From IMG/VR virus record IMGVR_UViG_3300045988_154953: a stretch of DNA of 64,000 nucleotides, one strand, 5' to 3'. How positions within the stretch are numbered: the first letter of the stretch is position 1; every line of letters begins with the position of its first letter. Both the position numbers and the translations under genes were made by a program. The notes beneath the pieces were generated by a model. The model had not been told where the DNA came from, searched no databases, and worked only from the letters and a program-made list of their open reading frames with translations. The stretch comes from a virus. Of this stretch, positions 1-64,000 are shown in pieces.

Positions 1-24
1 AATATTGTTCCGAATATCGTACTG

Positions 25-33
25 TGTTATAAT
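25..33 (+). promoter_or_regulatory. Extended -10 promoter candidate (TGTTATAAT) for ORF 85..459
   Basis: TGnTATAAT read directly about 50 nt upstream of the ATG; no convincing -35. Confidence 0.3.
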
Positions 34-84
34 ATATTATATGTTTGATCTATAATATATTTTATTGGGGGATTAAATTAAGAA

Positions 85-459
85 ATGAGAAAAAAAAATA
101 AAGAGCTTATTAGAAGATATAAATGTACAAAATGTGATTTTTCTACAATGTCTACTCATGAAGTAGCTAAGTGTAAAGTTTGTGGTGCAGAATTAAAACT
201 TATAGAAGAATATTATCACGATCCGAAAATGAGCTTAGGTGCTGTTGAAAATTCTAGAAATGTTCATTTACGGAAAGATGACAACGTGGTAATTCAGCAG
301 TCTAAGCCAACCAACACCCCTCATTGTCCAACTTGCGGATCAACTAATGTCCAGAAAATCTCCGGCATGAAGAGATGGCTTTCAGTAGGTTTATTTGGTC
401 TGGCTAGTAGTGATGTAGGAAAAACTATGGTTTGTAAGAAGTGCGGTTATAAATGGTAG
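85..459 (+). CDS. Zinc-ribbon protein (CTKC..CKVC and CPTC..CKKC pairs)
   Basis: 124-aa ORF with four CxxC motifs and a hydrophobic LSVGLFGLA segment; its 3' end is duplicated at 1487..1524. Confidence 0.6.
   Translation: MRKKNKELIRRYKCTKCDFSTMSTHEVAKCKVCGAELKLIEEYYHDPKMSLGAVENSRNVHLRKDDNVVIQQSKPTNTPHCPTCGSTNVQKISGMKRWLSVGLFGLASSDVGKTMVCKKCGYKW
421..458 (+). repeat. 38-nt direct repeat, copy 1 (3' end of ORF 85..459)
   Basis: aaaactatggtttgtaagaagtgcggttataaatggta matches 1487..1524 at 37 of 38 positions. Confidence 0.9.
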
Positions 460-609
460 AATTTATTACATGATAATTTAAACTTATGTAAATTGATTCT
501 AAATGTGCATATTGCTATTGAAATATTATTATTGAGAATAATCAATTCACGAAATAGTAATTGTTTTAATGTGCTAATAGTATCACCTGCTTTCTAGAAA
601 GGCTAAAAA

Positions 610-1362
610 ATGAAAAGTTTAAATAAAAAAGAACAACTCATATTAACAGCAAAAATAAAAGCATATTTTAAAAGCTTTAAAAAATTTATATGTTGTGATG
701 AGCTTCCAGACTTTAAAATTATTTACACGGATGGAAGAAAAGATCCCTCAATTGCATACAAAGCACAAGTTTCTTTATATGAGCGCCCAATTATATTAAA
801 GTATAATATAGCTGCAATTGATGAAAAAGATGCTGATTTTAAATATACTTTGGTACATGAATTTACTCATATGTATGATTATTTTATTCTTAATAAAATA
901 TACAATGATGATTTTTTAAAGCGGAATATATTTTTATATACAGAATGTCATGCTGTTCAAATAGAAATATTGTTTTGTTATAAAATTGTAAACACAATAT
1001 TTGATTCAGCTGATTTTATGCAAGCAGATTTATCTTATATATTAAATTTGCCATATAATAAAAACCAAACGTATACTAATATAACATTAAAATTTATGGA
1101 TAATCAAATTATTGAAAATTTCTATCATATGAAAACAGCATATATGTATTCATGTGGAGCAACTATTATTTTATCAAAACTTTTAGAAAGACCCATAAAA
1201 TTTGCAAAATTTTTAGATCCATATTCACAAGAAATGATAAAAGTACAAAATATTTTGCAAAATATAGATTATACTGGTATTCCTTCCGAAGAAGATTTAA
1301 TAGAACTTGGCAACATAAATTGTACCACGGATAATATGTTCTTGACACAGACAACTGTCTAA
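610..1362 (+). CDS. Putative HExxH zinc metallopeptidase-like protein
   Basis: 250-aa ORF; HEFTH motif in FKYTLVHEFTHMYDYF, downstream ECHAVQIE; similar motif context in ORF 11189..11878. Confidence 0.5.
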   Translation: MKSLNKKEQLILTAKIKAYFKSFKKFICCDELPDFKIIYTDGRKDPSIAYKAQVSLYERPIILKYNIAAIDEKDADFKYTLVHEFTHMYDYFILNKIYNDDFLKRNIFLYTECHAVQIEILFCYKIVNTIFDSADFMQADLSYILNLPYNKNQTYTNITLKFMDNQIIENFYHMKTAYMYSCGATIILSKLLERPIKFAKFLDPYSQEMIKVQNILQNIDYTGIPSEEDLIELGNINCTTDNMFLTQTTV

Positions 1363-1485
1363 AATGTATCAACAGCAATAACAACTGGTGCTAGAGGAGC
1401 AAATCATTTCTGGGGTCTTATAGGTGCAAGTAAAACTGTTAATCGTTGTGGTAGCTGTGGGTATACTTGGGAACCGAAGAGATAA
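1363..1485 (+). pseudogene. Zinc-ribbon C-terminal fragment, in frame directly behind the TAA of ORF 610..1362
   Basis: Translates to ...FWGLIGASKTVNRCGSCGYTWEPKR-stop, parallel to the C-terminus of ORF 85..459; no own start or RBS. Confidence 0.35.
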
Positions 1486-1486
1486 A

Positions 1487-1524
1487 AAAACTATGGTTTG
1501 TAAGAAGTGCGGTTATAAGTGGTA
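1487..1524 (+). repeat. 38-nt direct repeat, copy 2 (orphan 3' end encoding KTMVCKKCGYKW-stop)
   Basis: Near-identical to 421..458. Confidence 0.9.
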
Positions 1525-1542
1525 AAAGGAGGATATTTAATT

Positions 1543-1815
1543 ATGAACACAACTAATTTTAACATTTTCAAAGAGATGGTAGAGCTTGTTAAAACAAACG
1601 ATTTGAAATATCTTATTATGTATTCATATAATGAGATTGACAATGGCAATTATCCTTATATATATTCTTTTGTATTATCCACAGAGTTATTTACTGTTAC
1701 GTTCAAGAAAAAATTAGAGGATAATAAAGAAATACTTAAATTCCTTAGAGATAACAAATGTATTGAATTAAATTGCGATATGAAAATTGATAAGAACTCT
1801 ATTGAACTAAATTAA
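1543..1815 (+). CDS. Hypothetical protein
   Basis: ATG at 1543 preceded by AAAGGAGGA; start moved from the GTG of the ORF track. Confidence 0.55.
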   Translation: MNTTNFNIFKEMVELVKTNDLKYLIMYSYNEIDNGNYPYIYSFVLSTELFTVTFKKKLEDNKEILKFLRDNKCIELNCDMKIDKNSIELN

Positions 1816-2042
1816 AAATGTGTATCTTTAAGTAATTCAAGAATACGAATTTTTAAATCATATTCAGAAGAGTCTAATTGAGAATATATTTTAAGTGCTT
1901 CACTAATTATAAATTCGTCTGATTCAGATTCTTCTGAATGGGCAAATCTAGATAATAACTTGTGATATTTCGTATCGTTTTTAATATCTGGGAAAATATC
2001 GTTTTCTGTTAAATTGCTTGAAGTTTTAAGATTTTTATACAT
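1812..2042 (-). CDS. Hypothetical small acidic protein
   Basis: ORF with TAGAAAGCAGGTG RBS context upstream. Confidence 0.5.
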   Translation of the reverse strand: MYKNLKTSSNLTENDIFPDIKNDTKYHKLLSRFAHSEESESDEFIISEALKIYSQLDSSEYDLKIRILELLKDTHF

Positions 2043-2071
2043 ATTTACACCTGCTTTCTAATGAGAGATGA

Positions 2072-2284
2072 TTATGATTCTGTTGCTGTTAAAATTATAT
2101 TAGCAACTTGTTTAGCATTATACTCATGCATATCAAGAATAATGCTTTTAGCTAGTTCGATATTATAACATGATAAAAATTTTATTTGCTTTTCTGATAG
2201 TTCTACACCAGATGATGCAATATCAAGATATTCGTTATATTTCTTGCAAAATTTTGTGATATTTGGTAATCTGTTATTAATCAT
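2072..2284 (-). CDS. Hypothetical small protein
   Basis: ORF with TAGAAAGTAGGTG RBS context, same context as ORF 1812..2042. Confidence 0.5.
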   Translation of the reverse strand: MINNRLPNITKFCKKYNEYLDIASSGVELSEKQIKFLSCYNIELAKSIILDMHEYNAKQVANIILTATES

Positions 2285-2321
2285 TGAAAAACACCTACTT
2301 TCTAAAATGGGAGGATATGTT

Positions 2322-2795
2322 ATGAAGTTAGATTTTGATTGTGTTAGAGATATTTTGTTATATGTTGAAGAGAATTCTGGATATCAAGATAATGATTCTG
2401 ATATGCCAAGTAAACACAAAGAAATACCACATGCACGTATTATTTCAGATTCATTTTTTTCAAAATATAACAAAGAAGATGCTGTTCACACACTTGAATT
2501 AATGATAAAAGAAGGTTTATTTAACTTTGCATCAAAACCAATTTATGATTCGAATAATAATTTGGCATATGCTCGTATTATAGGTCTTACCTGGTCTGGC
2601 CATGAACTTCTTGATAATATCAGAAATGATACTACATGGAATGCTGTAAAAGAAAAGACAAAGAAAGTTGGGAAAGTATCAATAAAGGCAATGGCTAGTG
2701 CTGCAAGCGCTCTCGCAACTGCAATGCTGACAGATCCCAATGCTATACAAAACTTCATGAACGGCGCACAGAATTTTATAGGTTCAATACATTAG
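2322..2795 (+). CDS. DUF2513-like (winged-helix type) hypothetical protein
   Basis: N-terminus MKLDFDCVRDILLYVEE resembles the DUF2513 family start; GGGAGGA RBS before the ATG at 2322. Confidence 0.5.
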   Translation: MKLDFDCVRDILLYVEENSGYQDNDSDMPSKHKEIPHARIISDSFFSKYNKEDAVHTLELMIKEGLFNFASKPIYDSNNNLAYARIIGLTWSGHELLDNIRNDTTWNAVKEKTKKVGKVSIKAMASAASALATAMLTDPNAIQNFMNGAQNFIGSIH

Positions 2796-2801
2796 TGCTT
2801 A

Positions 2802-3005
2802 TCATATAAATCGGTTACATTGGGTACAATTTAATCTGTTTCCACGGAGAGGACATGTACGGCAAACCATTGGAACTGATACAGCATATACAACAGTTGA
2901 ATTTTCTTCTAAGCGTGGCTTCGAAACCAGAGGTAGAAATTCCGAAACGTCAAATTGGTTTTGTAGGTCAGATTGATTAATCGTTTTTGGTAAAATAATA
3001 TTCAT
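2802..3005 (-). CDS. Small Cys-rich protein
   Basis: Start re-set to MNIILPK (AAGAAAGG upstream); C-terminal CRTCPLRGNRLNCTQC. Confidence 0.4.
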   Translation of the reverse strand: MNIILPKTINQSDLQNQFDVSEFLPLVSKPRLEENSTVVYAVSVPMVCRTCPLRGNRLNCTQCNRFI

Positions 3006-3258
3006 TTTGTCATTACCTTTCTTAATGGATAGATATTTATGAAGAAGTATGACCACAATAACAAAATGCCTAATCAATTAGGTTTTATTGTTATATAATC
3101 TTATGCTGATTACAAGCCACGTATATCATATAGATATACTATATTTCGATATGGATGTTTATTTGGCAAGACTTCCATTTTGTCTTAAATTTTAGATTTT
3201 ACAAGCTAAAATTTCATACTTCTATAAATCTGGAAGAATAGAAGAGTGGATATAATAA

Positions 3259-3289
3259 AAGAGTGGTTAATAAATAACCACTCTTAAAC
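3259..3289 (-). terminator. Intrinsic terminator after the toxN-like gene
   Basis: 11-bp perfect stem AAGAGTGGTTA/TAACCACTCTT followed on the minus strand by TTTATTAT. Confidence 0.65.
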
Positions 3290-3356
3290 ACATGGATTCA
3301 AACATTACAATATACAATGGTCATAATGAAGAATACGTACATATTCTATCGCATGA

Positions 3357-3899
3357 TTACGGCTGAGTCAAGTCGATTATTTGTGGATTATATAATTTGG
3401 CCAATTGTTCCATATATTTAAAATCAATACATCTTTTTGAAACAGTATTATCTGGATCACTATATTTTAAATTGTAAATAAATAAAGCTTTCTCGTCTAA
3501 ATCTAATGTGTTAATTACCTTTAATTCCATATTTAATAAATTAATATATTTACTTTTAGAAGATTCTGATTCAAAATTTCTATATGTATCTATCTTACTT
3601 TTCGCAAAATTATGAGTATACTTTTTAGGAACTGGAAACATGTAATTTAAATTTACAACAGCTATTAACCTAGAAGGATTTTTAGGGTCAAACAATTTAT
3701 AAAAATCTTTTTGTTGTCTCATATGTATATGACGTTTTTGAGGATGAGATACTTGTGTAATATAATATAAATCGCCCACTTCAAAAAGGACTCCAAAGAA
3801 AGGTTTATATTTGTCAGAACCATAATCCGTTCTTGGTATTCTGCTTTCAATATTTCTTAAATAATTTAAATAATCTTCATCTACATTAATCCACTTCAT
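3357..3899 (-). CDS. Type III toxin, ToxN/AbiQ-family endoribonuclease-like
   Basis: Blocks DYLNYLRNIESRIP, KPFFGVLFEVGDLYYITQVSHPQKRH and VVNLNYMFPVP match conserved ToxN/AbiQ blocks by eye; preceded by a tandem repeat array and attenuator hairpin. Confidence 0.75.
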   Translation of the reverse strand: MKWINVDEDYLNYLRNIESRIPRTDYGSDKYKPFFGVLFEVGDLYYITQVSHPQKRHIHMRQQKDFYKLFDPKNPSRLIAVVNLNYMFPVPKKYTHNFAKSKIDTYRNFESESSKSKYINLLNMELKVINTLDLDEKALFIYNLKYSDPDNTVSKRCIDFKYMEQLAKLYNPQIIDLTQP

Positions 3900-3918
3900 C
3901 TTGCGTCTCCTAATACAA

Positions 3919-3942
3919 TAGGAGCTGTAGAAACAGCCCCTA
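3919..3942 (-). terminator. Attenuator/terminator hairpin between the repeat array and the toxin gene
   Basis: TAGGAGCTGT-agaa-ACAGCCCCTA, 9 of 10 bp, about 20 nt upstream of the toxin ATG. Confidence 0.55.
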
Positions 3943-4040
3943 TTAAAACGATTTTTTACATGCTTCGTAACATCTATTAAAACGATTTTTTACATGCTTC
4001 GTAACATCTATTAAAACGATTTGACGGTTTCGTAACCGCT
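3941..4040 (-). ncRNA. Type III antitoxin RNA candidate: 34-nt tandem repeats (2 perfect plus 1 diverged)
   Basis: tattaaaacgattttttacatgcttcgtaacatc at 3941..3974 and 3975..4008, diverged copy at 4009..4040; same strand and immediately upstream of the toxin. Confidence 0.7.
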
Positions 4041-4068
4041 AAAGTAAGAGACTAAATCTCTTATCTAT

Positions 4069-4074
4069 ATTATA
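4069..4074 (-). promoter_or_regulatory. -10 box (TATAAT) candidate driving the repeat array and toxin
   Basis: Minus-strand TGTGTATAAT read directly about 30 nt upstream of the first repeat; weak -35. Confidence 0.35.
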
Positions 4075-4149
4075 CACAAATAACATATGAATAGATACTG
4101 TTAATGTTTACAATATATTCGCTGATAATATGCATAATTTTGTGCGATT

Positions 4150-4389
4150 TTACAACACCTCTTTAACATTAATATACCTGGATAATAATTCTATTTTTTG
4201 AGTATTTACTACAAAAAATTGATTATAACCAATTATTGTAACACCAGTTATTTTATCCGTATCAATATCTCGAAGAAGGACAATATTGTCATCAATCTCA
4301 TCTCCATATGAATTTTCTGTATTGGATATATTATAATATAACACATCAAATTTTTGATCATAATCAATTTTATTTAGAGTAGATGACAT
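4150..4389 (-). CDS. DUF2283-like small protein
   Basis: Start re-set to MSSTLNK; DVLYYNIS...DDNIVLLRDIDTDKITGVTIIG resembles DUF2283; overlaps the upstream ORF by 20 nt. Confidence 0.45.
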   Translation of the reverse strand: MSSTLNKIDYDQKFDVLYYNISNTENSYGDEIDDNIVLLRDIDTDKITGVTIIGYNQFFVVNTQKIELLSRYINVKEVL

Positions 4390-4651
4390 TACTGATTTCC
4401 TCATTAATATAGCAGGCGTATCCACTTTCATTCCCATTACATTCTTGAATAATATATTCACCAGTTTTATATTGATTCGACAAAACACTAATTGCTTCTT
4501 GCATACTATTATAAATACCTAATATCTCTTTAAAACGGATAGCAATATAACAATATCCATATTTTTTAAAAAAATCATTATAATGATTTAAAAAATAATG
4601 GAAGTCGTCTATTCTGTCAGTTTGTGTATATTCTTTTGTCATAATAGGCAC
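4370..4651 (-). CDS. Small protein, DUF5678-like N-terminal half
   Basis: GAGGAGG RBS; FLNHYNDFFKKYGYCYIAIRFKEILG pattern. Confidence 0.45.
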   Translation of the reverse strand: MPIMTKEYTQTDRIDDFHYFLNHYNDFFKKYGYCYIAIRFKEILGIYNSMQEAISVLSNQYKTGEYIIQECNGNESGYACYINEEISNVIYSK

Positions 4652-4680
4652 CTCCTCATATAATCAATGTTTTCTATTTC

Positions 4681-4717
4681 CTTATCAACCTAAACAGAAG
4701 TATGAGATAAGTTCATG
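4681..4717 (-). promoter_or_regulatory. Shared upstream element, copy A (CTTATC..GATAAG inverted repeat overlapping a TTGATA -35-like box)
   Basis: cttatcaacc...agaagtatgagataagttcatg, related to 5410..5467; 30 nt upstream of the start at 4651. Confidence 0.4.
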
Positions 4718-4854
4718 TAATAATTCTGCTTTTATTATACATCGGATTTGCATTTTATTTTATTCAATACACCTTATATTTAGTATTTAACTCTTGGCTA
4801 TTATTTATACAATATGATATTATAATATTATATTATTAGAAGAGGTGTACAAAA

Positions 4855-5064
4855 TTGTTAAGATACAAAATGGATGTATTGCAGGAATTGAAAACAATAG
4901 GATTTTCGGCCTATAAATTAAGAAAAGACAAAATAATGGGTGAAGCACAGATTCAGAAAATTAGAACTGGTGAGATTGCCAGCAAGGAAACATTGAACAC
5001 ACTTTGTAAACTGCTGAATTGTCAACCCGGCGATTTAATAGAGTACGTGCCAGATAAAGAGTAG
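4855..5064 (+). CDS. XRE/Cro-type helix-turn-helix regulator
   Basis: TTG start 8 nt after GAGGTG; C-terminal LNCQPGDLIEYV parallels VQPGDIMECV of ORF 55299..55571. Confidence 0.6.
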   Translation: MLRYKMDVLQELKTIGFSAYKLRKDKIMGEAQIQKIRTGEIASKETLNTLCKLLNCQPGDLIEYVPDKE

Positions 5065-5130
5065 TAGATTGAAACGTATGTTCATCTATACTCATTACAC
5101 AATCTATGCTAAAGGAATTGAATTTATGAA

Positions 5131-5370
5131 TTAATCTCTTTTAGCCGGATCTCGACCAGTTAATTTCTCATATTCAATATCTGTAATGAGAGTGCCGTAA
5201 TTTGGCAGTATATTAATCAAATCTTTTAGTATTTCTGTGGCTTGGCTTATTGTCAAGCCTTTTTCCTTAATATAAAACAAAAGTTCATTTTGAATTTCGT
5301 AAACTCTATCTGATTCATAATAATCTACTTCACCTTGATATATAGAAGGCTTCCCATCAAATCTATACAT
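5131..5370 (-). CDS. Hypothetical small protein
   Basis: ORF with TTGAGTTAAAAGGAGAAA initiation region. Confidence 0.5.
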   Translation of the reverse strand: MYRFDGKPSIYQGEVDYYESDRVYEIQNELLFYIKEKGLTISQATEILKDLINILPNYGTLITDIEYEKLTGRDPAKRD

Positions 5371-5409
5371 ATTATTATTTCTCCTTTTAACTCAAATATT
5401 TTATCTCAT

Positions 5410-5467
5410 CTTATCAACCAGGAGATTACTGGTTCAAACAAACGTAGAAGTAGGAGATAAGTTCCTG
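5410..5467 (-). promoter_or_regulatory. Shared upstream element, copy B (with extra AACCAG..CTGGTT hairpin)
   Basis: cttatcaacc[aggagattactggttcaaacaaacgt]agaagtaggagataagttcctg; 40 nt upstream of the start at 5370. Confidence 0.4.
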
Positions 5468-5717
5468 ACTCATAAATTCATGGCTACGCTCCATGTTAGT
5501 ACCGAATGTCTATTGAATATAATATCATTTCATATATTATATTCCACCCATAGCATTACTGTGGCGGTTATTCCTTATGTATTTTATATTATATAAGGAA
5601 GCTTCCGACCTGACCATACGAATTTACACATTGTTACTATATACTATTCTGTTACCAAAATAGGAGAGTAGTGTAAAGTTTACATATTTCCCAGTTACAT
5701 GTTTATGTCATGTAAGT

Positions 5718-8700
5718 CTATTCAGACGTTATTGGGTGTTTATCATCGTGTATTTCACGACTAACATACTCTAAACCTTTGTATCCAAAGTAAATTATGT
5801 ATGTTGTCGGCATATTCAAAAAAAAGAGGGAATACATTCTATCCCTACCGACATTATTCTTTAATGATAAGTATCCAGCTATTCCACCGAGAGCAACTTT
5901 TAATATATCAACATGTTTTACAATCATATCTAATATATCAATAAATTTACCACCAGCATCAATAGCACTCTTAAGAAAATCAGACGATAATAGATCGTTT
6001 GACAGTTCTTCAAGTTTCGCCTTGGTCTGATCGATGGAATATTGGATTGATTCTTGATATTTTTCTTGTTCTCTTTGGGCTGATCCTGCACTATTTAACG
6101 CCTCTTCGTAACTTTTCTCTAAAAGTTCTGGGTTAGAAAGAGCAGCTGCTAAACTATTGCTTTGCTGTTTCCCGGCCAGGGCTTCTAAAAGACTGGCACG
6201 ATCTATATCATTCAAATCGCTCCATTTCTTACTTATGCCAAGGACTATATCATAAACGTCTTTATATGTATCTTTATCTTTCATAATATCAAAACCTGTA
6301 ATTCCTTTTACAAGAGATTGCAGTTTTGATGTTGATTTAATAAGACCGTCTGTGTCTTCCCCCATCTGGGAAAGCTCGGTTTCTGATCCACGCAAACGTG
6401 CGGAAACCACCTTCCACATATTACCTACTTTGTTGGGATCTTGTACAACAGAATTGGTTGCAGTTATAAGAGCCACCGATTTTTCAAGTGACGTATTTGC
6501 GGCATTAAATGCAGCTGCTGAACGTTGAAGGGCATCTCCAATACCTGAAGATGATATTGCTTCATTATTACTCACCTCATTGAATATATCCACAATATGT
6601 TCAGCTTGATCGGCTTCCATGTTAAAACCTTTTAATGTAGAGATAAGAGATTCATTAGCAGTATCAATATCTATATTATCTCCAACGTTTTTATAAAGTT
6701 GTGAAACTCTTGCGAGTTCTTTTGAATCTGGAATATTATATCCATTTTTGGCCCATGCTGCAGTTGCTGAAATTGTGTCAGAAATTGTACCACCAATATC
6801 TTTTGCTATATTAGCATAACTGCTAAAGTCTTTATAGATTTGAGAAGTACTAGCTTCTGAAACTTTTGCTAAATCTGTAATATCAGAGTTTAATTGAGTA
6901 ACTGTTGAAGCAGCCTCTTTAAACCAATCAAACACATCATACAAGCTCACCATACCGGCAATCTGAGAAGCAAGACCATACCATTGTTTCTCTTTGATTA
7001 CATCAATTAAACCTTTTCCAGATCTGCCAGCTTTAGTTTCATCATTCTGAATTTGTAATAATTTCTGATGAATCTCATCTAAACCTTTAGTAGAAATGCC
7101 TGATTCTAATTCACGAATTAATTCTTTTAAAGCTTCTTTGGCTGCTTTTGAATATCTAGGATTTTGTTCTAATGCCTGATTAATCTTAGCTATTTCTTTT
7201 TCAATAGAAACGCCTTTCATACCCTTAGCGGAAGAAGAAAAGTTTTGTACTTCCTGTGATGCTTTTTTGGCACTATCTTGTGCTTCTTTGAGAGTAGTTA
7301 TATCTTCTTTTGAAAGAATAGGTTTATCGCCAAGTTGTGCTTTAACTTTTTCCAATTTCTCAATAGCGGCGTTTAAATCATTTATTGCTTTTTGATAACC
7401 TTCGCTCATTTTGAAAGTATCTGAATTTTTTGTACTTTTCTTAACTTGGTTTTGATATTTCTTAATATCATCATCGATGCTTTTCATAGTAGACGCTTTA
7501 AAATTGCTAATTGCATCATTTAATTTCGCTATGGATTCCGTTGATCCGTTAGAAGCTGTTTCTAATCTTTTAATAACATCAACAAATTCACCCCAAGACG
7601 ATACAGGAATTTTCCCAAAATTCTCAGGAAGTGTAAGATGTTCAATTATTTCCTGCGCTTGTTTAAAAAGTGGAATTAATTCTTTTACTTTTTGCTCTTG
7701 ATTTTCAATTTCATTCGTCTTCTGATTTTTTCCGTAATCAGATGCTTTTAATGTATTTAGTTTACTAACAGCTGCTTCATACTCTTTAAGCGCCTTTACT
7801 GCTGTATCCCAATCATTTTTTAATTGTTTAGCTTCTGATATATTTTTAGCTGACTGCTCTTTCTGAGCCTTTTCATACGATCCAAATTCAGACTTTTTTA
7901 TTTTATAGATATCTCTAGCGGAGTAATAATCGTCTGCAGTAAATTCACTACCATCAGTTTTTTTCTTTCTAGCGACATAAATACCGTTTTGATCTTTTTC
8001 AGCAATCAAATCTCTTTGTGCTTTTAATTCTTCTGTTATATGACTTGTAACATCACCATATTTTTCTGATTTGGCAATTAAATCATTATACTGTTTAACT
8101 TGTTCCGAAATAGCCACTGCCAAGTCAGTTCCACCAAGCTTTTGCTGAGAAGGATTATTTGCTTTTAACTTTTCTTGTGCGAGACGTTGATATTCAGCAA
8201 TTAATTTCTCCAATTCAAGATATTTTTCCTCATTAGAAGAATTACGTCCTTGGTCATGTAATTTTGAAATAAGAGATTGAATTTTATTTTTTTTCTCAGA
8301 TAATTCAGATAAGTCATTTGTATTACTTACATATCTATCCTTACCTGGAATTTTTGTATATGTAGCTTCCGTTGCATCGGCTCTAATTTGATAACGATTT
8401 AATAAACGATTAGATTGCTCTATATTTTTTGCACGAGATTCTTCGGCCTTTGCTAACGCATTAGCATTTTTTACATCATCTTTCGTACCTTGCTTTAGAT
8501 AATATTCTTCAGCGGCCTTGTTCCTGGCTACTTCAATTTGTTGACCTTTTAAAAGAGTCTCGTTATTATTTCTCAGATATTGAGCCGTCTTATCAAGGAG
8601 ATTAACATATTCTTGTTGTGCATTGATTTGTGCATCAATTCCAGAAGTGGAAGCATTAGGAGATTTAGATAATATTTTCAGTTTTGTCTGTTGTAAATCT

Positions 8701-10463
8701 CTTAATTTATTTTCAGCAGATATGATCTCTTTTTCAAATCCTGCATAATCTGTAGATAAGTATTTTTGTATATCATATGTTCCTTTGTCATTCCTCTTAA
8801 AATACCAATCTTCAGTCTGACCATTATTTTTTTGAAATTTTGCAGAAAAAGAATCATCTCCAACTCTACCTTGTTGACTTAACAATTTCCATTTTTCAAT
8901 AGATTCTGTTGCATCTTTGTTAGCAGACTTAGCAAGAGACATGATGGTTTCAAAATCGTCTTTGGTGTTTTTTGCATATCCGCTGATACCAGAAGACATT
9001 CCTTCTCTTTCTGATTTTACTTTCTCGTCCGTTTTCTCAGCACTGTCAGTTACTTTCTTATTAGTATCAGAAAAAGCATTCTTATTTTCCGCGGCTTTTT
9101 TAGCACTCTTAGCAATCTGATCGAATAGAGCAGCTTCTTCTTGTAATTTAGATACAGACCCATCAACACTAGAAGCAACTTTATTGTTTGCTTCTACAAA
9201 CGACTCTTTGGCATTTGCAGCGTCTTTAGCAGACTGTTGTACTTTCTCTAAATCTGCTGATTCAGTTGATGGAGTAGAAGAGTCTTTCACGGGTGTTGAT
9301 TTCAATTTACTTAATTCGTCTTCAAGTATTTTTATTTTTTCAGTTAATTTATTTATCTCTTCTACAGAAGTAGTCACATTGAAACTATCAAATTTTGTAG
9401 ATAAATTGGTTGCAACAACTGAGAGTTCTTGAAGTTTTTCTATAATTAATTCAAGTTGTCCAACAATTTCCGTTAGATCTGTTTTGCCAAATAATCCGTC
9501 TAGTGGAGAAGCATCTTTTGAAGCGTTCATCTCGTTAAAAGCTCTGGTTACTTGAGACATAGCAGCAGAAGCTTCATTCCAGTAAGAAATATCTGTATAT
9601 TTTTTTAGTATATCTTTTCCGCCATATTGAGATTTTAATTCTTTTTGCATATTAGAAATGAACTTTCTATACGCTTGCAGTTTACTCATTGGCGTATCAA
9701 ATTGATTTATATCAAAATCAAAAAACTTGTTATTTACTACCTCTCCACCAACACCAGACATTTTAATTTCATTAAACAATCTTTGATAAGCCTGCAACGC
9801 ATTTGATATCTTAGATTGTACTTTTGCTTCCATCTCAGAATTGGAACCAAAATCAATGTTTAAATTAAGACCAATACCTTTTATACTTGATTGGAGTCCA
9901 TTAATAGCATTTTCAACCTGTTTAACTGTATTAAGCAACGGTGAGAATTCTTCTCCATCACCAACGTCAGAGAATACTTTTCTCATAGAAGATAAACTAG
10001 ATTCAATACCAGAAAATGCTGTTTGAATAGAAGATAATTTAACTGTAATATCTGTTGTGTTATCACTAGTGTTAATTAATTCTCTATTTATACTCGAAAT
10101 ATTATTACTTAGATTTGATAAAGAGTTGTCTATACTTTGAATAGAAGAAAGAAGTGACTTCGCACCAGATTCATTACCTAATGATCCAAATGCTTTTTGT
10201 AACATTTTTATACTTGATGCTGCTTCTGTTATCTCTTGATCTAACTTTTCAAATTGCTTAAAATCACCAGTACCTTTACCAAGATTATCAAGCATATTAT
10301 CAAGTTTTTTTATAGCACTATCAAGTGTTTTTGTATCAATGCCTAATTCGATTTTATGTTTTTCTTTTGTAAGTCCATCTATTTCTTTCTCAAGTCCTGA
10401 TAGCTCACTTCTTAAATCATTTATATCTAATTCAATTTTAACTTTCCAATCGGCTGATGCCAT
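5718..10463 (-). CDS. Tail tape measure protein
   Basis: 1581 aa; long coiled-coil-like repetitive N-terminal part; block AISSSGIGDALQRSAAAFNAANTSLEKSVALITATN typical of the TP901-type tape measure core. Confidence 0.85.
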   Translation of the reverse strand: MASADWKVKIELDINDLRSELSGLEKEIDGLTKEKHKIELGIDTKTLDSAIKKLDNMLDNLGKGTGDFKQFEKLDQEITEAASSIKMLQKAFGSLGNESGAKSLLSSIQSIDNSLSNLSNNISSINRELINTSDNTTDITVKLSSIQTAFSGIESSLSSMRKVFSDVGDGEEFSPLLNTVKQVENAINGLQSSIKGIGLNLNIDFGSNSEMEAKVQSKISNALQAYQRLFNEIKMSGVGGEVVNNKFFDFDINQFDTPMSKLQAYRKFISNMQKELKSQYGGKDILKKYTDISYWNEASAAMSQVTRAFNEMNASKDASPLDGLFGKTDLTEIVGQLELIIEKLQELSVVATNLSTKFDSFNVTTSVEEINKLTEKIKILEDELSKLKSTPVKDSSTPSTESADLEKVQQSAKDAANAKESFVEANNKVASSVDGSVSKLQEEAALFDQIAKSAKKAAENKNAFSDTNKKVTDSAEKTDEKVKSEREGMSSGISGYAKNTKDDFETIMSLAKSANKDATESIEKWKLLSQQGRVGDDSFSAKFQKNNGQTEDWYFKRNDKGTYDIQKYLSTDYAGFEKEIISAENKLRDLQQTKLKILSKSPNASTSGIDAQINAQQEYVNLLDKTAQYLRNNNETLLKGQQIEVARNKAAEEYYLKQGTKDDVKNANALAKAEESRAKNIEQSNRLLNRYQIRADATEATYTKIPGKDRYVSNTNDLSELSEKKNKIQSLISKLHDQGRNSSNEEKYLELEKLIAEYQRLAQEKLKANNPSQQKLGGTDLAVAISEQVKQYNDLIAKSEKYGDVTSHITEELKAQRDLIAEKDQNGIYVARKKKTDGSEFTADDYYSARDIYKIKKSEFGSYEKAQKEQSAKNISEAKQLKNDWDTAVKALKEYEAAVSKLNTLKASDYGKNQKTNEIENQEQKVKELIPLFKQAQEIIEHLTLPENFGKIPVSSWGEFVDVIKRLETASNGSTESIAKLNDAISNFKASTMKSIDDDIKKYQNQVKKSTKNSDTFKMSEGYQKAINDLNAAIEKLEKVKAQLGDKPILSKEDITTLKEAQDSAKKASQEVQNFSSSAKGMKGVSIEKEIAKINQALEQNPRYSKAAKEALKELIRELESGISTKGLDEIHQKLLQIQNDETKAGRSGKGLIDVIKEKQWYGLASQIAGMVSLYDVFDWFKEAASTVTQLNSDITDLAKVSEASTSQIYKDFSSYANIAKDIGGTISDTISATAAWAKNGYNIPDSKELARVSQLYKNVGDNIDIDTANESLISTLKGFNMEADQAEHIVDIFNEVSNNEAISSSGIGDALQRSAAAFNAANTSLEKSVALITATNSVVQDPNKVGNMWKVVSARLRGSETELSQMGEDTDGLIKSTSKLQSLVKGITGFDIMKDKDTYKDVYDIVLGISKKWSDLNDIDRASLLEALAGKQQSNSLAAALSNPELLEKSYEEALNSAGSAQREQEKYQESIQYSIDQTKAKLEELSNDLLSSDFLKSAIDAGGKFIDILDMIVKHVDILKVALGGIAGYLSLKNNVGRDRMYSLFFLNMPTTYIIYFGYKGLEYVSREIHDDKHPITSE

Positions 10464-10479
10464 AATTTAATCACCTCTC

Positions 10480-10956
10480 TTATTTTAATAATTCCATCGC
10501 TTTCTTTTTTATAATTTTTTGTGCTTTTTCATCAAAGCCGCTTTGGATATCTTTATCTACAAGAGTCTTTGGAGGAGTAGAGTTAGCCATATTCCAACTG
10601 CCATGACCATGTTCACCATTTTCAAACATAAATTCAAAAGCTGTATCTGCATATAATGGTTTCCGTTCATATGATGGATAAGGTGGTATTTCAAATCCTG
10701 GATAATCAGACATAGTAGAATTATCAACTCGCAATGTAAGAACATTATTACTTCCAGAAGTTTCTGGCGTATTTGCAATATTAAAGAAATTTGTCGTTCT
10801 TTGATATAATGACGGTGAATAACTGTTATAATAGTCAACCAAAGCTCTATCAACAGACTCTATAAATAACTCATTTATTTCTGGAGCTACTTCATTAGCA
10901 ATATTTTTTTGTAAATGATCTAATTTCTTTATAATCCCAGAAAATCCTTTTCCCAT
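10480..10956 (-). CDS. Virion/tail-associated protein (function unknown)
   Basis: Start set to the second ATG after GGAGGTGA; lies immediately upstream of the tape measure gene. Confidence 0.55.
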   Translation of the reverse strand: MGKGFSGIIKKLDHLQKNIANEVAPEINELFIESVDRALVDYYNSYSPSLYQRTTNFFNIANTPETSGSNNVLTLRVDNSTMSDYPGFEIPPYPSYERKPLYADTAFEFMFENGEHGHGSWNMANSTPPKTLVDKDIQSGFDEKAQKIIKKKAMELLK

Positions 10957-11009
10957 CCAATTCACCTCCATGTATTCTTTGTTTTATTTATATTTTTGTA
11001 TAAGAAAAA

Positions 11010-11037
11010 GCCCTATAAGCTGTGACACCTATAGAGC
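11010..11037 (-). other. Hairpin with conserved 12-nt loop (minus sense GGUGUCACAGCU), copy 1
   Basis: gCCCTATA-agctgtgacacc-TATAGaGC; same loop and flanks but a different stem at 15718..15745. Confidence 0.5.
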
Positions 11038-11188
11038 ATGTTTGATGTTTATATTGTATTGTGATATAATAGTTCCATATAATTATTTAAATTACGTCAA
11101 GAATTATATTTTAAAATTATTAGAGTTTAAATACTCTTTTTTATAAAGACTAGGAAGATACGAAATAATAACAATAGGAGATATATCT

Positions 11189-11878
11189 ATGACTAATCAA
11201 GAATTTATTGACAATCTTTCATCACAAGCAAAACACATTATTTTTGACTATGATTATAAAAATCCCCAAAGGAATAAAATCAATGTATTTGTAACAAAAA
11301 ATCGTTCACAACTTAATACTTCAATTCCTGACAGATATGTAATTGAAGTTAAACAAGAATCTGATTTTAATCAAATGGAATATGAATTTTTACATGAATT
11401 TTTTCACTGTGTACAAATAGATAGTGGTTTTCCTTATGTGCAAGCTACTTTGTCAGAATACACTAAATTAGCAGCAGCTATTTCGTCAGTTGTTTTAGAT
11501 TTAGATGTTACTGAACGGTTAAATAACGTTAATTATTTTTACAATCCAAAAGATTTAACCGAATCAATTAATACAATGAAAAAGCTTATATTAATTTCTA
11601 AGACTGATACCATTACAAATAATTTTATTTACGAAATTAATCAATATGTTTATATGTGCTGTAAAATAGCATTTATCAGATTCTTATATGATAAACCACA
11701 CGAAATAGAGCAATTGTTAAACATTTTGAAAATTAACGCTAAAGACATGTATAAGTCACAATCTATTATTTATAATTCTATAAAAAGAATAGGATATAAT
11801 ACGCCTCAGAATGTATATAAATTGTTTAAAACACTCATACGAGAATTAAAATTAGAAGGATATATCAAAATATCTTAG
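11189..11878 (+). CDS. Putative HExxH zinc metallopeptidase-like protein (moron on the opposite strand)
   Basis: 229-aa ORF; HEFFH in MEYEFLHEFFHCVQIDSGF; GGAG RBS; embedded in the minus-strand tail module. Confidence 0.5.
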   Translation: MTNQEFIDNLSSQAKHIIFDYDYKNPQRNKINVFVTKNRSQLNTSIPDRYVIEVKQESDFNQMEYEFLHEFFHCVQIDSGFPYVQATLSEYTKLAAAISSVVLDLDVTERLNNVNYFYNPKDLTESINTMKKLILISKTDTITNNFIYEINQYVYMCCKIAFIRFLYDKPHEIEQLLNILKINAKDMYKSQSIIYNSIKRIGYNTPQNVYKLFKTLIRELKLEGYIKIS

Positions 11879-12081
11879 TAAATTATATTTCCGAAACCAT
11901 ATTCTTCCTCATAAATATTCGCCCAATATACGAGTTCTTTTCCGTTGCCAGCGTTGTATGCTTGATCTATTTTTTTGGAAAGGTATTCTTCTGTATAAGA
12001 AATTCTATTGACATTGTTATTTAAAGTTTTATTACTTATAACGATTACTCCATTTTTAGTAAACCATATTACGTCATTCAT
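11875..12081 (-). CDS. Hypothetical small protein
   Basis: ORF with AGGAG RBS. Confidence 0.5.
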   Translation of the reverse strand: MNDVIWFTKNGVIVISNKTLNNNVNRISYTEEYLSKKIDQAYNAGNGKELVYWANIYEEEYGFGNIIY

Positions 12082-12095
12082 GCTAAGTCTCCTTT

Positions 12096-12422
12096 TTATC
12101 TTGCTGATAGTATTGCCACTATGATTAAATCAATTCCAATACCTATAAGACCACCTAACAGTGCTGGGCTGATTCTATACATTCCATGACCTCCCGGCAC
12201 TGTACAAAAATCAATTATCTTATTAATTATTTCCTGTCCATATTCATCTATTATAGAATAAATCACACCTATCATTCCAAACACAAAATAAAAATACGAT
12301 GTCGTTAATGTGGTTTTTACAAATGGTTGGAAAATATCTATAAATACATTGTCTATGCCAAACCATGATAGAAACCATGAAAATAATATACCACGTATAA
12401 ATCCTATAATTACTGTCATCAT
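12096..12422 (-). CDS. Small membrane protein (about 3 hydrophobic helices)
   Basis: Hydrophobic stretches IIGFIRGILFSWFLSWF, YFYFVFGMIGVIY and LLGGLIGIGIDLIIVAIL; start coupled (ATGA) to the upstream ORF. Confidence 0.5.
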   Translation of the reverse strand: MMTVIIGFIRGILFSWFLSWFGIDNVFIDIFQPFVKTTLTTSYFYFVFGMIGVIYSIIDEYGQEIINKIIDFCTVPGGHGMYRISPALLGGLIGIGIDLIIVAILSAR

Positions 12423-13063
12423 TTATTTCCTGGATCTTTCTGCAATGTAGATAATAAATTCTGAAACTTAGCTGCTATATCTGCAATATCTTCATTTGAT
12501 AAACCTTCAATTTTCTTTGTTATAGCATCAACAACTGGTGAGAGAGTAGCTTTACCTAATTTTATAAATCTATCTACCTGACAAGTGATAAATGCATGTG
12601 GTTCATATTGATTTGTCATGAGATCATTTTTCTTTAGATTCAATAGATTTTTAAATTCTGTTATTTCAGCTCTCGGGATAAGAGGTTCAACATTTTCATT
12701 ACCGACAATCAATAAATCAAATAATCCGCTCTTTACAAGCTCATCATATTCTTCAAAAAATCCTGGAGTTTCAACTTTTAAATATGTATACTGCTCAATA
12801 AATACTCTGATCAGTAACAGATATTCAGCAGATGAATTCACTTTAATATTTCCTGTTTCTTTGTCAAGCATTGTACATTTAACAATATTAGACATAAGTG
12901 CATCTTTCATTATAAATGGAACATACATATCTTTCTTTAAAATACTTGCAATAAGAGCACCTTTTGCTTGTGTGGATTTAAGGTCGTTATATTTTTTACA
13001 AAATGCTTTAATTGTATGTACCTTTTTTGATTCTGTTGTTTTAACTACTTTAATATCACTCAT
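12419..13063 (-). CDS. Hypothetical protein (tail-module position)
   Basis: 214-aa ORF with TTGAGTTAAAAGGAGAAA initiation region. Confidence 0.55.
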   Translation of the reverse strand: MSDIKVVKTTESKKVHTIKAFCKKYNDLKSTQAKGALIASILKKDMYVPFIMKDALMSNIVKCTMLDKETGNIKVNSSAEYLLLIRVFIEQYTYLKVETPGFFEEYDELVKSGLFDLLIVGNENVEPLIPRAEITEFKNLLNLKKNDLMTNQYEPHAFITCQVDRFIKLGKATLSPVVDAITKKIEGLSNEDIADIAAKFQNLLSTLQKDPGNK

Positions 13064-13121
13064 ATTATTTTCTCCTTTTAACTCAAATGTTTAAAAAATC
13101 ATATAAAATAGCCAAGTGAAT

Positions 13122-13616
13122 TTACTTAGCTACATCATCATGTATAAAAAATTCAAATTCTGTTCGGGGATTTTCTTTATCATATCCCGTTTTTAACGTG
13201 AGAGAATGTAAATGCTTTTCATCATCGTCAACAATGAATCCTGCTGCCGTGAAGCCATCAAAAACGAATTTTCCTGTCTGGTTATCAACATCGTGTCTTC
13301 TTTTTGTATTGAAAAAGACAGTTACTGTAATATCAAAATCACTTAACTGTCTACCATCTAACTTTTCTAATTTCATCCAAAACACTACAAAATCCTTCCA
13401 TTTTTGTTTTAACGCATTCATTTGAATTCGTGGAAGAATACACCATTGATTTATAGAAGGGTGGTATGGATGCTCTATTGGAATTTTCTTTGCTTTTGGA
13501 TGCATCGTAAAATAATATTTATTATATTTATCAAGCACATCCTGATCTAATGTTAATTTTAAATAATTTTCTCGTTCTTCAACTGCCATATTATTTAATA
13601 AATCCCTCCAACTCAA
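13122..13616 (-). CDS. RusA-like Holliday junction resolvase candidate
   Basis: RRHDVDNQTGKFVFDGFTAAGFIVDDDEKHL resembles the RusA D-x-DN...DD catalytic block. Confidence 0.45.
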   Translation of the reverse strand: MSWRDLLNNMAVEERENYLKLTLDQDVLDKYNKYYFTMHPKAKKIPIEHPYHPSINQWCILPRIQMNALKQKWKDFVVFWMKLEKLDGRQLSDFDITVTVFFNTKRRHDVDNQTGKFVFDGFTAAGFIVDDDEKHLHSLTLKTGYDKENPRTEFEFFIHDDVAK

Positions 13617-13983
13617 AACTTAGTTCATCTACATCATCCACATCATGATGGATATCCAAATTTCTTATGTGCATCTTACCTGGTATACCAATGGTCGCAT
13701 CTTCGCCTTTTCCAGTATTAATATTGAACATAGAACAGTTAAAAAGCACATTTGTAATTATCCAATTTTTATTATTGAATTTTCGTTGCATATCAATATT
13801 ATTATATAGGCACGAAAATCGTAATCTAGAACAATCAATGTCATCCAAATATAAATCAAATCCTTTAATATAATTTACTTTTATAATCTCTATATCATCT
13901 GTATTTTTATTCGTGAATACTAACGATATCTCTTTTATATAATTAACTTGATATGTTCCAGTCTCAATTGTAAATGTCATCAT
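13591..13983 (-). CDS. Hypothetical protein
   Basis: 130-aa ORF in an operon-like tight array. Confidence 0.5.
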   Translation of the reverse strand: MMTFTIETGTYQVNYIKEISLVFTNKNTDDIEIIKVNYIKGFDLYLDDIDCSRLRFSCLYNNIDMQRKFNNKNWIITNVLFNCSMFNINTGKGEDATIGIPGKMHIRNLDIHHDVDDVDELSFELEGFIK

Positions 13984-14008
13984 TTCCTTTTACCTCGTTT
14001 AAAATATT

Positions 14009-14461
14009 CTATTTCTCAATTAGCTTCCTATATTTTTTATATTCACGGGATAGTGCCTGCATCAAGCTAAAAATTAATGCTTCATGCGAACATAAGCGTT
14101 TCATTTTCTTTGGTTTTTTAACACATTCCATCCAGCCTTTTGATCCATTTGGTTTATATACTAACCAAACCCCTATACCATCTGGAATTTCATCTTTTAC
14201 TTTGTTATATATCTCTGCATTTAATATATAATAACCATAATCTCCCCAAAAACTTAATTTAGCAGAAGAGTGAAAATCAGCTACAGTATTCTTTATCTCA
14301 TAACAGCGCCATATACCAGTTGTCTCATACATTAATAGATCAACACGTTCTCTATGATATTTATTTACTAATTCTTTTGGTGCTGCCACTTCAAATACTA
14401 GATATCTACCTTTTGCCCACAAATGTTTATATGCAATTTTCTCGATGTCTTTGGTTGTCAT
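14009..14461 (-). CDS. PD-(D/E)xK nuclease-like protein (MmcB-like)
   Basis: Start set after GAGGT; YLVFEV...RVDLLMYE...CYEIKNTVADF fits a D..E.K nuclease core. Confidence 0.45.
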   Translation of the reverse strand: MTTKDIEKIAYKHLWAKGRYLVFEVAAPKELVNKYHRERVDLLMYETTGIWRCYEIKNTVADFHSSAKLSFWGDYGYYILNAEIYNKVKDEIPDGIGVWLVYKPNGSKGWMECVKKPKKMKRLCSHEALIFSLMQALSREYKKYRKLIEK

Positions 14462-14873
14462 TGTTACCTCGATTATGCATCTTAGTAAATTCTTCTCTAA
14501 CACTATTACATAATTTATACTGATCAGAAGAGAAGAGTAGTCTTAATTCTTTAATAGCATCTGTGAACAATTCATCGCCAGACGAATTATCCTCATCATA
14601 AAACCACTCTGTATTAGGAATTCTATATGTAGCAAATTTTTCATGCATAATAGTTTCAATTGTATATAAATATGTAGGTGGAGATACTAAGACTTTTATG
14701 ATTTCATTTCCCTGGCTATTACTTCCAGATAATGAGAGATAACGTTTATATATATCTTTAGATTTACCTATTTTTATTTTACCTGTAGAATTGAGCATGA
14801 TATATATTCTTGTTTGAGGTTCGTTTAATACTGTGAAATCTTTTAAATTTTTTCTTGTTCGTTCATCTATCAT
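14427..14873 (-). CDS. T5orf172/GIY-YIG-superfamily domain protein
   Basis: IYIMLNSTGKIKIGKSKDIYKRYLSL...HEKFATYRIPNTEWF pattern. Confidence 0.5.
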   Translation of the reverse strand: MIDERTRKNLKDFTVLNEPQTRIYIMLNSTGKIKIGKSKDIYKRYLSLSGSNSQGNEIIKVLVSPPTYLYTIETIMHEKFATYRIPNTEWFYDEDNSSGDELFTDAIKELRLLFSSDQYKLCNSVREEFTKMHNRGNNDNQRHRENCI

Positions 14874-14882
14874 TTTAAAAAC

Positions 14883-15110
14883 CTACTCCAACTCGTAATT
14901 ACACCATTTGATATAAGCTTCAGTTGTTTCGCTTCTCAAGAATATCATTACCAAAATATCATTCCCTGTTTTAGAATCGATACTTGTATAAATATCAATA
15001 GGATATATCTGATTCTTAATATATAAAAGCTGTTGCTTAGGATTTACAATTCTAACAACATCGTCAAGTATATAATCCCTGGGCTTTAAATTTGTTCTTA
15101 CTCTTAACAT
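14883..15110 (-). CDS. Hypothetical small protein
   Basis: ORF with TTGAGTTAAAAGGAGAAA initiation region. Confidence 0.5.
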   Translation of the reverse strand: MLRVRTNLKPRDYILDDVVRIVNPKQQLLYIKNQIYPIDIYTSIDSKTGNDILVMIFLRSETTEAYIKWCNYELE

Positions 15111-15221
15111 GTATTTCTCCTTTTAACTCAAAATTAAAAAAATGGGGTATAACCCGAATAGTGCGATATATACAATTATTTATATACATCAACCGAGTTA
15201 CACCCCTTTCTTAAAAAATCA

Positions 15222-15650
15222 CTATTCATTATTTTTAGCCCTACGTGTTCGTGGCTTTTTAATCTCTTTTACCTCATCTTGAATTACTTCTTCATTATTG
15301 TTATTTAATTCTGTGATATCTACAGCGTCAGCAGTATCTTCTGCTACTTCGTTCATAGCTGTTTCATCCATAGTTTTTATATCTTCCTCAACCATTATCT
15401 CATTAAAAATTTCCTGAAAATTCTTTGGTAACTTCTCAATAGGAGATAAGTCTAAACCGTTTAACACTATCTGTGCATCTTCTTTAGATATACGTCCATC
15501 TCTAAAATCATCTAATGTCATATATATATCCTTACAATTTTCACCGCAGAAAATAGCCATCCATGTTGGTTTGTTAGCATCTTCACTGCAGTGTGGACAA
15601 TAAGAATAGTGAGTTCCACATATAATACATTTACGATTTAATTTTGCCAT
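15222..15650 (-). CDS. Zinc-ribbon protein with acidic C-terminal tail
   Basis: CIICGTHYSYCPHC ... CGENC motifs. Confidence 0.55.
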   Translation of the reverse strand: MAKLNRKCIICGTHYSYCPHCSEDANKPTWMAIFCGENCKDIYMTLDDFRDGRISKEDAQIVLNGLDLSPIEKLPKNFQEIFNEIMVEEDIKTMDETAMNEVAEDTADAVDITELNNNNEEVIQDEVKEIKKPRTRRAKNNE

Positions 15651-15717
15651 GATAATTTTCCTTTCCTTATAATAATTTTCAAATATCTTGTTAAGTTGTC
15701 ATCATGACAACAAATAA

Positions 15718-15745
15718 CCCGTCAAGCTGTTACACCTGACGAGCC
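15718..15745 (-). other. Hairpin with conserved 12-nt loop (minus sense GGUGUAACAGCU), copy 2; terminator-like position
   Basis: CCCGTCA-agctgttacacc-TGACGaGCC directly downstream of ORF 15773..16594. Confidence 0.5.
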
Positions 15746-15772
15746 TAAATATGTAATTATAAATTACTTAGA

Positions 15773-16594
15773 TTATTCACCGACTACAGTTGTGTCATCA
15801 TCTTCAACATCTTCTTCTGCGAAAGCAATATAGAACAATGTCTTATCTGTTGCACACATATCAAGTAATGCCTGAGCACTAAAGTCGATTGTGTTAGATT
15901 CACCATTTGCAATTGTAAGCTCTACATCTGGTGCGATAGAAGCAGATGGTACTACGATATATGCAGCACGAAGCATCTTATCACATGGATCAACTGCAAG
16001 ACACTTAAATACGATTTCGCTTGTCTTAGAGAACTTGTCTCCGTAATTCTTAGCCATCATTGCAGTCTTAGAATCACGAGTATATTTAACTAAGTACTTA
16101 ACAATGCTACCATCATTAAATGTTGGAAGTGTTAATGTTTCAGTATCAATCTTAAACTGATGATCTTCCTGAGCTGCTGTCAGACTAAATTCCTCTGTGC
16201 TTGTTGCACCACTTGCTGTAAGACCATATACTTCCATAGTACCAGTTACAAAACCTGTAATTTTTAATGTCTTTGTACCAACAGGAACCTCTTCAATCTT
16301 AGGGAATCTAAGTGGAGCTTCCTGTGCAGCATAAAGCATATCTGTACCACTTGTTAATGCAACAACATCAGCAGAGATAAAAGCATTTGTTGCTGTGATT
16401 TCAAGTGACTTAGCGTTGTATTTACGATAAATTACACTACCCATTGCATCAGTAATCTCAACTGGATCTGCGCTTACATTAAGAGAAATGTTAGAGAGCT
16501 GAGATAACCATGCCTTAACTTTTCCTGTAGTCTTATCAGATACAGTTGCACCAACTGTTCTGTCGAAAATAATGTTATTTAATCTAAAACTCAT
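15773..16594 (-). CDS. Major tail protein candidate
   Basis: 273-aa Thr/Ala/Val/Ser-rich ORF with a strong RBS, followed by a hairpin; call is from position only. Confidence 0.4.
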   Translation of the reverse strand: MSFRLNNIIFDRTVGATVSDKTTGKVKAWLSQLSNISLNVSADPVEITDAMGSVIYRKYNAKSLEITATNAFISADVVALTSGTDMLYAAQEAPLRFPKIEEVPVGTKTLKITGFVTGTMEVYGLTASGATSTEEFSLTAAQEDHQFKIDTETLTLPTFNDGSIVKYLVKYTRDSKTAMMAKNYGDKFSKTSEIVFKCLAVDPCDKMLRAAYIVVPSASIAPDVELTIANGESNTIDFSAQALLDMCATDKTLFYIAFAEEDVEDDDTTVVGE

Positions 16595-16640
16595 ATTTTC
16601 ACCTTTGTCCTTTCATAATATTTCTTTATAAAATAAAAAG

Positions 16641-17594
16641 TTACAAGTCATCATCTTCATAGATGTCTCGTAACCAGTTTATCTTTCTATTTAATTCTTC
16701 TTCTCCAAATTTACTTGTATCCATCATGCCTGAGAAAATACTTTTAAGAAAAGCAGTACATTTTTCATATACTTGCAATCGTTTGGCACAATCCATAAAT
16801 GCAAAAATTCCAAGATTTTTCATACCTTCTAGGTCATATTTAAATCCTGGATGATTAAGTAAACCAGATACAATCGGAAGCAGTACAGAATGAGATTTCC
16901 TATCATTCTTTTCAGTTTCTCGTTTAATTTTTTCTTTCTCTTCACCTATAATCCAAAGCTTAGTTGTCTTTCCTTTTGCGAATTCTTCTTTGGGATAACG
17001 GTTAAATATCATTCTTACGTATTCACGTATATGCATATATGTTTCTTCGTCAATAAGAATATTCTGCTTTGGATCATACAAACATATTTCTTTTGTTTTG
17101 CAAGTATTCTCGATGGGCTGTTTAGCGTAGATATCTAGTTTCGTAAAATCAATTTTGCTGTATAGTTTTATTATTTTTTCTTGGCCTAATTCACGATTCT
17201 TCTCTTCAGAGAGAGAATCATCATACTCAGGGTTATTTACAAAAGTAACTTTCTTAAATAAAAAATCTACATTATCTGTATGTGTAACTAAAGCAGAGAA
17301 TAGTTTAAAGTCAGAAATTTTATTCCAATCTTCACCAGCATCCCATAACTGGACTCTACATGCAGTTGTATTTGTAATGAATGGTGAGATAGCAGCATAT
17401 ACTTCTCTATCACCCATCTCTATTATTTCGCCTATTGATGGTTGACGTATTTCGATATATTCATCATTTGGCATTTTAACTAAATGTGGTTCTCTGAAAT
17501 ACATTTTCAATTCATCAAAATCAAATTTATACTCCTTTTTCTTATGTGGTTCAGCCTTTTCCTTTTTATTTTTCTTCTTATTATCTTTAGCCAT
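16641..17594 (-). CDS. Virion-module protein, Lys-rich N-terminus
   Basis: 317-aa ORF within the contiguous head-tail gene array. Confidence 0.5.
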   Translation of the reverse strand: MAKDNKKKNKKEKAEPHKKKEYKFDFDELKMYFREPHLVKMPNDEYIEIRQPSIGEIIEMGDREVYAAISPFITNTTACRVQLWDAGEDWNKISDFKLFSALVTHTDNVDFLFKKVTFVNNPEYDDSLSEEKNRELGQEKIIKLYSKIDFTKLDIYAKQPIENTCKTKEICLYDPKQNILIDEETYMHIREYVRMIFNRYPKEEFAKGKTTKLWIIGEEKEKIKRETEKNDRKSHSVLLPIVSGLLNHPGFKYDLEGMKNLGIFAFMDCAKRLQVYEKCTAFLKSIFSGMMDTSKFGEEELNRKINWLRDIYEDDDL

Positions 17595-17597
17595 TAA

Positions 17598-18161
17598 TTA
17601 GCCTCTTCTAATTGAAGTGTTATACAATGAACCACCTTTAGCAATTGAATTTGGAGTAGTCTGTTCAAAAATAAGAGTACGACCTGCATAATATGTATCA
17701 GTTACAGTAGGTTTGTCAGAAATAAGATGTATCTGAGTCCCAAATATATTTGACCAATTAAATTCATCTACAATTAAAGCGCCAATTAAATCATGTCTTG
17801 CAATACCAGAAGATTTATCAAATATATCTTTGATGTCACATAGTACATAAAATATTACTTGACCTATTTTCGAAGTATTATTATATTTTGGTACTTCATT
17901 AAATGATGTTTCGAAACAAATATAATGCTTTGGAATTTTCTGAGTCTCAGGGAACATATAGAATGGGCGAATATTATCACCCATATAATCAGATGGACAA
18001 TCCTCATCTAATTCTGGATTATTTAGAGAATGAATTATTTTTTTATTATTGATCAATTTATTTTTGATCAATTCTTTATAGTAGATGTTGTCTTTTTCTT
18101 TTTTCTTTTTGTATTCAATTATTTCTTGAATCTCTTGATCAATATCAGCCATAGACAACAC
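17598..18161 (-). CDS. Virion-module protein
   Basis: 187-aa ORF, GGAGGTG RBS. Confidence 0.5.
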   Translation of the reverse strand: MLSMADIDQEIQEIIEYKKKKEKDNIYYKELIKNKLINNKKIIHSLNNPELDEDCPSDYMGDNIRPFYMFPETQKIPKHYICFETSFNEVPKYNNTSKIGQVIFYVLCDIKDIFDKSSGIARHDLIGALIVDEFNWSNIFGTQIHLISDKPTVTDTYYAGRTLIFEQTTPNSIAKGGSLYNTSIRRG

Positions 18162-18165
18162 CTCC

Positions 18166-19392
18166 TTATAAAGCAGTAATATCTAATATAATATTAGATT
18201 CAAGTTTACCAACAATACATTTTACTGTTAAATTCTGAGATAGATATTTTTCATCACCCAAGAATTTGAATTTACATTTAAATTTATTTTTAGTCATATA
18301 ATCAGTATCAAAAGATAGAAGAGGAGTAGATAAAATTCCAGTTTCATCATTATCCAATTTTATCTCCCATTTACATTCCATGTCATTACATTTAGATGTA
18401 ATATCTTTATCATTTCCATCTGTGATATGGGCTTCAAGAATTTTTACACTATTTAGTTTGACAAGATTATTCTTTGCCTGAATAGACAATTGATATCCAT
18501 GAAGATTTACACCTTTGACTTCATCTTTTTCTGTTGCGGTTACTGTATCCTCTAATAAATCCGCATACATGTCTCCGTAATCAGGAGCAGATGGATCTAG
18601 TTGTACATAATCATGTTCCGGTTCAAATTTATCCTGCTTAACGGTGACTTCAACCATACCTTTTGTGGCCGTATCGTTTACTTTTGTAATTATATAAGCC
18701 CATGGATTTTTTTGAAGCATAGATATAATGATTCTTGTATTATGTCGTAATGTTGAGGAAATTGGGTTCCATGGTAAAAAGAATTTTCCCTGGTCATCAT
18801 ATGATTGAAAGCGGTAATCTCTCCACACACCACTGGTGTATGAGTTCTGTGTTGCATTGATTCCCCATACTTTATGTTTGACTTTCTTAGTCCCATCTTT
18901 CTCTATCCACATAAATCTATGATTACATTTAAGAATACCAAATTTTGGAAATTGATTTGCAGGTTCCTCATAAACAACTAACCATTTATGATAAACACCT
19001 CTATCATCAGGAATGTCACAATATAGACCAACAGGAAAATGAATTCCTAACTTCTGGTAATTTGTTTCAAACCAATTTGGTTTAAAGTTCATAGAATTCC
19101 ATGCATCAGGTTCGAACATAATATGATAGTCTACGTCATCCTTTGCAAACGTTTTATACGACTTAACAATAAATTTTACCTTTATAGGTATTTTTGTTTC
19201 TGATAAAGCAGGATTATATCCATATTCTAATTCGACCTGATCATCATGATAGTAATCATAAAGATAAGCTTGTTTAGTTTGTGGATCATTATCCATCGTT
19301 TCCTGCATTACTTCATCTGCCATTATTTTTAGTTGTTGGCCAATAGTACCAACAGAAGTATATTTTCTTTGCATATCTTCAAAAGAGGGCAT
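18166..19392 (-). CDS. Virion-module protein
   Basis: 408-aa ORF, AGGAGG RBS. Confidence 0.55.
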   Translation of the reverse strand: MPSFEDMQRKYTSVGTIGQQLKIMADEVMQETMDNDPQTKQAYLYDYYHDDQVELEYGYNPALSETKIPIKVKFIVKSYKTFAKDDVDYHIMFEPDAWNSMNFKPNWFETNYQKLGIHFPVGLYCDIPDDRGVYHKWLVVYEEPANQFPKFGILKCNHRFMWIEKDGTKKVKHKVWGINATQNSYTSGVWRDYRFQSYDDQGKFFLPWNPISSTLRHNTRIIISMLQKNPWAYIITKVNDTATKGMVEVTVKQDKFEPEHDYVQLDPSAPDYGDMYADLLEDTVTATEKDEVKGVNLHGYQLSIQAKNNLVKLNSVKILEAHITDGNDKDITSKCNDMECKWEIKLDNDETGILSTPLLSFDTDYMTKNKFKCKFKFLGDEKYLSQNLTVKCIVGKLESNIILDITAL

Positions 19393-19394
19393 GG

Positions 19395-19724
19395 CTAAAC
19401 CTCCTTTATCTTTCCAATTTCAGCACCGGCTTCTAATATCAACATTTTATAATTTTCAAATTCAAAATGCTGACTATTATATTCCATTTGCGCTGATTGA
19501 AGTAAGCTCAATGCTGTTACTAATTCTGGAGGTCTTCTTAATAATTTATTCAAACCTCCAATTTTATAAAGTAAACCTTTAAAACAGGCATTTACATCTA
19601 CATATTCCAGTCCTTCAGATGTGTTAGGATCAACACATACTAAAAGAAAAAAGATACGTTTTCGTAGATACTCTTTTGTACTCTTGATTTGTTTCTTTGA
19701 AAAATATCCATATAAGTGCCGCAT
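19395..19724 (-). CDS. Virion-module protein
   Basis: 109-aa ORF, start overlaps the upstream stop. Confidence 0.5.
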   Translation of the reverse strand: MRHLYGYFSKKQIKSTKEYLRKRIFFLLVCVDPNTSEGLEYVDVNACFKGLLYKIGGLNKLLRRPPELVTALSLLQSAQMEYNSQHFEFENYKMLILEAGAEIGKIKEV

Positions 19725-20173
19725 TACTGTTCACCTATATATTCGTTGTATACATATCCATAATCTCGAATGAATTTACGTAAATTGACTTCCAGTGTTT
19801 TTACACGAGTCATGTTATTTTTATAATTATTAAGTAAAGATTTTTCTTCTTTGCCACCAAGGACGGCTGCCATATTAGTAATTTTGTCTATTTTCTGCTG
19901 TTCCCAACAAATAACCATTCCTTGAGCAAAAACATCTTTTACAAAATAATTATCTGATTCATCATCTATGGAAAGATTTAATTTAAACGTTAATTCGAGT
20001 ATATTGTCATCAAGAGTAATAGAAGAGAAGCATTTTCTAATGTATGGTGTACCAACTAAACTATGTAACCAATTCTTCATTAAATCATATGCTTCTTCTT
20101 TAGAATATTTTTTAAAAAAAGTAGGATCAGTTTGTTTAGAATAAAACTGAGAGTAAATTTCTTCGTAGGTCAT
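19724..20173 (-). CDS. Head-tail connector-type protein candidate
   Basis: 149-aa ORF downstream of the capsid gene; call is positional only. Confidence 0.4.
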   Translation of the reverse strand: MTYEEIYSQFYSKQTDPTFFKKYSKEEAYDLMKNWLHSLVGTPYIRKCFSSITLDDNILELTFKLNLSIDDESDNYFVKDVFAQGMVICWEQQKIDKITNMAAVLGGKEEKSLLNNYKNNMTRVKTLEVNLRKFIRDYGYVYNEYIGEQ

Positions 20174-20189
20174 GATACACCTCCGAAAA

Positions 20190-20768
20190 TTACTTTATAA
20201 ATAAGTCACTAAGCAGATTAAAGTCTGAACCAAAAATTGTTGATAATTCTCTTACCTTAGAAATACTGTCTAACTTACCATTAGCAATATTAGTTGATAT
20301 AAGATTCTTCATGACTTCTCTTGTTTCATTTGGAAGTTTTTCAATCTCACGTTTCATTTGACTATTTGGTAATGTGAGAATTTCCTCTAAATCTTCTCGT
20401 GTATACATTTTTCCATAAGCTTTCTTAACCGTAGGAAAATCTTCTAAGAAATCGTCATCAAGAATAATGAATCTAGGTAAGAATACGTGATCAGAACCTC
20501 TTCGAATCAAAGTAACCAAATCTCTGTAGTTGATATCACATTCTTCACCATAATCTGCAAACTCGTATAAATTGCCAGACTGAGAAGTAATATTTAATCC
20601 ACCAGAAGTTACCGATCTGCATAAAATATAATCAGAATCTGTGAATGTCTTTTTTGGCTTAACAGGTTCTTTAACGATAGGTTCTTTTACTTCAACTGCT
20701 TCAGTTTCAACACTAACTTTCGCAGGTGTTGTCGATTTCGTAATTGTTCTTCTTGTAGCTGTTGCCAT
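20190..20768 (-). CDS. Virion-module protein
   Basis: 192-aa ORF directly after the capsid gene terminator. Confidence 0.5.
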   Translation of the reverse strand: MATATRRTITKSTTPAKVSVETEAVEVKEPIVKEPVKPKKTFTDSDYILCRSVTSGGLNITSQSGNLYEFADYGEECDINYRDLVTLIRRGSDHVFLPRFIILDDDFLEDFPTVKKAYGKMYTREDLEEILTLPNSQMKREIEKLPNETREVMKNLISTNIANGKLDSISKVRELSTIFGSDFNLLSDLFIK

Positions 20769-20844
20769 TTTTTCTGTCTCCTTTTATTCACTAAAATAGG
20801 AGAGTGCTTAATAAACACCCTCCGCAATTCTTATATAAATTAAA

Positions 20845-21954
20845 TTAAGCTGTGATTTTCCACTTACCAAAATAACGACCAAGACGTGTAGCAACACCAA
20901 GTTCTCTCTGAACTTCGTATTTCATGATATCGTCAATTCTACCATTGGCTTCTCCACGCTCTGTAATTTCGTCAATTAATGTTTCACCAACATCGATCAT
21001 ATCTACAAGTTTATTATCTCCAGATGCAAATGCTAAAAGTGTGTCATCATCATATACATTCTGTCCAACTTTATTTCTTACAAATCTCTGTGGAATTTCA
21101 ACAAGCTGATAAGGGCCATAATTACCAAGACGACCCATAGTTGCTACAGCTTCTTTCTGAGAATTTGCAATCCAATCAACTTTTACAAGATTCTCAAGTT
21201 CCTGAAGGGCTGCTCTTGTACCCATTACAACTACTTCAGCATTATCGTTTGCTATAGAAACATTCTGAAGCATTTTGTTAAATTTCTTTCTTGTACTATC
21301 ATTCAGAGCACCTGTTTCAACAAATCCAGTCTGAACTGGTAACTTTTCAGGAGCAGCAAGGATTTCTGTAAGAATAAGATCCTGAATCATTATTACGAAA
21401 GCTTTTGTAATACTATCAATAAGCTTTGTCCAATCTTCATTACCAAGAATATATCTATCAATATCTGCACCTACAGCTGCACCATAAAGATCTGTTTCTA
21501 CCTTATATGTAGAACCTTCTGGCAATCTCTGCAGCATTGTATCATGATGTCTCTTACCCATTCTTGCGATAGAAAGAATAACTTCATCATGTTCCTGATA
21601 GAAGAGGTTTTCATCACCATCTTTCATATTCTTATAATTTACAAGAACGTTAAACCATTCATTTTCTTTAAGACCTGTTGATACTGTCCAGTCAGCTACT
21701 TCCTCAATTACATCAAAGAACTGACGTCCATTCTCTTCATAGGCTCTCTTACGATCTCTCTTAGAAGATTTTTCTGTAATTCCAAAAATTTTCTGTGATA
21801 CTTCCCTCAGTGTTCTTTCAGCATCTGCTTTTGAAACACCTTCTCCAAGTTCTCCTTTATAAAGATCAAACATGAGATTTTTAAGTTCATCGTAAGTCGT
21901 TCCCATTTCGGAGAAAACATTTAATGTTCTTGTACTAAAATTCATTTTTCCCAT
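20845..21954 (-). CDS. Major capsid protein candidate
   Basis: 369 aa, AGGAGG RBS, followed by GGAGAGTG..CACCCTCC hairpin plus T-run; sits between the scaffold-like gene and head-tail genes. Confidence 0.6.
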   Translation of the reverse strand: MGKMNFSTRTLNVFSEMGTTYDELKNLMFDLYKGELGEGVSKADAERTLREVSQKIFGITEKSSKRDRKRAYEENGRQFFDVIEEVADWTVSTGLKENEWFNVLVNYKNMKDGDENLFYQEHDEVILSIARMGKRHHDTMLQRLPEGSTYKVETDLYGAAVGADIDRYILGNEDWTKLIDSITKAFVIMIQDLILTEILAAPEKLPVQTGFVETGALNDSTRKKFNKMLQNVSIANDNAEVVVMGTRAALQELENLVKVDWIANSQKEAVATMGRLGNYGPYQLVEIPQRFVRNKVGQNVYDDDTLLAFASGDNKLVDMIDVGETLIDEITERGEANGRIDDIMKYEVQRELGVATRLGRYFGKWKITA

Positions 21955-21971
21955 TGTACTTTCCTCCTTTA

Positions 21972-22463
21972 TTATTCAGTGACAACTTTATGTTTCTGGC
22001 CGTTAATAGTTACTTTCTTTCCTTTTTCAGGTGTACCTTCAAAAGCATCTTCACTTAATTCATAAACATCTGTTACGTTAAGCACATAACCTCTAACTGT
22101 TTTTGTTCTTGTGGAGCTTGCTTCGTTGAAGAAATTTGAAAGTGCTTTGAATCTAGAATCATAATTCTGTTCAGCAATTACTGGGACTTCATAAATTAAA
22201 ATAGCTGGTTCATTTACGTCAACTTTCTTAACTTCTACATACCAGTTACCATCTGCAGCCTGTTCAAGAATTTCGCCCTCAAATGTGGACGGAGCAGCGG
22301 CTGTTTCATACTGATCAAAAGATACATATGCTCCTTTACCAACAACTGTACCGTTGTCTGTATCTGTTTTAATTACCATGTTAAGTGTTCTACCAACCTG
22401 ACCAGAGAGGACTTTAGTTGGAAAACAAACATGATGTTTTTCAATTGTAAATTTAATTGCCAT
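21972..22463 (-). CDS. Head-associated protein (decoration or scaffold type, unknown)
   Basis: 163-aa ORF immediately upstream of the capsid gene. Confidence 0.45.
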   Translation of the reverse strand: MAIKFTIEKHHVCFPTKVLSGQVGRTLNMVIKTDTDNGTVVGKGAYVSFDQYETAAAPSTFEGEILEQAADGNWYVEVKKVDVNEPAILIYEVPVIAEQNYDSRFKALSNFFNEASSTRTKTVRGYVLNVTDVYELSEDAFEGTPEKGKKVTINGQKHKVVTE

Positions 22464-22496
22464 GACTATTCCTCCTTAAATTTTGATAAATAAAAA

Positions 22497-22516
22497 AGAC
22501 CGCTTGAAAGCGATCT
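22497..22516 (-). terminator. Intrinsic terminator
   Basis: Minus-strand AGATCGCU-uuca-AGCGGUCU followed by TTTTTTATTT. Confidence 0.6.
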
Positions 22517-22533
22517 GAATTGTGTTTTTTTGT

Positions 22534-24240
22534 TTAATTATGTTTGAATAAATTTCCATATCTGCTTGGTGTATTATCTTTTGAAGGTGCTGCAAATATC
22601 TTTTGATTTACTACAGGTTTTTCTTCTGGTTTACCGTTAAAGGCGAACTGTCCACCACTTGTAATATAATCAGCAAATACTGACTTTAACTCTTTCTCTA
22701 AATCAGTGAGAGAGTAGTTATCCATTTCAGAAACTAATTTTGCGTATGCTTCATTCTTAAAGTTACCCTCTTCATCCTTTTCTGTAAGAACAGAGTATTT
22801 TTTATCAGAAATAATTGCTTCTTTCTGAGCATGAATCTCTGCATTTTGATACTTAGAAAGTTCTTCTTTAATAGCAGCATAATTTGAACGCATATCATTA
22901 ATTTCTGCATACTCCGAATCTGTTAAATACTCTTTATGTAATGCATAACGTTCTCCATCGAAAGCTACATTATCATTTTCTTTTGTATATTTCTGGCCAT
23001 AAATCTTATCTCCACGCCAATTCTCATACACAAAATATGTATCATATACACTACTTATATAATACCAGTCGTCATCTGTGGACTCATATGAACTTAAAAG
23101 GTTGTACAATGCATAACGAATATCATCATGAGAAATTTCAAAGGTACGTGTCATTTTTTCAAAAGTCTGTTCTTCTGGTTCATCAGAAGTCTCACCTTCC
23201 TCTGTTTCGGAAGTGCTTTCATCATCATTTGTATCATCTGTCTCACCTTCATCTCCAGAAGGTTCTGTAGAATCATCCTCAAAGGCTTCTTTAAATTTTG
23301 CCTCTAATTCTTCATCTGACAATTCTGAGTATTCAAATGTTACATCTTCAACAGATATATTATATTTCTTCAGTAACTCCTCAAATTTATTCATTTCTTC
23401 TTCATTTCCTCCTTCCTTAGATGGTATTTGTTGAGCAGAAAATTGCTCTTTATTATTGAAACAAGTAGATTCTAATTTTTCGAGTCTTTCTTGTAGTTCA
23501 ATCATTTTTGATTCATAATTAGAAAACATGCTGTTAGTTTCTGAGCTGAAATCAGATAATTTAATATTGGAACCTTGCATGCCGGGTTGAACAGAATCTC
23601 CCTGTGGTGTTTTCCCCAGAATAGTAACTCCTGAAAACCAAAAATCTTCAATATTTAAGAATTTCTGTTTCGCATCATAACTGAGTTCTCGAATTGAAAG
23701 CTCTACAGATACAAAACATTCACCTTCTCTTTCTAATATTTCGGCAGCCTTAGAATACTCTTCAAAAATATATCCATCAACTTCACAATACGTTTTCTTT
23801 TTGTCTTTATCATAGACTAATTTAGCATTGCAGCTTTCTGGTATAATACCAATAGGATATTCGTCATAAACTAGTTCGCCATCTTCATCTTCATGCATGT
23901 TGTGGCTATAAAATTCCCATTGTCCATCAGGATTCTCATCTGTTACAACTTTATGAATATAACCAAGAATTGGTCTATTACTAAATGATGGAAGAGCAGC
24001 TTCCATTGTATCCTCATCAATATTTGATCCATTTACGTTAAGATTGGTATGACATGATTGTAAATGTACCGGAAGTAATCCTTCTGTATCTTTATTATCT
24101 TTATCAAATTTGACCTGTCCATGAACTTGTACGACTAACGGTTGACCAGATTTTTCTGCGCTAAAATGTGTAGAACGTTTATATTTATTTAAATAAAAAT
24201 CATATAAATCTTCTATAAATAAAAGTTTTTTCTTTGACAT
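22534..24240 (-). CDS. Scaffolding protein candidate (possibly with an N-terminal protease-like domain)
   Basis: 568 aa; highly acidic Glu/Asp/Ser/Thr-rich centre and coiled-coil-like segments; located between portal and capsid genes. Confidence 0.45.
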   Translation of the reverse strand: MSKKKLLFIEDLYDFYLNKYKRSTHFSAEKSGQPLVVQVHGQVKFDKDNKDTEGLLPVHLQSCHTNLNVNGSNIDEDTMEAALPSFSNRPILGYIHKVVTDENPDGQWEFYSHNMHEDEDGELVYDEYPIGIIPESCNAKLVYDKDKKKTYCEVDGYIFEEYSKAAEILEREGECFVSVELSIRELSYDAKQKFLNIEDFWFSGVTILGKTPQGDSVQPGMQGSNIKLSDFSSETNSMFSNYESKMIELQERLEKLESTCFNNKEQFSAQQIPSKEGGNEEEMNKFEELLKKYNISVEDVTFEYSELSDEELEAKFKEAFEDDSTEPSGDEGETDDTNDDESTSETEEGETSDEPEEQTFEKMTRTFEISHDDIRYALYNLLSSYESTDDDWYYISSVYDTYFVYENWRGDKIYGQKYTKENDNVAFDGERYALHKEYLTDSEYAEINDMRSNYAAIKEELSKYQNAEIHAQKEAIISDKKYSVLTEKDEEGNFKNEAYAKLVSEMDNYSLTDLEKELKSVFADYITSGGQFAFNGKPEEKPVVNQKIFAAPSKDNTPSRYGNLFKHN

Positions 24241-24324
24241 TTCTTCTTATTAACCTCCTTCCTCTAAAATTTGGGTATAATAATACCCCATCTAAAAGAT
24301 GAGGTTATTAAGCAATTTATATAA

Positions 24325-24507
24325 TTAGAAACACAACTTATTTGAGTATGTAATTTTACCGGTATCAAATGATAATTTAGTATCTGTGTCATTTATAAAT
24401 GTCCAAACACCGCCACTGCAATCTACCATTTGAAATCCTAAATCTTTTAACTTATTCATTGTTTCTTTATCTGTTGTTTTAATAAATGGGAGAGTACTTT
24501 TTTTCAT
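24325..24507 (-). CDS. Hypothetical small protein
   Basis: 60-aa ORF with GAGG RBS between portal and scaffold genes. Confidence 0.45.
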   Translation of the reverse strand: MKKSTLPFIKTTDKETMNKLKDLGFQMVDCSGGVWTFINDTDTKLSFDTGKITYSNKLCF

Positions 24508-24531
24508 ATCCTTTACCTCGTTCTATATTAT

Positions 24532-26085
24532 TTATCTCCTATTTCGCGATTTGTCACCTTCTGTACTAATCTCCGTATCACTTTTGGTCGGTGCTCCGCC
24601 TTCATCTGTTGCACCACCAGATTGTGTTGATGCAGTTTGTAAAGGTGTAAATCTTTCGTTGAGATTTAATACATCTTTTTCAAGATAATTTAATGCCAAT
24701 GTATCTAATTCACTAAATCCATTTAACGAATTAATGGCCAAAGAGCTAACATACCCATAATTTAAATCTTTTTGCATTGATTCTTTAAACGCATCTTTAG
24801 TATATGCGGATACTTCGAAGAATTTAACTTTTGCTGGATTACTAACAAGATATGAAAGCATACGATTTACCCATCCTTGAACTTGTCCTAATAAACTAGA
24901 AATAGCGAGTTCTGTATCAGCGCGTGTCGCCGCTCGGAAAGCCTCAGCACCTGAAATACTGGATGAGTTGAGTATTTGCGCTCCGCCAGAAGTATTTAAT
25001 ACTTCTTTTGTTGCTTTCTGAATTTTAGTAGTATCAGATGCTTGGTCATCAGAAAATGATAATACATCTAATGGAATAGGAGTGATAACATCACCAACAT
25101 AATCAGGTAATGAATAAGATAATTTTTTATAATATTCTAATGCAGTATTTATATCAACAGCCCAATCATCTGGTATATCTGTTCCATCGATTCTTGGGAG
25201 AGTAGCAACAATCAATTTATATATTTGCTGTGCGTCTGCGACAGCTTGAATATCAGCTAAATCAAGTAAGTTAATTAAATCCAAAAACAAACCACTATAT
25301 GGTGGACATACTGTTTCCCATGACTCTAATCGGTATTTCGTACATAAAGCGTATTCATCTGGCATTTGTTGCCATTTGTTTGAGTTATCTCCACCATAAG
25401 CTGAATACATAGAAGAAAGTGGTTCACCTAAATATTCAATTAAATATTCATATTTTTTGTAATAACTCATATCCACCGCAAACGAAAAATCACCTGTAAA
25501 ATATTTACCAGTAAGCTTACAATATTCTGGTGGAAGTTGAAGTACAAATATTCCTGTTTCATCTATCCAACAACATCCATAATACACATCTTCTATAAAA
25601 TTATTAATAAATACTGACAGAAACTCATGCTGTAAATTCATTCTATCTAACCATTGTAAAGATTCATAATATGACTGTAAAATTGAATCTGGATCATTGT
25701 CTTCTGTTAAACTGAATGGTGGTACAACAGTACGTGCATTTAAATCAAACATTGTAGCATTGTACATAATTAATCTGAAATAGACTTGTGATCTGTAGAA
25801 TAAATATCTGGATAAATTTCGAAGATTATTTTCATTAGAAGAGATGTTCTGAAGATATGATATAACAGTATCTTTGTTATAAGAAGATAGTGTTGTCTGT
25901 CTGGTTGTTTTTGTTACATCTCGAATTTGTTTAAATGCTTGATTAGTTTTCTCTGAATTCTTAGCATACCATTCCTTCATTTCTGCTACAGTATGTTTGG
26001 GAGTAGATATAGAATTATTTGAGGTTGTAGAAGGTGCACTTTCTGTCACCTTTGGTTTATTCTTGCTTCCCTTTGGTCGTCCCAT
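24532..26085 (-). CDS. Portal protein candidate
   Basis: 517-aa ORF immediately downstream of the large terminase, AGGAGGTG RBS; call is positional. Confidence 0.65.
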   Translation of the reverse strand: MGRPKGSKNKPKVTESAPSTTSNNSISTPKHTVAEMKEWYAKNSEKTNQAFKQIRDVTKTTRQTTLSSYNKDTVISYLQNISSNENNLRNLSRYLFYRSQVYFRLIMYNATMFDLNARTVVPPFSLTEDNDPDSILQSYYESLQWLDRMNLQHEFLSVFINNFIEDVYYGCCWIDETGIFVLQLPPEYCKLTGKYFTGDFSFAVDMSYYKKYEYLIEYLGEPLSSMYSAYGGDNSNKWQQMPDEYALCTKYRLESWETVCPPYSGLFLDLINLLDLADIQAVADAQQIYKLIVATLPRIDGTDIPDDWAVDINTALEYYKKLSYSLPDYVGDVITPIPLDVLSFSDDQASDTTKIQKATKEVLNTSGGAQILNSSSISGAEAFRAATRADTELAISSLLGQVQGWVNRMLSYLVSNPAKVKFFEVSAYTKDAFKESMQKDLNYGYVSSLAINSLNGFSELDTLALNYLEKDVLNLNERFTPLQTASTQSGGATDEGGAPTKSDTEISTEGDKSRNRR

Positions 26086-26245
26086 GGGCGCACCTCCTTT
26101 TATTTTAAATTGTTTTGTAATTAAAAAATCATTTGTTTATTTTTACATATACTTGACTATTGACATGTATTGTGATATGATGTATATGTGAAAGTTTATG
26201 CAAATCTAGATTGAAATTGATAAAATGAGAGAATTAGATTAAGGA

Positions 26246-28294
26246 TTAGATATATGATTTACGTTTCGGTGTTCTGATTGGGAGGAGAGATGCAAGATTA
26301 GTAGAAGGTTTACGTTTTCTATTCATAATAGATTTTCTACGTTCATCCATAAGAGCTTTTGCGGCTAATGCGGCTGTATACGCACGGTCGTCATGCATTT
26401 TATTCGCTTTTTCTGGTGTTAGCTCAAAAGAATCCTTACCAGATTCTCTTTTCTTTCGAACCATATTTACAAGTTCTTCTTTTAAAGCATCTATGTTTAC
26501 TAATGCCAATTCATCTTGCCAATCTAGTTTAATCACCTTAGTTTTTACAGATTGTACATGATTTAACTCTTCATCTAATTGTCTATCAAATTCTTCTTTT
26601 GATAATTTTAATCGTTTTAATCTATTAGTGATTTTTTCTTTTTCAGAATTCAATTTCTTTTCATCCACATCAAAAACTGTCAAATTTCCTTTTCCATCAT
26701 ATGGAGCAGTGAAGCTAATTTTGTCCTGATTCATTAATTCTATTAAGGCTTCATACATTTCAGATTTATATGCAGTAGGAGATATTAGATGAACTTTATC
26801 TACTGCATTAGGAAATTTTTTTACATAGTCAGCTGAATACTCTTTATCAATTAATCCTCTGTGTGTAATTCCCGCCTTGTCTGTCCAGTCCGGCATAAGA
26901 TAATCTGCGATATTTACACCGGAACCACCACTACCTGCATCAATAAAAACACCAACAATATTCCCATATGCATCTGCACCACCATTGTAATCAAGTATAA
27001 CTTGTTTTAAATATTCAACCTGATCTGGCGTTTGCATTGGTGATTTGGTTTTCTTTCCAACATCCACTAAATTAATACAATTAACTAATCGCATTCTTTT
27101 ATCAATAGATTCATCTGGCATTATATAATCATAAATTTCCCCAACCAATATAACGCTATTATCTCTACTTCTAGCAGGATCGTAACATATAACGAAACGT
27201 TTATCTCCTGTATCATTATATAGAAGAGGTTTTCTTATTTCTTCATTACGTGTAATAACACCTCTTTTTATAATCGCATTTGCACCAGCAGAAGTAGTAA
27301 ATTGACAATAATATTCTCGTCTGGCCTTTTCAGGATTTGTCCTCATTTCTGATTGAACAGTTGAACGAGACAGAAGAGGAGCAATCAATTCGCCATGTAA
27401 AGTAGGTTTAAATGCTAATTCACAATCTATATGTAATACACAAAAATCAGGATCGCCCATAATTTGCTTCTTTGCAAAATCTCGATATAAGGCAAAAAAT
27501 TTTGTATCTGTGCTTGAAGCAGAACTTATATAAATTTTCTGATATGGCATATCTTGTGGAAAACAACGCTGTCTAATAGGGTCAATTGATTTACCACTTT
27601 CATCTTTACCTGTTTTCATACTTCTGTTAACAGCAGCAAAAGCACCATAAACATTCATCATTTCTTCCGATAAGAAACCACTTTCATCAAAAACCACTGA
27701 GCCACGGTAACCTCGTTTGGCATCTATATTAGAATTCAACGTTTGTGTCATAGCACCATTATATAAAGAATAATTAAATCCATTAGACGAATGTGAGAAA
27801 CCATCACCTGCTGCATTTTTTATCTCAATTTCATTTTTAAATACTTTGCCTGTAGAACCTGTGAAAGTATCAATGTTATCATTTGCAAGACGCTCCAAAG
27901 TAGTAAATGTTTGCTCTGCCTGTGAACCACTACCACTAGCAATATATGTCCAGTTATTGTTAAAGCACATACCTTTAGACATAATAGATAAATCGATCAC
28001 TGTTGATTTTCCCCATCCACGAGTACATACTAATAATGAATTAGGACATATCCATGTTTTTTGGACTGCTAATGTCTGGCTATCAAGAAGTTCTATATTA
28101 AACATCAAATCAATGAATCGTACTGGATTGCATTGAAAGTATTTTTGCATTTTAGCTATTTCCAGCAAAGATTCAATTTTTCTTGTAGACATAGGATAAA
28201 CAATCGGTTTTACAAAAATTCCATAATCACTATAAAAATCTTTATCATAATCTAAACTAAAATCATCATTATATGGAAGTATTATCTGACTCAT
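26246..28294 (-). CDS. terL: Terminase large subunit
   Basis: Walker A-like CTRGWGKST, Walker B-like VVFDESGF, C-terminal nuclease-like region; start re-set to MSQIILP after GAGGAGG. Confidence 0.85.
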   Translation of the reverse strand: MSQIILPYNDDFSLDYDKDFYSDYGIFVKPIVYPMSTRKIESLLEIAKMQKYFQCNPVRFIDLMFNIELLDSQTLAVQKTWICPNSLLVCTRGWGKSTVIDLSIMSKGMCFNNNWTYIASGSGSQAEQTFTTLERLANDNIDTFTGSTGKVFKNEIEIKNAAGDGFSHSSNGFNYSLYNGAMTQTLNSNIDAKRGYRGSVVFDESGFLSEEMMNVYGAFAAVNRSMKTGKDESGKSIDPIRQRCFPQDMPYQKIYISSASSTDTKFFALYRDFAKKQIMGDPDFCVLHIDCELAFKPTLHGELIAPLLSRSTVQSEMRTNPEKARREYYCQFTTSAGANAIIKRGVITRNEEIRKPLLYNDTGDKRFVICYDPARSRDNSVILVGEIYDYIMPDESIDKRMRLVNCINLVDVGKKTKSPMQTPDQVEYLKQVILDYNGGADAYGNIVGVFIDAGSGGSGVNIADYLMPDWTDKAGITHRGLIDKEYSADYVKKFPNAVDKVHLISPTAYKSEMYEALIELMNQDKISFTAPYDGKGNLTVFDVDEKKLNSEKEKITNRLKRLKLSKEEFDRQLDEELNHVQSVKTKVIKLDWQDELALVNIDALKEELVNMVRKKRESGKDSFELTPEKANKMHDDRAYTAALAAKALMDERRKSIMNRKRKPSTNLASLLPIRTPKRKSYI

Positions 28295-29579
28295 CAGAAC
28301 CAACCTCCTCAATGTTTTCATCCTCTGATTCATCGGAAAATACAGAATATAATTGTTTTAAATCCCTTAAATTAGGTTTTGTATCTATATTTTGTTCTTC
28401 GATGTAATCTTTCAAATCTATATTTTCTTGCAACAAAATACGATTTATTTCTTTATAAGAATCACGTTCTTTTCGAAGTACTTGATTATCTTGACGCATT
28501 TCAGCAACCATATCTGACCAATCAGATTCATCCAAAGCTAATTGCTTCATTATAGACGCATCACTTATTTCCTGAACTTGCTGCATGCCTCTACAAGTTG
28601 CTATATCAAATCCGTTAACACGGCCATCTCTAAGATTTAAGTCTTTTATTTTCTTAATTTTACCTGTCCAAGTGTTTTCGCCTTTCTTAGCATTTTTATT
28701 ATTTAATAAAGAAATACAACTTTCTTTGGCCAAACTTGTAATGGTACTTGTTAATTTTTGTTTACTGTCTTGGAGAGATTTGATTGTTGCAGAATTTTTA
28801 TCAAGATTTTTGTAATCGGACATTAATTGAGCAATATTATTATCAATTTTAGAAATTTGTAAGAATCCACGAACAATAGAAATAGCAGAAGCATTACGCA
28901 TCATATCATCATTTTCATCACCACCGGCATCCAATAATCCTAATAATTGAGAATACAAAAATGGTTGATCTCCGATAGATTCATGTTCAAAAGGATCGTA
29001 TCCCAACAATCGTGTAACATCTTTTTTGTTTTTTGTGTAATCGTCATATGTATCTATTCCAGCATGTTCTTCTATAATTGTTTTTGAATCTTTTTCGTCT
29101 TCGTACACAACTTTCTCTTTAAACATGTCAGAATCTTCCCATGTCATACCAATATAATTCACCATAGCAACATTTTTTATATAGGCATTCCATGGATTAT
29201 GTTTGACTTTCCCAGCAACTAAATTTTCAGATTCTTGTACACTTGAATCCCATAAACTATATAAAAATGGTTTATTTAATAACTTAAGAGCAGCGCATAC
29301 AGAATCTTTTGTTGGTTCATGTTCTTCACCATTTTTATCTACTCTAAGTGCAATTTTTCGTACACATTCCACGCAAATTGGTGTTACACCAGTTTTATTA
29401 TTTGGATCTGTACTTACATAAAATTTTCCTTTATCTTTTAATGTATCGCAACATTGACACCTTGAACTATTTTTTAATTTCTCTAAATCTGATTTTAATT
29501 TTTCGTTTTCATATTTCAGTTGAGCAGCTGTTAATTTCTTAGGTTGCTCAGATTTTGCTGTAGCCAAATTAACAGCCAC
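28269..29579 (-). CDS. Zinc-finger/coiled-coil protein upstream of terL (small terminase role possible but unsupported)
   Basis: 436-aa ORF; CQCC...CVEC motifs; exact start uncertain (GTG abuts the RBS, TTG 4 codons downstream). Confidence 0.5.
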   Translation of the reverse strand: MAVNLATAKSEQPKKLTAAQLKYENEKLKSDLEKLKNSSRCQCCDTLKDKGKFYVSTDPNNKTGVTPICVECVRKIALRVDKNGEEHEPTKDSVCAALKLLNKPFLYSLWDSSVQESENLVAGKVKHNPWNAYIKNVAMVNYIGMTWEDSDMFKEKVVYEDEKDSKTIIEEHAGIDTYDDYTKNKKDVTRLLGYDPFEHESIGDQPFLYSQLLGLLDAGGDENDDMMRNASAISIVRGFLQISKIDNNIAQLMSDYKNLDKNSATIKSLQDSKQKLTSTITSLAKESCISLLNNKNAKKGENTWTGKIKKIKDLNLRDGRVNGFDIATCRGMQQVQEISDASIMKQLALDESDWSDMVAEMRQDNQVLRKERDSYKEINRILLQENIDLKDYIEEQNIDTKPNLRDLKQLYSVFSDESEDENIEEVGSDESDNTSI

Positions 29580-29641
29580 CTCCTTTTATTTCAATTTGAA
29601 CATCTCACCACTAAAGCCATGTGATTCTTAGTTGTAAAAAA

Positions 29642-29669
29642 AAGAACTATATCATTTGATATAGTTCTT
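29642..29669 (-). terminator. Strong intrinsic terminator at the end of the tRNA/ncRNA block
   Basis: 12-bp perfect stem AAGAACTATATC-attt-GATATAGTTCTT followed on the minus strand by eight T. Confidence 0.85.
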
Positions 29670-30668
29670 TCAGCTTATTTAGTGGACTCGAACCACGCTT
29701 ATCCCCAACGCCATACTTCATATCATATATTACAATCTGGCCATACATTTTTTCAGATACAAAGTGCAAGGATTTGAACCTTGTAAATAAGCTCTGAATC
29801 GTCATCCAGAAAAGGCGATAGAGTAGTGACGACCTACTCAGGATTAAGACCGGTATGCATCCCAGTTCGAAATCTTTGGACACGGTTTATCGCATAGAAT
29901 TGGTGGTGACGAGCCACCAAGAGATACCCATGTTGTCATCATAGGGCAGTGGGTGTGTAACCCAAGTAGAATTAAAAATATATCATCCTAAAAGTACCCA
30001 ACTCAGATGATTTACGTCCTATAGTAACGCATAGTTATCTAGGAGATGTGAATCGCTTTCCGCAATTTCTCCATACTTTTTTGTTTTTCTTTTATTTGCT
30101 AACCTTCGCACAAAATCGTTGAAAATACTAAATATACGTGTATCGGCCTAGTTCTATGCTGATCATACACCCGATACTCCTTCGCTGTCCTGGTGGGGAT
30201 CGAACCCACAACATACAGATTAACAGTCTGTCGTTCTACCATTGGACTACAGGACAATAATTTTGGTAAATAAGGTTGCACAATAATATTAATATGTACA
30301 ACCTTCACTAGCTCAAATCTGGATTACTGTACGCAGCGCCCCAGGAAAAATCTCGAAGATTTTTGTTCAGTATTTTTCACAATAATCGTAATATCCAGTT
30401 ATACTAACCGCCCCATGAGGACAGTATCAGACTCGAACTGATATCTATTATTGTTATTATTAAAAACGGCCTTTCGCCAAAATAACTGCTACTCTTATAT
30501 ACTTCGTGCACATTCGCCTCTTATGATCTTTCGGGGAAACATTAGAGTAGCAGTAAAACTATATAGTAAAATTAGATCATACTATAAGTCTATATAATAA
30601 AGCCAAACATTTTACTGCCTGTTATCCTGCACATATGGCCGACAGTATGGCGTTTAGCGATCCTCCGA
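29670..30668 (-). other. ORF-free, hairpin-rich segment containing tRNA-Asn and three T-arm-like hairpins (structured RNA candidate)
   Basis: No credible CDS across about 1 kb. T-arm-like hairpins at 29682..29696, 29767..29783 and 30426..30442. 9-nt inverted repeat 29673..29681/29784..29792. 7-bp hairpin 29900..29920. 11-bp inverted repeat 30485..30495/30544..30554. Confidence 0.45.
30185..30256 (-). tRNA. tRNA-Asn (anticodon GTT)
   Basis: Hand-folded cloverleaf: 7-bp acceptor TGTCCTG/CAGGACA, anticodon stem ACAGA/TCTGT with loop CTGTTAA, T arm GTGGG-TTCGATC-CCCAC. Confidence 0.85.
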
Positions 30669-31661
30669 TTATAAATTTTTATTAATCCATTTTTGTAAAG
30701 CTTTTACAGTTTCTTTACCCATAGATCCATCCTGAGTAACATCTAAGAATTTCTGTAATGCAATAACTGATTGTTTACCAAATAAACCATCAACTGTTGT
30801 ACCAATCTTTTTTTGTAAAGCTTTTATTAATTGACTTCCAGCTTTATAGTTAGAATCTTTGAATTTCCAACTATTTGTCTTAGCAGCTGATAAATACTTT
30901 CTATTTGAAGATGGCTGATTGCTGATAATACCATCTGCTGCCGTTTTAAAAATTTTCTGTAAAGCTTTAGTGGTATCAACACCCCATGAACCATCCACAG
31001 TAATAGATTCTTTCTTTCTCGCACTTTCAGAAGATATAGAAGAGTTAATATTAAGAGATGTTTTTTTCAAAAGAGATTCATCATTCAAATAATTAACATC
31101 TACATTTCCAGATATACCTGACACTTTACCACTTTCAGAATATTGATGGATAGCATAACCTTTATTATTTGTACCGGTATAATGAGCCATCCATTCTACA
31201 TATTTTCCACATATACTTTCATCTACAAAACGTCTTTTATAATCTGGATTATAATAAACACCAGCTTTATGTCCTTTGGATTGAATATAATCACAAAATG
31301 TTTTGGTAAATTCATTGAATAATGTTTTAGTAATAGTTATTCCATTTTTCTTTGCATAATTTACAGAGTCATATTCAAAATCATAAAAGATTGGAAGAGT
31401 AATTTTATAATTTTTAATTAGATCAATACATCCTTTTGCTTCTTCTAATGCTTGCTTCTTGTTTAGAGCATAAGAAAACCAATATATTCCAACGGGAATT
31501 CCTGCTGCAATAGCACCTTTTATATTCTGTTCAAAACAGTCGTCTTTATGTACTTGTCCATATCCAGCACGAATGATTGCAAAACTAATTCCATCATTTT
31601 TAACTTTTGTCCAGTTAATCGATTTTTGATGACTGGACACATCTATCCCTTTGATTGCCAT
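30669..31661 (-). CDS. Endolysin, GH25 muramidase with C-terminal peptidoglycan-binding repeats
   Basis: MAIKGIDVSSHQKSINW...FAIIRAGYG...GIYWFSYA GH25 signature; C-terminal DG..G..T..ALQK repeats. Confidence 0.85.
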   Translation of the reverse strand: MAIKGIDVSSHQKSINWTKVKNDGISFAIIRAGYGQVHKDDCFEQNIKGAIAAGIPVGIYWFSYALNKKQALEEAKGCIDLIKNYKITLPIFYDFEYDSVNYAKKNGITITKTLFNEFTKTFCDYIQSKGHKAGVYYNPDYKRRFVDESICGKYVEWMAHYTGTNNKGYAIHQYSESGKVSGISGNVDVNYLNDESLLKKTSLNINSSISSESARKKESITVDGSWGVDTTKALQKIFKTAADGIISNQPSSNRKYLSAAKTNSWKFKDSNYKAGSQLIKALQKKIGTTVDGLFGKQSVIALQKFLDVTQDGSMGKETVKALQKWINKNL

Positions 31662-31710
31662 AATCGAATCCTTTCCGTATAATATTCTATTTAATTTTAA
31701 TAATATTCGT

Positions 31711-32337
31711 CTATGTAGTTATACCTTTTACAGCAAGTCCTAAATTAAAAGCATTTTCTTCTTTATCTGATAAACGTATAAATTTACATTTTAACTCTTT
31801 TTCAATAATTTTTTGTCTTAATTCTTGAGATTCATATGAATATCCAGAATGATCATTTTCATCATATTCAATTGCAATTTTAAGTGATGGTATGTAATAA
31901 TCAATTCTGTAATTTAATACTTTATATTGTCTAATACCAGTTATACCAAATACTAACAAAAAATCTTCTAACATATCTAAAAAATTTATTTCTTTAACAT
32001 CGTTAATAACAATAATATCTTTTTGAGGAAATAAAAAATGTATTAGCTTTTCTTTCTTCTCTTGACTACAATTGCGAGAATTATTTACCAATGCTAATAC
32101 ACCATTTTCTGTGAGAAAATTTTCTCCAGCATTATTTATTTTTCTAAATGACAATTCATTGACATCTGAATTTTTTACTTTTACTACCTGTTTTTCGGAG
32201 AAGCCTCGAATACTACTTCTTACATCTGTAATACCAAGAATTTCACCGACATGTTTTGGATTAAACAAAACCTGTCCGTTCAATTCAAAAACTTCAACAT
32301 CATTACCTTCGAACATCATTAAATTATTATTTGTCAT
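31711..32337 (-). CDS. Bro-N domain protein with C-terminal restriction-endonuclease-like (DUF559/Vsr-type) region
   Basis: MMFEGNDVEVFELNGQVLFNPKHVGEILGI (Bro-N); C-terminal RIDYYIPSLKIAIEYDENDH; start set to ATG after GGAAGGA. Confidence 0.55.
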   Translation of the reverse strand: MTNNNLMMFEGNDVEVFELNGQVLFNPKHVGEILGITDVRSSIRGFSEKQVVKVKNSDVNELSFRKINNAGENFLTENGVLALVNNSRNCSQEKKEKLIHFLFPQKDIIVINDVKEINFLDMLEDFLLVFGITGIRQYKVLNYRIDYYIPSLKIAIEYDENDHSGYSYESQELRQKIIEKELKCKFIRLSDKEENAFNLGLAVKGITT

Positions 32338-32411
32338 ATATATCCTTCCTGTCACACTAAAGTAAGTGAACCACTAAAAATAAATTGATAGTTATTTGCC
32401 GATAACTCTAC

Positions 32412-32516
32412 ATTGTTATCTTACGTGGAATGGTCACGGCAATAACCATTCCTGAAAGGATATCATATGTATAATGATAATTTAGGATGTGTAATCATCC
32501 CACGTAAAATAACAAT
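32412..32516 (-). other. About 105-nt element bounded by 17-nt inverted repeats, copy 1 (5' of the Bro-N gene)
   Basis: attgttatcttacgtgg ... ccacgtaaaataacaat (16 of 17 complementary); internal 8-bp hairpin GGAATGGT..ACCATTCC; related architecture at 37241..37335. Confidence 0.5.
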
Positions 32517-32576
32517 TTACTTATTTTATAAAAGAAGAGAGGATAGTAACTATTTAACAATCCTCTCTAAATGTTT

Positions 32577-33461
32577 TTAATTTAAAGTTTTAATATGTGT
32601 CTTATTTTCAATTAAATGTCCATCTTTATCAAGACAAATAATCATATATCCTTCTTTTTGAGAATTAATTAATTGTCCTTCGTTGTATCTCATTTTATTT
32701 GTTTCACAACAACAACCTTGTTCATATATCATTGTATTTCCGATTTTATATGAGCCTACACGATGTGTATGAGACATTATCAATGATTTAAAATTAAAAC
32801 CTTCATTCCTAAACCAATATAAAGCTTTTTCAGCAGTTTTTAATGGGCTGCTAGCAAACGCTTTTGGATGACAGAATAGAATATCTTTATATTGTGAATA
32901 CCAAGTTCCGGTATATGTAATGTCTATATCTTCAAACACATCACATAATGAAGCATATTTAATTTTAGCTCTTGTTTTTCTATCGTAATGAGTAAAACCA
33001 TCTGTAAAAATATAATCCAATGCTGTTTCTGGCATTAATTCTTGTAATTCGTTATCAAGATTTTTAGCTAAATATGCACCTAATCGTAATTCATGATTAC
33101 CATGATTTACAAGTACTTCTTTTGGCTTTATCATTTCAATCAAATCAATGATATATTGTCTCGCTTGAATCATTTCTTCGAGTGGTGAAACTCTATATAA
33201 TTTTGAAAATTTTGATAATGACATACAATCTACTAAATCACCATTTAATTGCAGCACATCAATTTTTCCACTATATTTTTCAAATACATCTAATGGTTTA
33301 GCAAATGGAACATGTAAATCAGATATAGATAAGATAGTTGTGGTTACACCATCAAATCCATTGATATAATTATCATATTCTTCATATCCAACAGCCTGTT
33401 TCCTAAGTTGATCTGGCGTAATATTCAATCCTAGCATATCTCGAATTTCTACCCAATCCAT
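32577..33461 (-). CDS. Calcineurin-like metallophosphoesterase
   Basis: SDLHVPF, GDLVD, GNHE and SHTH motifs in canonical order; start uncertain (ATG at 33461 or TTG at 33500). Confidence 0.75.
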   Translation of the reverse strand: MDWVEIRDMLGLNITPDQLRKQAVGYEEYDNYINGFDGVTTTILSISDLHVPFAKPLDVFEKYSGKIDVLQLNGDLVDCMSLSKFSKLYRVSPLEEMIQARQYIIDLIEMIKPKEVLVNHGNHELRLGAYLAKNLDNELQELMPETALDYIFTDGFTHYDRKTRAKIKYASLCDVFEDIDITYTGTWYSQYKDILFCHPKAFASSPLKTAEKALYWFRNEGFNFKSLIMSHTHRVGSYKIGNTMIYEQGCCCETNKMRYNEGQLINSQKEGYMIICLDKDGHLIENKTHIKTLN

Positions 33462-33596
33462 ATCTGTTTCTCTACGTTTCTTCGCAAGGCAGCATCTCAA
33501 TTTCCATTCGAAATCTGTTTCATTTTCTAATCTGTGTAAATCTATAATAATATTTACCTGCTTTCCTTTTATCTCTAATTTCCTAATAAAAAAATA

Positions 33597-33618
33597 GAAG
33601 AGTAGTTGCCTACTCTTC
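33597..33618 (-). terminator. Intrinsic terminator overlapping the stop of ORF 33610..33810
   Basis: 9-bp stem GAAGAGTAG-ttgc-CTACTCTTC then TATTTTTTTATT on the minus strand. Confidence 0.7.
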
Positions 33619-33810
33619 CTCGTTCACATCAATCTCAATAAGTTCTTCTTCTTTTGTTGTGGTTGAAATATCAAAGTATTTATCACCAAATGCTTTATGT
33701 AAATATTTCTCAAGTTCAACGATTTCACCATCTTCATTTACAAGTGTATCTCCTTCAAAATGAAGTGCCTTTAAGCGACTGTCTAACTTCGTAGTTTTTT
33801 TAATTTCCAT
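33610..33810 (-). CDS. Small acidic protein
   Basis: 66-aa ORF, AAAAGGAGA RBS. Confidence 0.5.
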   Translation of the reverse strand: MEIKKTTKLDSRLKALHFEGDTLVNEDGEIVELEKYLHKAFGDKYFDISTTTKEEELIEIDVNEEE

Positions 33811-33880
33811 AGATTTTATCTCCTTTTAATTCAATTTTATTTTTATCTAATTGTTTATCTTTAGAGAATTTTACACACGA

Positions 33881-34495
33881 TTAAAAAATATCATCAAGTG
33901 TATAATCTTCACCGATGATATGATCAACGCAGCCAAGCTCTTTAGCTTCATCTGCATACATATAAAATTCTCTGTCTAAATGATCATTATAAAATGCTTC
34001 TGTCATAGAAGTATATTTTAATACATGTTGTTTAGTTCTATTATCCATATTCTCGAAGAATCGAGCAATATCTTTAAATTTACCACCAGAAGATGCAGCA
34101 GATTGTTCACCATCATGCATCAAAAAAATAGTATCTTTAAAAGATATACGTTCTTTACAAGCAATATAAATATGAAATGCCATACTTGCGACTAAACCAA
34201 TTCCAACAGCCACAATAGGTGTTTTAGATTGTTCAATGCAATTTACCATTCCACCGAAGCCAATCATCATATCTCCACCTGGACTATTCAAAATTAAAGT
34301 GATCTTACGTCTTTTGGATGGATCAATATCTTTATCTTCACGATTCCATTTCATGATATATAAAATATAATTTTCAATAACACAATCATTTACTTCATCA
34401 TTAAAAATAAGTACACGATTGCTCAAATTCTCTCTAATAACTTCATCATATAAGTCATTATTTCCTGTGCCAACTAATTGCATTAAATCTGGCAT
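33881..34495 (-). CDS. clpP: ClpP-like serine protease
   Basis: LNSPGGDMMIGFG ... GLVASMAFHI ... FLMHDGE, matching the ClpP Ser/His context. Confidence 0.8.
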   Translation of the reverse strand: MPDLMQLVGTGNNDLYDEVIRENLSNRVLIFNDEVNDCVIENYILYIMKWNREDKDIDPSKRRKITLILNSPGGDMMIGFGGMVNCIEQSKTPIVAVGIGLVASMAFHIYIACKERISFKDTIFLMHDGEQSAASSGGKFKDIARFFENMDNRTKQHVLKYTSMTEAFYNDHLDREFYMYADEAKELGCVDHIIGEDYTLDDIF

Positions 34496-34539
34496 GTATT
34501 TTCTCCTTTTAATTTCTAAGCGAATAACTCACTTCATAT

Positions 34540-35778
34540 TTAATCTAATAAATCAGCCATAGCAGCTGTTTCACTACGTTCTGTTTTCTGTAATTGAACA
34601 TACCCAAACTTCTCATGTCCAGCTAATTTCTGAACAGTTGACATCAATCCATTATTCATTCTAAAGAGAGCAGAGTCAGTCTGCTTAAAATCTCCGTTAA
34701 TCCATAACGCAGAACCTTCACCAACTCTACCAATTAATAATTGAACATGTTCTTTTGTAAGATTTTCTGCCTCGCTAACATAAATAATTGTATTTTTAAT
34801 ATCTCTACCACGGATATATCCTAAGTGTTCAACTTCAATTGTTCCTGCCATCATTTGCATCTCAAGACCAGTTTCTCCACCAAGATGATCAGCTAACGGC
34901 ATAGCATAAGGCAACAGTTTTTCAAGTTTTGACCCAGGTAAAAATCCTAATTCATTGGCATCTTTTACACCAATAGCATTACGAATATAAAGGAGTTTAT
35001 CAAATTTTCCTTCATCGATTAATTTCAACGCATTGGCAATCATTAAATAGTCTTTACCACTTCCAAATTTTCCTGAAATTACTTTGATTGTCACATCTTT
35101 ATCTTGAAGCATGTTAAACGCTAATACTTGATGTGGATTTCTAGGTTTAATCTTACCCATATAATGACTATTAATAGTTTTGTATGATACAACTACATAC
35201 TCTTCTCCATTCCATTTTCTATAATCAACAACTTCACCATCGAATTTGCGGATAATTAAATACTCATTGAGAATAGAATCATAAATATTTTCTTTAGTAT
35301 GCAAATAAAAATAACTCATTTCTTCATCAGAAAGAGTTACGTCCTTATAGCCTTTATATTCATCTATATTTTTTACTAAGTTAATCTCAGTTACACTTTT
35401 GGTTGGTAAATTAAAAACGTTGCTAGAAATAAAAGAACAATTCAAATCGTCTGTACAAACAATAATAGGAGATGTGTTTTCATTATAATAAGATGCTGCT
35501 GCCAAAATAATATTATCTGGTGTTTCATCTAAATATAAATTTTCAACAATATCCTTAATAGCTTTTGTTGTAGGAACAACTGTATACAATCCAACATGTT
35601 CTTTCAACAATCTAGCAATAGCTCGTGCTTGATATTTTACTTCGCCATCTTTTCTGGCAGAAGTTTTAATATTCTCAATTTCTTCAAGTGTTTTTTGTGA
35701 TATTACAAATGGCTCTTTAAACGCTTCCTTTTGTAAAGTTAATAGAGCATTAGTATCTAGGAATAAGGTATATTCCAA
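34540..35778 (-). CDS. phoH: PhoH-like ATPase with N-terminal PIN-like domain
   Basis: FLDTNALL (PIN-like), GKFGSGKDY P-loop, IIYVSEAENLT and INGDFKQTD PhoH blocks; TTG start 8 nt after AAAGGTGG. Confidence 0.8.
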   Translation of the reverse strand: MEYTLFLDTNALLTLQKEAFKEPFVISQKTLEEIENIKTSARKDGEVKYQARAIARLLKEHVGLYTVVPTTKAIKDIVENLYLDETPDNIILAAASYYNENTSPIIVCTDDLNCSFISSNVFNLPTKSVTEINLVKNIDEYKGYKDVTLSDEEMSYFYLHTKENIYDSILNEYLIIRKFDGEVVDYRKWNGEEYVVVSYKTINSHYMGKIKPRNPHQVLAFNMLQDKDVTIKVISGKFGSGKDYLMIANALKLIDEGKFDKLLYIRNAIGVKDANELGFLPGSKLEKLLPYAMPLADHLGGETGLEMQMMAGTIEVEHLGYIRGRDIKNTIIYVSEAENLTKEHVQLLIGRVGEGSALWINGDFKQTDSALFRMNNGLMSTVQKLAGHEKFGYVQLQKTERSETAAMADLLD

Positions 35779-35796
35779 TATGAAAACCACCTTTCA

Positions 35797-36012
35797 TTAT
35801 TTTCTTCTCTTGTTTCTACGTTCAATCACATCTAATGCTTTTCTTGCATCTTCATCAGAAGAAATCTCTAATAGTGATCTCAGATTATACTCTGATTCAC
35901 AAAGATAATAGGTGGCATGTTTAGTGTGAGTCTTACTGATACCATTTTCCTTGTATCTCACACCATATTTTTCATTTAATTTTTTTGCAATTTCTTTTGA
36001 TATCTTGATCAA
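35797..36012 (-). CDS. Hypothetical small basic protein
   Basis: 71-aa ORF with GAGGAAAG RBS. Confidence 0.5.
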   Translation of the reverse strand: MIKISKEIAKKLNEKYGVRYKENGISKTHTKHATYYLCESEYNLRSLLEISSDEDARKALDVIERRNKRRK

Positions 36013-36063
36013 AAATCTTTCCTCATTTCATTTATAAATTTCTCCAGAATAGGAGATTAGAAA

Positions 36064-36135
36064 CGGCCTCAACGGGAATCGAACCCGTCTTTCCAAAGTG
36101 ACAGTCTGGCGTACTAACCAATATACTATGAAGCC
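36064..36135 (-). tRNA. tRNA-Asp (anticodon GTC)
   Basis: Hand-folded: acceptor GGCTTCA/TGAGGCC, anticodon loop CTGTCAC, T arm ACGGG-TTCGATT-CCCGT. Confidence 0.85.
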
Positions 36136-36203
36136 ATAACTGTACTTTTTATTGGAAAAGTACAAAACCAATTAATCATGCCAAAAAATAAAAACGAAAG
36201 GAT

Positions 36204-36275
36204 AGCACCACATGGGATTCGAACCCATCTCACCTGGTTGGAAGCCAAGTATACTAACCACTATACTAGTGGTGC
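36204..36275 (-). tRNA. tRNA-Gly (anticodon TCC)
   Basis: Hand-folded: acceptor GCACCAC/GTGGTGC, anticodon loop CTTCCAA, T arm ATGGG-TTCGAAT-CCCAT. Confidence 0.85.
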
Positions 36276-36415
36276 AATAACTAGTCGCTGTTTGATTTAA
36301 TAAGGATACACTGAAGATCCTAAACTATATTTGTTCACTTACTGTAGAATTAATATAACGTTTTTATTAATAATTTGATCAATGTTAAATTTGCTGTTAG
36401 CGACTAAAATAGCAA

Positions 36416-37213
36416 CTACTGATGAGCTGCGTTAGAAAGTTTCTTTACATATCTATTTTTTAACATTTCTTCGATTTGTTTATAAGTAAAATCCATACTA
36501 ATAAGACCTGTAACGATAGTTTCCACCTCTTCAACTTTTTTTAATTCAGATTCTGTAAAACTATCTCTTAAAGCGTCATTTGTTTTAACGTTTCTTTCTA
36601 ATCTAAGAGATTTTGCATCACACCCAAAAATAATGTCATAAATCATATTAGTATAATTAGGGTAAGCAAATTTTTTATTCTTACTTTCAGGAATATATCT
36701 TGAAATAGCAGATGTCATTCGTTTTCTTTCAATAATTCCAACTTCTCTTTGAATAGCCCATGATTTTCTATCAATTTCAGTCTTTTCTTCTATATTAAGA
36801 AGATAATTTCTGATTTTGGTTGCCAATAAATTACTTGTCATCAACATACCTATTCTAAGCAAAGATCGTTTAGTTAAAATGGTAAGACTTGATGCATAAG
36901 ATAGGCTAGGTTCATTTGAACCTGACCCCAATTCTTCCTTAAATTTCTTCAATTCTTGCCCTTTAAGTACAACCATACCATCTTCTTCGAATTCATCTCT
37001 ATTTCTCTTAATTAGAGTCTTCACAGTATCCATACTGCATTCATAATAATTAGCAGCTTGTTGTACAGTTACAATCATGTCATCTGTCAAATAAGGTATA
37101 ACCTTTATTTTGTCAAGAAAATCATAGGATATATTATTTAATGTTTCATTTCTTAACGTTTTACTTTCCGTATAAATTAGTTCTTTGTCATTTTGATTTT
37201 TCATATTTTTCAT
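36416..37213 (-). CDS. ORF6N/KilA-N-superfamily DNA-binding protein (antirepressor-like)
   Basis: VTVQQAANYYECSMDTVKTLIKRNRDEFEEDGMVVLKGQELKKF matches the ORF6N pattern (..RN..RF.ED....L...E). Confidence 0.55.
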   Translation of the reverse strand: MKNMKNQNDKELIYTESKTLRNETLNNISYDFLDKIKVIPYLTDDMIVTVQQAANYYECSMDTVKTLIKRNRDEFEEDGMVVLKGQELKKFKEELGSGSNEPSLSYASSLTILTKRSLLRIGMLMTSNLLATKIRNYLLNIEEKTEIDRKSWAIQREVGIIERKRMTSAISRYIPESKNKKFAYPNYTNMIYDIIFGCDAKSLRLERNVKTNDALRDSFTESELKKVEEVETIVTGLISMDFTYKQIEEMLKNRYVKKLSNAAHQ

Positions 37214-37240
37214 GAAAGAATCCTCCTTTATAAAATATTT

Positions 37241-37335
37241 ATCATTGCTTTATGTGGAGCGACTGCGGTAACAATCGTTCCATAAAAAAGTTTATTTTAT
37301 GAACTATGGGTGATCACCCCACATAAAACAATGAT
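37241..37335 (-). other. About 95-nt element bounded by 17-nt inverted repeats, copy 2 (5' of the ORF6N gene)
   Basis: atcattgctttatgtgg ... ccacataaaacaatgat (16 of 17); internal hairpins GGAGCGA..TCGTTCC and GTTCCATAAAA..TTTTATGAAC. Confidence 0.5.
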
Positions 37336-37351
37336 TTATTTTAAAAATTAA

Positions 37352-37380
37352 AAGAACCATATCATTTAGATACAGTTCTT
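37352..37380 (-). terminator. Intrinsic terminator, near-copy of the 29642..29669 hairpin
   Basis: AAGAACCATATC-attta-GATACAGTTCTT (10 of 12 bp) then TTAATTTTTAAAA on the minus strand. Confidence 0.6.
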
Positions 37381-37493
37381 TACACCATCGTTATAATCTC
37401 TTCGATATTCATCTAACCGAGAGATACCTATCACCGATTCAATTTTATAAATATTACATACCAACTAATCGCCAAATTAATTATAGCTGTAAA

Positions 37494-37567
37494 TGGGTAT
37501 AAGTGGACTTGAACCACCGACTCACGATTTAAAAGACCGTTACTCTATCCAACTGAGTTACATACCC
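37494..37567 (-). tRNA. tRNA-Lys (anticodon TTT)
   Basis: Hand-folded: acceptor GGGTATG/TATACCC, D arm ACTC..GAGT, anticodon loop CTTTTAA, T arm GGTGG-TTCAAGT-CCACT. Confidence 0.85.
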
Positions 37568-38409
37568 AAAATAAAAAATCCCATGCATTACACATGAGAC
37601 TTTCATTCCTATTAGGCTGAGATATTTGACCTAACACGTTACCATCTGCTGCCGTTGGAGACAGTTCATCACACAGCCGATTAAACTGTAGGTAACAACG
37701 ACACTGATTTTGTGAAAATCAGCAAAAATCTTACAATGAGGTATTATAGATTTCCTTTTTGCACATCGTTCCTTGCGAGATTCAAAGATTGCAGTCTTTT
37801 ACGGTTGCACATATTCGTACTTCCTTACATGTCGCTTTGCGAGCTTCATGCATGTTCATATTACAGAACAATAAGTCGTTTATTTCCTCAAAGTTGCACA
37901 CACTTTTGCTTGTTAATATAAAATTATTTGAAATTAATGCTTTTAAATCTTTATTTAATTTTTCAATCATAAGAAAGTATGTACGTATTATGGATGATGA
38001 GGTGTACATTCGACCATTCGTGACTTTTGATCACGACCCAATCATCACCATCCTGGTCACTTTGCGAGTTTCCTTTAGACTATTCCAACTATCTTTCGAT
38101 TTGAGTCAGAAATGTCCAATTAATACAGCACTTGCTCTTGCGGAGTTTGCACCATAAAACAATCTTACCGTCCACCCATTTCTGAGTTTATTTATAGTAC
38201 TTTTTACATAATACCCGACCAACCATCATCCTCAGCGGATGCCCCAAGATTTTAGGTTGGAACGTTAGTAAGTATTGGTTTTCCGTCACCCTCTTTCGAG
38301 AGGCACTTTAGCACGAACACTAAGAATGCTTTATACGTGTCACCACGCTTATTTTCAGTCTAATATAGACTCTGGAACCGAAACCGTCCCAGCCTACAAA
38401 GTAGGAGAG
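37568..38409 (-). other. About 840-nt ORF-free, G+C-richer, hairpin-rich segment between tRNA-Lys and tRNA-Met (large ncRNA candidate)
   Basis: Only short RBS-less ORFs on either strand; hairpins include 37706..37720, 38227..38241 and 38290..38303; no tRNA-type T-loops. Confidence 0.4.
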
Positions 38410-38484
38410 TAGCGAGAGTTGGATTTGAACCAACATATGACACAGAGAATGAATCTGCCGAGTTACCAAATACTCTATCTCGCA
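38410..38484 (-). tRNA. tRNA-Met (anticodon CAT; could be the Ile2 type)
   Basis: Hand-folded: D arm GAGT..ACTC, anticodon stem GCAGA/TCTGT with loop TTCATTC, T arm GTTGG-TTCAAAT-CCAAC; terminal acceptor pair mismatched, so ends are uncertain. Confidence 0.75.
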
Positions 38485-38486
38485 AA

Positions 38487-38580
38487 CGAAGAGAGCAGGA
38501 TTTGAACCTGCGGTACATAAACTTAATTTGTACGTCTGATTAGCAGTCAGATACGATAAACCAAACTCCGTCATCTCTTC
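38487..38580 (-). tRNA. tRNA-Ser (anticodon GCT), long variable arm
   Basis: Hand-folded: acceptor GAAGAGA/TCTCTTC, anticodon loop CTGCTAA, variable arm GTACA..TGTAC, T arm GCAGG-TTCAAAT-CCTGC. Confidence 0.85.
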
Positions 38581-38765
38581 TTATTTCCATAACAACACAA
38601 TCATTGTCCTGGATTTTATGTCTTCTATACTGCCCGTTTAGAGCTGTGTTTTCTATATCTCATATAGAAATGCTTAATATTACATAGTATGATGAATTAG
38701 TCATGTTGGAGGTTGAGGGATACTATATTTCTATAGTACCCCCATTATTCTTGAAAACGTATTGC

Positions 38766-39551
38766 CTATTTCTTAACTGTTTTAGCCTGCTTTAAACTAG
38801 CTGGGCCAAAACTACCATCAACTGATAATCCTTCTGCCTTTTGAAAAGCTTCAACTGCTGCTTTTGTCTTAGCTCCGAAAGATTTATCAACCTTGTCTTT
38901 GTAAACACCATACCACTGTAAAAATAATTGCAAATATTTAACCCGATCACCAGTATCACCTAACTTTAAACATCCCTTGGAAGGTAAAGTTGGAAATGTA
39001 CCATTATATGATCTCTTCTTAGAAATATTGCTTGTAATTGTCTTATTTTTGCGAATAAACCAAATACAATTAGTATCATAACGTAATGTTTCTGGACTGT
39101 AATAACCTGTACGTCCTCTAGCACCAGAATCTCTTACATATAACTTGCCATCTTTATAATCTGTAATAGCAATGAAATGACCACCTGATGTCCAGAAATT
39201 ATCTTTTCCGCCATTTTTAGTACCAACAACTAAAAAAATAGCCCACCAGTCACCAGTTGCATTTTTAATTTGATCCATAGCTTCATTCCAAATTGAACCA
39301 CCTTTATGTTCCGGTTTATAATATATTGAATTAAATCCATAATGTCGAATAGCATCTGTCATACCCGCTCGTGTTGTACCTGAAGAAGAGAAGTATCCCT
39401 GATCATATAACCAAGTGGCAGTTTTCTTTGGAGTAATGTTTGTATCTCTATTATATACAATAGAAGCTAAAGAACATGGGCCACATCCAGAAATTGGCAT
39501 AGAAACACCACATACTGTTCCCCATTGAGATTGAGTAAATGTCTTGCTCAT
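38766..39551 (-). CDS. Cysteine peptidase (C39-like/papain-fold) lysin with C-terminal peptidoglycan-binding domain
   Basis: SGCGPCSLASIVYN (Cys nucleophile context), GGHFIAITDY (His); C-terminal FGAKTKAAVEAFQKAEGLSVDGSFG PG_binding_1-like. Confidence 0.65.
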   Translation of the reverse strand: MSKTFTQSQWGTVCGVSMPISGCGPCSLASIVYNRDTNITPKKTATWLYDQGYFSSSGTTRAGMTDAIRHYGFNSIYYKPEHKGGSIWNEAMDQIKNATGDWWAIFLVVGTKNGGKDNFWTSGGHFIAITDYKDGKLYVRDSGARGRTGYYSPETLRYDTNCIWFIRKNKTITSNISKKRSYNGTFPTLPSKGCLKLGDTGDRVKYLQLFLQWYGVYKDKVDKSFGAKTKAAVEAFQKAEGLSVDGSFGPASLKQAKTVKK

Positions 39552-39593
39552 AGCTGCCTCCTTATAATAATAATAATAATATAAAATAGAAAT

Positions 39594-39623
39594 GTGGAAT
39601 TAACCTATGACAGTTAATCCCAC
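39594..39623 (-). terminator. Intrinsic terminator after the HU gene
   Basis: GTGGGATTAAC..GTTAATTCCAC (10 of 11 bp) followed by a T-rich tract on the minus strand. Confidence 0.55.
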
Positions 39624-39664
39624 TAGATGATAAACATAAAAGAATTTATTTAGAATTTTATTGA

Positions 39665-39940
39665 TTAACCTTTAATATATTCCTTAACAATAGTACCGAA
39701 CTTACACTTTGGTGCCATATGAGCTGGTACAACAACAGCTTCACCTGTCTGAGGATTTCTTGCTGTTCTTTCTGCAACTTCCTTACCACTAAGTGTTACT
39801 GAGTCAATAATCTTTACGGACTCACCATTCTTCATTGCTTCATAAACAACTGACTGAACAGCGTCTAAAACTTCTCTTGCATCCTTCTGTGTAATTTTTG
39901 CTTCTGCGGCTACTGCCTTAATAAATTCTGATTTTGTCAT
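39665..39940 (-). CDS. HU/IHF-family DNA-binding protein
   Basis: MTKSEFIKAVAAEA...ARNPQTGEAVVVPAHMAPKFK-like arm signature; start set after AAAGGAGAA. Confidence 0.85.
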   Translation of the reverse strand: MTKSEFIKAVAAEAKITQKDAREVLDAVQSVVYEAMKNGESVKIIDSVTLSGKEVAERTARNPQTGEAVVVPAHMAPKCKFGTIVKEYIKG

Positions 39941-40263
39941 TTTAAATTTTCTCCTTTTTCTCAAAATATTTTTATTGTCTCTTCATGACAGAAGAGTACT
40001 TTTACATAATAAAAAAGCCACATATAATGCCTGTGGCAAGGGCATAAAACAATATTGCAATTCCGTACTTATTCACGCATTGGAAATAGCGTGGATGGAC
40101 AACTTTTCTTCAAACAACTATTTAATCACATGTGTAATATTTTTTACCTAAAGGATTAACGTAGTGAAAAGTATTTCCCTCATACTACACACGAATTTTA
40201 ATATTAAAAAATTCCTTATTTTATATTGGATTTATTGTGATGAAATAAAATATTTACGGAAAA

Positions 40264-43044
40264 TTATTGAACTTTTTTTGAAAAATTAGACAAAAACAAA
40301 TCTTTATTCATTTTATATAGAAGTTTCAGAACATTTCTTGTATATTTCGTATATTGTTTAAACTCTTTTAAATTTACACCAACACCTGAACTCATACCTA
40401 AAGATGTTTCGATTAATCGATTAATAGTTTTTAGATTTTTTATTTTAATGGCTCTTAATTTTTCAATTATACGATCATTTTCGGCCTCAACTCTTATCAT
40501 TCTATCTTCTGAACTTTTTGTGTTATGTGTAATATCATAGATATTTTCATTATATTCTTCAGCCAATTGACGTATTTTCGTCATTTGTTTATGATTCGCA
40601 GTTCCATTTATTTTAATAAAAAATTTCTCTGTCGGAATAGTATTGGAACTAGAAATATTTTTTATTTTTTTTAAGGAATTTTGTAAATCATTCATTGGGC
40701 AAATCAAATCACTATTAATACGTAATGATAATTGATCTTTTTCTTTTTGAATTTGTTCATACGGAATCTCTTTACCATTTTTCGTATGCTTAATCTTTTT
40801 TGTATACTTCATGAATTCTGGAAAGTCTTCTTTTGTAACAATTTCCTTTTTTATAACCTCGCCATTTTCATCCTCATATTCTATGTATTTTATAACTTTG
40901 TTGTTTTTCATAGATGGAAGCTTTTTTATACGTTTTATTTCTTGAATACCATCAACTTCATATTCTCGTTTACAACCATCTATTATAATTTGAGCAATAA
41001 CTGATAAAATAACAAAATTATCGTATAACTCATTCAGTTCCTCTTCGTCTGGATTATCTTTTTGTTTCTCAGTCCAATAATATGTCATGGCCAATTGAGC
41101 AAGATTACTAGATTCGCCAATACCAATTCTGGATTTAGCAAATTTATTATCCATACGAGCATATTCTTTCAAAGTATTATTATAAGTAATACCACTTTCT
41201 TTTAACTTATTAACAATTGTTGGGAATTCTTCATATGCTTTTTTAGCATTTCGAACCATCACCGGATGATTTGTTACAAAGAAAAAATCACTATCAAAAT
41301 CACATCCGTTAGCACGATCTTGGATATCTGTATGGATACAATTTACAGCTAATATATTAGGGCTAAATTCAAAATATTTTTTCATTAAATCGCTATGATG
41401 ATTATGTAAATAACAAATGTTATTAGGACTATTGTGGGGATTTCTTATACCACATAAGTATTCGTCATCGTTAAAGCGTGTAGTATAGCATTGAATTGTT
41501 CCAGGTTCAACATTCAATGTTGGATCATTCTCCCAATTTTCGTCAACAGTATAGAGTAGTAGTGCATATGGATTTCCACAAATCGTTAAATTATCAGCGT
41601 TAACAGTTATTTTACCGGTTCTCAATTTATCCACATACGTTTTAATAATTTGTCTCTTTTCGTATCTAAACCATGTGCTATTAGCAAAATCATTGTTGTG
41701 GTCATATAAATCAGCAAGCATTTCATAATGATTTATTGTATTCTTATTTTTTCGTAAAAACTTTTCAAAATAATCATTATCAGTTTTTAATTTATTCACA
41801 TATTGAATGCTCGTATTAGCTAATTCATCAATATCTTCTTTGCTACATGGAAGAGTATTAACCATTTGATAACTCATTTGCTGTACATCATCTAATTTAC
41901 TAGGATGATCAGTTTTTACAATACCAAAAAATGACCCATCGGCATTTACTCTTTGACACCAATATTCATATGCATCTCTAGGAGTTTCACCCATCAACGA
42001 CATGAATTTCTTCCATTTAATAGCATTATCAGTTGTAATCATTTTAATATCTTTTACATAATGCCATTTACCAAACATATCTTGAATTTGATAGGTATTA
42101 TAATCATATTGGTTTTTTATACACCAATCTCTAAGAAATTTTTGAATATAAGTTTTGAAAGCACATGCTTTGAAAAAATGATTTCTTAAAAGTGCCATGC
42201 CATTAACAAATTTTGGAAGTGTAGATGCTTCAATTAACGCCATACCATCCCATAAAGTATTTTTGACTTTAATTGTATCATTATTAACAACACATTTTTT
42301 TTGAGTTTTCTCATTAACAGTATATTCTTCTGCTTGAACAATTTTGGCAGCAGTTTGAAAAAAACTATCTTGATCTTTAAGAATAAGTATATCTTCAACA
42401 GGAAGATAAAACTTTTCGACAATTGTACTTGTTGTTAATGGTGCATAAGCTGACATTTCAACAATTTTAGCATCATTTTTAGGAAGTTTCTTACCAAGTC
42501 CCATTGTCAGCCAATCGTATGCTTTTTTATACAATTTGCTATTTATAAACATTGCCTGACCAACTTTAGCTTTTGAAGAATTACGATATAACATTTTATA
42601 ATGAATTGTTTGTTCTGTTATTTTTTCATCTTTCTTTGTGTTATATTTTATAGACACACCATTTTCATAAAAATCTTCACGAATTTCATCTCTTGACTTT
42701 TTAATATAATTATCTCTATTAGACTCTATTTTAGCGTATAAATTACGGATTCTATTTTTAGATTCTTCATCAAGTTTTTCGTCATTTTCATAATCACCAA
42801 ATTGTTTATTTAAGTGTTTGATTTCCTCATCATATGTTCTTGATCCAAAATCAAAATCTAAACAAATAATATCTCTAGTGCTTTTTTTATTCCAATCATT
42901 TAGTCCATTATCTTTTATATAATCATAAAACAAACTTTTACTAAACATTGCATCTGTGTATTCATATCTATCTCTAACACCTTGATTATATCCAAATAAC
43001 GTACCAGCCTTTATATTTTTTATTTTTAATCCATATTTTGACAT
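40264..43044 (-). CDS. Two-barrel RNA polymerase-like protein (eukaryotic RdRP / YonO-type DbDxD signature)
   Basis: GIRNPHNSPNNICYL ...(33 aa)... DRANGCDFDSDFFFVTNHP parallels the RdRP signature NPCLHPGD...SGSDLDGDLYFVSWD. Confidence 0.55.
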   Translation of the reverse strand: MSKYGLKIKNIKAGTLFGYNQGVRDRYEYTDAMFSKSLFYDYIKDNGLNDWNKKSTRDIICLDFDFGSRTYDEEIKHLNKQFGDYENDEKLDEESKNRIRNLYAKIESNRDNYIKKSRDEIREDFYENGVSIKYNTKKDEKITEQTIHYKMLYRNSSKAKVGQAMFINSKLYKKAYDWLTMGLGKKLPKNDAKIVEMSAYAPLTTSTIVEKFYLPVEDILILKDQDSFFQTAAKIVQAEEYTVNEKTQKKCVVNNDTIKVKNTLWDGMALIEASTLPKFVNGMALLRNHFFKACAFKTYIQKFLRDWCIKNQYDYNTYQIQDMFGKWHYVKDIKMITTDNAIKWKKFMSLMGETPRDAYEYWCQRVNADGSFFGIVKTDHPSKLDDVQQMSYQMVNTLPCSKEDIDELANTSIQYVNKLKTDNDYFEKFLRKNKNTINHYEMLADLYDHNNDFANSTWFRYEKRQIIKTYVDKLRTGKITVNADNLTICGNPYALLLYTVDENWENDPTLNVEPGTIQCYTTRFNDDEYLCGIRNPHNSPNNICYLHNHHSDLMKKYFEFSPNILAVNCIHTDIQDRANGCDFDSDFFFVTNHPVMVRNAKKAYEEFPTIVNKLKESGITYNNTLKEYARMDNKFAKSRIGIGESSNLAQLAMTYYWTEKQKDNPDEEELNELYDNFVILSVIAQIIIDGCKREYEVDGIQEIKRIKKLPSMKNNKVIKYIEYEDENGEVIKKEIVTKEDFPEFMKYTKKIKHTKNGKEIPYEQIQKEKDQLSLRINSDLICPMNDLQNSLKKIKNISSSNTIPTEKFFIKINGTANHKQMTKIRQLAEEYNENIYDITHNTKSSEDRMIRVEAENDRIIEKLRAIKIKNLKTINRLIETSLGMSSGVGVNLKEFKQYTKYTRNVLKLLYKMNKDLFLSNFSKKVQ

Positions 43045-43059
43045 CTACCTTATCACCTT

Positions 43060-44805
43060 CTAACTCATTTGTACTTGATAACCATATATGCTATTCAATT
43101 GTCTTTTCTTCGGCTTCTTCTGTTTTTTCAACTTCTTCAATTTCTTTTGATACTCTGTTAATTCTTTTTCTAATTTTTTCTTCTCTAAATAATTACGACA
43201 GTTTTTAATCTGTATCTTTAATTTTCGAATATACTTTTTTGTATCCTCTTCAGTCGTATCAACTTCATGTTCTGATTCAGTTAATTCTGCAGCTAATCCC
43301 GTATCTACAAGTCGTTGATATTCTTCGTTTACGGTGAATGCTAATTCAGGATTGAAATCAAGATTTCTTCCATTAATATATTCATTTGTTGATTGTACCG
43401 GTATATTTACATAATTATTTAGCATCCGACTAATGTTTTCTTCAAATGAGGTAACATTTTGTTTAAATTCAACCATACTCATTTGATCCTTTTTGATTTT
43501 CGTCAATCGTTCATTATAATATTCTCTTAATTCATCAGAGAATGTTTTCATTAAATCATTCCATTGAATCAACTCTATTTCTTCTATATTAATAGACTTA
43601 ACATAGTCAATAATATCCTGAACGAATTCCAATGTAAGAATAAACGTCTCATACTTCAACGTGCTACGAAAACATCTAAACTCAATTGTTTCTGAGTGTT
43701 GTAAATTTAAAGCAACTCGTTTACCATTATTTTTGTATTTACCATATAAATCAACAATACTTGTTTCATTCTTACCATTCCCAACAAATTGACTATAGAA
43801 ATTATTTCTCCTGGCAATAACACAAATTTCATCATTAAATTTTTCAAGGATATATAAAATCTTAGAGATAGTAAGCTGCTGCATTAACTCTGTTTTACCA
43901 AGATACTTTCTATCAGCGTGTATATGTAAACCGGCACTATTTGCATCATGACCTTTGTATCCTTGTTTATCCAAATATTCAAACATCTGTTTGTAATTTA
44001 AAGTCTTATGATATTCTAAGCTGCATGGCATTGTATCTAATTCGATTTGAACTGTACTGTCACTTGTACTATAAATTAAATTCTCATCATCAGTATCCGA
44101 TCCATTCATGATTTGAATACATTTCTTTACAACACTTTCACGATTATCTTTCTCATTCTCATTCGTGTTTTCAGCAACCTCGATCTCAGCACCGAGTAGA
44201 AGAGGAGTGTCTTCAGTATCTAACTTATGATGAACATATTTCGGTTTATAATTATATGGATGAATATATTTTTTTATGTTAGAATGACCAAAACATTCGT
44301 ATAATAAATCAACATTAAAATAAGAATTATTACTAAATAATGTACCTGCACTACTAAAATAATTCTGTCTGCCAGTTATATTTCCATTATTCATATTTGG
44401 TTCTAATGAAGAACTTGGCACAACACATTCTCCTAATGGTAATCTTCTTTGTCTAATTAAACGTTGATAAACTCTATTCAAACTAGTTGTACTTAAATTG
44501 GAAAGATTATAGATTCTTATGGCACTTAAATAACTATCAAAATTACGAGGATGCTCACTTATACATCCATTTTCATCAAAAAATGTTTCATTTATATGAA
44601 AATTGTAACTTCTCCGTATAAAATTGTTAAAACTTTCTATATTGAACGAGTATACTTTATCAAGTTGATAATCATTAGTTCTAGTTACAATACGTATATT
44701 ATTACCAAGTCTTTCTGTATGTATAATTAACGCACCGTCGATAGTATAAGGATCCTGCATACTAATTATATGTCCATTAAGTTGAATATCTGGTATAAGT
44801 CTCAT
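43060..44805 (-). CDS. Amidoligase_2-like (glutamine-synthetase-fold) domain protein with Lys-rich coiled-coil tail
   Basis: LLLGAEIEV, DSTVQIELDTMP, AGLHIHAD and ALNLQHSETIEFRCFRSTL in the order expected for the amidoligase family; start set to MRLIPD after AAAGGAGAAA. Confidence 0.55.
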   Translation of the reverse strand: MRLIPDIQLNGHIISMQDPYTIDGALIIHTERLGNNIRIVTRTNDYQLDKVYSFNIESFNNFIRRSYNFHINETFFDENGCISEHPRNFDSYLSAIRIYNLSNLSTTSLNRVYQRLIRQRRLPLGECVVPSSSLEPNMNNGNITGRQNYFSSAGTLFSNNSYFNVDLLYECFGHSNIKKYIHPYNYKPKYVHHKLDTEDTPLLLGAEIEVAENTNENEKDNRESVVKKCIQIMNGSDTDDENLIYSTSDSTVQIELDTMPCSLEYHKTLNYKQMFEYLDKQGYKGHDANSAGLHIHADRKYLGKTELMQQLTISKILYILEKFNDEICVIARRNNFYSQFVGNGKNETSIVDLYGKYKNNGKRVALNLQHSETIEFRCFRSTLKYETFILTLEFVQDIIDYVKSINIEEIELIQWNDLMKTFSDELREYYNERLTKIKKDQMSMVEFKQNVTSFEENISRMLNNYVNIPVQSTNEYINGRNLDFNPELAFTVNEEYQRLVDTGLAAELTESEHEVDTTEEDTKKYIRKLKIQIKNCRNYLEKKKLEKELTEYQKKLKKLKKQKKPKKRQLNSIYGYQVQMS

Positions 44806-44816
44806 TTGTTTCTCCT

Positions 44817-45311
44817 TTAATCCCATAAATCCCAAAAGAATAAATTAAACAGTTTCATAAAAGCATTTTTATTTTGATTCATCACATTACAAATCCGTTT
44901 ATAATCATCCATAGTTCTGCAATTAAAATCATAGTCATCATCATATATATTCTTACCATATAGAACTTTTTCAACATAATCTTCATCCATCATTTGTAGA
45001 TGATAAATCATAGTATCTAAAACCATATTTGTTTGTTCACTTGTTAGAAATAAGCTATTAAAACTATATATATATTCTTCCGGCACATTAAATAAAGTAA
45101 AACGATCATTTTTGAGTCGCTTAAATATTTCTATTGTTCGTATTCGAAATATTGAATCATAATTCCACAGTTCTCTATAATCGTATCCTAACCAGGCACG
45201 CTGCCATGCATAATAAATATCTCTAAATATATTTTCGATTTTATATTTTAAACTACAATTTTTGTATTGAGTCCTATATTCTTTCAAAGAACCTTTTAAT
45301 CCTGATGACAT
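44817..45311 (-). CDS. Hypothetical protein
   Basis: 164-aa ORF, start abuts the upstream stop. Confidence 0.5.
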   Translation of the reverse strand: MSSGLKGSLKEYRTQYKNCSLKYKIENIFRDIYYAWQRAWLGYDYRELWNYDSIFRIRTIEIFKRLKNDRFTLFNVPEEYIYSFNSLFLTSEQTNMVLDTMIYHLQMMDEDYVEKVLYGKNIYDDDYDFNCRTMDDYKRICNVMNQNKNAFMKLFNLFFWDLWD

Positions 45312-45545
45312 TTACTCATCACCTAACTGAGAGACATCTTCTTTAATAGTCCAATTTCTATTAATACTTATTTCACTAGCATAAGTCATACAACCAGTAG
45401 CAGAATCATTATCTGTAATATCATGTTTACCTGATATAATATAACCATGTCTATCTTTGTCTATATTAATTATGTACTCATGACCAGATACAAATCCACA
45501 CATGGATCTTCCGGTATAAGTAGCTGTATATTTACCAATTAACAC
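45312..45545 (-). CDS. Hypothetical small protein
   Basis: 77-aa ORF, GTG start after AAAGGGGA. Confidence 0.45.
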   Translation of the reverse strand: MLIGKYTATYTGRSMCGFVSGHEYIINIDKDRHGYIISGKHDITDNDSATGCMTYASEISINRNWTIKEDVSQLGDE

Positions 45546-45913
45546 GAAAATTCGTCCCCTTTAGCTAATTTCTCATAATTTTTACCATACCAAGATTCGT
45601 CCGATGGACTATTCAAAATGCTACAGATATTTAGAATTAATCCTGGATTATCTCGACTTATTGTCACATATCTTTCATGAATACAATGATCGCAACAGCT
45701 CATAAATTCATCACGTTCTTTCCCAATAGAAGATAAGTACTTTTCGCATTCATGTTTTACAATCTTATTTAACTTTTTCCAATTCTTACAATACAAAAAA
45801 TTTAATAACTCAAAATCACATACATGCATATGATCAAGACTATCATGTTCTCTATTACGCCATAATTCAGTAAATATTTTATCTTCTTGTTTAAGTATAT
45901 CTATATCAGTCAT
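45539..45913 (-). CDS. Cys/His-rich hypothetical protein
   Basis: Start set to MTDIDIL after GGGAGTG. Confidence 0.5.
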   Translation of the reverse strand: MTDIDILKQEDKIFTELWRNREHDSLDHMHVCDFELLNFLYCKNWKKLNKIVKHECEKYLSSIGKERDEFMSCCDHCIHERYVTISRDNPGLILNICSILNSPSDESWYGKNYEKLAKGDEFSC

Positions 45914-45926
45914 AAACACTCCCGTT

Positions 45927-46091
45927 TTATTCAATTTTATACAAAATATAATTACCTTTACCACAAAATGGGCATTTAATTATTTTTCTCTCATAATAAA
46001 GAGGCTTATCATGTTTTTCGTGCACCACATCAGTATCAAGATATTGAAATAATCTATTACAACAATCGCAAATAATACTATATTTATACAT
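45927..46091 (-). CDS. Small zinc-ribbon protein
   Basis: CDCC...CPFC; start set to MYKYSII. Confidence 0.45.
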   Translation of the reverse strand: MYKYSIICDCCNRLFQYLDTDVVHEKHDKPLYYERKIIKCPFCGKGNYILYKIE

Positions 46092-46359
46092 TGTATGTCT
46101 CCACATCTTCAGCACTGATTATGTTCATCCCATATGGTAATAGTGCAAAACAACACTTTGGAAATTGTTCATTCAGACATTTACAAAATTGAACAGCTGT
46201 TTCTATATCCCATACATCAGAATCAAAACTTATAACATAACTTCCATCTTGAATGTCATTGAGAAGTGGAATATTAGCAGCCAATTCTTCAGCACATCTA
46301 TTTAATTTATCTCTATATTCATTCATTAAGTTTTTTAATGCCTCTTCTTTTAAATCCAT
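46084..46359 (-). CDS. Hypothetical small protein
   Basis: 91-aa ORF in a tightly coupled array. Confidence 0.5.
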   Translation of the reverse strand: MDLKEEALKNLMNEYRDKLNRCAEELAANIPLLNDIQDGSYVISFDSDVWDIETAVQFCKCLNEQFPKCCFALLPYGMNIISAEDVETYNV

Positions 46360-46634
46360 AATTTATCCTTCCTACAAAACTCTTCACATGTTTTATCAAA
46401 TCCATTAGTACTACAGTTATAATAATTCTTCTGACAACTCAAGCCCCAATCACCGCCACCAATCCAATATTTACAGTTAAAACAAATATCCATATCTTTT
46501 ATTAATTTATCATTTTCTAATCTACATGAGACTGTATGACCAATATTGGTTATACTACACACATTAAATTCGATTCCTTTAAGATCAACATATGTTTGTC
46601 TATACTTGCAGTCTTTACACATCATACCAATCAC
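46350..46634 (-). CDS. Cys-rich small protein
   Basis: Eleven Cys in 94 aa, including CKDC and CFNC. Confidence 0.5.
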   Translation of the reverse strand: MIGMMCKDCKYRQTYVDLKGIEFNVCSITNIGHTVSCRLENDKLIKDMDICFNCKYWIGGGDWGLSCQKNYYNCSTNGFDKTCEEFCRKDKLWI

Positions 46635-46636
46635 CT

Positions 46637-47002
46637 CTAAATAGAAGAGTACTCTTCATCATCATAAGTCCATTCATCATTATCTTCGCCTAATTCTTTT
46701 GACATCATTTCACAAAATTGTAAAATAAATTTATTTAATCCATCTGTCCAATATTCAAATAATCGTGTCCCTACACTTTCAAACTTAAATCTTTGTCCTC
46801 GTTCGTTCCATTCAAGAAAACCTATAGAAAAACAATACCTAGTAATTATCTTTTTCTTTCCTGTAAAGCCGTCTATTACTTCATAAGGATCACGATCTTT
46901 CCACTTAACTAGGTCAAATTTATATGGTTCAAAATGACCATCTAAATATGTAGGTGCTCTAAATTGAAATCCATCCCATTCATCTGTATATACTTTTACC
47001 AT
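46637..47002 (-). CDS. Hypothetical protein
   Basis: 121-aa ORF. Confidence 0.5.
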   Translation of the reverse strand: MVKVYTDEWDGFQFRAPTYLDGHFEPYKFDLVKWKDRDPYEVIDGFTGKKKIITRYCFSIGFLEWNERGQRFKFESVGTRLFEYWTDGLNKFILQFCEMMSKELGEDNDEWTYDDEEYSSI

Positions 47003-47032
47003 TTTTGCATCCTTATTTCTTTAATCATTAAA

Positions 47033-47353
47033 TTATGAATATAGTTTTAATAACTCATTTCCGGTATAATTAACAAACTGTTCCCAATTATTCATAAGTT
47101 GAGTATATATGTCTATTTTAACAGCAGCTTTCTCATCCCCGATCCATGGAGATACAATCACTTCATATTCTGCTTTACTCCAGAAATAATACATTGTAGT
47201 AGATCGTAACTTTTTTGAGAATTCGTTTCTACTAATAGTAGGAGAGAAGAGTTTGATTACTTCCTCTCTAAATCTGCCATGATCAAATACATTGGAAGTT
47301 GTAATCTTCCTGGCATTAAAGTCATAATATAATACATTCCATTTTAATTTCAT
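47033..47353 (-). CDS. Hypothetical protein
   Basis: 106-aa ORF, GAGGAA RBS. Confidence 0.5.
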   Translation of the reverse strand: MKLKWNVLYYDFNARKITTSNVFDHGRFREEVIKLFSPTISRNEFSKKLRSTTMYYFWSKAEYEVIVSPWIGDEKAAVKIDIYTQLMNNWEQFVNYTGNELLKLYS

Positions 47354-47375
47354 TATTTTGATTCCTCTTTCTTAA

Positions 47376-47771
47376 CTAAAATATTTCACAATGACAATAA
47401 TTTATAAGATATGGATAAGTATCTTTATTGTAATCAATCATCCAGTTATCATATTTTTCTTTATCAGAAAACTTATCCAATATAAGTACATCAGCTTGTA
47501 CATAATAATGCCCATCTGATGCGATTCGTTTCTCTGCAGTCCCTGGCAATACAGACCCTACAACATTACTACATACATAATCACATGTAATATCATCATT
47601 CGTATAATTAGTGAACTTGCCATTTTTATTATATACAATAGGTGTATAGTCGAATAACCCTTCTACAATGGCTTCCTCAATCATATCTTCCGTAATAGTA
47701 AATTCGTTCTGTGTTTTACCAGCATCTATTAGTATGAAATCATATATTTTTACAAATTTTATATTCTTCAT
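47376..47771 (-). CDS. Hypothetical protein
   Basis: Start set to MKNIKFV after GGTGGATTTGGG. Confidence 0.5.
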   Translation of the reverse strand: MKNIKFVKIYDFILIDAGKTQNEFTITEDMIEEAIVEGLFDYTPIVYNKNGKFTNYTNDDITCDYVCSNVVGSVLPGTAEKRIASDGHYYVQADVLILDKFSDKEKYDNWMIDYNKDTYPYLINYCHCEIF

Positions 47772-47794
47772 CCCAAATCCACCTAAAATGTATA

Positions 47795-47995
47795 TTATAA
47801 TTTTCTGCCACAAATAGGACAGTAGTTTATATTCATGACAACATCAGAATAGTACCAATCTTCACACGGTACATATAACCCAATTTCATCATCGTTATCT
47901 TTTACAATAGCTATATTCTCATCCCATTTATTCTGGAACTGTTTAATGTATTCTTTTTTCGTATTCCATATCTTTTTACATAATTCACAAGTCAT
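47795..47995 (-). CDS. Small zinc-ribbon protein
   Basis: CELC ... CPICG. Confidence 0.5.
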   Translation of the reverse strand: MTCELCKKIWNTKKEYIKQFQNKWDENIAIVKDNDDEIGLYVPCEDWYYSDVVMNINYCPICGRKL

Positions 47996-48034
47996 ACATT
48001 TAAATCCTTTATATATCTTTCATTTATGTTGACG

Positions 48035-48121
48035 ATATGGTATAATACCGGATATTCTGCATAAGAGTCATCGTATCTCTTATATTTTACACGCTAGAAC
48101 TTCCGGTATTACATACCATAT
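48035..48121 (-). other. 87-nt element bounded by 18/20-nt inverted repeats in a 300-nt intergenic gap
   Basis: atatggtataataccgga ... tccggtattacataccatat (9+9 bp with a 2-nt bulge); internal hairpin ATAAGAG..CTCTTAT. Confidence 0.45.
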
Positions 48122-48300
48122 GAAGCATCAATATTTTTACTCTTTGATGCAGAAGAGTGATAAAAATTAATAAATAAGTAGGAATATCTTGGATATTTTC
48201 CTTACGATTTTGAAAACCTTTGGTAGCATTAGATTATGTTATCTTGTCTATCTGGGAGTGAATTACTCCTGAAGTCACGATAATGCGTGAATCCCTTACT

Positions 48301-48501
48301 TCAAATACCATTATGGTTTTCTTCAATACCTCCAGATTCTTTAAATAATGGTAGAATAGGACACCATTCTGGTTTGGTTGGATATGTATCTTTCATTATT
48401 TTATTTTTATGATTACATTCACACATTAAAAATGTAGCATTATAAAAATCACATTCTTTACAATTGTTCGGCATATCTACAATCAACATTCCTTTTGACA
48501 C
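48301..48501 (-). CDS. Cys-rich small protein
   Basis: CKECDF...CECNH...CP. Confidence 0.5.
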   Translation of the reverse strand: MSKGMLIVDMPNNCKECDFYNATFLMCECNHKNKIMKDTYPTKPEWCPILPLFKESGGIEENHNGI

Positions 48502-48534
48502 AATCTTTCCTTCTTTCTATTTGTATTAATATAA

Positions 48535-48553
48535 AAATTATATTGATTAGTTT
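48535..48553 (-). promoter_or_regulatory. 19-nt conserved motif, copy a (minus sense AAACTAATCAATATAATTT)
   Basis: Identical 12-mer core AAACTAATCAAT shared with four other copies; 33 nt upstream of the start at 48501. Confidence 0.5.
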
Positions 48554-48893
48554 AAACACTTTTATTTTTAGAATCATATTCTTTCTTACATTCTTCTAGT
48601 TCTTCATTTGAATATATTACTGTGATTACATCTTTTATATTAAGTCTAATTTCATCGTATTTAGTAATTTCATTATTTATTAAATATCTCGCAATAATAT
48701 CTATTTCTTCAAGCATGTCATCAGATATATATTTGTCTGGTTTAGTAATAGGAGTGATCTTAACTGTTTTTGGCATTACTTTATCTATAATTCCAACGAA
48801 TTTACATGTCTTTGGTTTATCCTCAATTTTAACACTCTTTATATATGCAACAATATCTCCGACATGGAGATCTTGATTAACGAAATCTGTCAT
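48552..48893 (-). CDS. Hypothetical protein
   Basis: 113-aa ORF. Confidence 0.5.
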   Translation of the reverse strand: MTDFVNQDLHVGDIVAYIKSVKIEDKPKTCKFVGIIDKVMPKTVKITPITKPDKYISDDMLEEIDIIARYLINNEITKYDEIRLNIKDVITVIYSNEELEECKKEYDSKNKSV

Positions 48894-49125
48894 AAATTTT
48901 CCACATTATCCTTCTCTTTATTATTCTGGCCACATTGATTAGTAGTGTTCGTTTCTTCCGGTACGAATATTATGCATTCGTGATGCTTGAATAGTTTGCC
49001 GGCTTTTTTGCATAATTTTAGGTATTCATTTGATACTTTTTTTTATTGAATTCTTTCGGATTAACCATTGGTGGCAATCTGTTTGATTTTAATTGTTTCA
49101 TGAATTTATCCATAAGCAGTTCCTT

Positions 49126-50391
49126 TTAATCTCCATAATTTTGAGCAGCAATCCAATTTTCTAAAAGTTCTCTCATACGACTACTAGGTATGTATACTGT
49201 AATATGTTTACCATTTCTTATAGCGCTTCTCCATAAAAATTGAAGCATCTCTGATACCGCATAACCATCTTCATCAACAATCACACCATGAGATGTAAAG
49301 AATTTTTTAATGAATGGATTAAAATATTTATTAACCAAATAAGCAATGGCAGTGCGATCAGCATATTCATTTGTAGCTCTCATATTAGATGGAATGAACC
49401 CTTTTGCGTAACCATTTCCAGAAACAAGCGTTTTATAGTCTTTAAATGTTGTCCACATGTTATTATTAGATTTAGATTTCTCATAGTTTTGAGTTTCTTC
49501 ATTAAAAGCAATTAGTTTGTTATTATAAAAATTAAATGTATTATTCTTTAACTGCTTTACAAGTATATTATCTTTATTTCGTTCATACCATGTTTTAGAT
49601 AAAGCATTTGGAGAATCGCCAATCATATTTAACTTTTTATCATCAATAATATTTATAAGATTTTTGTAATTATATTTTGCTTTATATGTATGTTCTTCCT
49701 CTGTAAAACAATAATTATCTTTATTATCTCCAACTGTATATAAATACTTATATATAATACCATAATAATCATAATAATATTTTTGCATTTGAGCATTGAA
49801 CATATAAGTTAATATGTAACTTTCTCTAAAAGCATTAAATATTTTTACTGGAAACATCCAAAGCATTACCGATCCGCCATACATAGCCAGACATCCCATT
49901 TCACATAATCGTTTTTCTTCTCGAAAACGTCCCTTATAGTCATCAGCTCCATCACGCCATTCTAATAGACCCGTATTTCTATTAATATCAACAAATTTAT
50001 CTAATAAAATATCTAAATCCACTTTTTCAATTTGATATTGCTCTATAACGTCTGTGACCTCATCCATAAATAATACATAATTTTGAGAATAACATAAATC
50101 AATTACTTCGTCATCAAAATGATGGAAGAGTGCATGTGTCGTTACTATATTCTTTCCTTTATTTAATAGTTCTTTCAAATGAACAATTTTAGGAGTTTGA
50201 TTAGTATATTTAATCGGTTCTATGAATTTTTTATTTGCACATGCTTGTTTAATTCTTTCTACCTCAGTAATATATGGTGTTACATATATAATCTTTAAAT
50301 CATCAGGAGATTCTTTAATATAATTAATTGCTGCACTTGTTTTACCAGATCCCATAATACTATCTACTACATTGACAGTTATTTCATTCAT
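49126..50391 (-). CDS. P-loop NTPase, helicase-like
   Basis: Walker A MGSGKTS, Walker B-like LFMDEVTD; first gene of the minus-strand arm. Confidence 0.55.
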   Translation of the reverse strand: MNEITVNVVDSIMGSGKTSAAINYIKESPDDLKIIYVTPYITEVERIKQACANKKFIEPIKYTNQTPKIVHLKELLNKGKNIVTTHALFHHFDDEVIDLCYSQNYVLFMDEVTDVIEQYQIEKVDLDILLDKFVDINRNTGLLEWRDGADDYKGRFREEKRLCEMGCLAMYGGSVMLWMFPVKIFNAFRESYILTYMFNAQMQKYYYDYYGIIYKYLYTVGDNKDNYCFTEEEHTYKAKYNYKNLINIIDDKKLNMIGDSPNALSKTWYERNKDNILVKQLKNNTFNFYNNKLIAFNEETQNYEKSKSNNNMWTTFKDYKTLVSGNGYAKGFIPSNMRATNEYADRTAIAYLVNKYFNPFIKKFFTSHGVIVDEDGYAVSEMLQFLWRSAIRNGKHITVYIPSSRMRELLENWIAAQNYGD

Positions 50392-50873
50392 ATATTATTA
50401 CCACCTTTATTTTAAGAGATTTTTTGAATCATCTCGACATTAATGTATTTCATCTAACAAAAATCAACTTAATAGGTTTTTAATCTCAATTCCTCTTAAA
50501 TTAAAAATTTACTCCTTTATTTTCAACGTTTTTTTGATATACCCATTAAAGAGTATTAAGTATAACTCTCTTAAAATTAGAAAATCAACTTAGAAGCATC
50601 AGAAATTTCAGAAATTGAATTTTCGTTGGGCACATAATTAAGATTATCTTTTGATTATAAGTATTTTTTGAATTTTTCTCTTTGATTTTGTCATTTTTTA
50701 GATCAATTTCCTCCTTTATTTACATAGTATTTATTGTATTCTGTTTGAATAAAGTAATTTAATAAAATTCCCGGATAAAAACATTTGGAACGAAGTGACA
50801 AATTTTTTAGCCAAACAAGTATTATTTCTGAGCGTAGCGAAGAATAATGCTTGTCTTATCAAATGTCTTTCTA

Positions 50874-50892
50874 AAATTATATTGATTAGTTT
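50874..50892 (-). promoter_or_regulatory. 19-nt conserved motif, copy b
   Basis: Minus sense AAACTAATCAATATAATTT, in the control region and oriented toward the minus arm. Confidence 0.5.
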
Positions 50893-50945
50893 GAAAATTG
50901 TAAATCTATTTATATAATACTACTATTTACCTTATTTGTCAATCA

Positions 50946-50964
50946 AAATTAAATTGATTAGTTT
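50946..50964 (-). promoter_or_regulatory. 19-nt conserved motif, copy c
   Basis: Minus sense AAACTAATCAATTTAATTT, oriented toward the minus arm. Confidence 0.5.
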
Positions 50965-51785
50965 AGACGGATAAGTTGGTTTGATAAGATGTAATACATT
51001 AAAAATCCATATAAATCTCATGCAAAATTAGATATTTAAATCAATGATTGCATTAATGAAATGATAAAGATATTAAAAAATATGAGTATTCTTATGAAAT
51101 TTACTCTAATCAAAAAAATTTTTAGTATGAATATTTTTAACTGATCAAAATGAGTCGTTTAAAATTTAGATAATTATAGTAATTGGGTGGAATGATAAAG
51201 AAAATTATTTCAATTTTAGATATTTAATTTGCAAGCTGGAAGAATGAGATATTGTATAGATAATATGTAATTTTTCGATATTTAATCCGATAAATTGGTT
51301 TTTAATAGGAATTATTAAAATGTTATAGGAATTATATGAAGAATTTTGAGTCAGTGTGTAAATTGACCAGCTACAGCATTTGGATCAAAAGCAAACACAC
51401 GTTCTGGTTTTTACTACCCCCTATCCATAAAAGAACATATGTTCTATTAAAACTGGTAAAAATTATAGTTTTTCCCAATTCTAATTCAATTCAATACAAT
51501 TTGCTATATATTGTTTAATATGTTTTTGTTTTGAATACAATAGATATTAAAATTTTTAAATTACTTTTCAAATTGACTATATAAATGAAATTTTTTAGTC
51601 AATTCCTTTTTAAAATGATATATTATTTTAATTTTTCACACAATATCGTACAATTATGCATCTGGTCATATTAATTTGTTCAATTTAATCAACATTAATA
51701 ATACCAGAACACCAGATACAACATTAATCAACATGATATCTATTTATAGATAAAATGTCTATTAAAAATATTTTTAAATTTATTG

Positions 51786-51814
51786 TTGACAATCACGGAA
51801 AACCGTGATAATAT
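51786..51814 (+). promoter_or_regulatory. Sigma-70-type promoter P1 with embedded 18-bp palindromic operator
   Basis: TTGACA (51786..51791), 17-nt spacer, TAATAT (51809..51814); spacer is ATCACGGAAAACCGTGAT. Confidence 0.7.
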
Positions 51815-51903
51815 ATAGACATCCCAAACTGGATAACAATTTTATATTGCTTTTGATTGCAGTCAACAATAAATAGTAGCTAAAGAAAAATTACAAAAAG
51901 TTG

Positions 51904-51932
51904 TTGACAATCACGGAAAACCGTGATACAAT
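51904..51932 (+). promoter_or_regulatory. Sigma-70-type promoter P2 with an identical operator
   Basis: TTGACA (51904..51909), 17-nt spacer, TACAAT (51927..51932); same palindrome at 51910..51927. Confidence 0.7.
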
Positions 51933-51934
51933 CA

Positions 51935-52656
51935 AAACAAGTTAAGAACTGGTCAATAGTTCTTACGTCATTATATCACATCTGACCAGTACTTGACAAC
52001 CATTGGATAAAATCCTATCCGATGGTAGGCGGTAAGCCTCTGCCATGAAACACTGGTATACTTTCTGCTTGGTAGGTCGTAAAACATCTACCGCAATAAA
52101 GGTGTTGTTCTTTGACAACTTAATAGCCGTTTCATCTTTTTTAAGATGATAATACTTGTCTCGGTATGACAAAAGACAAGGAATTCCATGAGTAGGGATA
52201 AACGAAAATGGTACGGGAATGTTATGCTTACGGGTGTAGTATGTCTCGGACACTAGAAATAGTGGGCGTGGTGTAGCCGACAAGCTGGCCAATGCAATTC
52301 GCTGGTAATAGGTGATAGCAATTAGGGCAATGTTATACACAAAAAGTCTGCAAAATTCACGGTGGTAAATGGGCGGTTGTAGTCTTGTAATATTGCAAGC
52401 CCCGCAAAAAGTGATAAAAATAATCCGTGAAAAGTAGTAGAAACTTTTGTAAATAATAACATTGACTATCGGTGATAGGTCAATACATCTTTCTAATAGC
52501 TCTTTTTTTGAGAAGCTATGGGCGCTTAAAAACGAATAACATTAAATGTAATGTTACCGTTGACGGTTCAAAGTCCGTATGAGAAAAACAGATGACATTT
52601 TAATTTTATTTTCTGCCGATGTCCCCGGCTAGAATAGGGATAGAAAGGGGCATATT
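51935..52656 (+). other. About 720-nt ORF-poor, G+C-richer leader or ncRNA downstream of P2
   Basis: No plus-strand ORF of 60 aa or more; hairpins at 51943..51965, 52461..52484 and 52538..52555; the first CDS starts at 52657. Confidence 0.45.
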
Positions 52657-53463
52657 ATGCTGTGTAACTATATTAAGAACGTGGAGAACCAGGAAGTAAG
52701 AGCAACTTTAACAGATGCTATCACATGGGAAAAATGCGACATGCTGTTAACTCTTAATGCTGAGTCATTAGCAAAACAGGAGAAAATCCTGTCAAGCAAA
52801 GAATCCAGCGAAGAGGATAAAAAAGCCGCTCAGGCCAAAGTTGACAAGTTGACCGCTGAGAAAGATAAACTTGTCAAAGAGCAGTCGGAAGTAGCAGACG
52901 TTTATAAATCTGTTTTGGCTGCTATTGCTGGGGCTAAAAATGAATATATCTCTAACGATGAGACGGCAGCCCGCAACATTCTTAGGCTGTCAAGTTGTGA
53001 TGATAACAAGAATTTTTTCAAGCTTGCTATCATCACTTCAGAAACTTTTGAAAGTTTCTATGACGGCATGGTTCAATTGCATGATACATGCTCTGAATCC
53101 ATCGCTGACAATGGGCTTAGGACTTATTCAGATGCTGATAATAAAGTGGCATCTGAATTGATGCTTAATGTCCAGAAAACACTTAGGGGCATGTTGTCTA
53201 TCCCTGTTGAAAATGACTATACAAAAAAATGTGTAGTCAAAATCAACAAACAGGACATGAACATTATCCATGAGTGTTTTGTTAGCGGTGTTTCCGTTGA
53301 CATCACTAAGGATAAAGAGGGTAAAACTAAGTCTGTTGACGGTTTATCATTCAGATATGCCATCAACAAAAAGACAAAAAGAGACGGTACTGTTGAATAT
53401 AATGGTATCCGTTTCAAAGAAACATTAGCAAAAATTGTTTTTGCTAAACTGTTTTCAAAATAA
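52657..53463 (+). CDS. Hypothetical protein (first early-arm gene)
   Basis: 268-aa ORF, AAAGGGG RBS. Confidence 0.6.
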   Translation: MLCNYIKNVENQEVRATLTDAITWEKCDMLLTLNAESLAKQEKILSSKESSEEDKKAAQAKVDKLTAEKDKLVKEQSEVADVYKSVLAAIAGAKNEYISNDETAARNILRLSSCDDNKNFFKLAIITSETFESFYDGMVQLHDTCSESIADNGLRTYSDADNKVASELMLNVQKTLRGMLSIPVENDYTKKCVVKINKQDMNIIHECFVSGVSVDITKDKEGKTKSVDGLSFRYAINKKTKRDGTVEYNGIRFKETLAKIVFAKLFSK

Positions 53464-53495
53464 TTGCAGACTTAATTGTTAATTAAGTTTGCAAA

Positions 53496-53544
53496 GGGAT
53501 GGCTCTGGTGAGCTTTTATCATGGTTCGATTCCATGACGTCCCA
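53496..53544 (+). ncRNA. tRNA-like element lacking an anticodon arm, copy 1
   Basis: Acceptor GGGATG/CGTCCC, D-like hairpin GCTC-TGGT-GAGC, T arm CATGG-TTCGATT-CCATG, discriminator A; 33 nt after a stop codon. Confidence 0.5.
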
Positions 53545-53580
53545 TTTCTATAAATCCGCACCTATGAAAGGGGTATTTTT

Positions 53581-53790
53581 ATGACTAGATATTACGGTAG
53601 TTATGCAGATATTATTCTTCTTGAGGCTGAACTTACAGAGGTCAATAATCAAATTGACGCTATGTATGACTTTTGGAACGAAAACAGCGTTCCTGAGTCT
53701 CTGGTGGCTCGTGCTGAGTCTCTTGAGAAAGAACTGGAAACTTTAAAACGCACACGTACTCGTGGTGGACTTGTGTGCCGGTGCTATTAA
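53581..53790 (+). CDS. Hypothetical small protein
   Basis: 69-aa ORF, AAAGGGG RBS. Confidence 0.5.
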   Translation: MTRYYGSYADIILLEAELTEVNNQIDAMYDFWNENSVPESLVARAESLEKELETLKRTRTRGGLVCRCY

Positions 53791-53822
53791 GCGGAAAGTC
53801 TGTAGAAAGAGAGGGAAACGAG

Positions 53823-54059
53823 ATGAATTACGTCCAGATTCAAAAAATGCTTCAGGACATCAAAACCGATTATATTGTAAAGGGTCGGCCTTGGAAAGAT
53901 GATGAATATGTCATCATTGACATATTAATGCATGTATATCTCAAACACGCTGACATTGACCATGAAGAGATTAAATGGCTTTTTGTCAACTATCTGGAAA
54001 CGGGTGAACTGAATTTTCCGGCAGCTATAAAAATGGCACGACAACGGAAGTATGCATAA
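53823..54059 (+). CDS. Hypothetical small protein
   Basis: Start set to MNYVQIQ after GAGAGGGAAA. Confidence 0.5.
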   Translation: MNYVQIQKMLQDIKTDYIVKGRPWKDDEYVIIDILMHVYLKHADIDHEEIKWLFVNYLETGELNFPAAIKMARQRKYA

Positions 54060-54063
54060 TGTA

Positions 54064-54108
54064 AGGACGGCTGGTGCTGTAATATGAGTTCGATTCTCAT
54101 ACGTCTGT
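54064..54108 (+). ncRNA. tRNA-like element lacking an anticodon arm, copy 2
   Basis: Acceptor GGACG/CGTCT, GC-TGGT-GC, T arm ATGAG-TTCGATT-CTCAT; four of five T-stem pairs differ from copy 1 but stay complementary; 5 nt after a stop codon. Confidence 0.5.
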
Positions 54109-54175
54109 TTTGGAACTGTAAATGCAAACTAAAAATATTACGCACCTATGCGTAAAATAGGGGATTGGAGTAAAT

Positions 54176-54355
54176 ATGAAAACAAAATTTTCTGAACTTA
54201 CAAGAGAATTGGGAAAATTGTACCCAATAGAATATGATTATTGTAGTACGGAATCATTGTATTCCCGTGCTTTAAATGACGGAAAAATTACGAGAGGTAT
54301 ATTTAATGCCGCAAAAAAATATTATGATATCATGTGGGATTATGTAGGTGATTAA
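54176..54355 (+). CDS. Hypothetical small protein (59 aa, below the ORF-track cutoff)
   Basis: ATG after GGGGATTGGAG; hand translation MKTKFSELTRELGKLYPIEYDY... Confidence 0.45.
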   Translation: MKTKFSELTRELGKLYPIEYDYCSTESLYSRALNDGKITRGIFNAAKKYYDIMWDYVGD

Positions 54356-54403
54356 TTCACCTACATAGGCAAACTGCAAATATAAAAGGAAAGAGAGGAA
54401 AAT

Positions 54404-54580
54404 ATGAAAATATTAGTAACTATAATTAAAACAGTCTTATTAATTTTCGCCCTGCTCATTGGTTGGGTATTCATGACGTGTGATGTCATGGCCGGTGGTC
54501 TTTGGATCATCTTATGTATAACATCATACGGCGCTGTATACGGTATAGTTGAAGAATACAGAGAAAATAAAGCAAAATAG
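54404..54580 (+). CDS. Small membrane protein (58 aa, below the ORF-track cutoff)
   Basis: ATG after AAGAGAGGAAA; two hydrophobic helices in MKILVTIIKTVLLIFALLIGWVF...GGLWIILCITSYGAVYGI. Confidence 0.45.
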   Translation: MKILVTIIKTVLLIFALLIGWVFMTCDVMAGGLWIILCITSYGAVYGIVEEYRENKAK

Positions 54581-54595
54581 AGAGGGGATATATTT

Positions 54596-54802
54596 ATGAA
54601 AAAATATTACATTAGATTGTTTTATAGTAACACCTGTTCACCAAAAACAAGGAAAGTCTCTAAATTCTTTTTTAAAAGAGAATTTAGAGATAGATTAAAA
54701 ACTGTCAGAAGCTATTATGATAGCGGATGGCAGCGAATGGATATCTCAGCTTTGAAAAAAGCGGAAAATGTGTCTGCTTTATTTATCTATAAAGCAGACT
54801 AA
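54596..54802 (+). CDS. Hypothetical small basic protein
   Basis: 68-aa ORF, GAGGGG RBS. Confidence 0.5.
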   Translation: MKKYYIRLFYSNTCSPKTRKVSKFFFKREFRDRLKTVRSYYDSGWQRMDISALKKAENVSALFIYKAD

Positions 54803-54815
54803 CGGGGGTATTATT

Positions 54816-55232
54816 ATGACAAAAAATAGATTATTTACAGCAGTTAATACGGAAATTATTCATGGTAGAATTTTCTTAATGAATTCTACAATTTTAGAAT
54901 TAGATAACCATGTTGTATTTGTATGTACAAATGGATTTAAAGTAAATAAACAGGGAGAATATAAGCTCCTTGCATGGTTGCCAGGTAATAGAAAATGGGT
55001 GTCTGTTTATGCCAATAATAAATTTACAGATGCCATGTATAGATGTTATAGACAAACACGGAAAAGCGGGAAAAGCAAAATGTCTGCTTCAAATGTTCAA
55101 AACATGATGAAGCATGACAGAGTGCATAAACACGGTTCCGGCGGTTCCCGAATTTTCAACGGAAGTATAACCGACTATGAGACACGGAAACGGCCTTTGC
55201 ATGACTTCAATAGAGGCTATAATTTTACTTGA
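54816..55232 (+). CDS. Hypothetical protein
   Basis: Start set to MTKNRLF after GGGGG. Confidence 0.5.
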   Translation: MTKNRLFTAVNTEIIHGRIFLMNSTILELDNHVVFVCTNGFKVNKQGEYKLLAWLPGNRKWVSVYANNKFTDAMYRCYRQTRKSGKSKMSASNVQNMMKHDRVHKHGSGGSRIFNGSITDYETRKRPLHDFNRGYNFT

Positions 55233-55298
55233 AAAATCATTGCAAATCACATGTATGTGTGATAGAATTGAGGTGAGAAATGGAGGAATAATATTAAT

Positions 55299-55571
55299 AT
55301 GATTGTATATTATAAATTAGCAAGTCTCTTAAAAGAGAGAAATATGAATTGGAAAGATTTATCAGCTGCCGGTATTGGAATAAATGCTCCACAAAGTTTT
55401 TCACAAAATAAATCCATGAATACAACAAATATAGACAAAGTATGTATGTATCTTGGTGTGCAGCCTGGCGATATTATGGAATGCGTTGATGAAAAAGATA
55501 TAGAAAAAGCAAAACTTGAAGCTCAAATGGCAGAACTTCAAAAAAAATTAGACGCACTCAAAAACAATTAA
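55299..55571 (+). CDS. XRE/Cro-type helix-turn-helix regulator with coiled-coil tail
   Basis: LASLLKERNMNWKDLSAAGIG...IDKVCMYLGVQPGDIMECV; paralogous motif in ORF 4855..5064. Confidence 0.6.
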   Translation: MIVYYKLASLLKERNMNWKDLSAAGIGINAPQSFSQNKSMNTTNIDKVCMYLGVQPGDIMECVDEKDIEKAKLEAQMAELQKKLDALKNN

Positions 55572-55689
55572 ACACACTAAACCATTTTCGTGATGTCGGG
55601 AAAATGGTAATTAAGCACCCAAACGCGTTTTACAACGTAAACGCAAAGTAAAGCGAATGGGTGCTATTTTTATTGAAGAGGACATGAGA

Positions 55690-55866
55690 ATGAAATTTGA
55701 TAATTATTTAAAAGAACAGTTACAAGATCCTGAATTTAAGAAAGAATGGGACGGTACACAGGAAGAGTATGCAGCCATTAACGATAAAATAAAGGCAAAC
55801 GCATTAAATTATAATAATCCATCTGTATCAGAAAGATATATCCGAGACAACAAAAATCATTCTTGA
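55690..55866 (+). CDS. Small protein sharing its N-terminal motif with the HigA-like antitoxin (no HTH)
   Basis: MKFDNYLKEQLQDPEFKKEWD versus EIEKRRQNDPDFRKAWDES in ORF 56274..56570. Confidence 0.45.
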   Translation: MKFDNYLKEQLQDPEFKKEWDGTQEEYAAINDKIKANALNYNNPSVSERYIRDNKNHS

Positions 55867-55923
55867 CAAAAACAACATATATGATGTATTATGTAAGTAC
55901 AAAAGAGAAAGAGAGGAAATTAC

Positions 55924-56262
55924 ATGATACTACACCCTTATAAATCAAATTCTGGACGGGATTTAATTTTTGAATATTTAGATTCTCTGCCAAACAACGA
56001 ACGTATTGATGGCTTGTCAGTTATAGAACATATGGAAAACGGAGAATTTGATAAAATCAATTTCAAACGATGGCAAAAGAAAGTATATGAAGTATATTTT
56101 CAAAAGCATAACCGTATATTTTATGTAACAGTAGATAAAGCTAATATATATTTGCTTCACGCTTGCCGAAAACAGAAAAATAAAACAGAAAAGCAAGATG
56201 CAGATATTGTCAAAAAGCGAGCAAAAGAACTAGGCAAAGAATTAAATAAAACATTTATTTAG
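55924..56262 (+). CDS. RelE/HigB-superfamily toxin (phage Gp49-like family)
   Basis: SGRDLIFEYLDSLP...KVYEVYFQKHNRIFYVTVDKANIYLLHACRKQKNKTEKQDADIVKKRAKE fits the Gp49-like pattern; followed by an HTH partner 12 nt downstream. Confidence 0.65.
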   Translation: MILHPYKSNSGRDLIFEYLDSLPNNERIDGLSVIEHMENGEFDKINFKRWQKKVYEVYFQKHNRIFYVTVDKANIYLLHACRKQKNKTEKQDADIVKKRAKELGKELNKTFI

Positions 56263-56273
56263 GAGGTGTTTGT

Positions 56274-56570
56274 ATGCCATTTGGAACAGTAAATGTTAAG
56301 GAAGAAATTGAAAAGAGAAGGCAAAATGATCCTGATTTCAGAAAGGCATGGGATGAATCCCGTGCCGAGTATGAATTAATTGGAGAAATGATAAGTCTTC
56401 GAAAAAAAGAAAATATAACCCAAAAACAATTAGCTGCAATTACTGGAAATAAACAGCAGACTATTTCCAGAATTGAGCGAAAAGAGAGTGTCCCTACAAT
56501 TCGGATGTTTACGAAAATACTTGACGCATTAGGTTATGAATTGAGGATTGTAAAAAAGGGAAGTATGTAG
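56274..56570 (+). CDS. HigA-like XRE-HTH antitoxin
   Basis: ITQKQLAAITGNKQQTISRIERKESVPTIRMFTKILDALGYEL helix-turn-helix; AGGAGGTG RBS. Confidence 0.65.
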   Translation: MPFGTVNVKEEIEKRRQNDPDFRKAWDESRAEYELIGEMISLRKKENITQKQLAAITGNKQQTISRIERKESVPTIRMFTKILDALGYELRIVKKGSM

Positions 56571-56599
56571 AAATTTAAAAGTGTAGTATCTTTAAATAG

Positions 56600-56632
56600 C
56601 ACCTATTATTTTTTTTAATAGGTGTTATTTTT
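56600..56632 (+). terminator. Intrinsic terminator
   Basis: 9-bp stem CACCTATTA/TAATAGGTG followed by TTATTTTT. Confidence 0.7.
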
Positions 56633-56731
56633 GTGGAAAAAATTAGAGTAATCAGAATAGCTAGAATAAAAAAGCAAACACAATACATCATGCAAATGAA
56701 ACACACGTTTCAAACAGAAAGTGAGGATATT

Positions 56732-57022
56732 ATGAAAAATTTATTATTTGCAGTAATTTCAACATTCATCATAGGATTTGTTTCCGGTTGTGCATACGGA
56801 AATCAGACTAGTGCAGACAATCTTTATCCGATCAGCACAAAAGTTGTCAGTATTGACTATACAACAGATAAAGTGACCGTTGAACAGGCCAACGGAACCA
56901 TGTGGAGTTTCTATGGTTGCGATGACTGGGAACTTGATGACATTTGTAATATGATAATGGATACTTGCGGAACACCAGAAGTCTATGATGACGTAATAGT
57001 TGATTGTAGATATTCAATGTGA
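56732..57022 (+). CDS. Lipoprotein candidate
   Basis: Start set after GTGAGGA; signal peptide MKNLLFAVISTFIIGFVSGC with lipobox-like VSGC. Confidence 0.55.
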   Translation: MKNLLFAVISTFIIGFVSGCAYGNQTSADNLYPISTKVVSIDYTTDKVTVEQANGTMWSFYGCDDWELDDICNMIMDTCGTPEVYDDVIVDCRYSM

Positions 57023-57029
57023 TAGAATT

Positions 57030-57048
57030 AAACTAATCAATTTAATTT
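57030..57048 (+). promoter_or_regulatory. 19-nt conserved motif, copy d
   Basis: AAACTAATCAATTTAATTT, 32 nt upstream of the start at 57081. Confidence 0.5.
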
Positions 57049-57080
57049 TGCCACACCATAAAAGAAAAGGAGATAGAAAA

Positions 57081-57347
57081 ATGAAAGAAGAAGTTTACGA
57101 AGAGATTGAAGAAATTTCAGATAGGGAAATTTCAGATAGTGATATGTTTTTATTTATTGCTAAAATTGCGTTGTTACTCAGTGCAGTTATTATTGGTGCG
57201 ATTGCATATGGAATCACATATTGTGATTTTACACCAATTGTAATCATGGGATTCTTTGTTTTCCCAGTATTTCTTGGTGGTGTGAAATTAGTTTGGGAGT
57301 ATATAAAAGTAAATCTTTTTGAAGACGGGAAGGAACAACCAAACTAA
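57081..57347 (+). CDS. Small membrane protein (acidic N-terminus, two hydrophobic helices)
   Basis: Start set after AAAGGAGA; FLFIAKIALLLSAVIIGAIAYGI and IVIMGFFVFPVFLGGV. Confidence 0.55.
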   Translation: MKEEVYEEIEEISDREISDSDMFLFIAKIALLLSAVIIGAIAYGITYCDFTPIVIMGFFVFPVFLGGVKLVWEYIKVNLFEDGKEQPN

Positions 57348-57359
57348 TCAATATAATTT
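57341..57359 (+). promoter_or_regulatory. 19-nt conserved motif, copy e
   Basis: AAACTAATCAATATAATTT overlapping the stop codon of ORF 57081..57347; 81 nt upstream of the start at 57441. Confidence 0.5.
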
Positions 57360-57440
57360 AAAGAAAGTACATAGGGCATAAACAAAAGTTTGTGCCTCTT
57401 GTAGTGTCTTTAAATTGCACAAAAGAAAGGAGATTTTAAC

Positions 57441-57872
57441 ATGAAATATGAAATTTTGTTCGAGAAAGGTAAATATGCCTTAATTCTCAGAGGTGAAAGC
57501 ATGTCAGAGTATGCAGTTGTGAAAGATTTGGACAATGCAAACAGAGAATGGAATCACACGGTAGGTTACTGTGGATTTGGTTCTAAATGGGGTCATTCAC
57601 AGGTAGATGCGTTATGTACCTGTCTGGAAATATTCAGATATTTTACAGAGCCAGATTATATTTCTCGTAATCGAATTATTGAGTTGGCAACACGATTCAA
57701 AGACAGTTTAGTCACTGCTGATCCAGAGGCAGCGGTTGAATGCTTCGATGAAGATTGTGATTTAACCGAAGAAGAGAAAGAATTTTTCGGTATTGATTAT
57801 GATGAAATTCTTAACGCAAACGAAGATGACGAAGATGAGTTGTATATTGATGAAGATGAGTGGGAGGAATAA
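57441..57872 (+). CDS. Hypothetical protein, acidic C-terminus
   Basis: 143-aa ORF, AAAGGAGA RBS. Confidence 0.55.
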   Translation: MKYEILFEKGKYALILRGESMSEYAVVKDLDNANREWNHTVGYCGFGSKWGHSQVDALCTCLEIFRYFTEPDYISRNRIIELATRFKDSLVTADPEAAVECFDEDCDLTEEEKEFFGIDYDEILNANEDDEDELYIDEDEWEE

Positions 57873-57877
57873 AGCAA

Positions 57878-58153
57878 ATGAAAGAAATTGAATGTTCAGA
57901 CAGAACATTCGCAAATGAATGTCAGGCAGGTAGTACGATTTATAATATCAACGAATTGTTTTCTGCATTGGATGATTTAAAGGAAAAATTCACATATGAA
58001 AAAGCTGCAAGAGTATATGAATTGGCTGAAAATGCAAAGAGCAATTGGAATTTTGTAAAAAGTGAAATTGCAGAAATTAATGATAATTCACGAGTATACA
58101 AAGCATTAGATGACTTCAAAAATAGAGTGAAAAGTGGGGAAGATAGTATTTAG
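57878..58153 (+). CDS. Hypothetical small protein
   Basis: Start set after GGGAGGAA. Confidence 0.5.
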   Translation: MKEIECSDRTFANECQAGSTIYNINELFSALDDLKEKFTYEKAARVYELAENAKSNWNFVKSEIAEINDNSRVYKALDDFKNRVKSGEDSI

Positions 58154-58189
58154 AAATACGTGTTTCATTTGAAGATTGGAGGAATCGAC

Positions 58190-58393
58190 ATGAAAAAATA
58201 TTATAGTATTGAAGACGCAATAAACAATGTATCAAGAAAATTGCATCTCAATTTAAAAGATGCAAATAAGATGGATGAGAAAGAACTAGAAGAAGCCGAG
58301 GTCGTGTTAAAGGATTATGTTGAATTTGTAGAACATTCTGAATATGCTCAATTAGTTCCTAAAATAAAAGGGACAAACAAACTTATACTTTGA
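58190..58393 (+). CDS. Hypothetical small protein
   Basis: Start set after TGGAGGAA. Confidence 0.5.
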   Translation: MKKYYSIEDAINNVSRKLHLNLKDANKMDEKELEEAEVVLKDYVEFVEHSEYAQLVPKIKGTNKLIL

Positions 58394-58460
58394 AACTAAG
58401 GTTTCCTAAGAGAAAAGTGGTTTGTATATTGGGAATAAAGTATATTAAGGAGAAATGATT

Positions 58461-58610
58461 ATGTGGACGCCTTGTGATGACCAGATTGCAGAGTATAACG
58501 AAGAAACAGGAAAAATGGAATTACATTACCACTGTCCATATGCAGATGCATATACAGGCTATGAGTGCGAAATGTGCAGAGTATGTTGTGGTCTTGGTGT
58601 AGACGAATGA
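58461..58610 (+). CDS. Cys-rich micro-protein (49 aa, below the ORF-track cutoff)
   Basis: ATG after AAGGAGAAA; MWTPCDD...HYHCPY...CEMCRVCCG. Confidence 0.4.
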   Translation: MWTPCDDQIAEYNEETGKMELHYHCPYADAYTGYECEMCRVCCGLGVDE

Positions 58611-58726
58611 TTTACTCAGATTTTTGCAGAATATCTGTTAAACAAAATTGAACGCAAATCAAAGGCAGCTGGAGAATAAAAACCTAACTATCTGTTTTAT
58701 TACAAGAAAGTAAGGAGGGAAATACC

Positions 58727-58933
58727 ATGAATGACTGGATTAAGAAAATGAATGAGATGTTTGAGGAGAACGCATATACAAACGCAGGACGCGTTACGGT
58801 ATACTACTGCGAGAACGCAAAATGTATTCTTGTCAGTGTATGCAACAATACGTCTATTATCAAAGATATTGATAGATTAAATGATTTTGGCTTGATGATG
58901 GAATGTATTGTAGCAGTGAAAAATCTTTATTAG
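58727..58933 (+). CDS. Hypothetical small protein
   Basis: 68-aa ORF, TAAGGAGGG RBS. Confidence 0.5.
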   Translation: MNDWIKKMNEMFEENAYTNAGRVTVYYCENAKCILVSVCNNTSIIKDIDRLNDFGLMMECIVAVKNLY

Positions 58934-58943
58934 CCCTATTATA

Positions 58944-58983
58944 AGGCAGTTGGGAGAATAAATACCTAGCTGCCTATTTTATT
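58944..58983 (+). terminator. Intrinsic terminator (diverged copy of the same intergenic unit at about 58663..58710)
   Basis: AGGCAGTTGGG..CCTAGCTGCCT stem (11 bp including 2 G-T) followed by ATTTTATT. Confidence 0.55.
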
Positions 58984-59000
58984 ACAAGGAGAAATACAAA

Positions 59001-59276
59001 ATGTTGAAGGTAAATGACAAAGTAAAAGTGCATATGTATGACACATGTAGCAGAGAAATTAAGACACGGAACTATGGAACTATATTCATAGTTCGTGAGG
59101 AAAACGGAAAGATTGGTATTGATTGGAATACAGATAAATCTCCAACAACTTGTAATGGTGAAGTATTTACACCATTTGAAACATTTTCGTATAGTGTCAT
59201 TTTCGAGAATGTAGAGAATGGAAAGAAATATTATTGGAGCAACGCAAACAACAAAATTGTAGAAATGGAGGACTGA
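59001..59276 (+). CDS. Hypothetical small protein
   Basis: 91-aa ORF, AAGGAGAAA RBS. Confidence 0.5.
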   Translation: MLKVNDKVKVHMYDTCSREIKTRNYGTIFIVREENGKIGIDWNTDKSPTTCNGEVFTPFETFSYSVIFENVENGKKYYWSNANNKIVEMED

Positions 59277-59278
59277 CT

Positions 59279-59548
59279 ATGAGTGCATGGTTATATGATC
59301 CTGAAAAGGATTCACGGAATGGAAAAGAGTTTACATATAATTTGCCTATACATGAGAATGATATGTTATTCAATGGATTTACTTATAGAGAAATAATGGA
59401 TTTAGTGATTGCAAATTGTGGTCACGATGTAACGGAAGCACAATTTGACAAAGAGTTAAGTGATTTTCTTGATATGCGAATTGAAGAGATGAAAGAGAAT
59501 TTAATGCTGTGTAAGGCAAATATGCTGAAAGAAATTAGAAAGGTGTGA
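59279..59548 (+). CDS. Hypothetical small protein
   Basis: Start set to MSAWLYD after TGGAGGA. Confidence 0.5.
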   Translation: MSAWLYDPEKDSRNGKEFTYNLPIHENDMLFNGFTYREIMDLVIANCGHDVTEAQFDKELSDFLDMRIEEMKENLMLCKANMLKEIRKV

Positions 59549-59553
59549 TGAAT

Positions 59554-61272
59554 ATGAGCAGCTTGAAAAAATTTGTAGGTGATTATGCCTATTCTTATAT
59601 TAAAAATATTGCAGTTGACCAGGATAAATTAAGACATGCATTAGTAACTCCACAGAACGCAAGGAATGTGTTTTCTGAATTGGACGAGTTTCAGATAAAG
59701 TCCATCTGTGCTGAAATAAGTACAAATGATACCTTTGGAACAATAAGGGAAACTACGCAGGAAGAAATCATTGAAGATTTTAAGAAAGCTGGATATGACA
59801 CTGTAATTTTTGATGACGAAGAGAAAATAGCAGAATGCAAAAAGTATTATGCAGCAGGAGAAGTAATTTGCACTTATAATAATCTTTCTGGTCGTATGAG
59901 TCAGTATCATATGTTGGTTGCAATTAAGAAAGATATTGATAAAATACAGAGAAGTAAAACACCAAAAAGGGAAGATGAATATGGTACATCTATTCTTAAT
60001 ATTCAGATAGCAAAAAACGGAAGCCATATGTCTATTAAAAATCGCTATAATCACACCGTAAGCGAATGCGATAGTACACTTAATAATAATCTGGATTTGT
60101 TAGTTCCTGGATTACAGGCAAAGGTGCTTGGATATTATAACATAGCTTCTCTTAATAAGAATAAAACCTATTATAGAAACATTGCTAAAATAAACGGAGT
60201 TTATCTAAAATATGTCACAGAAGTTGAAAATGTGTATTTTGGCAACTTTGTTCTTGATAGTAAAAACGGAGTAAGATTTGCAGACAACGGAAGATATTAT
60301 GTGAATACTGATCGTGATAATCTTTGTGTTCTTGATTTTCATGCTAAAAAAGTAATCAAACTTTTTAATGATAGAAATCAAATTAGTAAGGGAACTTTAC
60401 TGACAAGGGCAATGAAAGAGAATTTGCTGCATAGTGGCAATAAAGAGCATATAAATGAACTTAATATTGTTTTTGATAATGCTTTGAAAGAACTATTGCA
60501 GTGCAGAAGAAAGGCATTACAATTCCTTGCTTGTTGTTATGGTTACGATTTTCAAAAGCCATTCAAGGTAACTGGATTACTTGGAAAGTTTACAGCTAAG
60601 AGCATTGAAAAAATAACAGGAAACAATAGTGGAATATTATTAGTCTGCAAAGGAACGGAAGTTCTTTGTGTTGAATTAAACACAGGGAAGTTTAATGTAG
60701 ATGTAGAACAAGCATATTCATATTCGATTGATTATTATTATGCAAAATATGATTTTGAAGCGGACAGAAAAAGTGGAAAACTTGGAGTATTCATTATTCA
60801 ACAGAGTAATGAATATAAAAGAAAAGTGAAAAGAACTTCTACTTATTCTTATTCTTACCTTTATAGTTGTAGCAGTAATGAAATATTTGATAAAAGTGGA
60901 TGCAACTTAACAGAAACAAGAGAAGAATTACGCTGTCGTCTTCGCAAATACAAAGCAGATAAGCGGAAAAGAGAAGTTGATTCGATTAGTTATGCAGCAG
61001 ATCTGAAAGAAATTAAGGAAATGTTTCAGACATTAAAAGAAAAGCTTGTTGTTAAGTTAAGCGAGGCAAAAACTAGCGAAGATTATAAAAATATTGAGAA
61101 CATATTTGATTATCGTTTTACATGGATGGTGAGGAATATAGAGAATTTTGAAACAAAGGTTACGCAAAATAATTTCCGTAACATAGAAGAAGCAACTTAT
61201 AGTATTAAAAGTTTAAAGGAACAAATTGAAGTGAAAATAAGAAAGATAAACGGGAAAGAGGAGGAATATTGA
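59554..61272 (+). CDS. Large early-arm protein of unknown function
   Basis: About 573-aa ORF, AAAGGTG RBS; no motif recognised by eye. Confidence 0.6.
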   Translation: MSSLKKFVGDYAYSYIKNIAVDQDKLRHALVTPQNARNVFSELDEFQIKSICAEISTNDTFGTIRETTQEEIIEDFKKAGYDTVIFDDEEKIAECKKYYAAGEVICTYNNLSGRMSQYHMLVAIKKDIDKIQRSKTPKREDEYGTSILNIQIAKNGSHMSIKNRYNHTVSECDSTLNNNLDLLVPGLQAKVLGYYNIASLNKNKTYYRNIAKINGVYLKYVTEVENVYFGNFVLDSKNGVRFADNGRYYVNTDRDNLCVLDFHAKKVIKLFNDRNQISKGTLLTRAMKENLLHSGNKEHINELNIVFDNALKELLQCRRKALQFLACCYGYDFQKPFKVTGLLGKFTAKSIEKITGNNSGILLVCKGTEVLCVELNTGKFNVDVEQAYSYSIDYYYAKYDFEADRKSGKLGVFIIQQSNEYKRKVKRTSTYSYSYLYSCSSNEIFDKSGCNLTETREELRCRLRKYKADKRKREVDSISYAADLKEIKEMFQTLKEKLVVKLSEAKTSEDYKNIENIFDYRFTWMVRNIENFETKVTQNNFRNIEEATYSIKSLKEQIEVKIRKINGKEEEY

Positions 61273-61273
61273 T

Positions 61274-61471
61274 ATGCTGAAAATTGAAATTAAAACAGAT
61301 GGTGCAGCATTTTGTGATCCTTGTGATGGAAATGAAAGCGAATATTGGGAGGCTGTCGAGTTAAAACGTATACTTGAAGACATTTGCGTTAAGTTGGAAG
61401 ACGGAGTAACAAGTGGTAGTTGCATTGACATCAATGGAAATAAAACAGGTGAATGGAGCCTGGAAATGTGA
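61274..61471 (+). CDS. Hypothetical small acidic protein
   Basis: 65-aa ORF, GAGGAGGAA RBS. Confidence 0.5.
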   Translation: MLKIEIKTDGAAFCDPCDGNESEYWEAVELKRILEDICVKLEDGVTSGSCIDINGNKTGEWSLEM

Positions 61472-61544
61472 GGTGATAGATTGTATGATTAACAGTTGTA
61501 AATCATAATTATCTAAGGTAAAATAAATACAGGAGGTATGAATT

Positions 61545-61790
61545 ATGACAGATATTGAAGTATTGATGAAAGATGGTTGTACAAAGGCAGAAGCCGAAAA
61601 TCATCTGAAAAAAGGTACTCAGGTTATTGATGATCTTGAAGAACATTTTGAAGACTATATGACAGAATGGTGTATTGATGAGGATGAGAAAGATAAGTAC
61701 AGACAGATGATTGAGACAAAGGAACCGATTGTAAATTGGGGTATTGTCCAGACGGAAAATAATACATATTATATTGCATATGTATTATAA
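61545..61790 (+). CDS. Hypothetical small acidic protein
   Basis: 81-aa ORF, AGGAGG RBS. Confidence 0.5.
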   Translation: MTDIEVLMKDGCTKAEAENHLKKGTQVIDDLEEHFEDYMTEWCIDEDEKDKYRQMIETKEPIVNWGIVQTENNTYYIAYVL

Positions 61791-61813
61791 TCATAATTTA
61801 ATATACCAGACAT

Positions 61814-61847
61814 AAGCAGATATCAATTGTGATATCTGCTTTTTTTA
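61814..61847 (+). terminator. Strong intrinsic terminator
   Basis: 12-bp perfect stem AAGCAGATATCA-attg-TGATATCTGCTT followed by TTTTTTATT. Confidence 0.8.
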
Positions 61848-61864
61848 TTGAAAGGAGGATGTGT

Positions 61865-61942
61865 ATGGTGATTTACGCAACAGATGGAATTGTAACACAA
61901 AAAAGCGAAATTAAAACCGAATATACAGCGGCGAGAGGCTGA
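61865..61942 (+). CDS. Micro-ORF (25 aa)
   Basis: ATG after AAAGGAGGA; coding status uncertain. Confidence 0.3.
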   Translation: MVIYATDGIVTQKSEIKTEYTAARG

Positions 61943-61949
61943 GGGAATC

Positions 61950-62039
61950 ATGATAGAAATGTTCGCAGATGATTACCTTGGCCTTAGTTATTATCTGGAA
62001 GATGATGATGGAAACGAAATATTAGCACTTGAACAGTAA
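61950..62039 (+). CDS. Micro-ORF (29 aa, acidic)
   Basis: ATG after GAGGGAA; coding status uncertain. Confidence 0.3.
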   Translation: MIEMFADDYLGLSYYLEDDDGNEILALEQ

Positions 62040-62069
62040 ATAAAAAGAGATATAAAGGAGATATTTATT

Positions 62070-63008
62070 ATGAAGAACATCGTGAAAATGAACAATACAA
62101 CAGCAGCTACAAACAACAACGCAAAAATGTATGATTTAGTTATGAACTCAACTAAACAGGTTGGATCAAAAGTATACGCATATATTCCAACGGAATTATT
62201 ATTTGTAGATCCAGAATTTCAGAGAGATTCTAATTCTGCTAAATTCCAGAGGAAAGTAAAAATTCTTAAAGAAAAATGGGATATTAACAAAATGGATGCA
62301 TTAAGAGTCGTACCTCATCCAGAAGAATATAAATTTTCTATTATTGACGGAAGTCATCGCGATGAAGTAGCTATCGAACTTGGAATACCTGGTCTTGAAT
62401 GTGAGATTGTTTTTGGATTACCAGATGACCCAGAAAAAAGGCGTGTTGAAGAAGCAAAATTATTCTCAACACAGGATAATGAGAAAGACGTATTAACTCC
62501 TGTTGAGAAACATAAGGCATATGTATTGTGTGGAGTAAGAGAAAATTGTATTTTAGATAAATTAGTTAGAAAATACAATATTCCAATTAAAAAGAATCCT
62601 TCCCATGGTCGTGTACCAGTCGGAGCACTCGCTGGGTTTACAAAATCATTGTATATTATTAAGAAAGATGGAGAATCCATGATGGATGATATTTTTTATA
62701 TTCTCTGTGAAAGTAGATGGAATATTGCATCCAAAGGATTAGGTGCATTAACTATTACATCTGTTTATCATGTACTTTCATATCATCCTGATTATAGAAA
62801 TGAAATTAAAACAGTAATGATTGATTACTTTAAAGAGATTGAACCAGAAAACTTTTTTGCAGAAGCTTCAGTTAAGTATTCAAAGCGAACATTAACACAG
62901 AGCGAAAGACTTACGGTATATCTTGAAGATGTTGTTTGTGAGCATTTAGATATTGAAAGAAGCACAAGTACAAAGAAAATTCTTAGTAAGTCAAAAATTT
63001 CAGCATAA
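62070..63008 (+). CDS. ParB N-terminal-domain (ParB/Srx nuclease-like) protein
   Basis: LLFVDPEFQRD and IIDGSHRDEVAIELG (DGxHR) motifs. Confidence 0.6.
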   Translation: MKNIVKMNNTTAATNNNAKMYDLVMNSTKQVGSKVYAYIPTELLFVDPEFQRDSNSAKFQRKVKILKEKWDINKMDALRVVPHPEEYKFSIIDGSHRDEVAIELGIPGLECEIVFGLPDDPEKRRVEEAKLFSTQDNEKDVLTPVEKHKAYVLCGVRENCILDKLVRKYNIPIKKNPSHGRVPVGALAGFTKSLYIIKKDGESMMDDIFYILCESRWNIASKGLGALTITSVYHVLSYHPDYRNEIKTVMIDYFKEIEPENFFAEASVKYSKRTLTQSERLTVYLEDVVCEHLDIERSTSTKKILSKSKISA

Positions 63009-63163
63009 ACCGAAACTTAAAATAGCATTGTAAAAATGCCACTGAGAGAAATCTTAGTGGCATAACTAAGCATCAAATACATGGGAACTATAGGTTCCCC
63101 TCCTTTCTTAAAATTGGTGTTTAGTTATGTCATTAAGACATAAAGTGAAAGGAGAAATTTAAA

Positions 63164-63340
63164 ATGACACTTGGAGAATTATTAGAGATGTTAAGCGAAA
63201 ACAAAAATGTAAATGTATGGCTGAATGGTCAGTTGGTAGCCAGATATGATGGCAGAGATTCTATCTCGGAACATTTCAATCATCATTTTGTTGATCGTAT
63301 TGATTGTTACGTTAATGAATTTCACATTTACATCATCTAA
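63164..63340 (+). CDS. Hypothetical small protein (58 aa, below the ORF-track cutoff)
   Basis: ATG after AAAGGAGAAA; hand translation MTLGELLEMLSENKNVNVWLNGQ... Confidence 0.45.
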   Translation: MTLGELLEMLSENKNVNVWLNGQLVARYDGRDSISEHFNHHFVDRIDCYVNEFHIYII

Positions 63341-63358
63341 GCGAAAGGAGAATTTATC

Positions 63359-64000
63359 ATGAAAAAGATTACAAGAGAAATGGTTGTCAACGAACTTAAC
63401 AACAGAGGCTACAACACAAAAGAACAAAAAGTAAATAAAAATAGCGTTGAATTTAACGCAATTACGATTGAAATGGATGGAAACATTTCACCTTTGATCT
63501 ATCCAGACGAACGAATTGAGGCTGCAAACAATAACGAAATCACATTTGATGATGTTGTAAATGGAATTATTGAATTGTATGAAAATGTAAAATCTAAAAA
63601 TATAGGTTTTAAGAAATTTTCTAATAAAGATTTTATTCTTGAAAATATTTACATTGGTTTACAGAAAAAGAGTAATAAAGACATTGTAAAAATCCCTAAT
63701 GAGTTTGATATTGAAGCATATCTATTTATTCGGATAACTGATACGGATGATAATTTATGTACAGTAATGGTAAAGCCTGGATTACTTCGTGAAGCATCTA
63801 TTGATAAAAATGAAGCATGGGATAGAGCAAGAAAGAATACTTTTGCTGAAACAGAAATTATTCCTATGGTAAAGTATATGTGCGAATTAACTGGTATGAA
63901 ATATACTAATGAGACAGAAGAGATGTTTGCAATGAATCCACCTGTTTATATTCTTACTAACAAAAGTAAATATAGAGGTGCATCAGCATTTCTCAATAAG
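63359..64000 (+). CDS. Hypothetical protein, 3'-truncated by the window end
   Basis: ATG after AAAGGAGAA; hand translation is open for 214 codons to position 64000. Confidence 0.55.
   Translation, partial: MKKITREMVVNELNNRGYNTKEQKVNKNSVEFNAITIEMDGNISPLIYPDERIEAANNNEITFDDVVNGIIELYENVKSKNIGFKKFSNKDFILENIYIGLQKKSNKDIVKIPNEFDIEAYLFIRITDTDDNLCTVMVKPGLLREASIDKNEAWDRARKNTFAETEIIPMVKYMCELTGMKYTNETEEMFAMNPPVYILTNKSKYRGASAFLNK

Follow-up and report, generated by a model that had tools for sequence, protein, structure and literature searches.

The window analysed here, a stretch of 64,000 nucleotides of viral DNA (IMG/VR record IMGVR_UViG_3300045988_154953), carries on its + strand a 268-aa gene ('gene 1') with candidate RNA cleavage modules on both sides (Table 1). 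A candidate twister precedes the gene. A hairpin, which a preliminary description of this DNA had missed, follows its stop codon, and the first of two tRNA-like elements (TLEs) that lack an anticodon arm begins just beyond it. That description had proposed both TLEs, copies A and B, and our analysis places them at the same coordinates and on the same strand. It also rightly had them closely following stop codons: the spacing is 32 nt for copy A (stop ends at 53463) and 4–5 nt for copy B (stop ends at 54059).

Table 1. Features around the 268-aa gene in the window.
Feature	Coordinates	Strand	Details
Two strong sigma-70-like promoter matches	51786-51814, 51904-51932	+	consensus matches only
Candidate twister (type P1-like)	52545..52599	+	57 nt upstream of the 268-aa start; RF03160 31.0 bits, E = 4e-4, below gathering score 67.2
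268-aa gene ('gene 1')	52657..53463	+	candidate RNA cleavage modules on both sides
Hairpin, 14 bp	53464..53494	+	between the 268-aa gene stop and copy A, ending 1 base before A
TLE copy A	53496..53544	+	acceptor GGGATG 53496-53501 with CGTCCC 53538-53543; UGGU hairpin GCTC-TGGT-GAGC 53502-53513; linker TTTTAT 53514-53519; T arm CATGG-TTCGATT-CCATG 53520-53536; A 53537; discriminator-like A53544
CGCACCTATG box copy 1	53557..53566	+	between copy A and the RBS of a 69-aa ORF (53581-53790)
TLE copy B	54064..54108	+	first base A; acceptor GGACG 54065-54069 with CGTCT 54102-54106; UGGU hairpin GC-TGGT-GC 54070-54077; TGTAAT; T arm ATGAG-TTCGATT-CTCAT 54084-54100; A54101; last base G
CGCACCTATG box copy 2	54138..54155	+	within hairpin TTACGCA-CCTA-TGCGTAA; then AAATAGGGG and a 59-aa ORF (54176-54355)

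Both copies fold as the upper part of a tRNA. The T loop is UUCGAUU in each, in line with the UUCRANY of canonical tRNA, and the T arm is stacked on the acceptor as it is there. The D arm is replaced by a hairpin of 2–4 bp with a 4-nt UGGU loop; the connector (U8/N9) is absent and, of the G18 G19 features, the GG alone is kept. No CCA is encoded. The lone A after the T stem probably forms a sixth T-stem pair with the U that ends the linker (A53537 with U53519 in copy A), and across the family these two positions read U-A in 47 cases, C-G in one and another combination in three. With this probable pair, the stack of copy A comprises 6 + 6 = 12 pairs, as in tRNA. Between the two copies, four of the five T-stem pairs are changed on both sides with complementarity kept, and the acceptors differ by U-G versus C-G and G-C versus G-U, all as originally noted. 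Both substitutions in copy A of the related phage L002 leave pairing intact. Copy B is present in L002 and L003, and the L265 version has U-G for the closing C-G. The model fold of copy A lies within 1 kcal/mol of the minimum free energy (MFE) fold (z = -3.05). Copy B has the parts described for it, but its acceptor counts just five pairs and is missing from the MFE fold (model -8.6 versus MFE -10.9 kcal/mol), so that its support is comparative rather than thermodynamic.

A covariance model from other phages found A and B as its sole significant matches in the window. With model R1, built with copy A left out, A scored 37.5 bits (E ~1e-9) and B 58 bits, the next-best match reaching 18.5 bits; with model R2 the scores were 47.1 and 53.8 bits, respectively. 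A hand-written descriptor of the T arm and adjoining acceptor, searched against the window in both orientations, retrieved six true tRNAs, A, B and two dubious matches. ARAGORN called the six tRNAs and, as had been predicted, neither TLE. Neither was called by Rfam, including its tRNA, YrlA and RAGATH families: the canonical tRNA model RF00005 gave no match to A or B even at E = 10, and the sole match from the tRNA clan to copy B was to the T arm of tmRNA (17 nt, 10.1 bits). The ribozyme families of Rfam likewise gave no match at E = 10 across 53300-54300, and A and B have no catalytic core of the hammerhead (CUGANGA...GAAA) or twister (P4 loop and pseudoknots) type.

The two copies belong to a family of elements of 43–50 nt. 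Each is built from an acceptor-like stem of typically 5–7 bp (5–9 pairs over the whole family) and a 2–4 bp hairpin with a UGGU loop whose GG is conserved, joined by a short linker to the T arm. Over 62 distinct sequences, 92.4% of stem cells are paired, compared with 55% in shuffles and 38–52% with slid partners, and 349 double changes were counted, with covariation in all three helices; the alignment used is one fitted to the model, and about half of its sequences came from a pattern fixing CUGGUG, the T loop and the A. As model basis, a gap-poor 8-sequence seed was taken in place of a 25-element MAFFT alignment, which was dropped because its acceptor 5' strands were shifted. The members found by the model alone retain GG in the small loop (UGGA, AGGU or longer loops) and vary in the T loop within tRNA norms. 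All family-conserved bases are tRNA-conserved ones (T loop, GG); the acceptor sequence is not conserved, and the junction holds no further conserved core. The original reading, which had a tRNA-like fold without anticodon arm, a canonical T arm, a UGGU hairpin resembling the D loop, and selection on structure, is therefore confirmed and extends to a strongly covarying family. G-U pairs occur in the stems, which points to RNA read from the TLE strand. R2 fits the true tRNAs of the window only with an insertion of 33–37 nt at the small hairpin. A 59-nt member that has a complete D arm, L075:9343-9401, scores 48.5 bits and exceeds the Rfam tRNA threshold; the short form reaches the gathering score of no Rfam family.

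TLEs are enriched in phages. An exact-core pattern returned about 48 TLEs among the first ~120 matches listed in IMG/VR viral contigs; the same pattern returned two TLE-like sequences among the 120 matches listed in bacterial genomes, where the others mostly look like conserved coding sequence resembling a release-factor motif. A 25-base pattern proved too specific and gave no match. The cultured Clostridioides difficile phages phiC2, phiCD119, phiMMP01, phiMMP03 and phiCDHM19 each carry a TLE in unannotated DNA, that of phiC2 at 53680-53724. Thirty-one distinct TLEs are intergenic, nearly all on the strand of the flanking ORFs and often 2–21 nt past a stop codon. Hairpins of at least 6 bp adjoin 43 of 61 TLEs and 21 of 61 control windows, and some of the stable hairpins have GNRA-type loops. 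In L074 (1600-2900) and L062 (7800-8950), TLEs form arrays of at least eight copies with no ORFs between them. Such arrays are not mRNA punctuation and speak against that role; they suggest an importance of their own for either the small RNAs set free or the hairpins in between. No conserved protein partner was found beside TLEs; their neighbours show a loose excess of small terminase subunits (8/69) and of RinA-like regulators. We found no account of this phage family in the published literature, and the family and its swapping with ribozymes appear undescribed so far. The accessible part of one large viral structured-RNA screen speaks of tRNA-like candidates in general terms only.

Two syntenic sites, one on either side of the 268-aa gene and its homologues, show TLEs in exchange with twister and hammerhead ribozymes, several of the ribozyme calls scoring below Rfam gathering. 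The upstream site holds the twister-P1-like element in the window and in L002 (36.8 bits with RF03160), a TLE in L003 (49.5 bits) and L132 (35.4 bits), and, in L004, L257 and L135, a hammerhead that has every core base. Two of the three differences between the twister-like elements of the window and L002 make up a compensatory change from A-U to G-C in the predicted T1 pseudoknot. The downstream site holds the hairpin and a TLE in the window, L002 and L003, a twister-P5 in L131 (3323-3395, 47.5 bits) and L132 (46.2 bits), both above the gathering score of 37.6, and the hairpin with a CCGAUGA hammerhead variant in L004 (5836-5885) and L135 (4397-4446); the twister in L257-L260 is called from a motif match (regular expression and inspection) only. 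Where relatives have another element in place of a TLE, that element contains a ribozyme core, and hammerheads on the TLE strand also occur in L062 and L045. Because the same two sites hold a TLE, a hammerhead or a twister, the TLE occupies the place of RNA self-cleavage modules, and it therefore most likely recruits the host's tRNA-trimming enzymes to cut phage mRNA. Downstream of RinA-like genes in Clostridium phages, no ribozymes were found in exchange with TLEs; relatives there have nothing or a true tRNA-Ser, as in phiCp-A at the position of the phiC2 TLE.

The hairpin between the 268-aa gene and copy A is kept in L002 and L003, the fold of 53460-53580 has z = -4.16, and no T run follows it. 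In other relatives a hairpin at its position lies within, or ahead of, the twister or hammerhead. The known twister cleavage site, when placed on the Rfam alignments of the twister-P5 copies, lies directly behind a closed hairpin ([hairpin]U^AAUGC). The product would be hairpin-ended in the same way if RNase P cut ahead of G53496. TGCAGA follows the stop codon both in the window and in the twister-P5 case, which is suggestive of homology between the window hairpin and the 5' part of twister-P5. The hairpin is palindromic and the comparison therefore ambiguous, and we do not claim it.

We consider it reasonably probable that TLEs are mimics of the tRNA 'top half', ~45 nt long, that are processed by host RNase P and/or RNase Z and stand in for a self-cleaving ribozyme. 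Punctuation by these enzymes was among four roles offered in the preliminary description, and the ribozymes at the same two sites favour it over the other three. The TLEs would be transcribed within a polycistronic + strand mRNA, in which the acceptor stem stacks on the T arm and the small GG hairpin, perhaps docking on the T loop, substitutes for the D loop. The RNase P cut is predicted at the 5' border (A53495/G53496 in copy A, ~54063-54065 in copy B) and that of RNase Z past the discriminator-like base (A53544 in A, G54107 in B), with CCA addition possibly next. Such cuts would leave 3'-OH and 5'-phosphate ends and separate the cistrons, which might then differ in mRNA stability or expression. 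The cut at copy A would leave the 268-aa mRNA ending in the hairpin, a predicted 3'-terminal stabiliser that would block 3' exonucleases. At position N-1 we counted 25 A, 24 U, 7 C and 5 G, with no enrichment of U at -1 or of G1-C72; RNase P-type preferences at N-1 and at the discriminator did not go beyond base composition.

The released RNA could itself be the product, a rather unlikely reading in which TLEs are genes for trans-acting small RNAs and processing is a mere production route. A freed RNA of 45–50 nt, perhaps CCA-tailed, made singly or from arrays of 8–14 copies, would serve as a non-decoding decoy or sponge that binds or titrates a protein reading the tRNA top half. A tRNA-targeting defence toxin that modifies or cuts the acceptor end, the CCA-adding enzyme, EF-Tu, a modification enzyme or other parts of tRNA maturation and quality control are proposed as targets; we rate such sponging as improbable. 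The ORF-free arrays fit this reading, as do the much greater frequency of TLEs in phages than in bacterial genomes and the conservation of protein-read tRNA parts where the decoding part is absent. However, a decoy would be expected to copy one identity, whereas the acceptor sequence is unconserved in the family; no conserved partner protein lies alongside; and the lineage of the window has single TLEs at sites where ribozymes, which free no tRNA mimic, also occur. The same ribozymes weigh on the still less likely view that the TLE acts uncut in cis, as a compact folded roadblock or a protein-binding site. In that role it would shield mRNA ends, make exonucleases pause, or serve to couple or insulate the translation of adjacent cistrons. 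That view accommodates the position of TLEs directly after stops and ahead of ribosome-binding sites, often with other stable hairpins adjoining, but leaves unexplained both the exact copying of the tRNA T loop and GG loop and the self-cleaving RNAs as alternative site occupants.

A reading of the elements as tRNA genes in decay, or as scars of recombination derived from tRNA (attP-like cores, module junctions), with no RNA function, could account for the grading of the family into true tRNA at L075:9343-9401, the tRNA-Ser of phiCp-A, and the shifts in gene content at the element borders among the window, L002 and L003. We regard it as very unlikely, given the three-stem covariation over 62 distinct sequences and the pairing kept by every close-relative substitution; moreover, three diverged copies within 2 kb, and arrays elsewhere, are unlike att cores. 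The preliminary description had named an exact match to the 3' portion of a host tRNA as evidence for an attachment site. Among 241 million metagenome records, a collection of contigs rather than a host genome set, no tRNA shares the 3' half of A or B: that of copy A had no match, and that of copy B had one, a phage copy without a tRNA. Equally little credence goes to the TLE being a small self-cleaving ribozyme of a new class, with only a resemblance to tRNA. TLEs do occupy twister and hammerhead sites, and genomic association with known ribozymes is said to have led Weinberg et al. in 2015 to pistol, hatchet and twister-sister. Yet the conserved bases are all of tRNA type, the junction lacks an additional conserved core, and recruitment of RNase P or RNase Z covers the same data by known chemistry.

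The closest analogues of TLEs processed by host RNase P and RNase Z are MALAT1-mascRNA and the t-elements of plant mitochondria. In MALAT1-mascRNA and MEN-beta, RNase P cleavage makes the upstream 3' end, and RNase Z together with CCA addition frees a small tRNA-like RNA. As with TLEs, the tRNA-like fold lies downstream of a stable 3' structure, but these are eukaryotic nuclear lncRNAs, mascRNA keeps an anticodon-like arm, and the upstream protector is a triple helix rather than a hairpin. The TMERs of MHV68 are viral, non-aminoacylated tRNA-like units joined directly to pre-miRNA hairpins, and RNase Z uses them as its handle for processing. The TLE and hairpin arrays of L062 and L074 look similar; unlike TLEs, however, TMERs belong to a herpesvirus, are transcribed by pol III, have a full-length tRNA-like fold and carry hairpins that feed the miRNA pathway. 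The t-elements are non-canonical tRNA-like folds in mRNA flanks, with the T arm GGTTCRANYCC; the 5' and 3' ends of mRNAs fall at their borders, and the cuts are ascribed to, or have been shown to come from, RNase P and RNase Z (PMC1920247). TLEs share with them an acceptor/T-arm fold inside a longer predicted transcript and outside coding sequence. In contrast to t-elements, which are organellar, few and individually degenerate cloverleaves of ~70 nt, TLEs are compact (43–50 nt), have the UGGU mini-hairpin, are widespread in phages and are exchangeable with ribozymes. Phage twister and hammerhead take the same two intergenic sites and are expected to yield the same hairpin-ended upstream mRNA, but they cut unaided, leaving a 2',3'-cyclic phosphate and a 5'-OH, where a TLE has no catalytic core.

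Among bacterial and phage RNAs, the tRNA-like domain of tmRNA shares with TLEs the acceptor stem, T arm, reduced D-loop analogue and lack of an anticodon arm. TLEs have no mRNA-like region, tag ORF or pseudoknots, however; ARAGORN finds no tmRNA, and pair 3 of copy A is G-C, not G3-U70. YrlA has a closed acceptor-like stem, and its RNA ends pair into a long helix that binds Ro. The ends of a TLE form an acceptor stem only, with no Ro-type helix and no match in Rfam, and no Ro/TROVE Pfam domain occurs in the ten + strand ORFs scanned (52657-56570), so the earlier suggestion of a Y-RNA-like module gains no support. YrlA Y RNAs nonetheless mimic tRNA through a T arm and an analogue of the D arm, and some are phage-borne and RNase P substrates (PMC4201824). 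HDV-like theta ribozymes adjoin gut-phage tRNAs, where the ribozyme trims a real, decoding tRNA (PMC10879173). Here too, gut phages form transcript ends by combining small ribozymes with RNAs of tRNA shape, whereas in the TLE case a non-decoding tRNA mimic replaces the ribozyme.

The role of small self-cleaving ribozymes in phages and bacteria is a long-standing question. The two syntenic sites offer a natural swap, since related phages fill them with one or another of hammerhead, twister and tRNA mimic. This swap argues that the ribozyme simply has to cleave the transcript there so that the mRNA is left with a hairpin cap, and that the job can be outsourced to host RNase P/Z. The question is thereby open to experiment. 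TLEs are also a common unannotated phage RNA family that can be found with a simple model, a source of error in tRNA annotation, by omission or by false call, and potentially usable as 45-nt processing tags for polycistronic expression in bacteria.

The 268-aa gene has 52 homologues; its product matched no Pfam or PHROG family, and its AlphaFold model (pLDDT 85) had no PDB neighbour at E <= 0.001. Near-identical DNA to the window was not found in INPHARED. A single-protein scan of IMG/VR gave no match with the 268-aa protein and one locus, L001, which has no TLEs, with the 421-aa neighbour. From their positions, the two sigma-70-like promoters (51786-51932) would produce a leader of ~700 nt ending in the twister-like element. 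The CGCACCTATG box, described as shared by both TLEs, does occur in two exact copies, but it lies outside the element, and the closest relatives lack it behind copy A; the ORFs behind the two boxes show no paralogy. In relatives the box lies between the cleavage module, TLE or hammerhead, and the ribosome-binding site, and the stretch around box copy 2 forms a 5'-UTR cassette, found again behind TLEs and behind hammerheads in L003, L132, L135, L136 and L265.

The tRNA-like elements without an anticodon arm (TLEs, 43–50 nt), copies A and B, lie and read exactly as the preliminary description gave them, and its structural interpretation is supported. Copy A forms the proposed three-way junction on its own (-20.6 kcal/mol, z = -3.05). 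In copy B the five-pair acceptor is absent from the minimum-energy fold, and the model structure lies 2.3 kcal/mol above that fold. ARAGORN, expected to fail or to call a pseudo-tRNA, calls neither copy, and neither was matched in an Rfam search. A descriptor for a T arm plus adjacent acceptor returned six tRNAs, A, B and two dubious matches from the window. The covariance model R1, built from eight sequences with copy A left out, scored A at 37.5 bits and B at 58 bits, with nothing else significant in the window.

Related contigs were collected via homologues of the 268-aa gene (52657-53463, +), which directly precedes copy A. The closest relatives, L002 (95% protein identity) and L003 (81%), retain both copies. 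Copy A of L002 has two substitutions, changing a T-stem A-U to G-U and an acceptor U-G to U-A, and L003 has a third, diverged TLE just upstream of the gene (copy C, 1883-1926) with the same architecture and different stems. Scanning IMG/VR with the core common to copies A, B and C, CTGGTG-N(10-15)-GTTCGATTC-NNNN-A, gave at least 120 matches; 48 of the 120 listed have an acceptor stem of 5–7 pairs closing a few bases from the UGGU hairpin (units 41–53 nt), and 31 distinct sequences among the matches listed have at least six acceptor pairs. When 185,579 bacterial and archaeal genomes were scanned with this pattern, the matches listed fell mostly in a protein-coding sequence. Two of these 120 were TLE-like, so that the family, large by this survey, is strongly phage-associated. 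The cultured Clostridioides difficile phages phiC2, phiCD119, phiMMP01, phiMMP03 and phiCDHM19 carry one recurrent form, in a stretch without annotation that follows a RinA-like late regulator. Among fetched loci, R1 finds many copies missed by the pattern, including arrays of at least seven in L074 and at least eight in L062, where ARAGORN calls no tRNA.

Every stem covaries across 62 distinct sequences, bearing out the claim of selected structure: the paired share of stem cells is 92.4%, compared with 55% in shuffled sequences and 38–52% with slid partners, and 349 double changes occur, in alignments that are fitted to the model and about half of whose members were ascertained with fixed loops. 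A 75-sequence set gives a similar result. In copies found by the model only, the small loop varies (UGGA, AGGU, longer loops) with GG always kept, and the T loop varies only in the manner of tRNA (UUCGAGU, UUCAAUU, UUCGAAU). For the 'spacer' A that follows the T stem, the probable pairing partner is the conserved U ending the linker (U-A 47, C-G 1, other 3).

When aligned to the refined model R2, the window's real tRNAs score 15–19 bits with acceptor and T arm in register, their D and anticodon arms forming a 33–37-nt insertion at the small hairpin. A 59-nt element, L075:9343-9401 (-), has a normal D arm and no anticodon arm. It scores 48.5 bits, above the Rfam tRNA threshold, is rejected by ARAGORN, and is likely an evolutionary intermediate as well as an annotation pitfall. 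TLEs are therefore derivatives of tRNA in which only the acceptor/T-arm helix and a GG loop are left. Analogy with G18 and G19 in tRNA suggests that this loop may dock against the T loop. No TLE examined encodes CCA.

TLEs are intergenic, almost always co-oriented with both neighbours and often 2–21 nt past a stop codon; no protein family was consistently linked to them among the neighbours surveyed. Stable hairpins abut 43 of 61 TLEs, a count that takes in roughly twelve C. difficile copies that are almost identical, versus 21 of 61 control positions. In L074 a hairpin follows every unit. In L062 one precedes every unit, its stems covary, and its UGUGAA cap could be a U-A pair closed on a GUGA (GNRA-type) tetraloop.

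The two flanks of 268-aa gene homologues, compared in 13 related contig lineages, carry either TLEs or ribozyme-like modules (table); upstream, no module was detectable in four lineages. The twister-P1-like candidates have E-values of 4e-4 (window) and 1e-4 (L002). Two of their three differences compensate each other, turning A-U into G-C within the predicted T1 pseudoknot, a change that backs the window element as a candidate twister in the 268-aa gene's leader. Hammerheads also occur on the TLE strand in two unrelated TLE-bearing phages.

Coordinates and scores of TLEs, ribozyme-like modules and associated signals
Feature	Location	Strand	Score or remark
TLE copy A	53496-53544	+	
TLE copy B	54064-54108	+	
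Hairpin, 14 bp	53464-53494	+	one base before copy A; no T run after
Downstream site: hairpin and TLE A	window, L002, L003		
Downstream site: type-P5 twister	L131, L132		47.5, 46.2 bits; gathering score 37.6
Downstream site: same twister	L257-L260		by motif and by eye
Downstream site: hairpin, then hammerhead-like element, CCGAUGA core	L004-L009, L135/L136		
Upstream site: candidate twister-P1-like	window 52545-52599; L002:4891-4945	+ (window)	31.0, 36.8 bits; below gathering score 67.2
Upstream site: TLE	L003, L132		49.5, 35.4 bits
Upstream site: hammerhead	L004, L257, L135		all core bases present; low score on Rfam model
Hammerhead-like, C for U at core position 4 (CCGAUGA)	L004:5836-5885; L135:4397-4446; L135 about 3462-3515; L257 about 2640-2690		
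Leader cassette GCACCTATGCGTAAAATAGGRG	window 53557-53566 and 54138-54155; L003:3949; L132:2466; L135:2465; L265:1640		
Promoter-like sites, strong	51786-51814; 51904-51932	+	sequence match

Where a tRNA mimic and two classes of self-cleaving RNA take turns at shared positions, the simplest reading is that the TLE would offer another means of cutting the RNA there. We take twisters to cut directly after a closed hairpin (the known site, mapped onto the Rfam alignments of the L131 and L132 elements), so that the upstream mRNA ends in a hairpin. If RNase P cut copy A at its 5' border, the same hairpin-ended upstream mRNA would result. Given this exchange, the processing role raised in the preliminary description is the best-supported function, and we propose with moderate confidence that TLEs are RNA processing signals. 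A roadblock acting in cis without cleavage leaves both the exact tRNA mimicry and the ribozyme exchange unexplained, and a new ribozyme class, while possible, is an unnecessary assumption. The ORF-free arrays keep alive the idea of a trans-acting decoy. Decay from a tRNA or an attP site is at odds with the covariation and the pair-preserving substitutions; in a metagenome collection, no tRNA shares the 3' half of A or of B.

Processing signals resembling tRNA are already established as a kind, among them MALAT1-mascRNA, the herpesvirus TMERs and an archaeal 5S rRNA leader. Plant-mitochondrial t-elements are likewise established (PMC1920247). No Rfam family reaches its gathering score for the short-form TLE, and no account of the phage family or its ribozyme exchange was found in the literature covered, which leaves out most subscription journals. 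The family is widespread, and the ribozyme swap bears on the purpose of phage ribozymes.

The box said to follow both copies, CGCACCTATG, does occur twice in the window, but to judge from related contigs it travels with the leader of the downstream gene and not with the TLE. Its extended form, (T/C)GCACCTATGCGTAAAATAGGRG, lies in relatives between the cleavage module (a TLE in L003, L132 and L265, a hammerhead in L135/L136) and the ribosome-binding site, and the box after copy A is absent in L002 and L003. By inspection the cassette can fold into either of two hairpins that exclude each other, of which one overlaps the Shine-Dalgarno region, and may be a translational switch or 5' stabiliser.

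Further observations concern individual elements. Stem II of the CCGAUGA elements, which are conserved in several lineages and whose self-cleavage is putative, has 2 bp in most copies and covaries (GC-AGAA-GC versus GC-AGUA-GU). The TLE at L132:2344-2422, upstream of the 268-aa gene homologue and with a hairpin and a T run after it, has two candidate 5' acceptor strands, one nearby (GGATAG) and one ~35 nt further up (GGGATAGG), which suggests alternative folds. The arrays (L074:1500-3100, -; L062:7600-9100, +) have no ORFs between units, and L074 also holds smaller minihelices of acceptor and T arm, which have a TGCAAAT loop and lack the small hairpin. The phiC2 TLE has upstream of it a second tRNA-like unit (L130:2340-2410; phiC2 about 53500-53575), GAACAGA...GTTAG-TTCAATT-CTAAC-TATGTTC, with a GAGG-loop hairpin; both sit in a ~700-nt unannotated gap ending in a terminator and are probably a late-leader RNA of C. 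difficile phages.

The window is phage DNA of ~30% G+C with six tRNA genes, all on the minus strand (ARAGORN). Its proteins show distant similarity only, to Firmicute phages, and no close DNA relative was found among deposited phages. The plus-strand gene set starts at ~52.6 kb, after a gene-free stretch of ~2.2 kb. The ~700-nt leader (51940-52650, +), conserved with L002, has 38% G+C versus 30% and ends in the hairpin GCCG-ATGTCCC-CGGC. The loop of this hairpin comes close to full complementarity with the ribosome-binding region GGGGCAT, and L131, L133, L258 and L259 have related hairpins (GTGG-ATGTCC-CCAC). The ~1 kb around tRNA-Asn (29600-30670, -) lacks long ORFs. It contains a terminator (29668-29634) and three additional hairpins resembling T arms, at about 30440-30424, 29782-29766 and 29697-29680, and R2 gives just 14.3 bits to 30419-30472; a larger ncRNA or degenerate tRNA-like elements could account for this region. 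At 55924-56570 (+), a Gp49 (HigB-like) ORF and an HTH_3 ORF form a toxin-antitoxin-like pair; the operon retains this pair in L002, L003 and L133.
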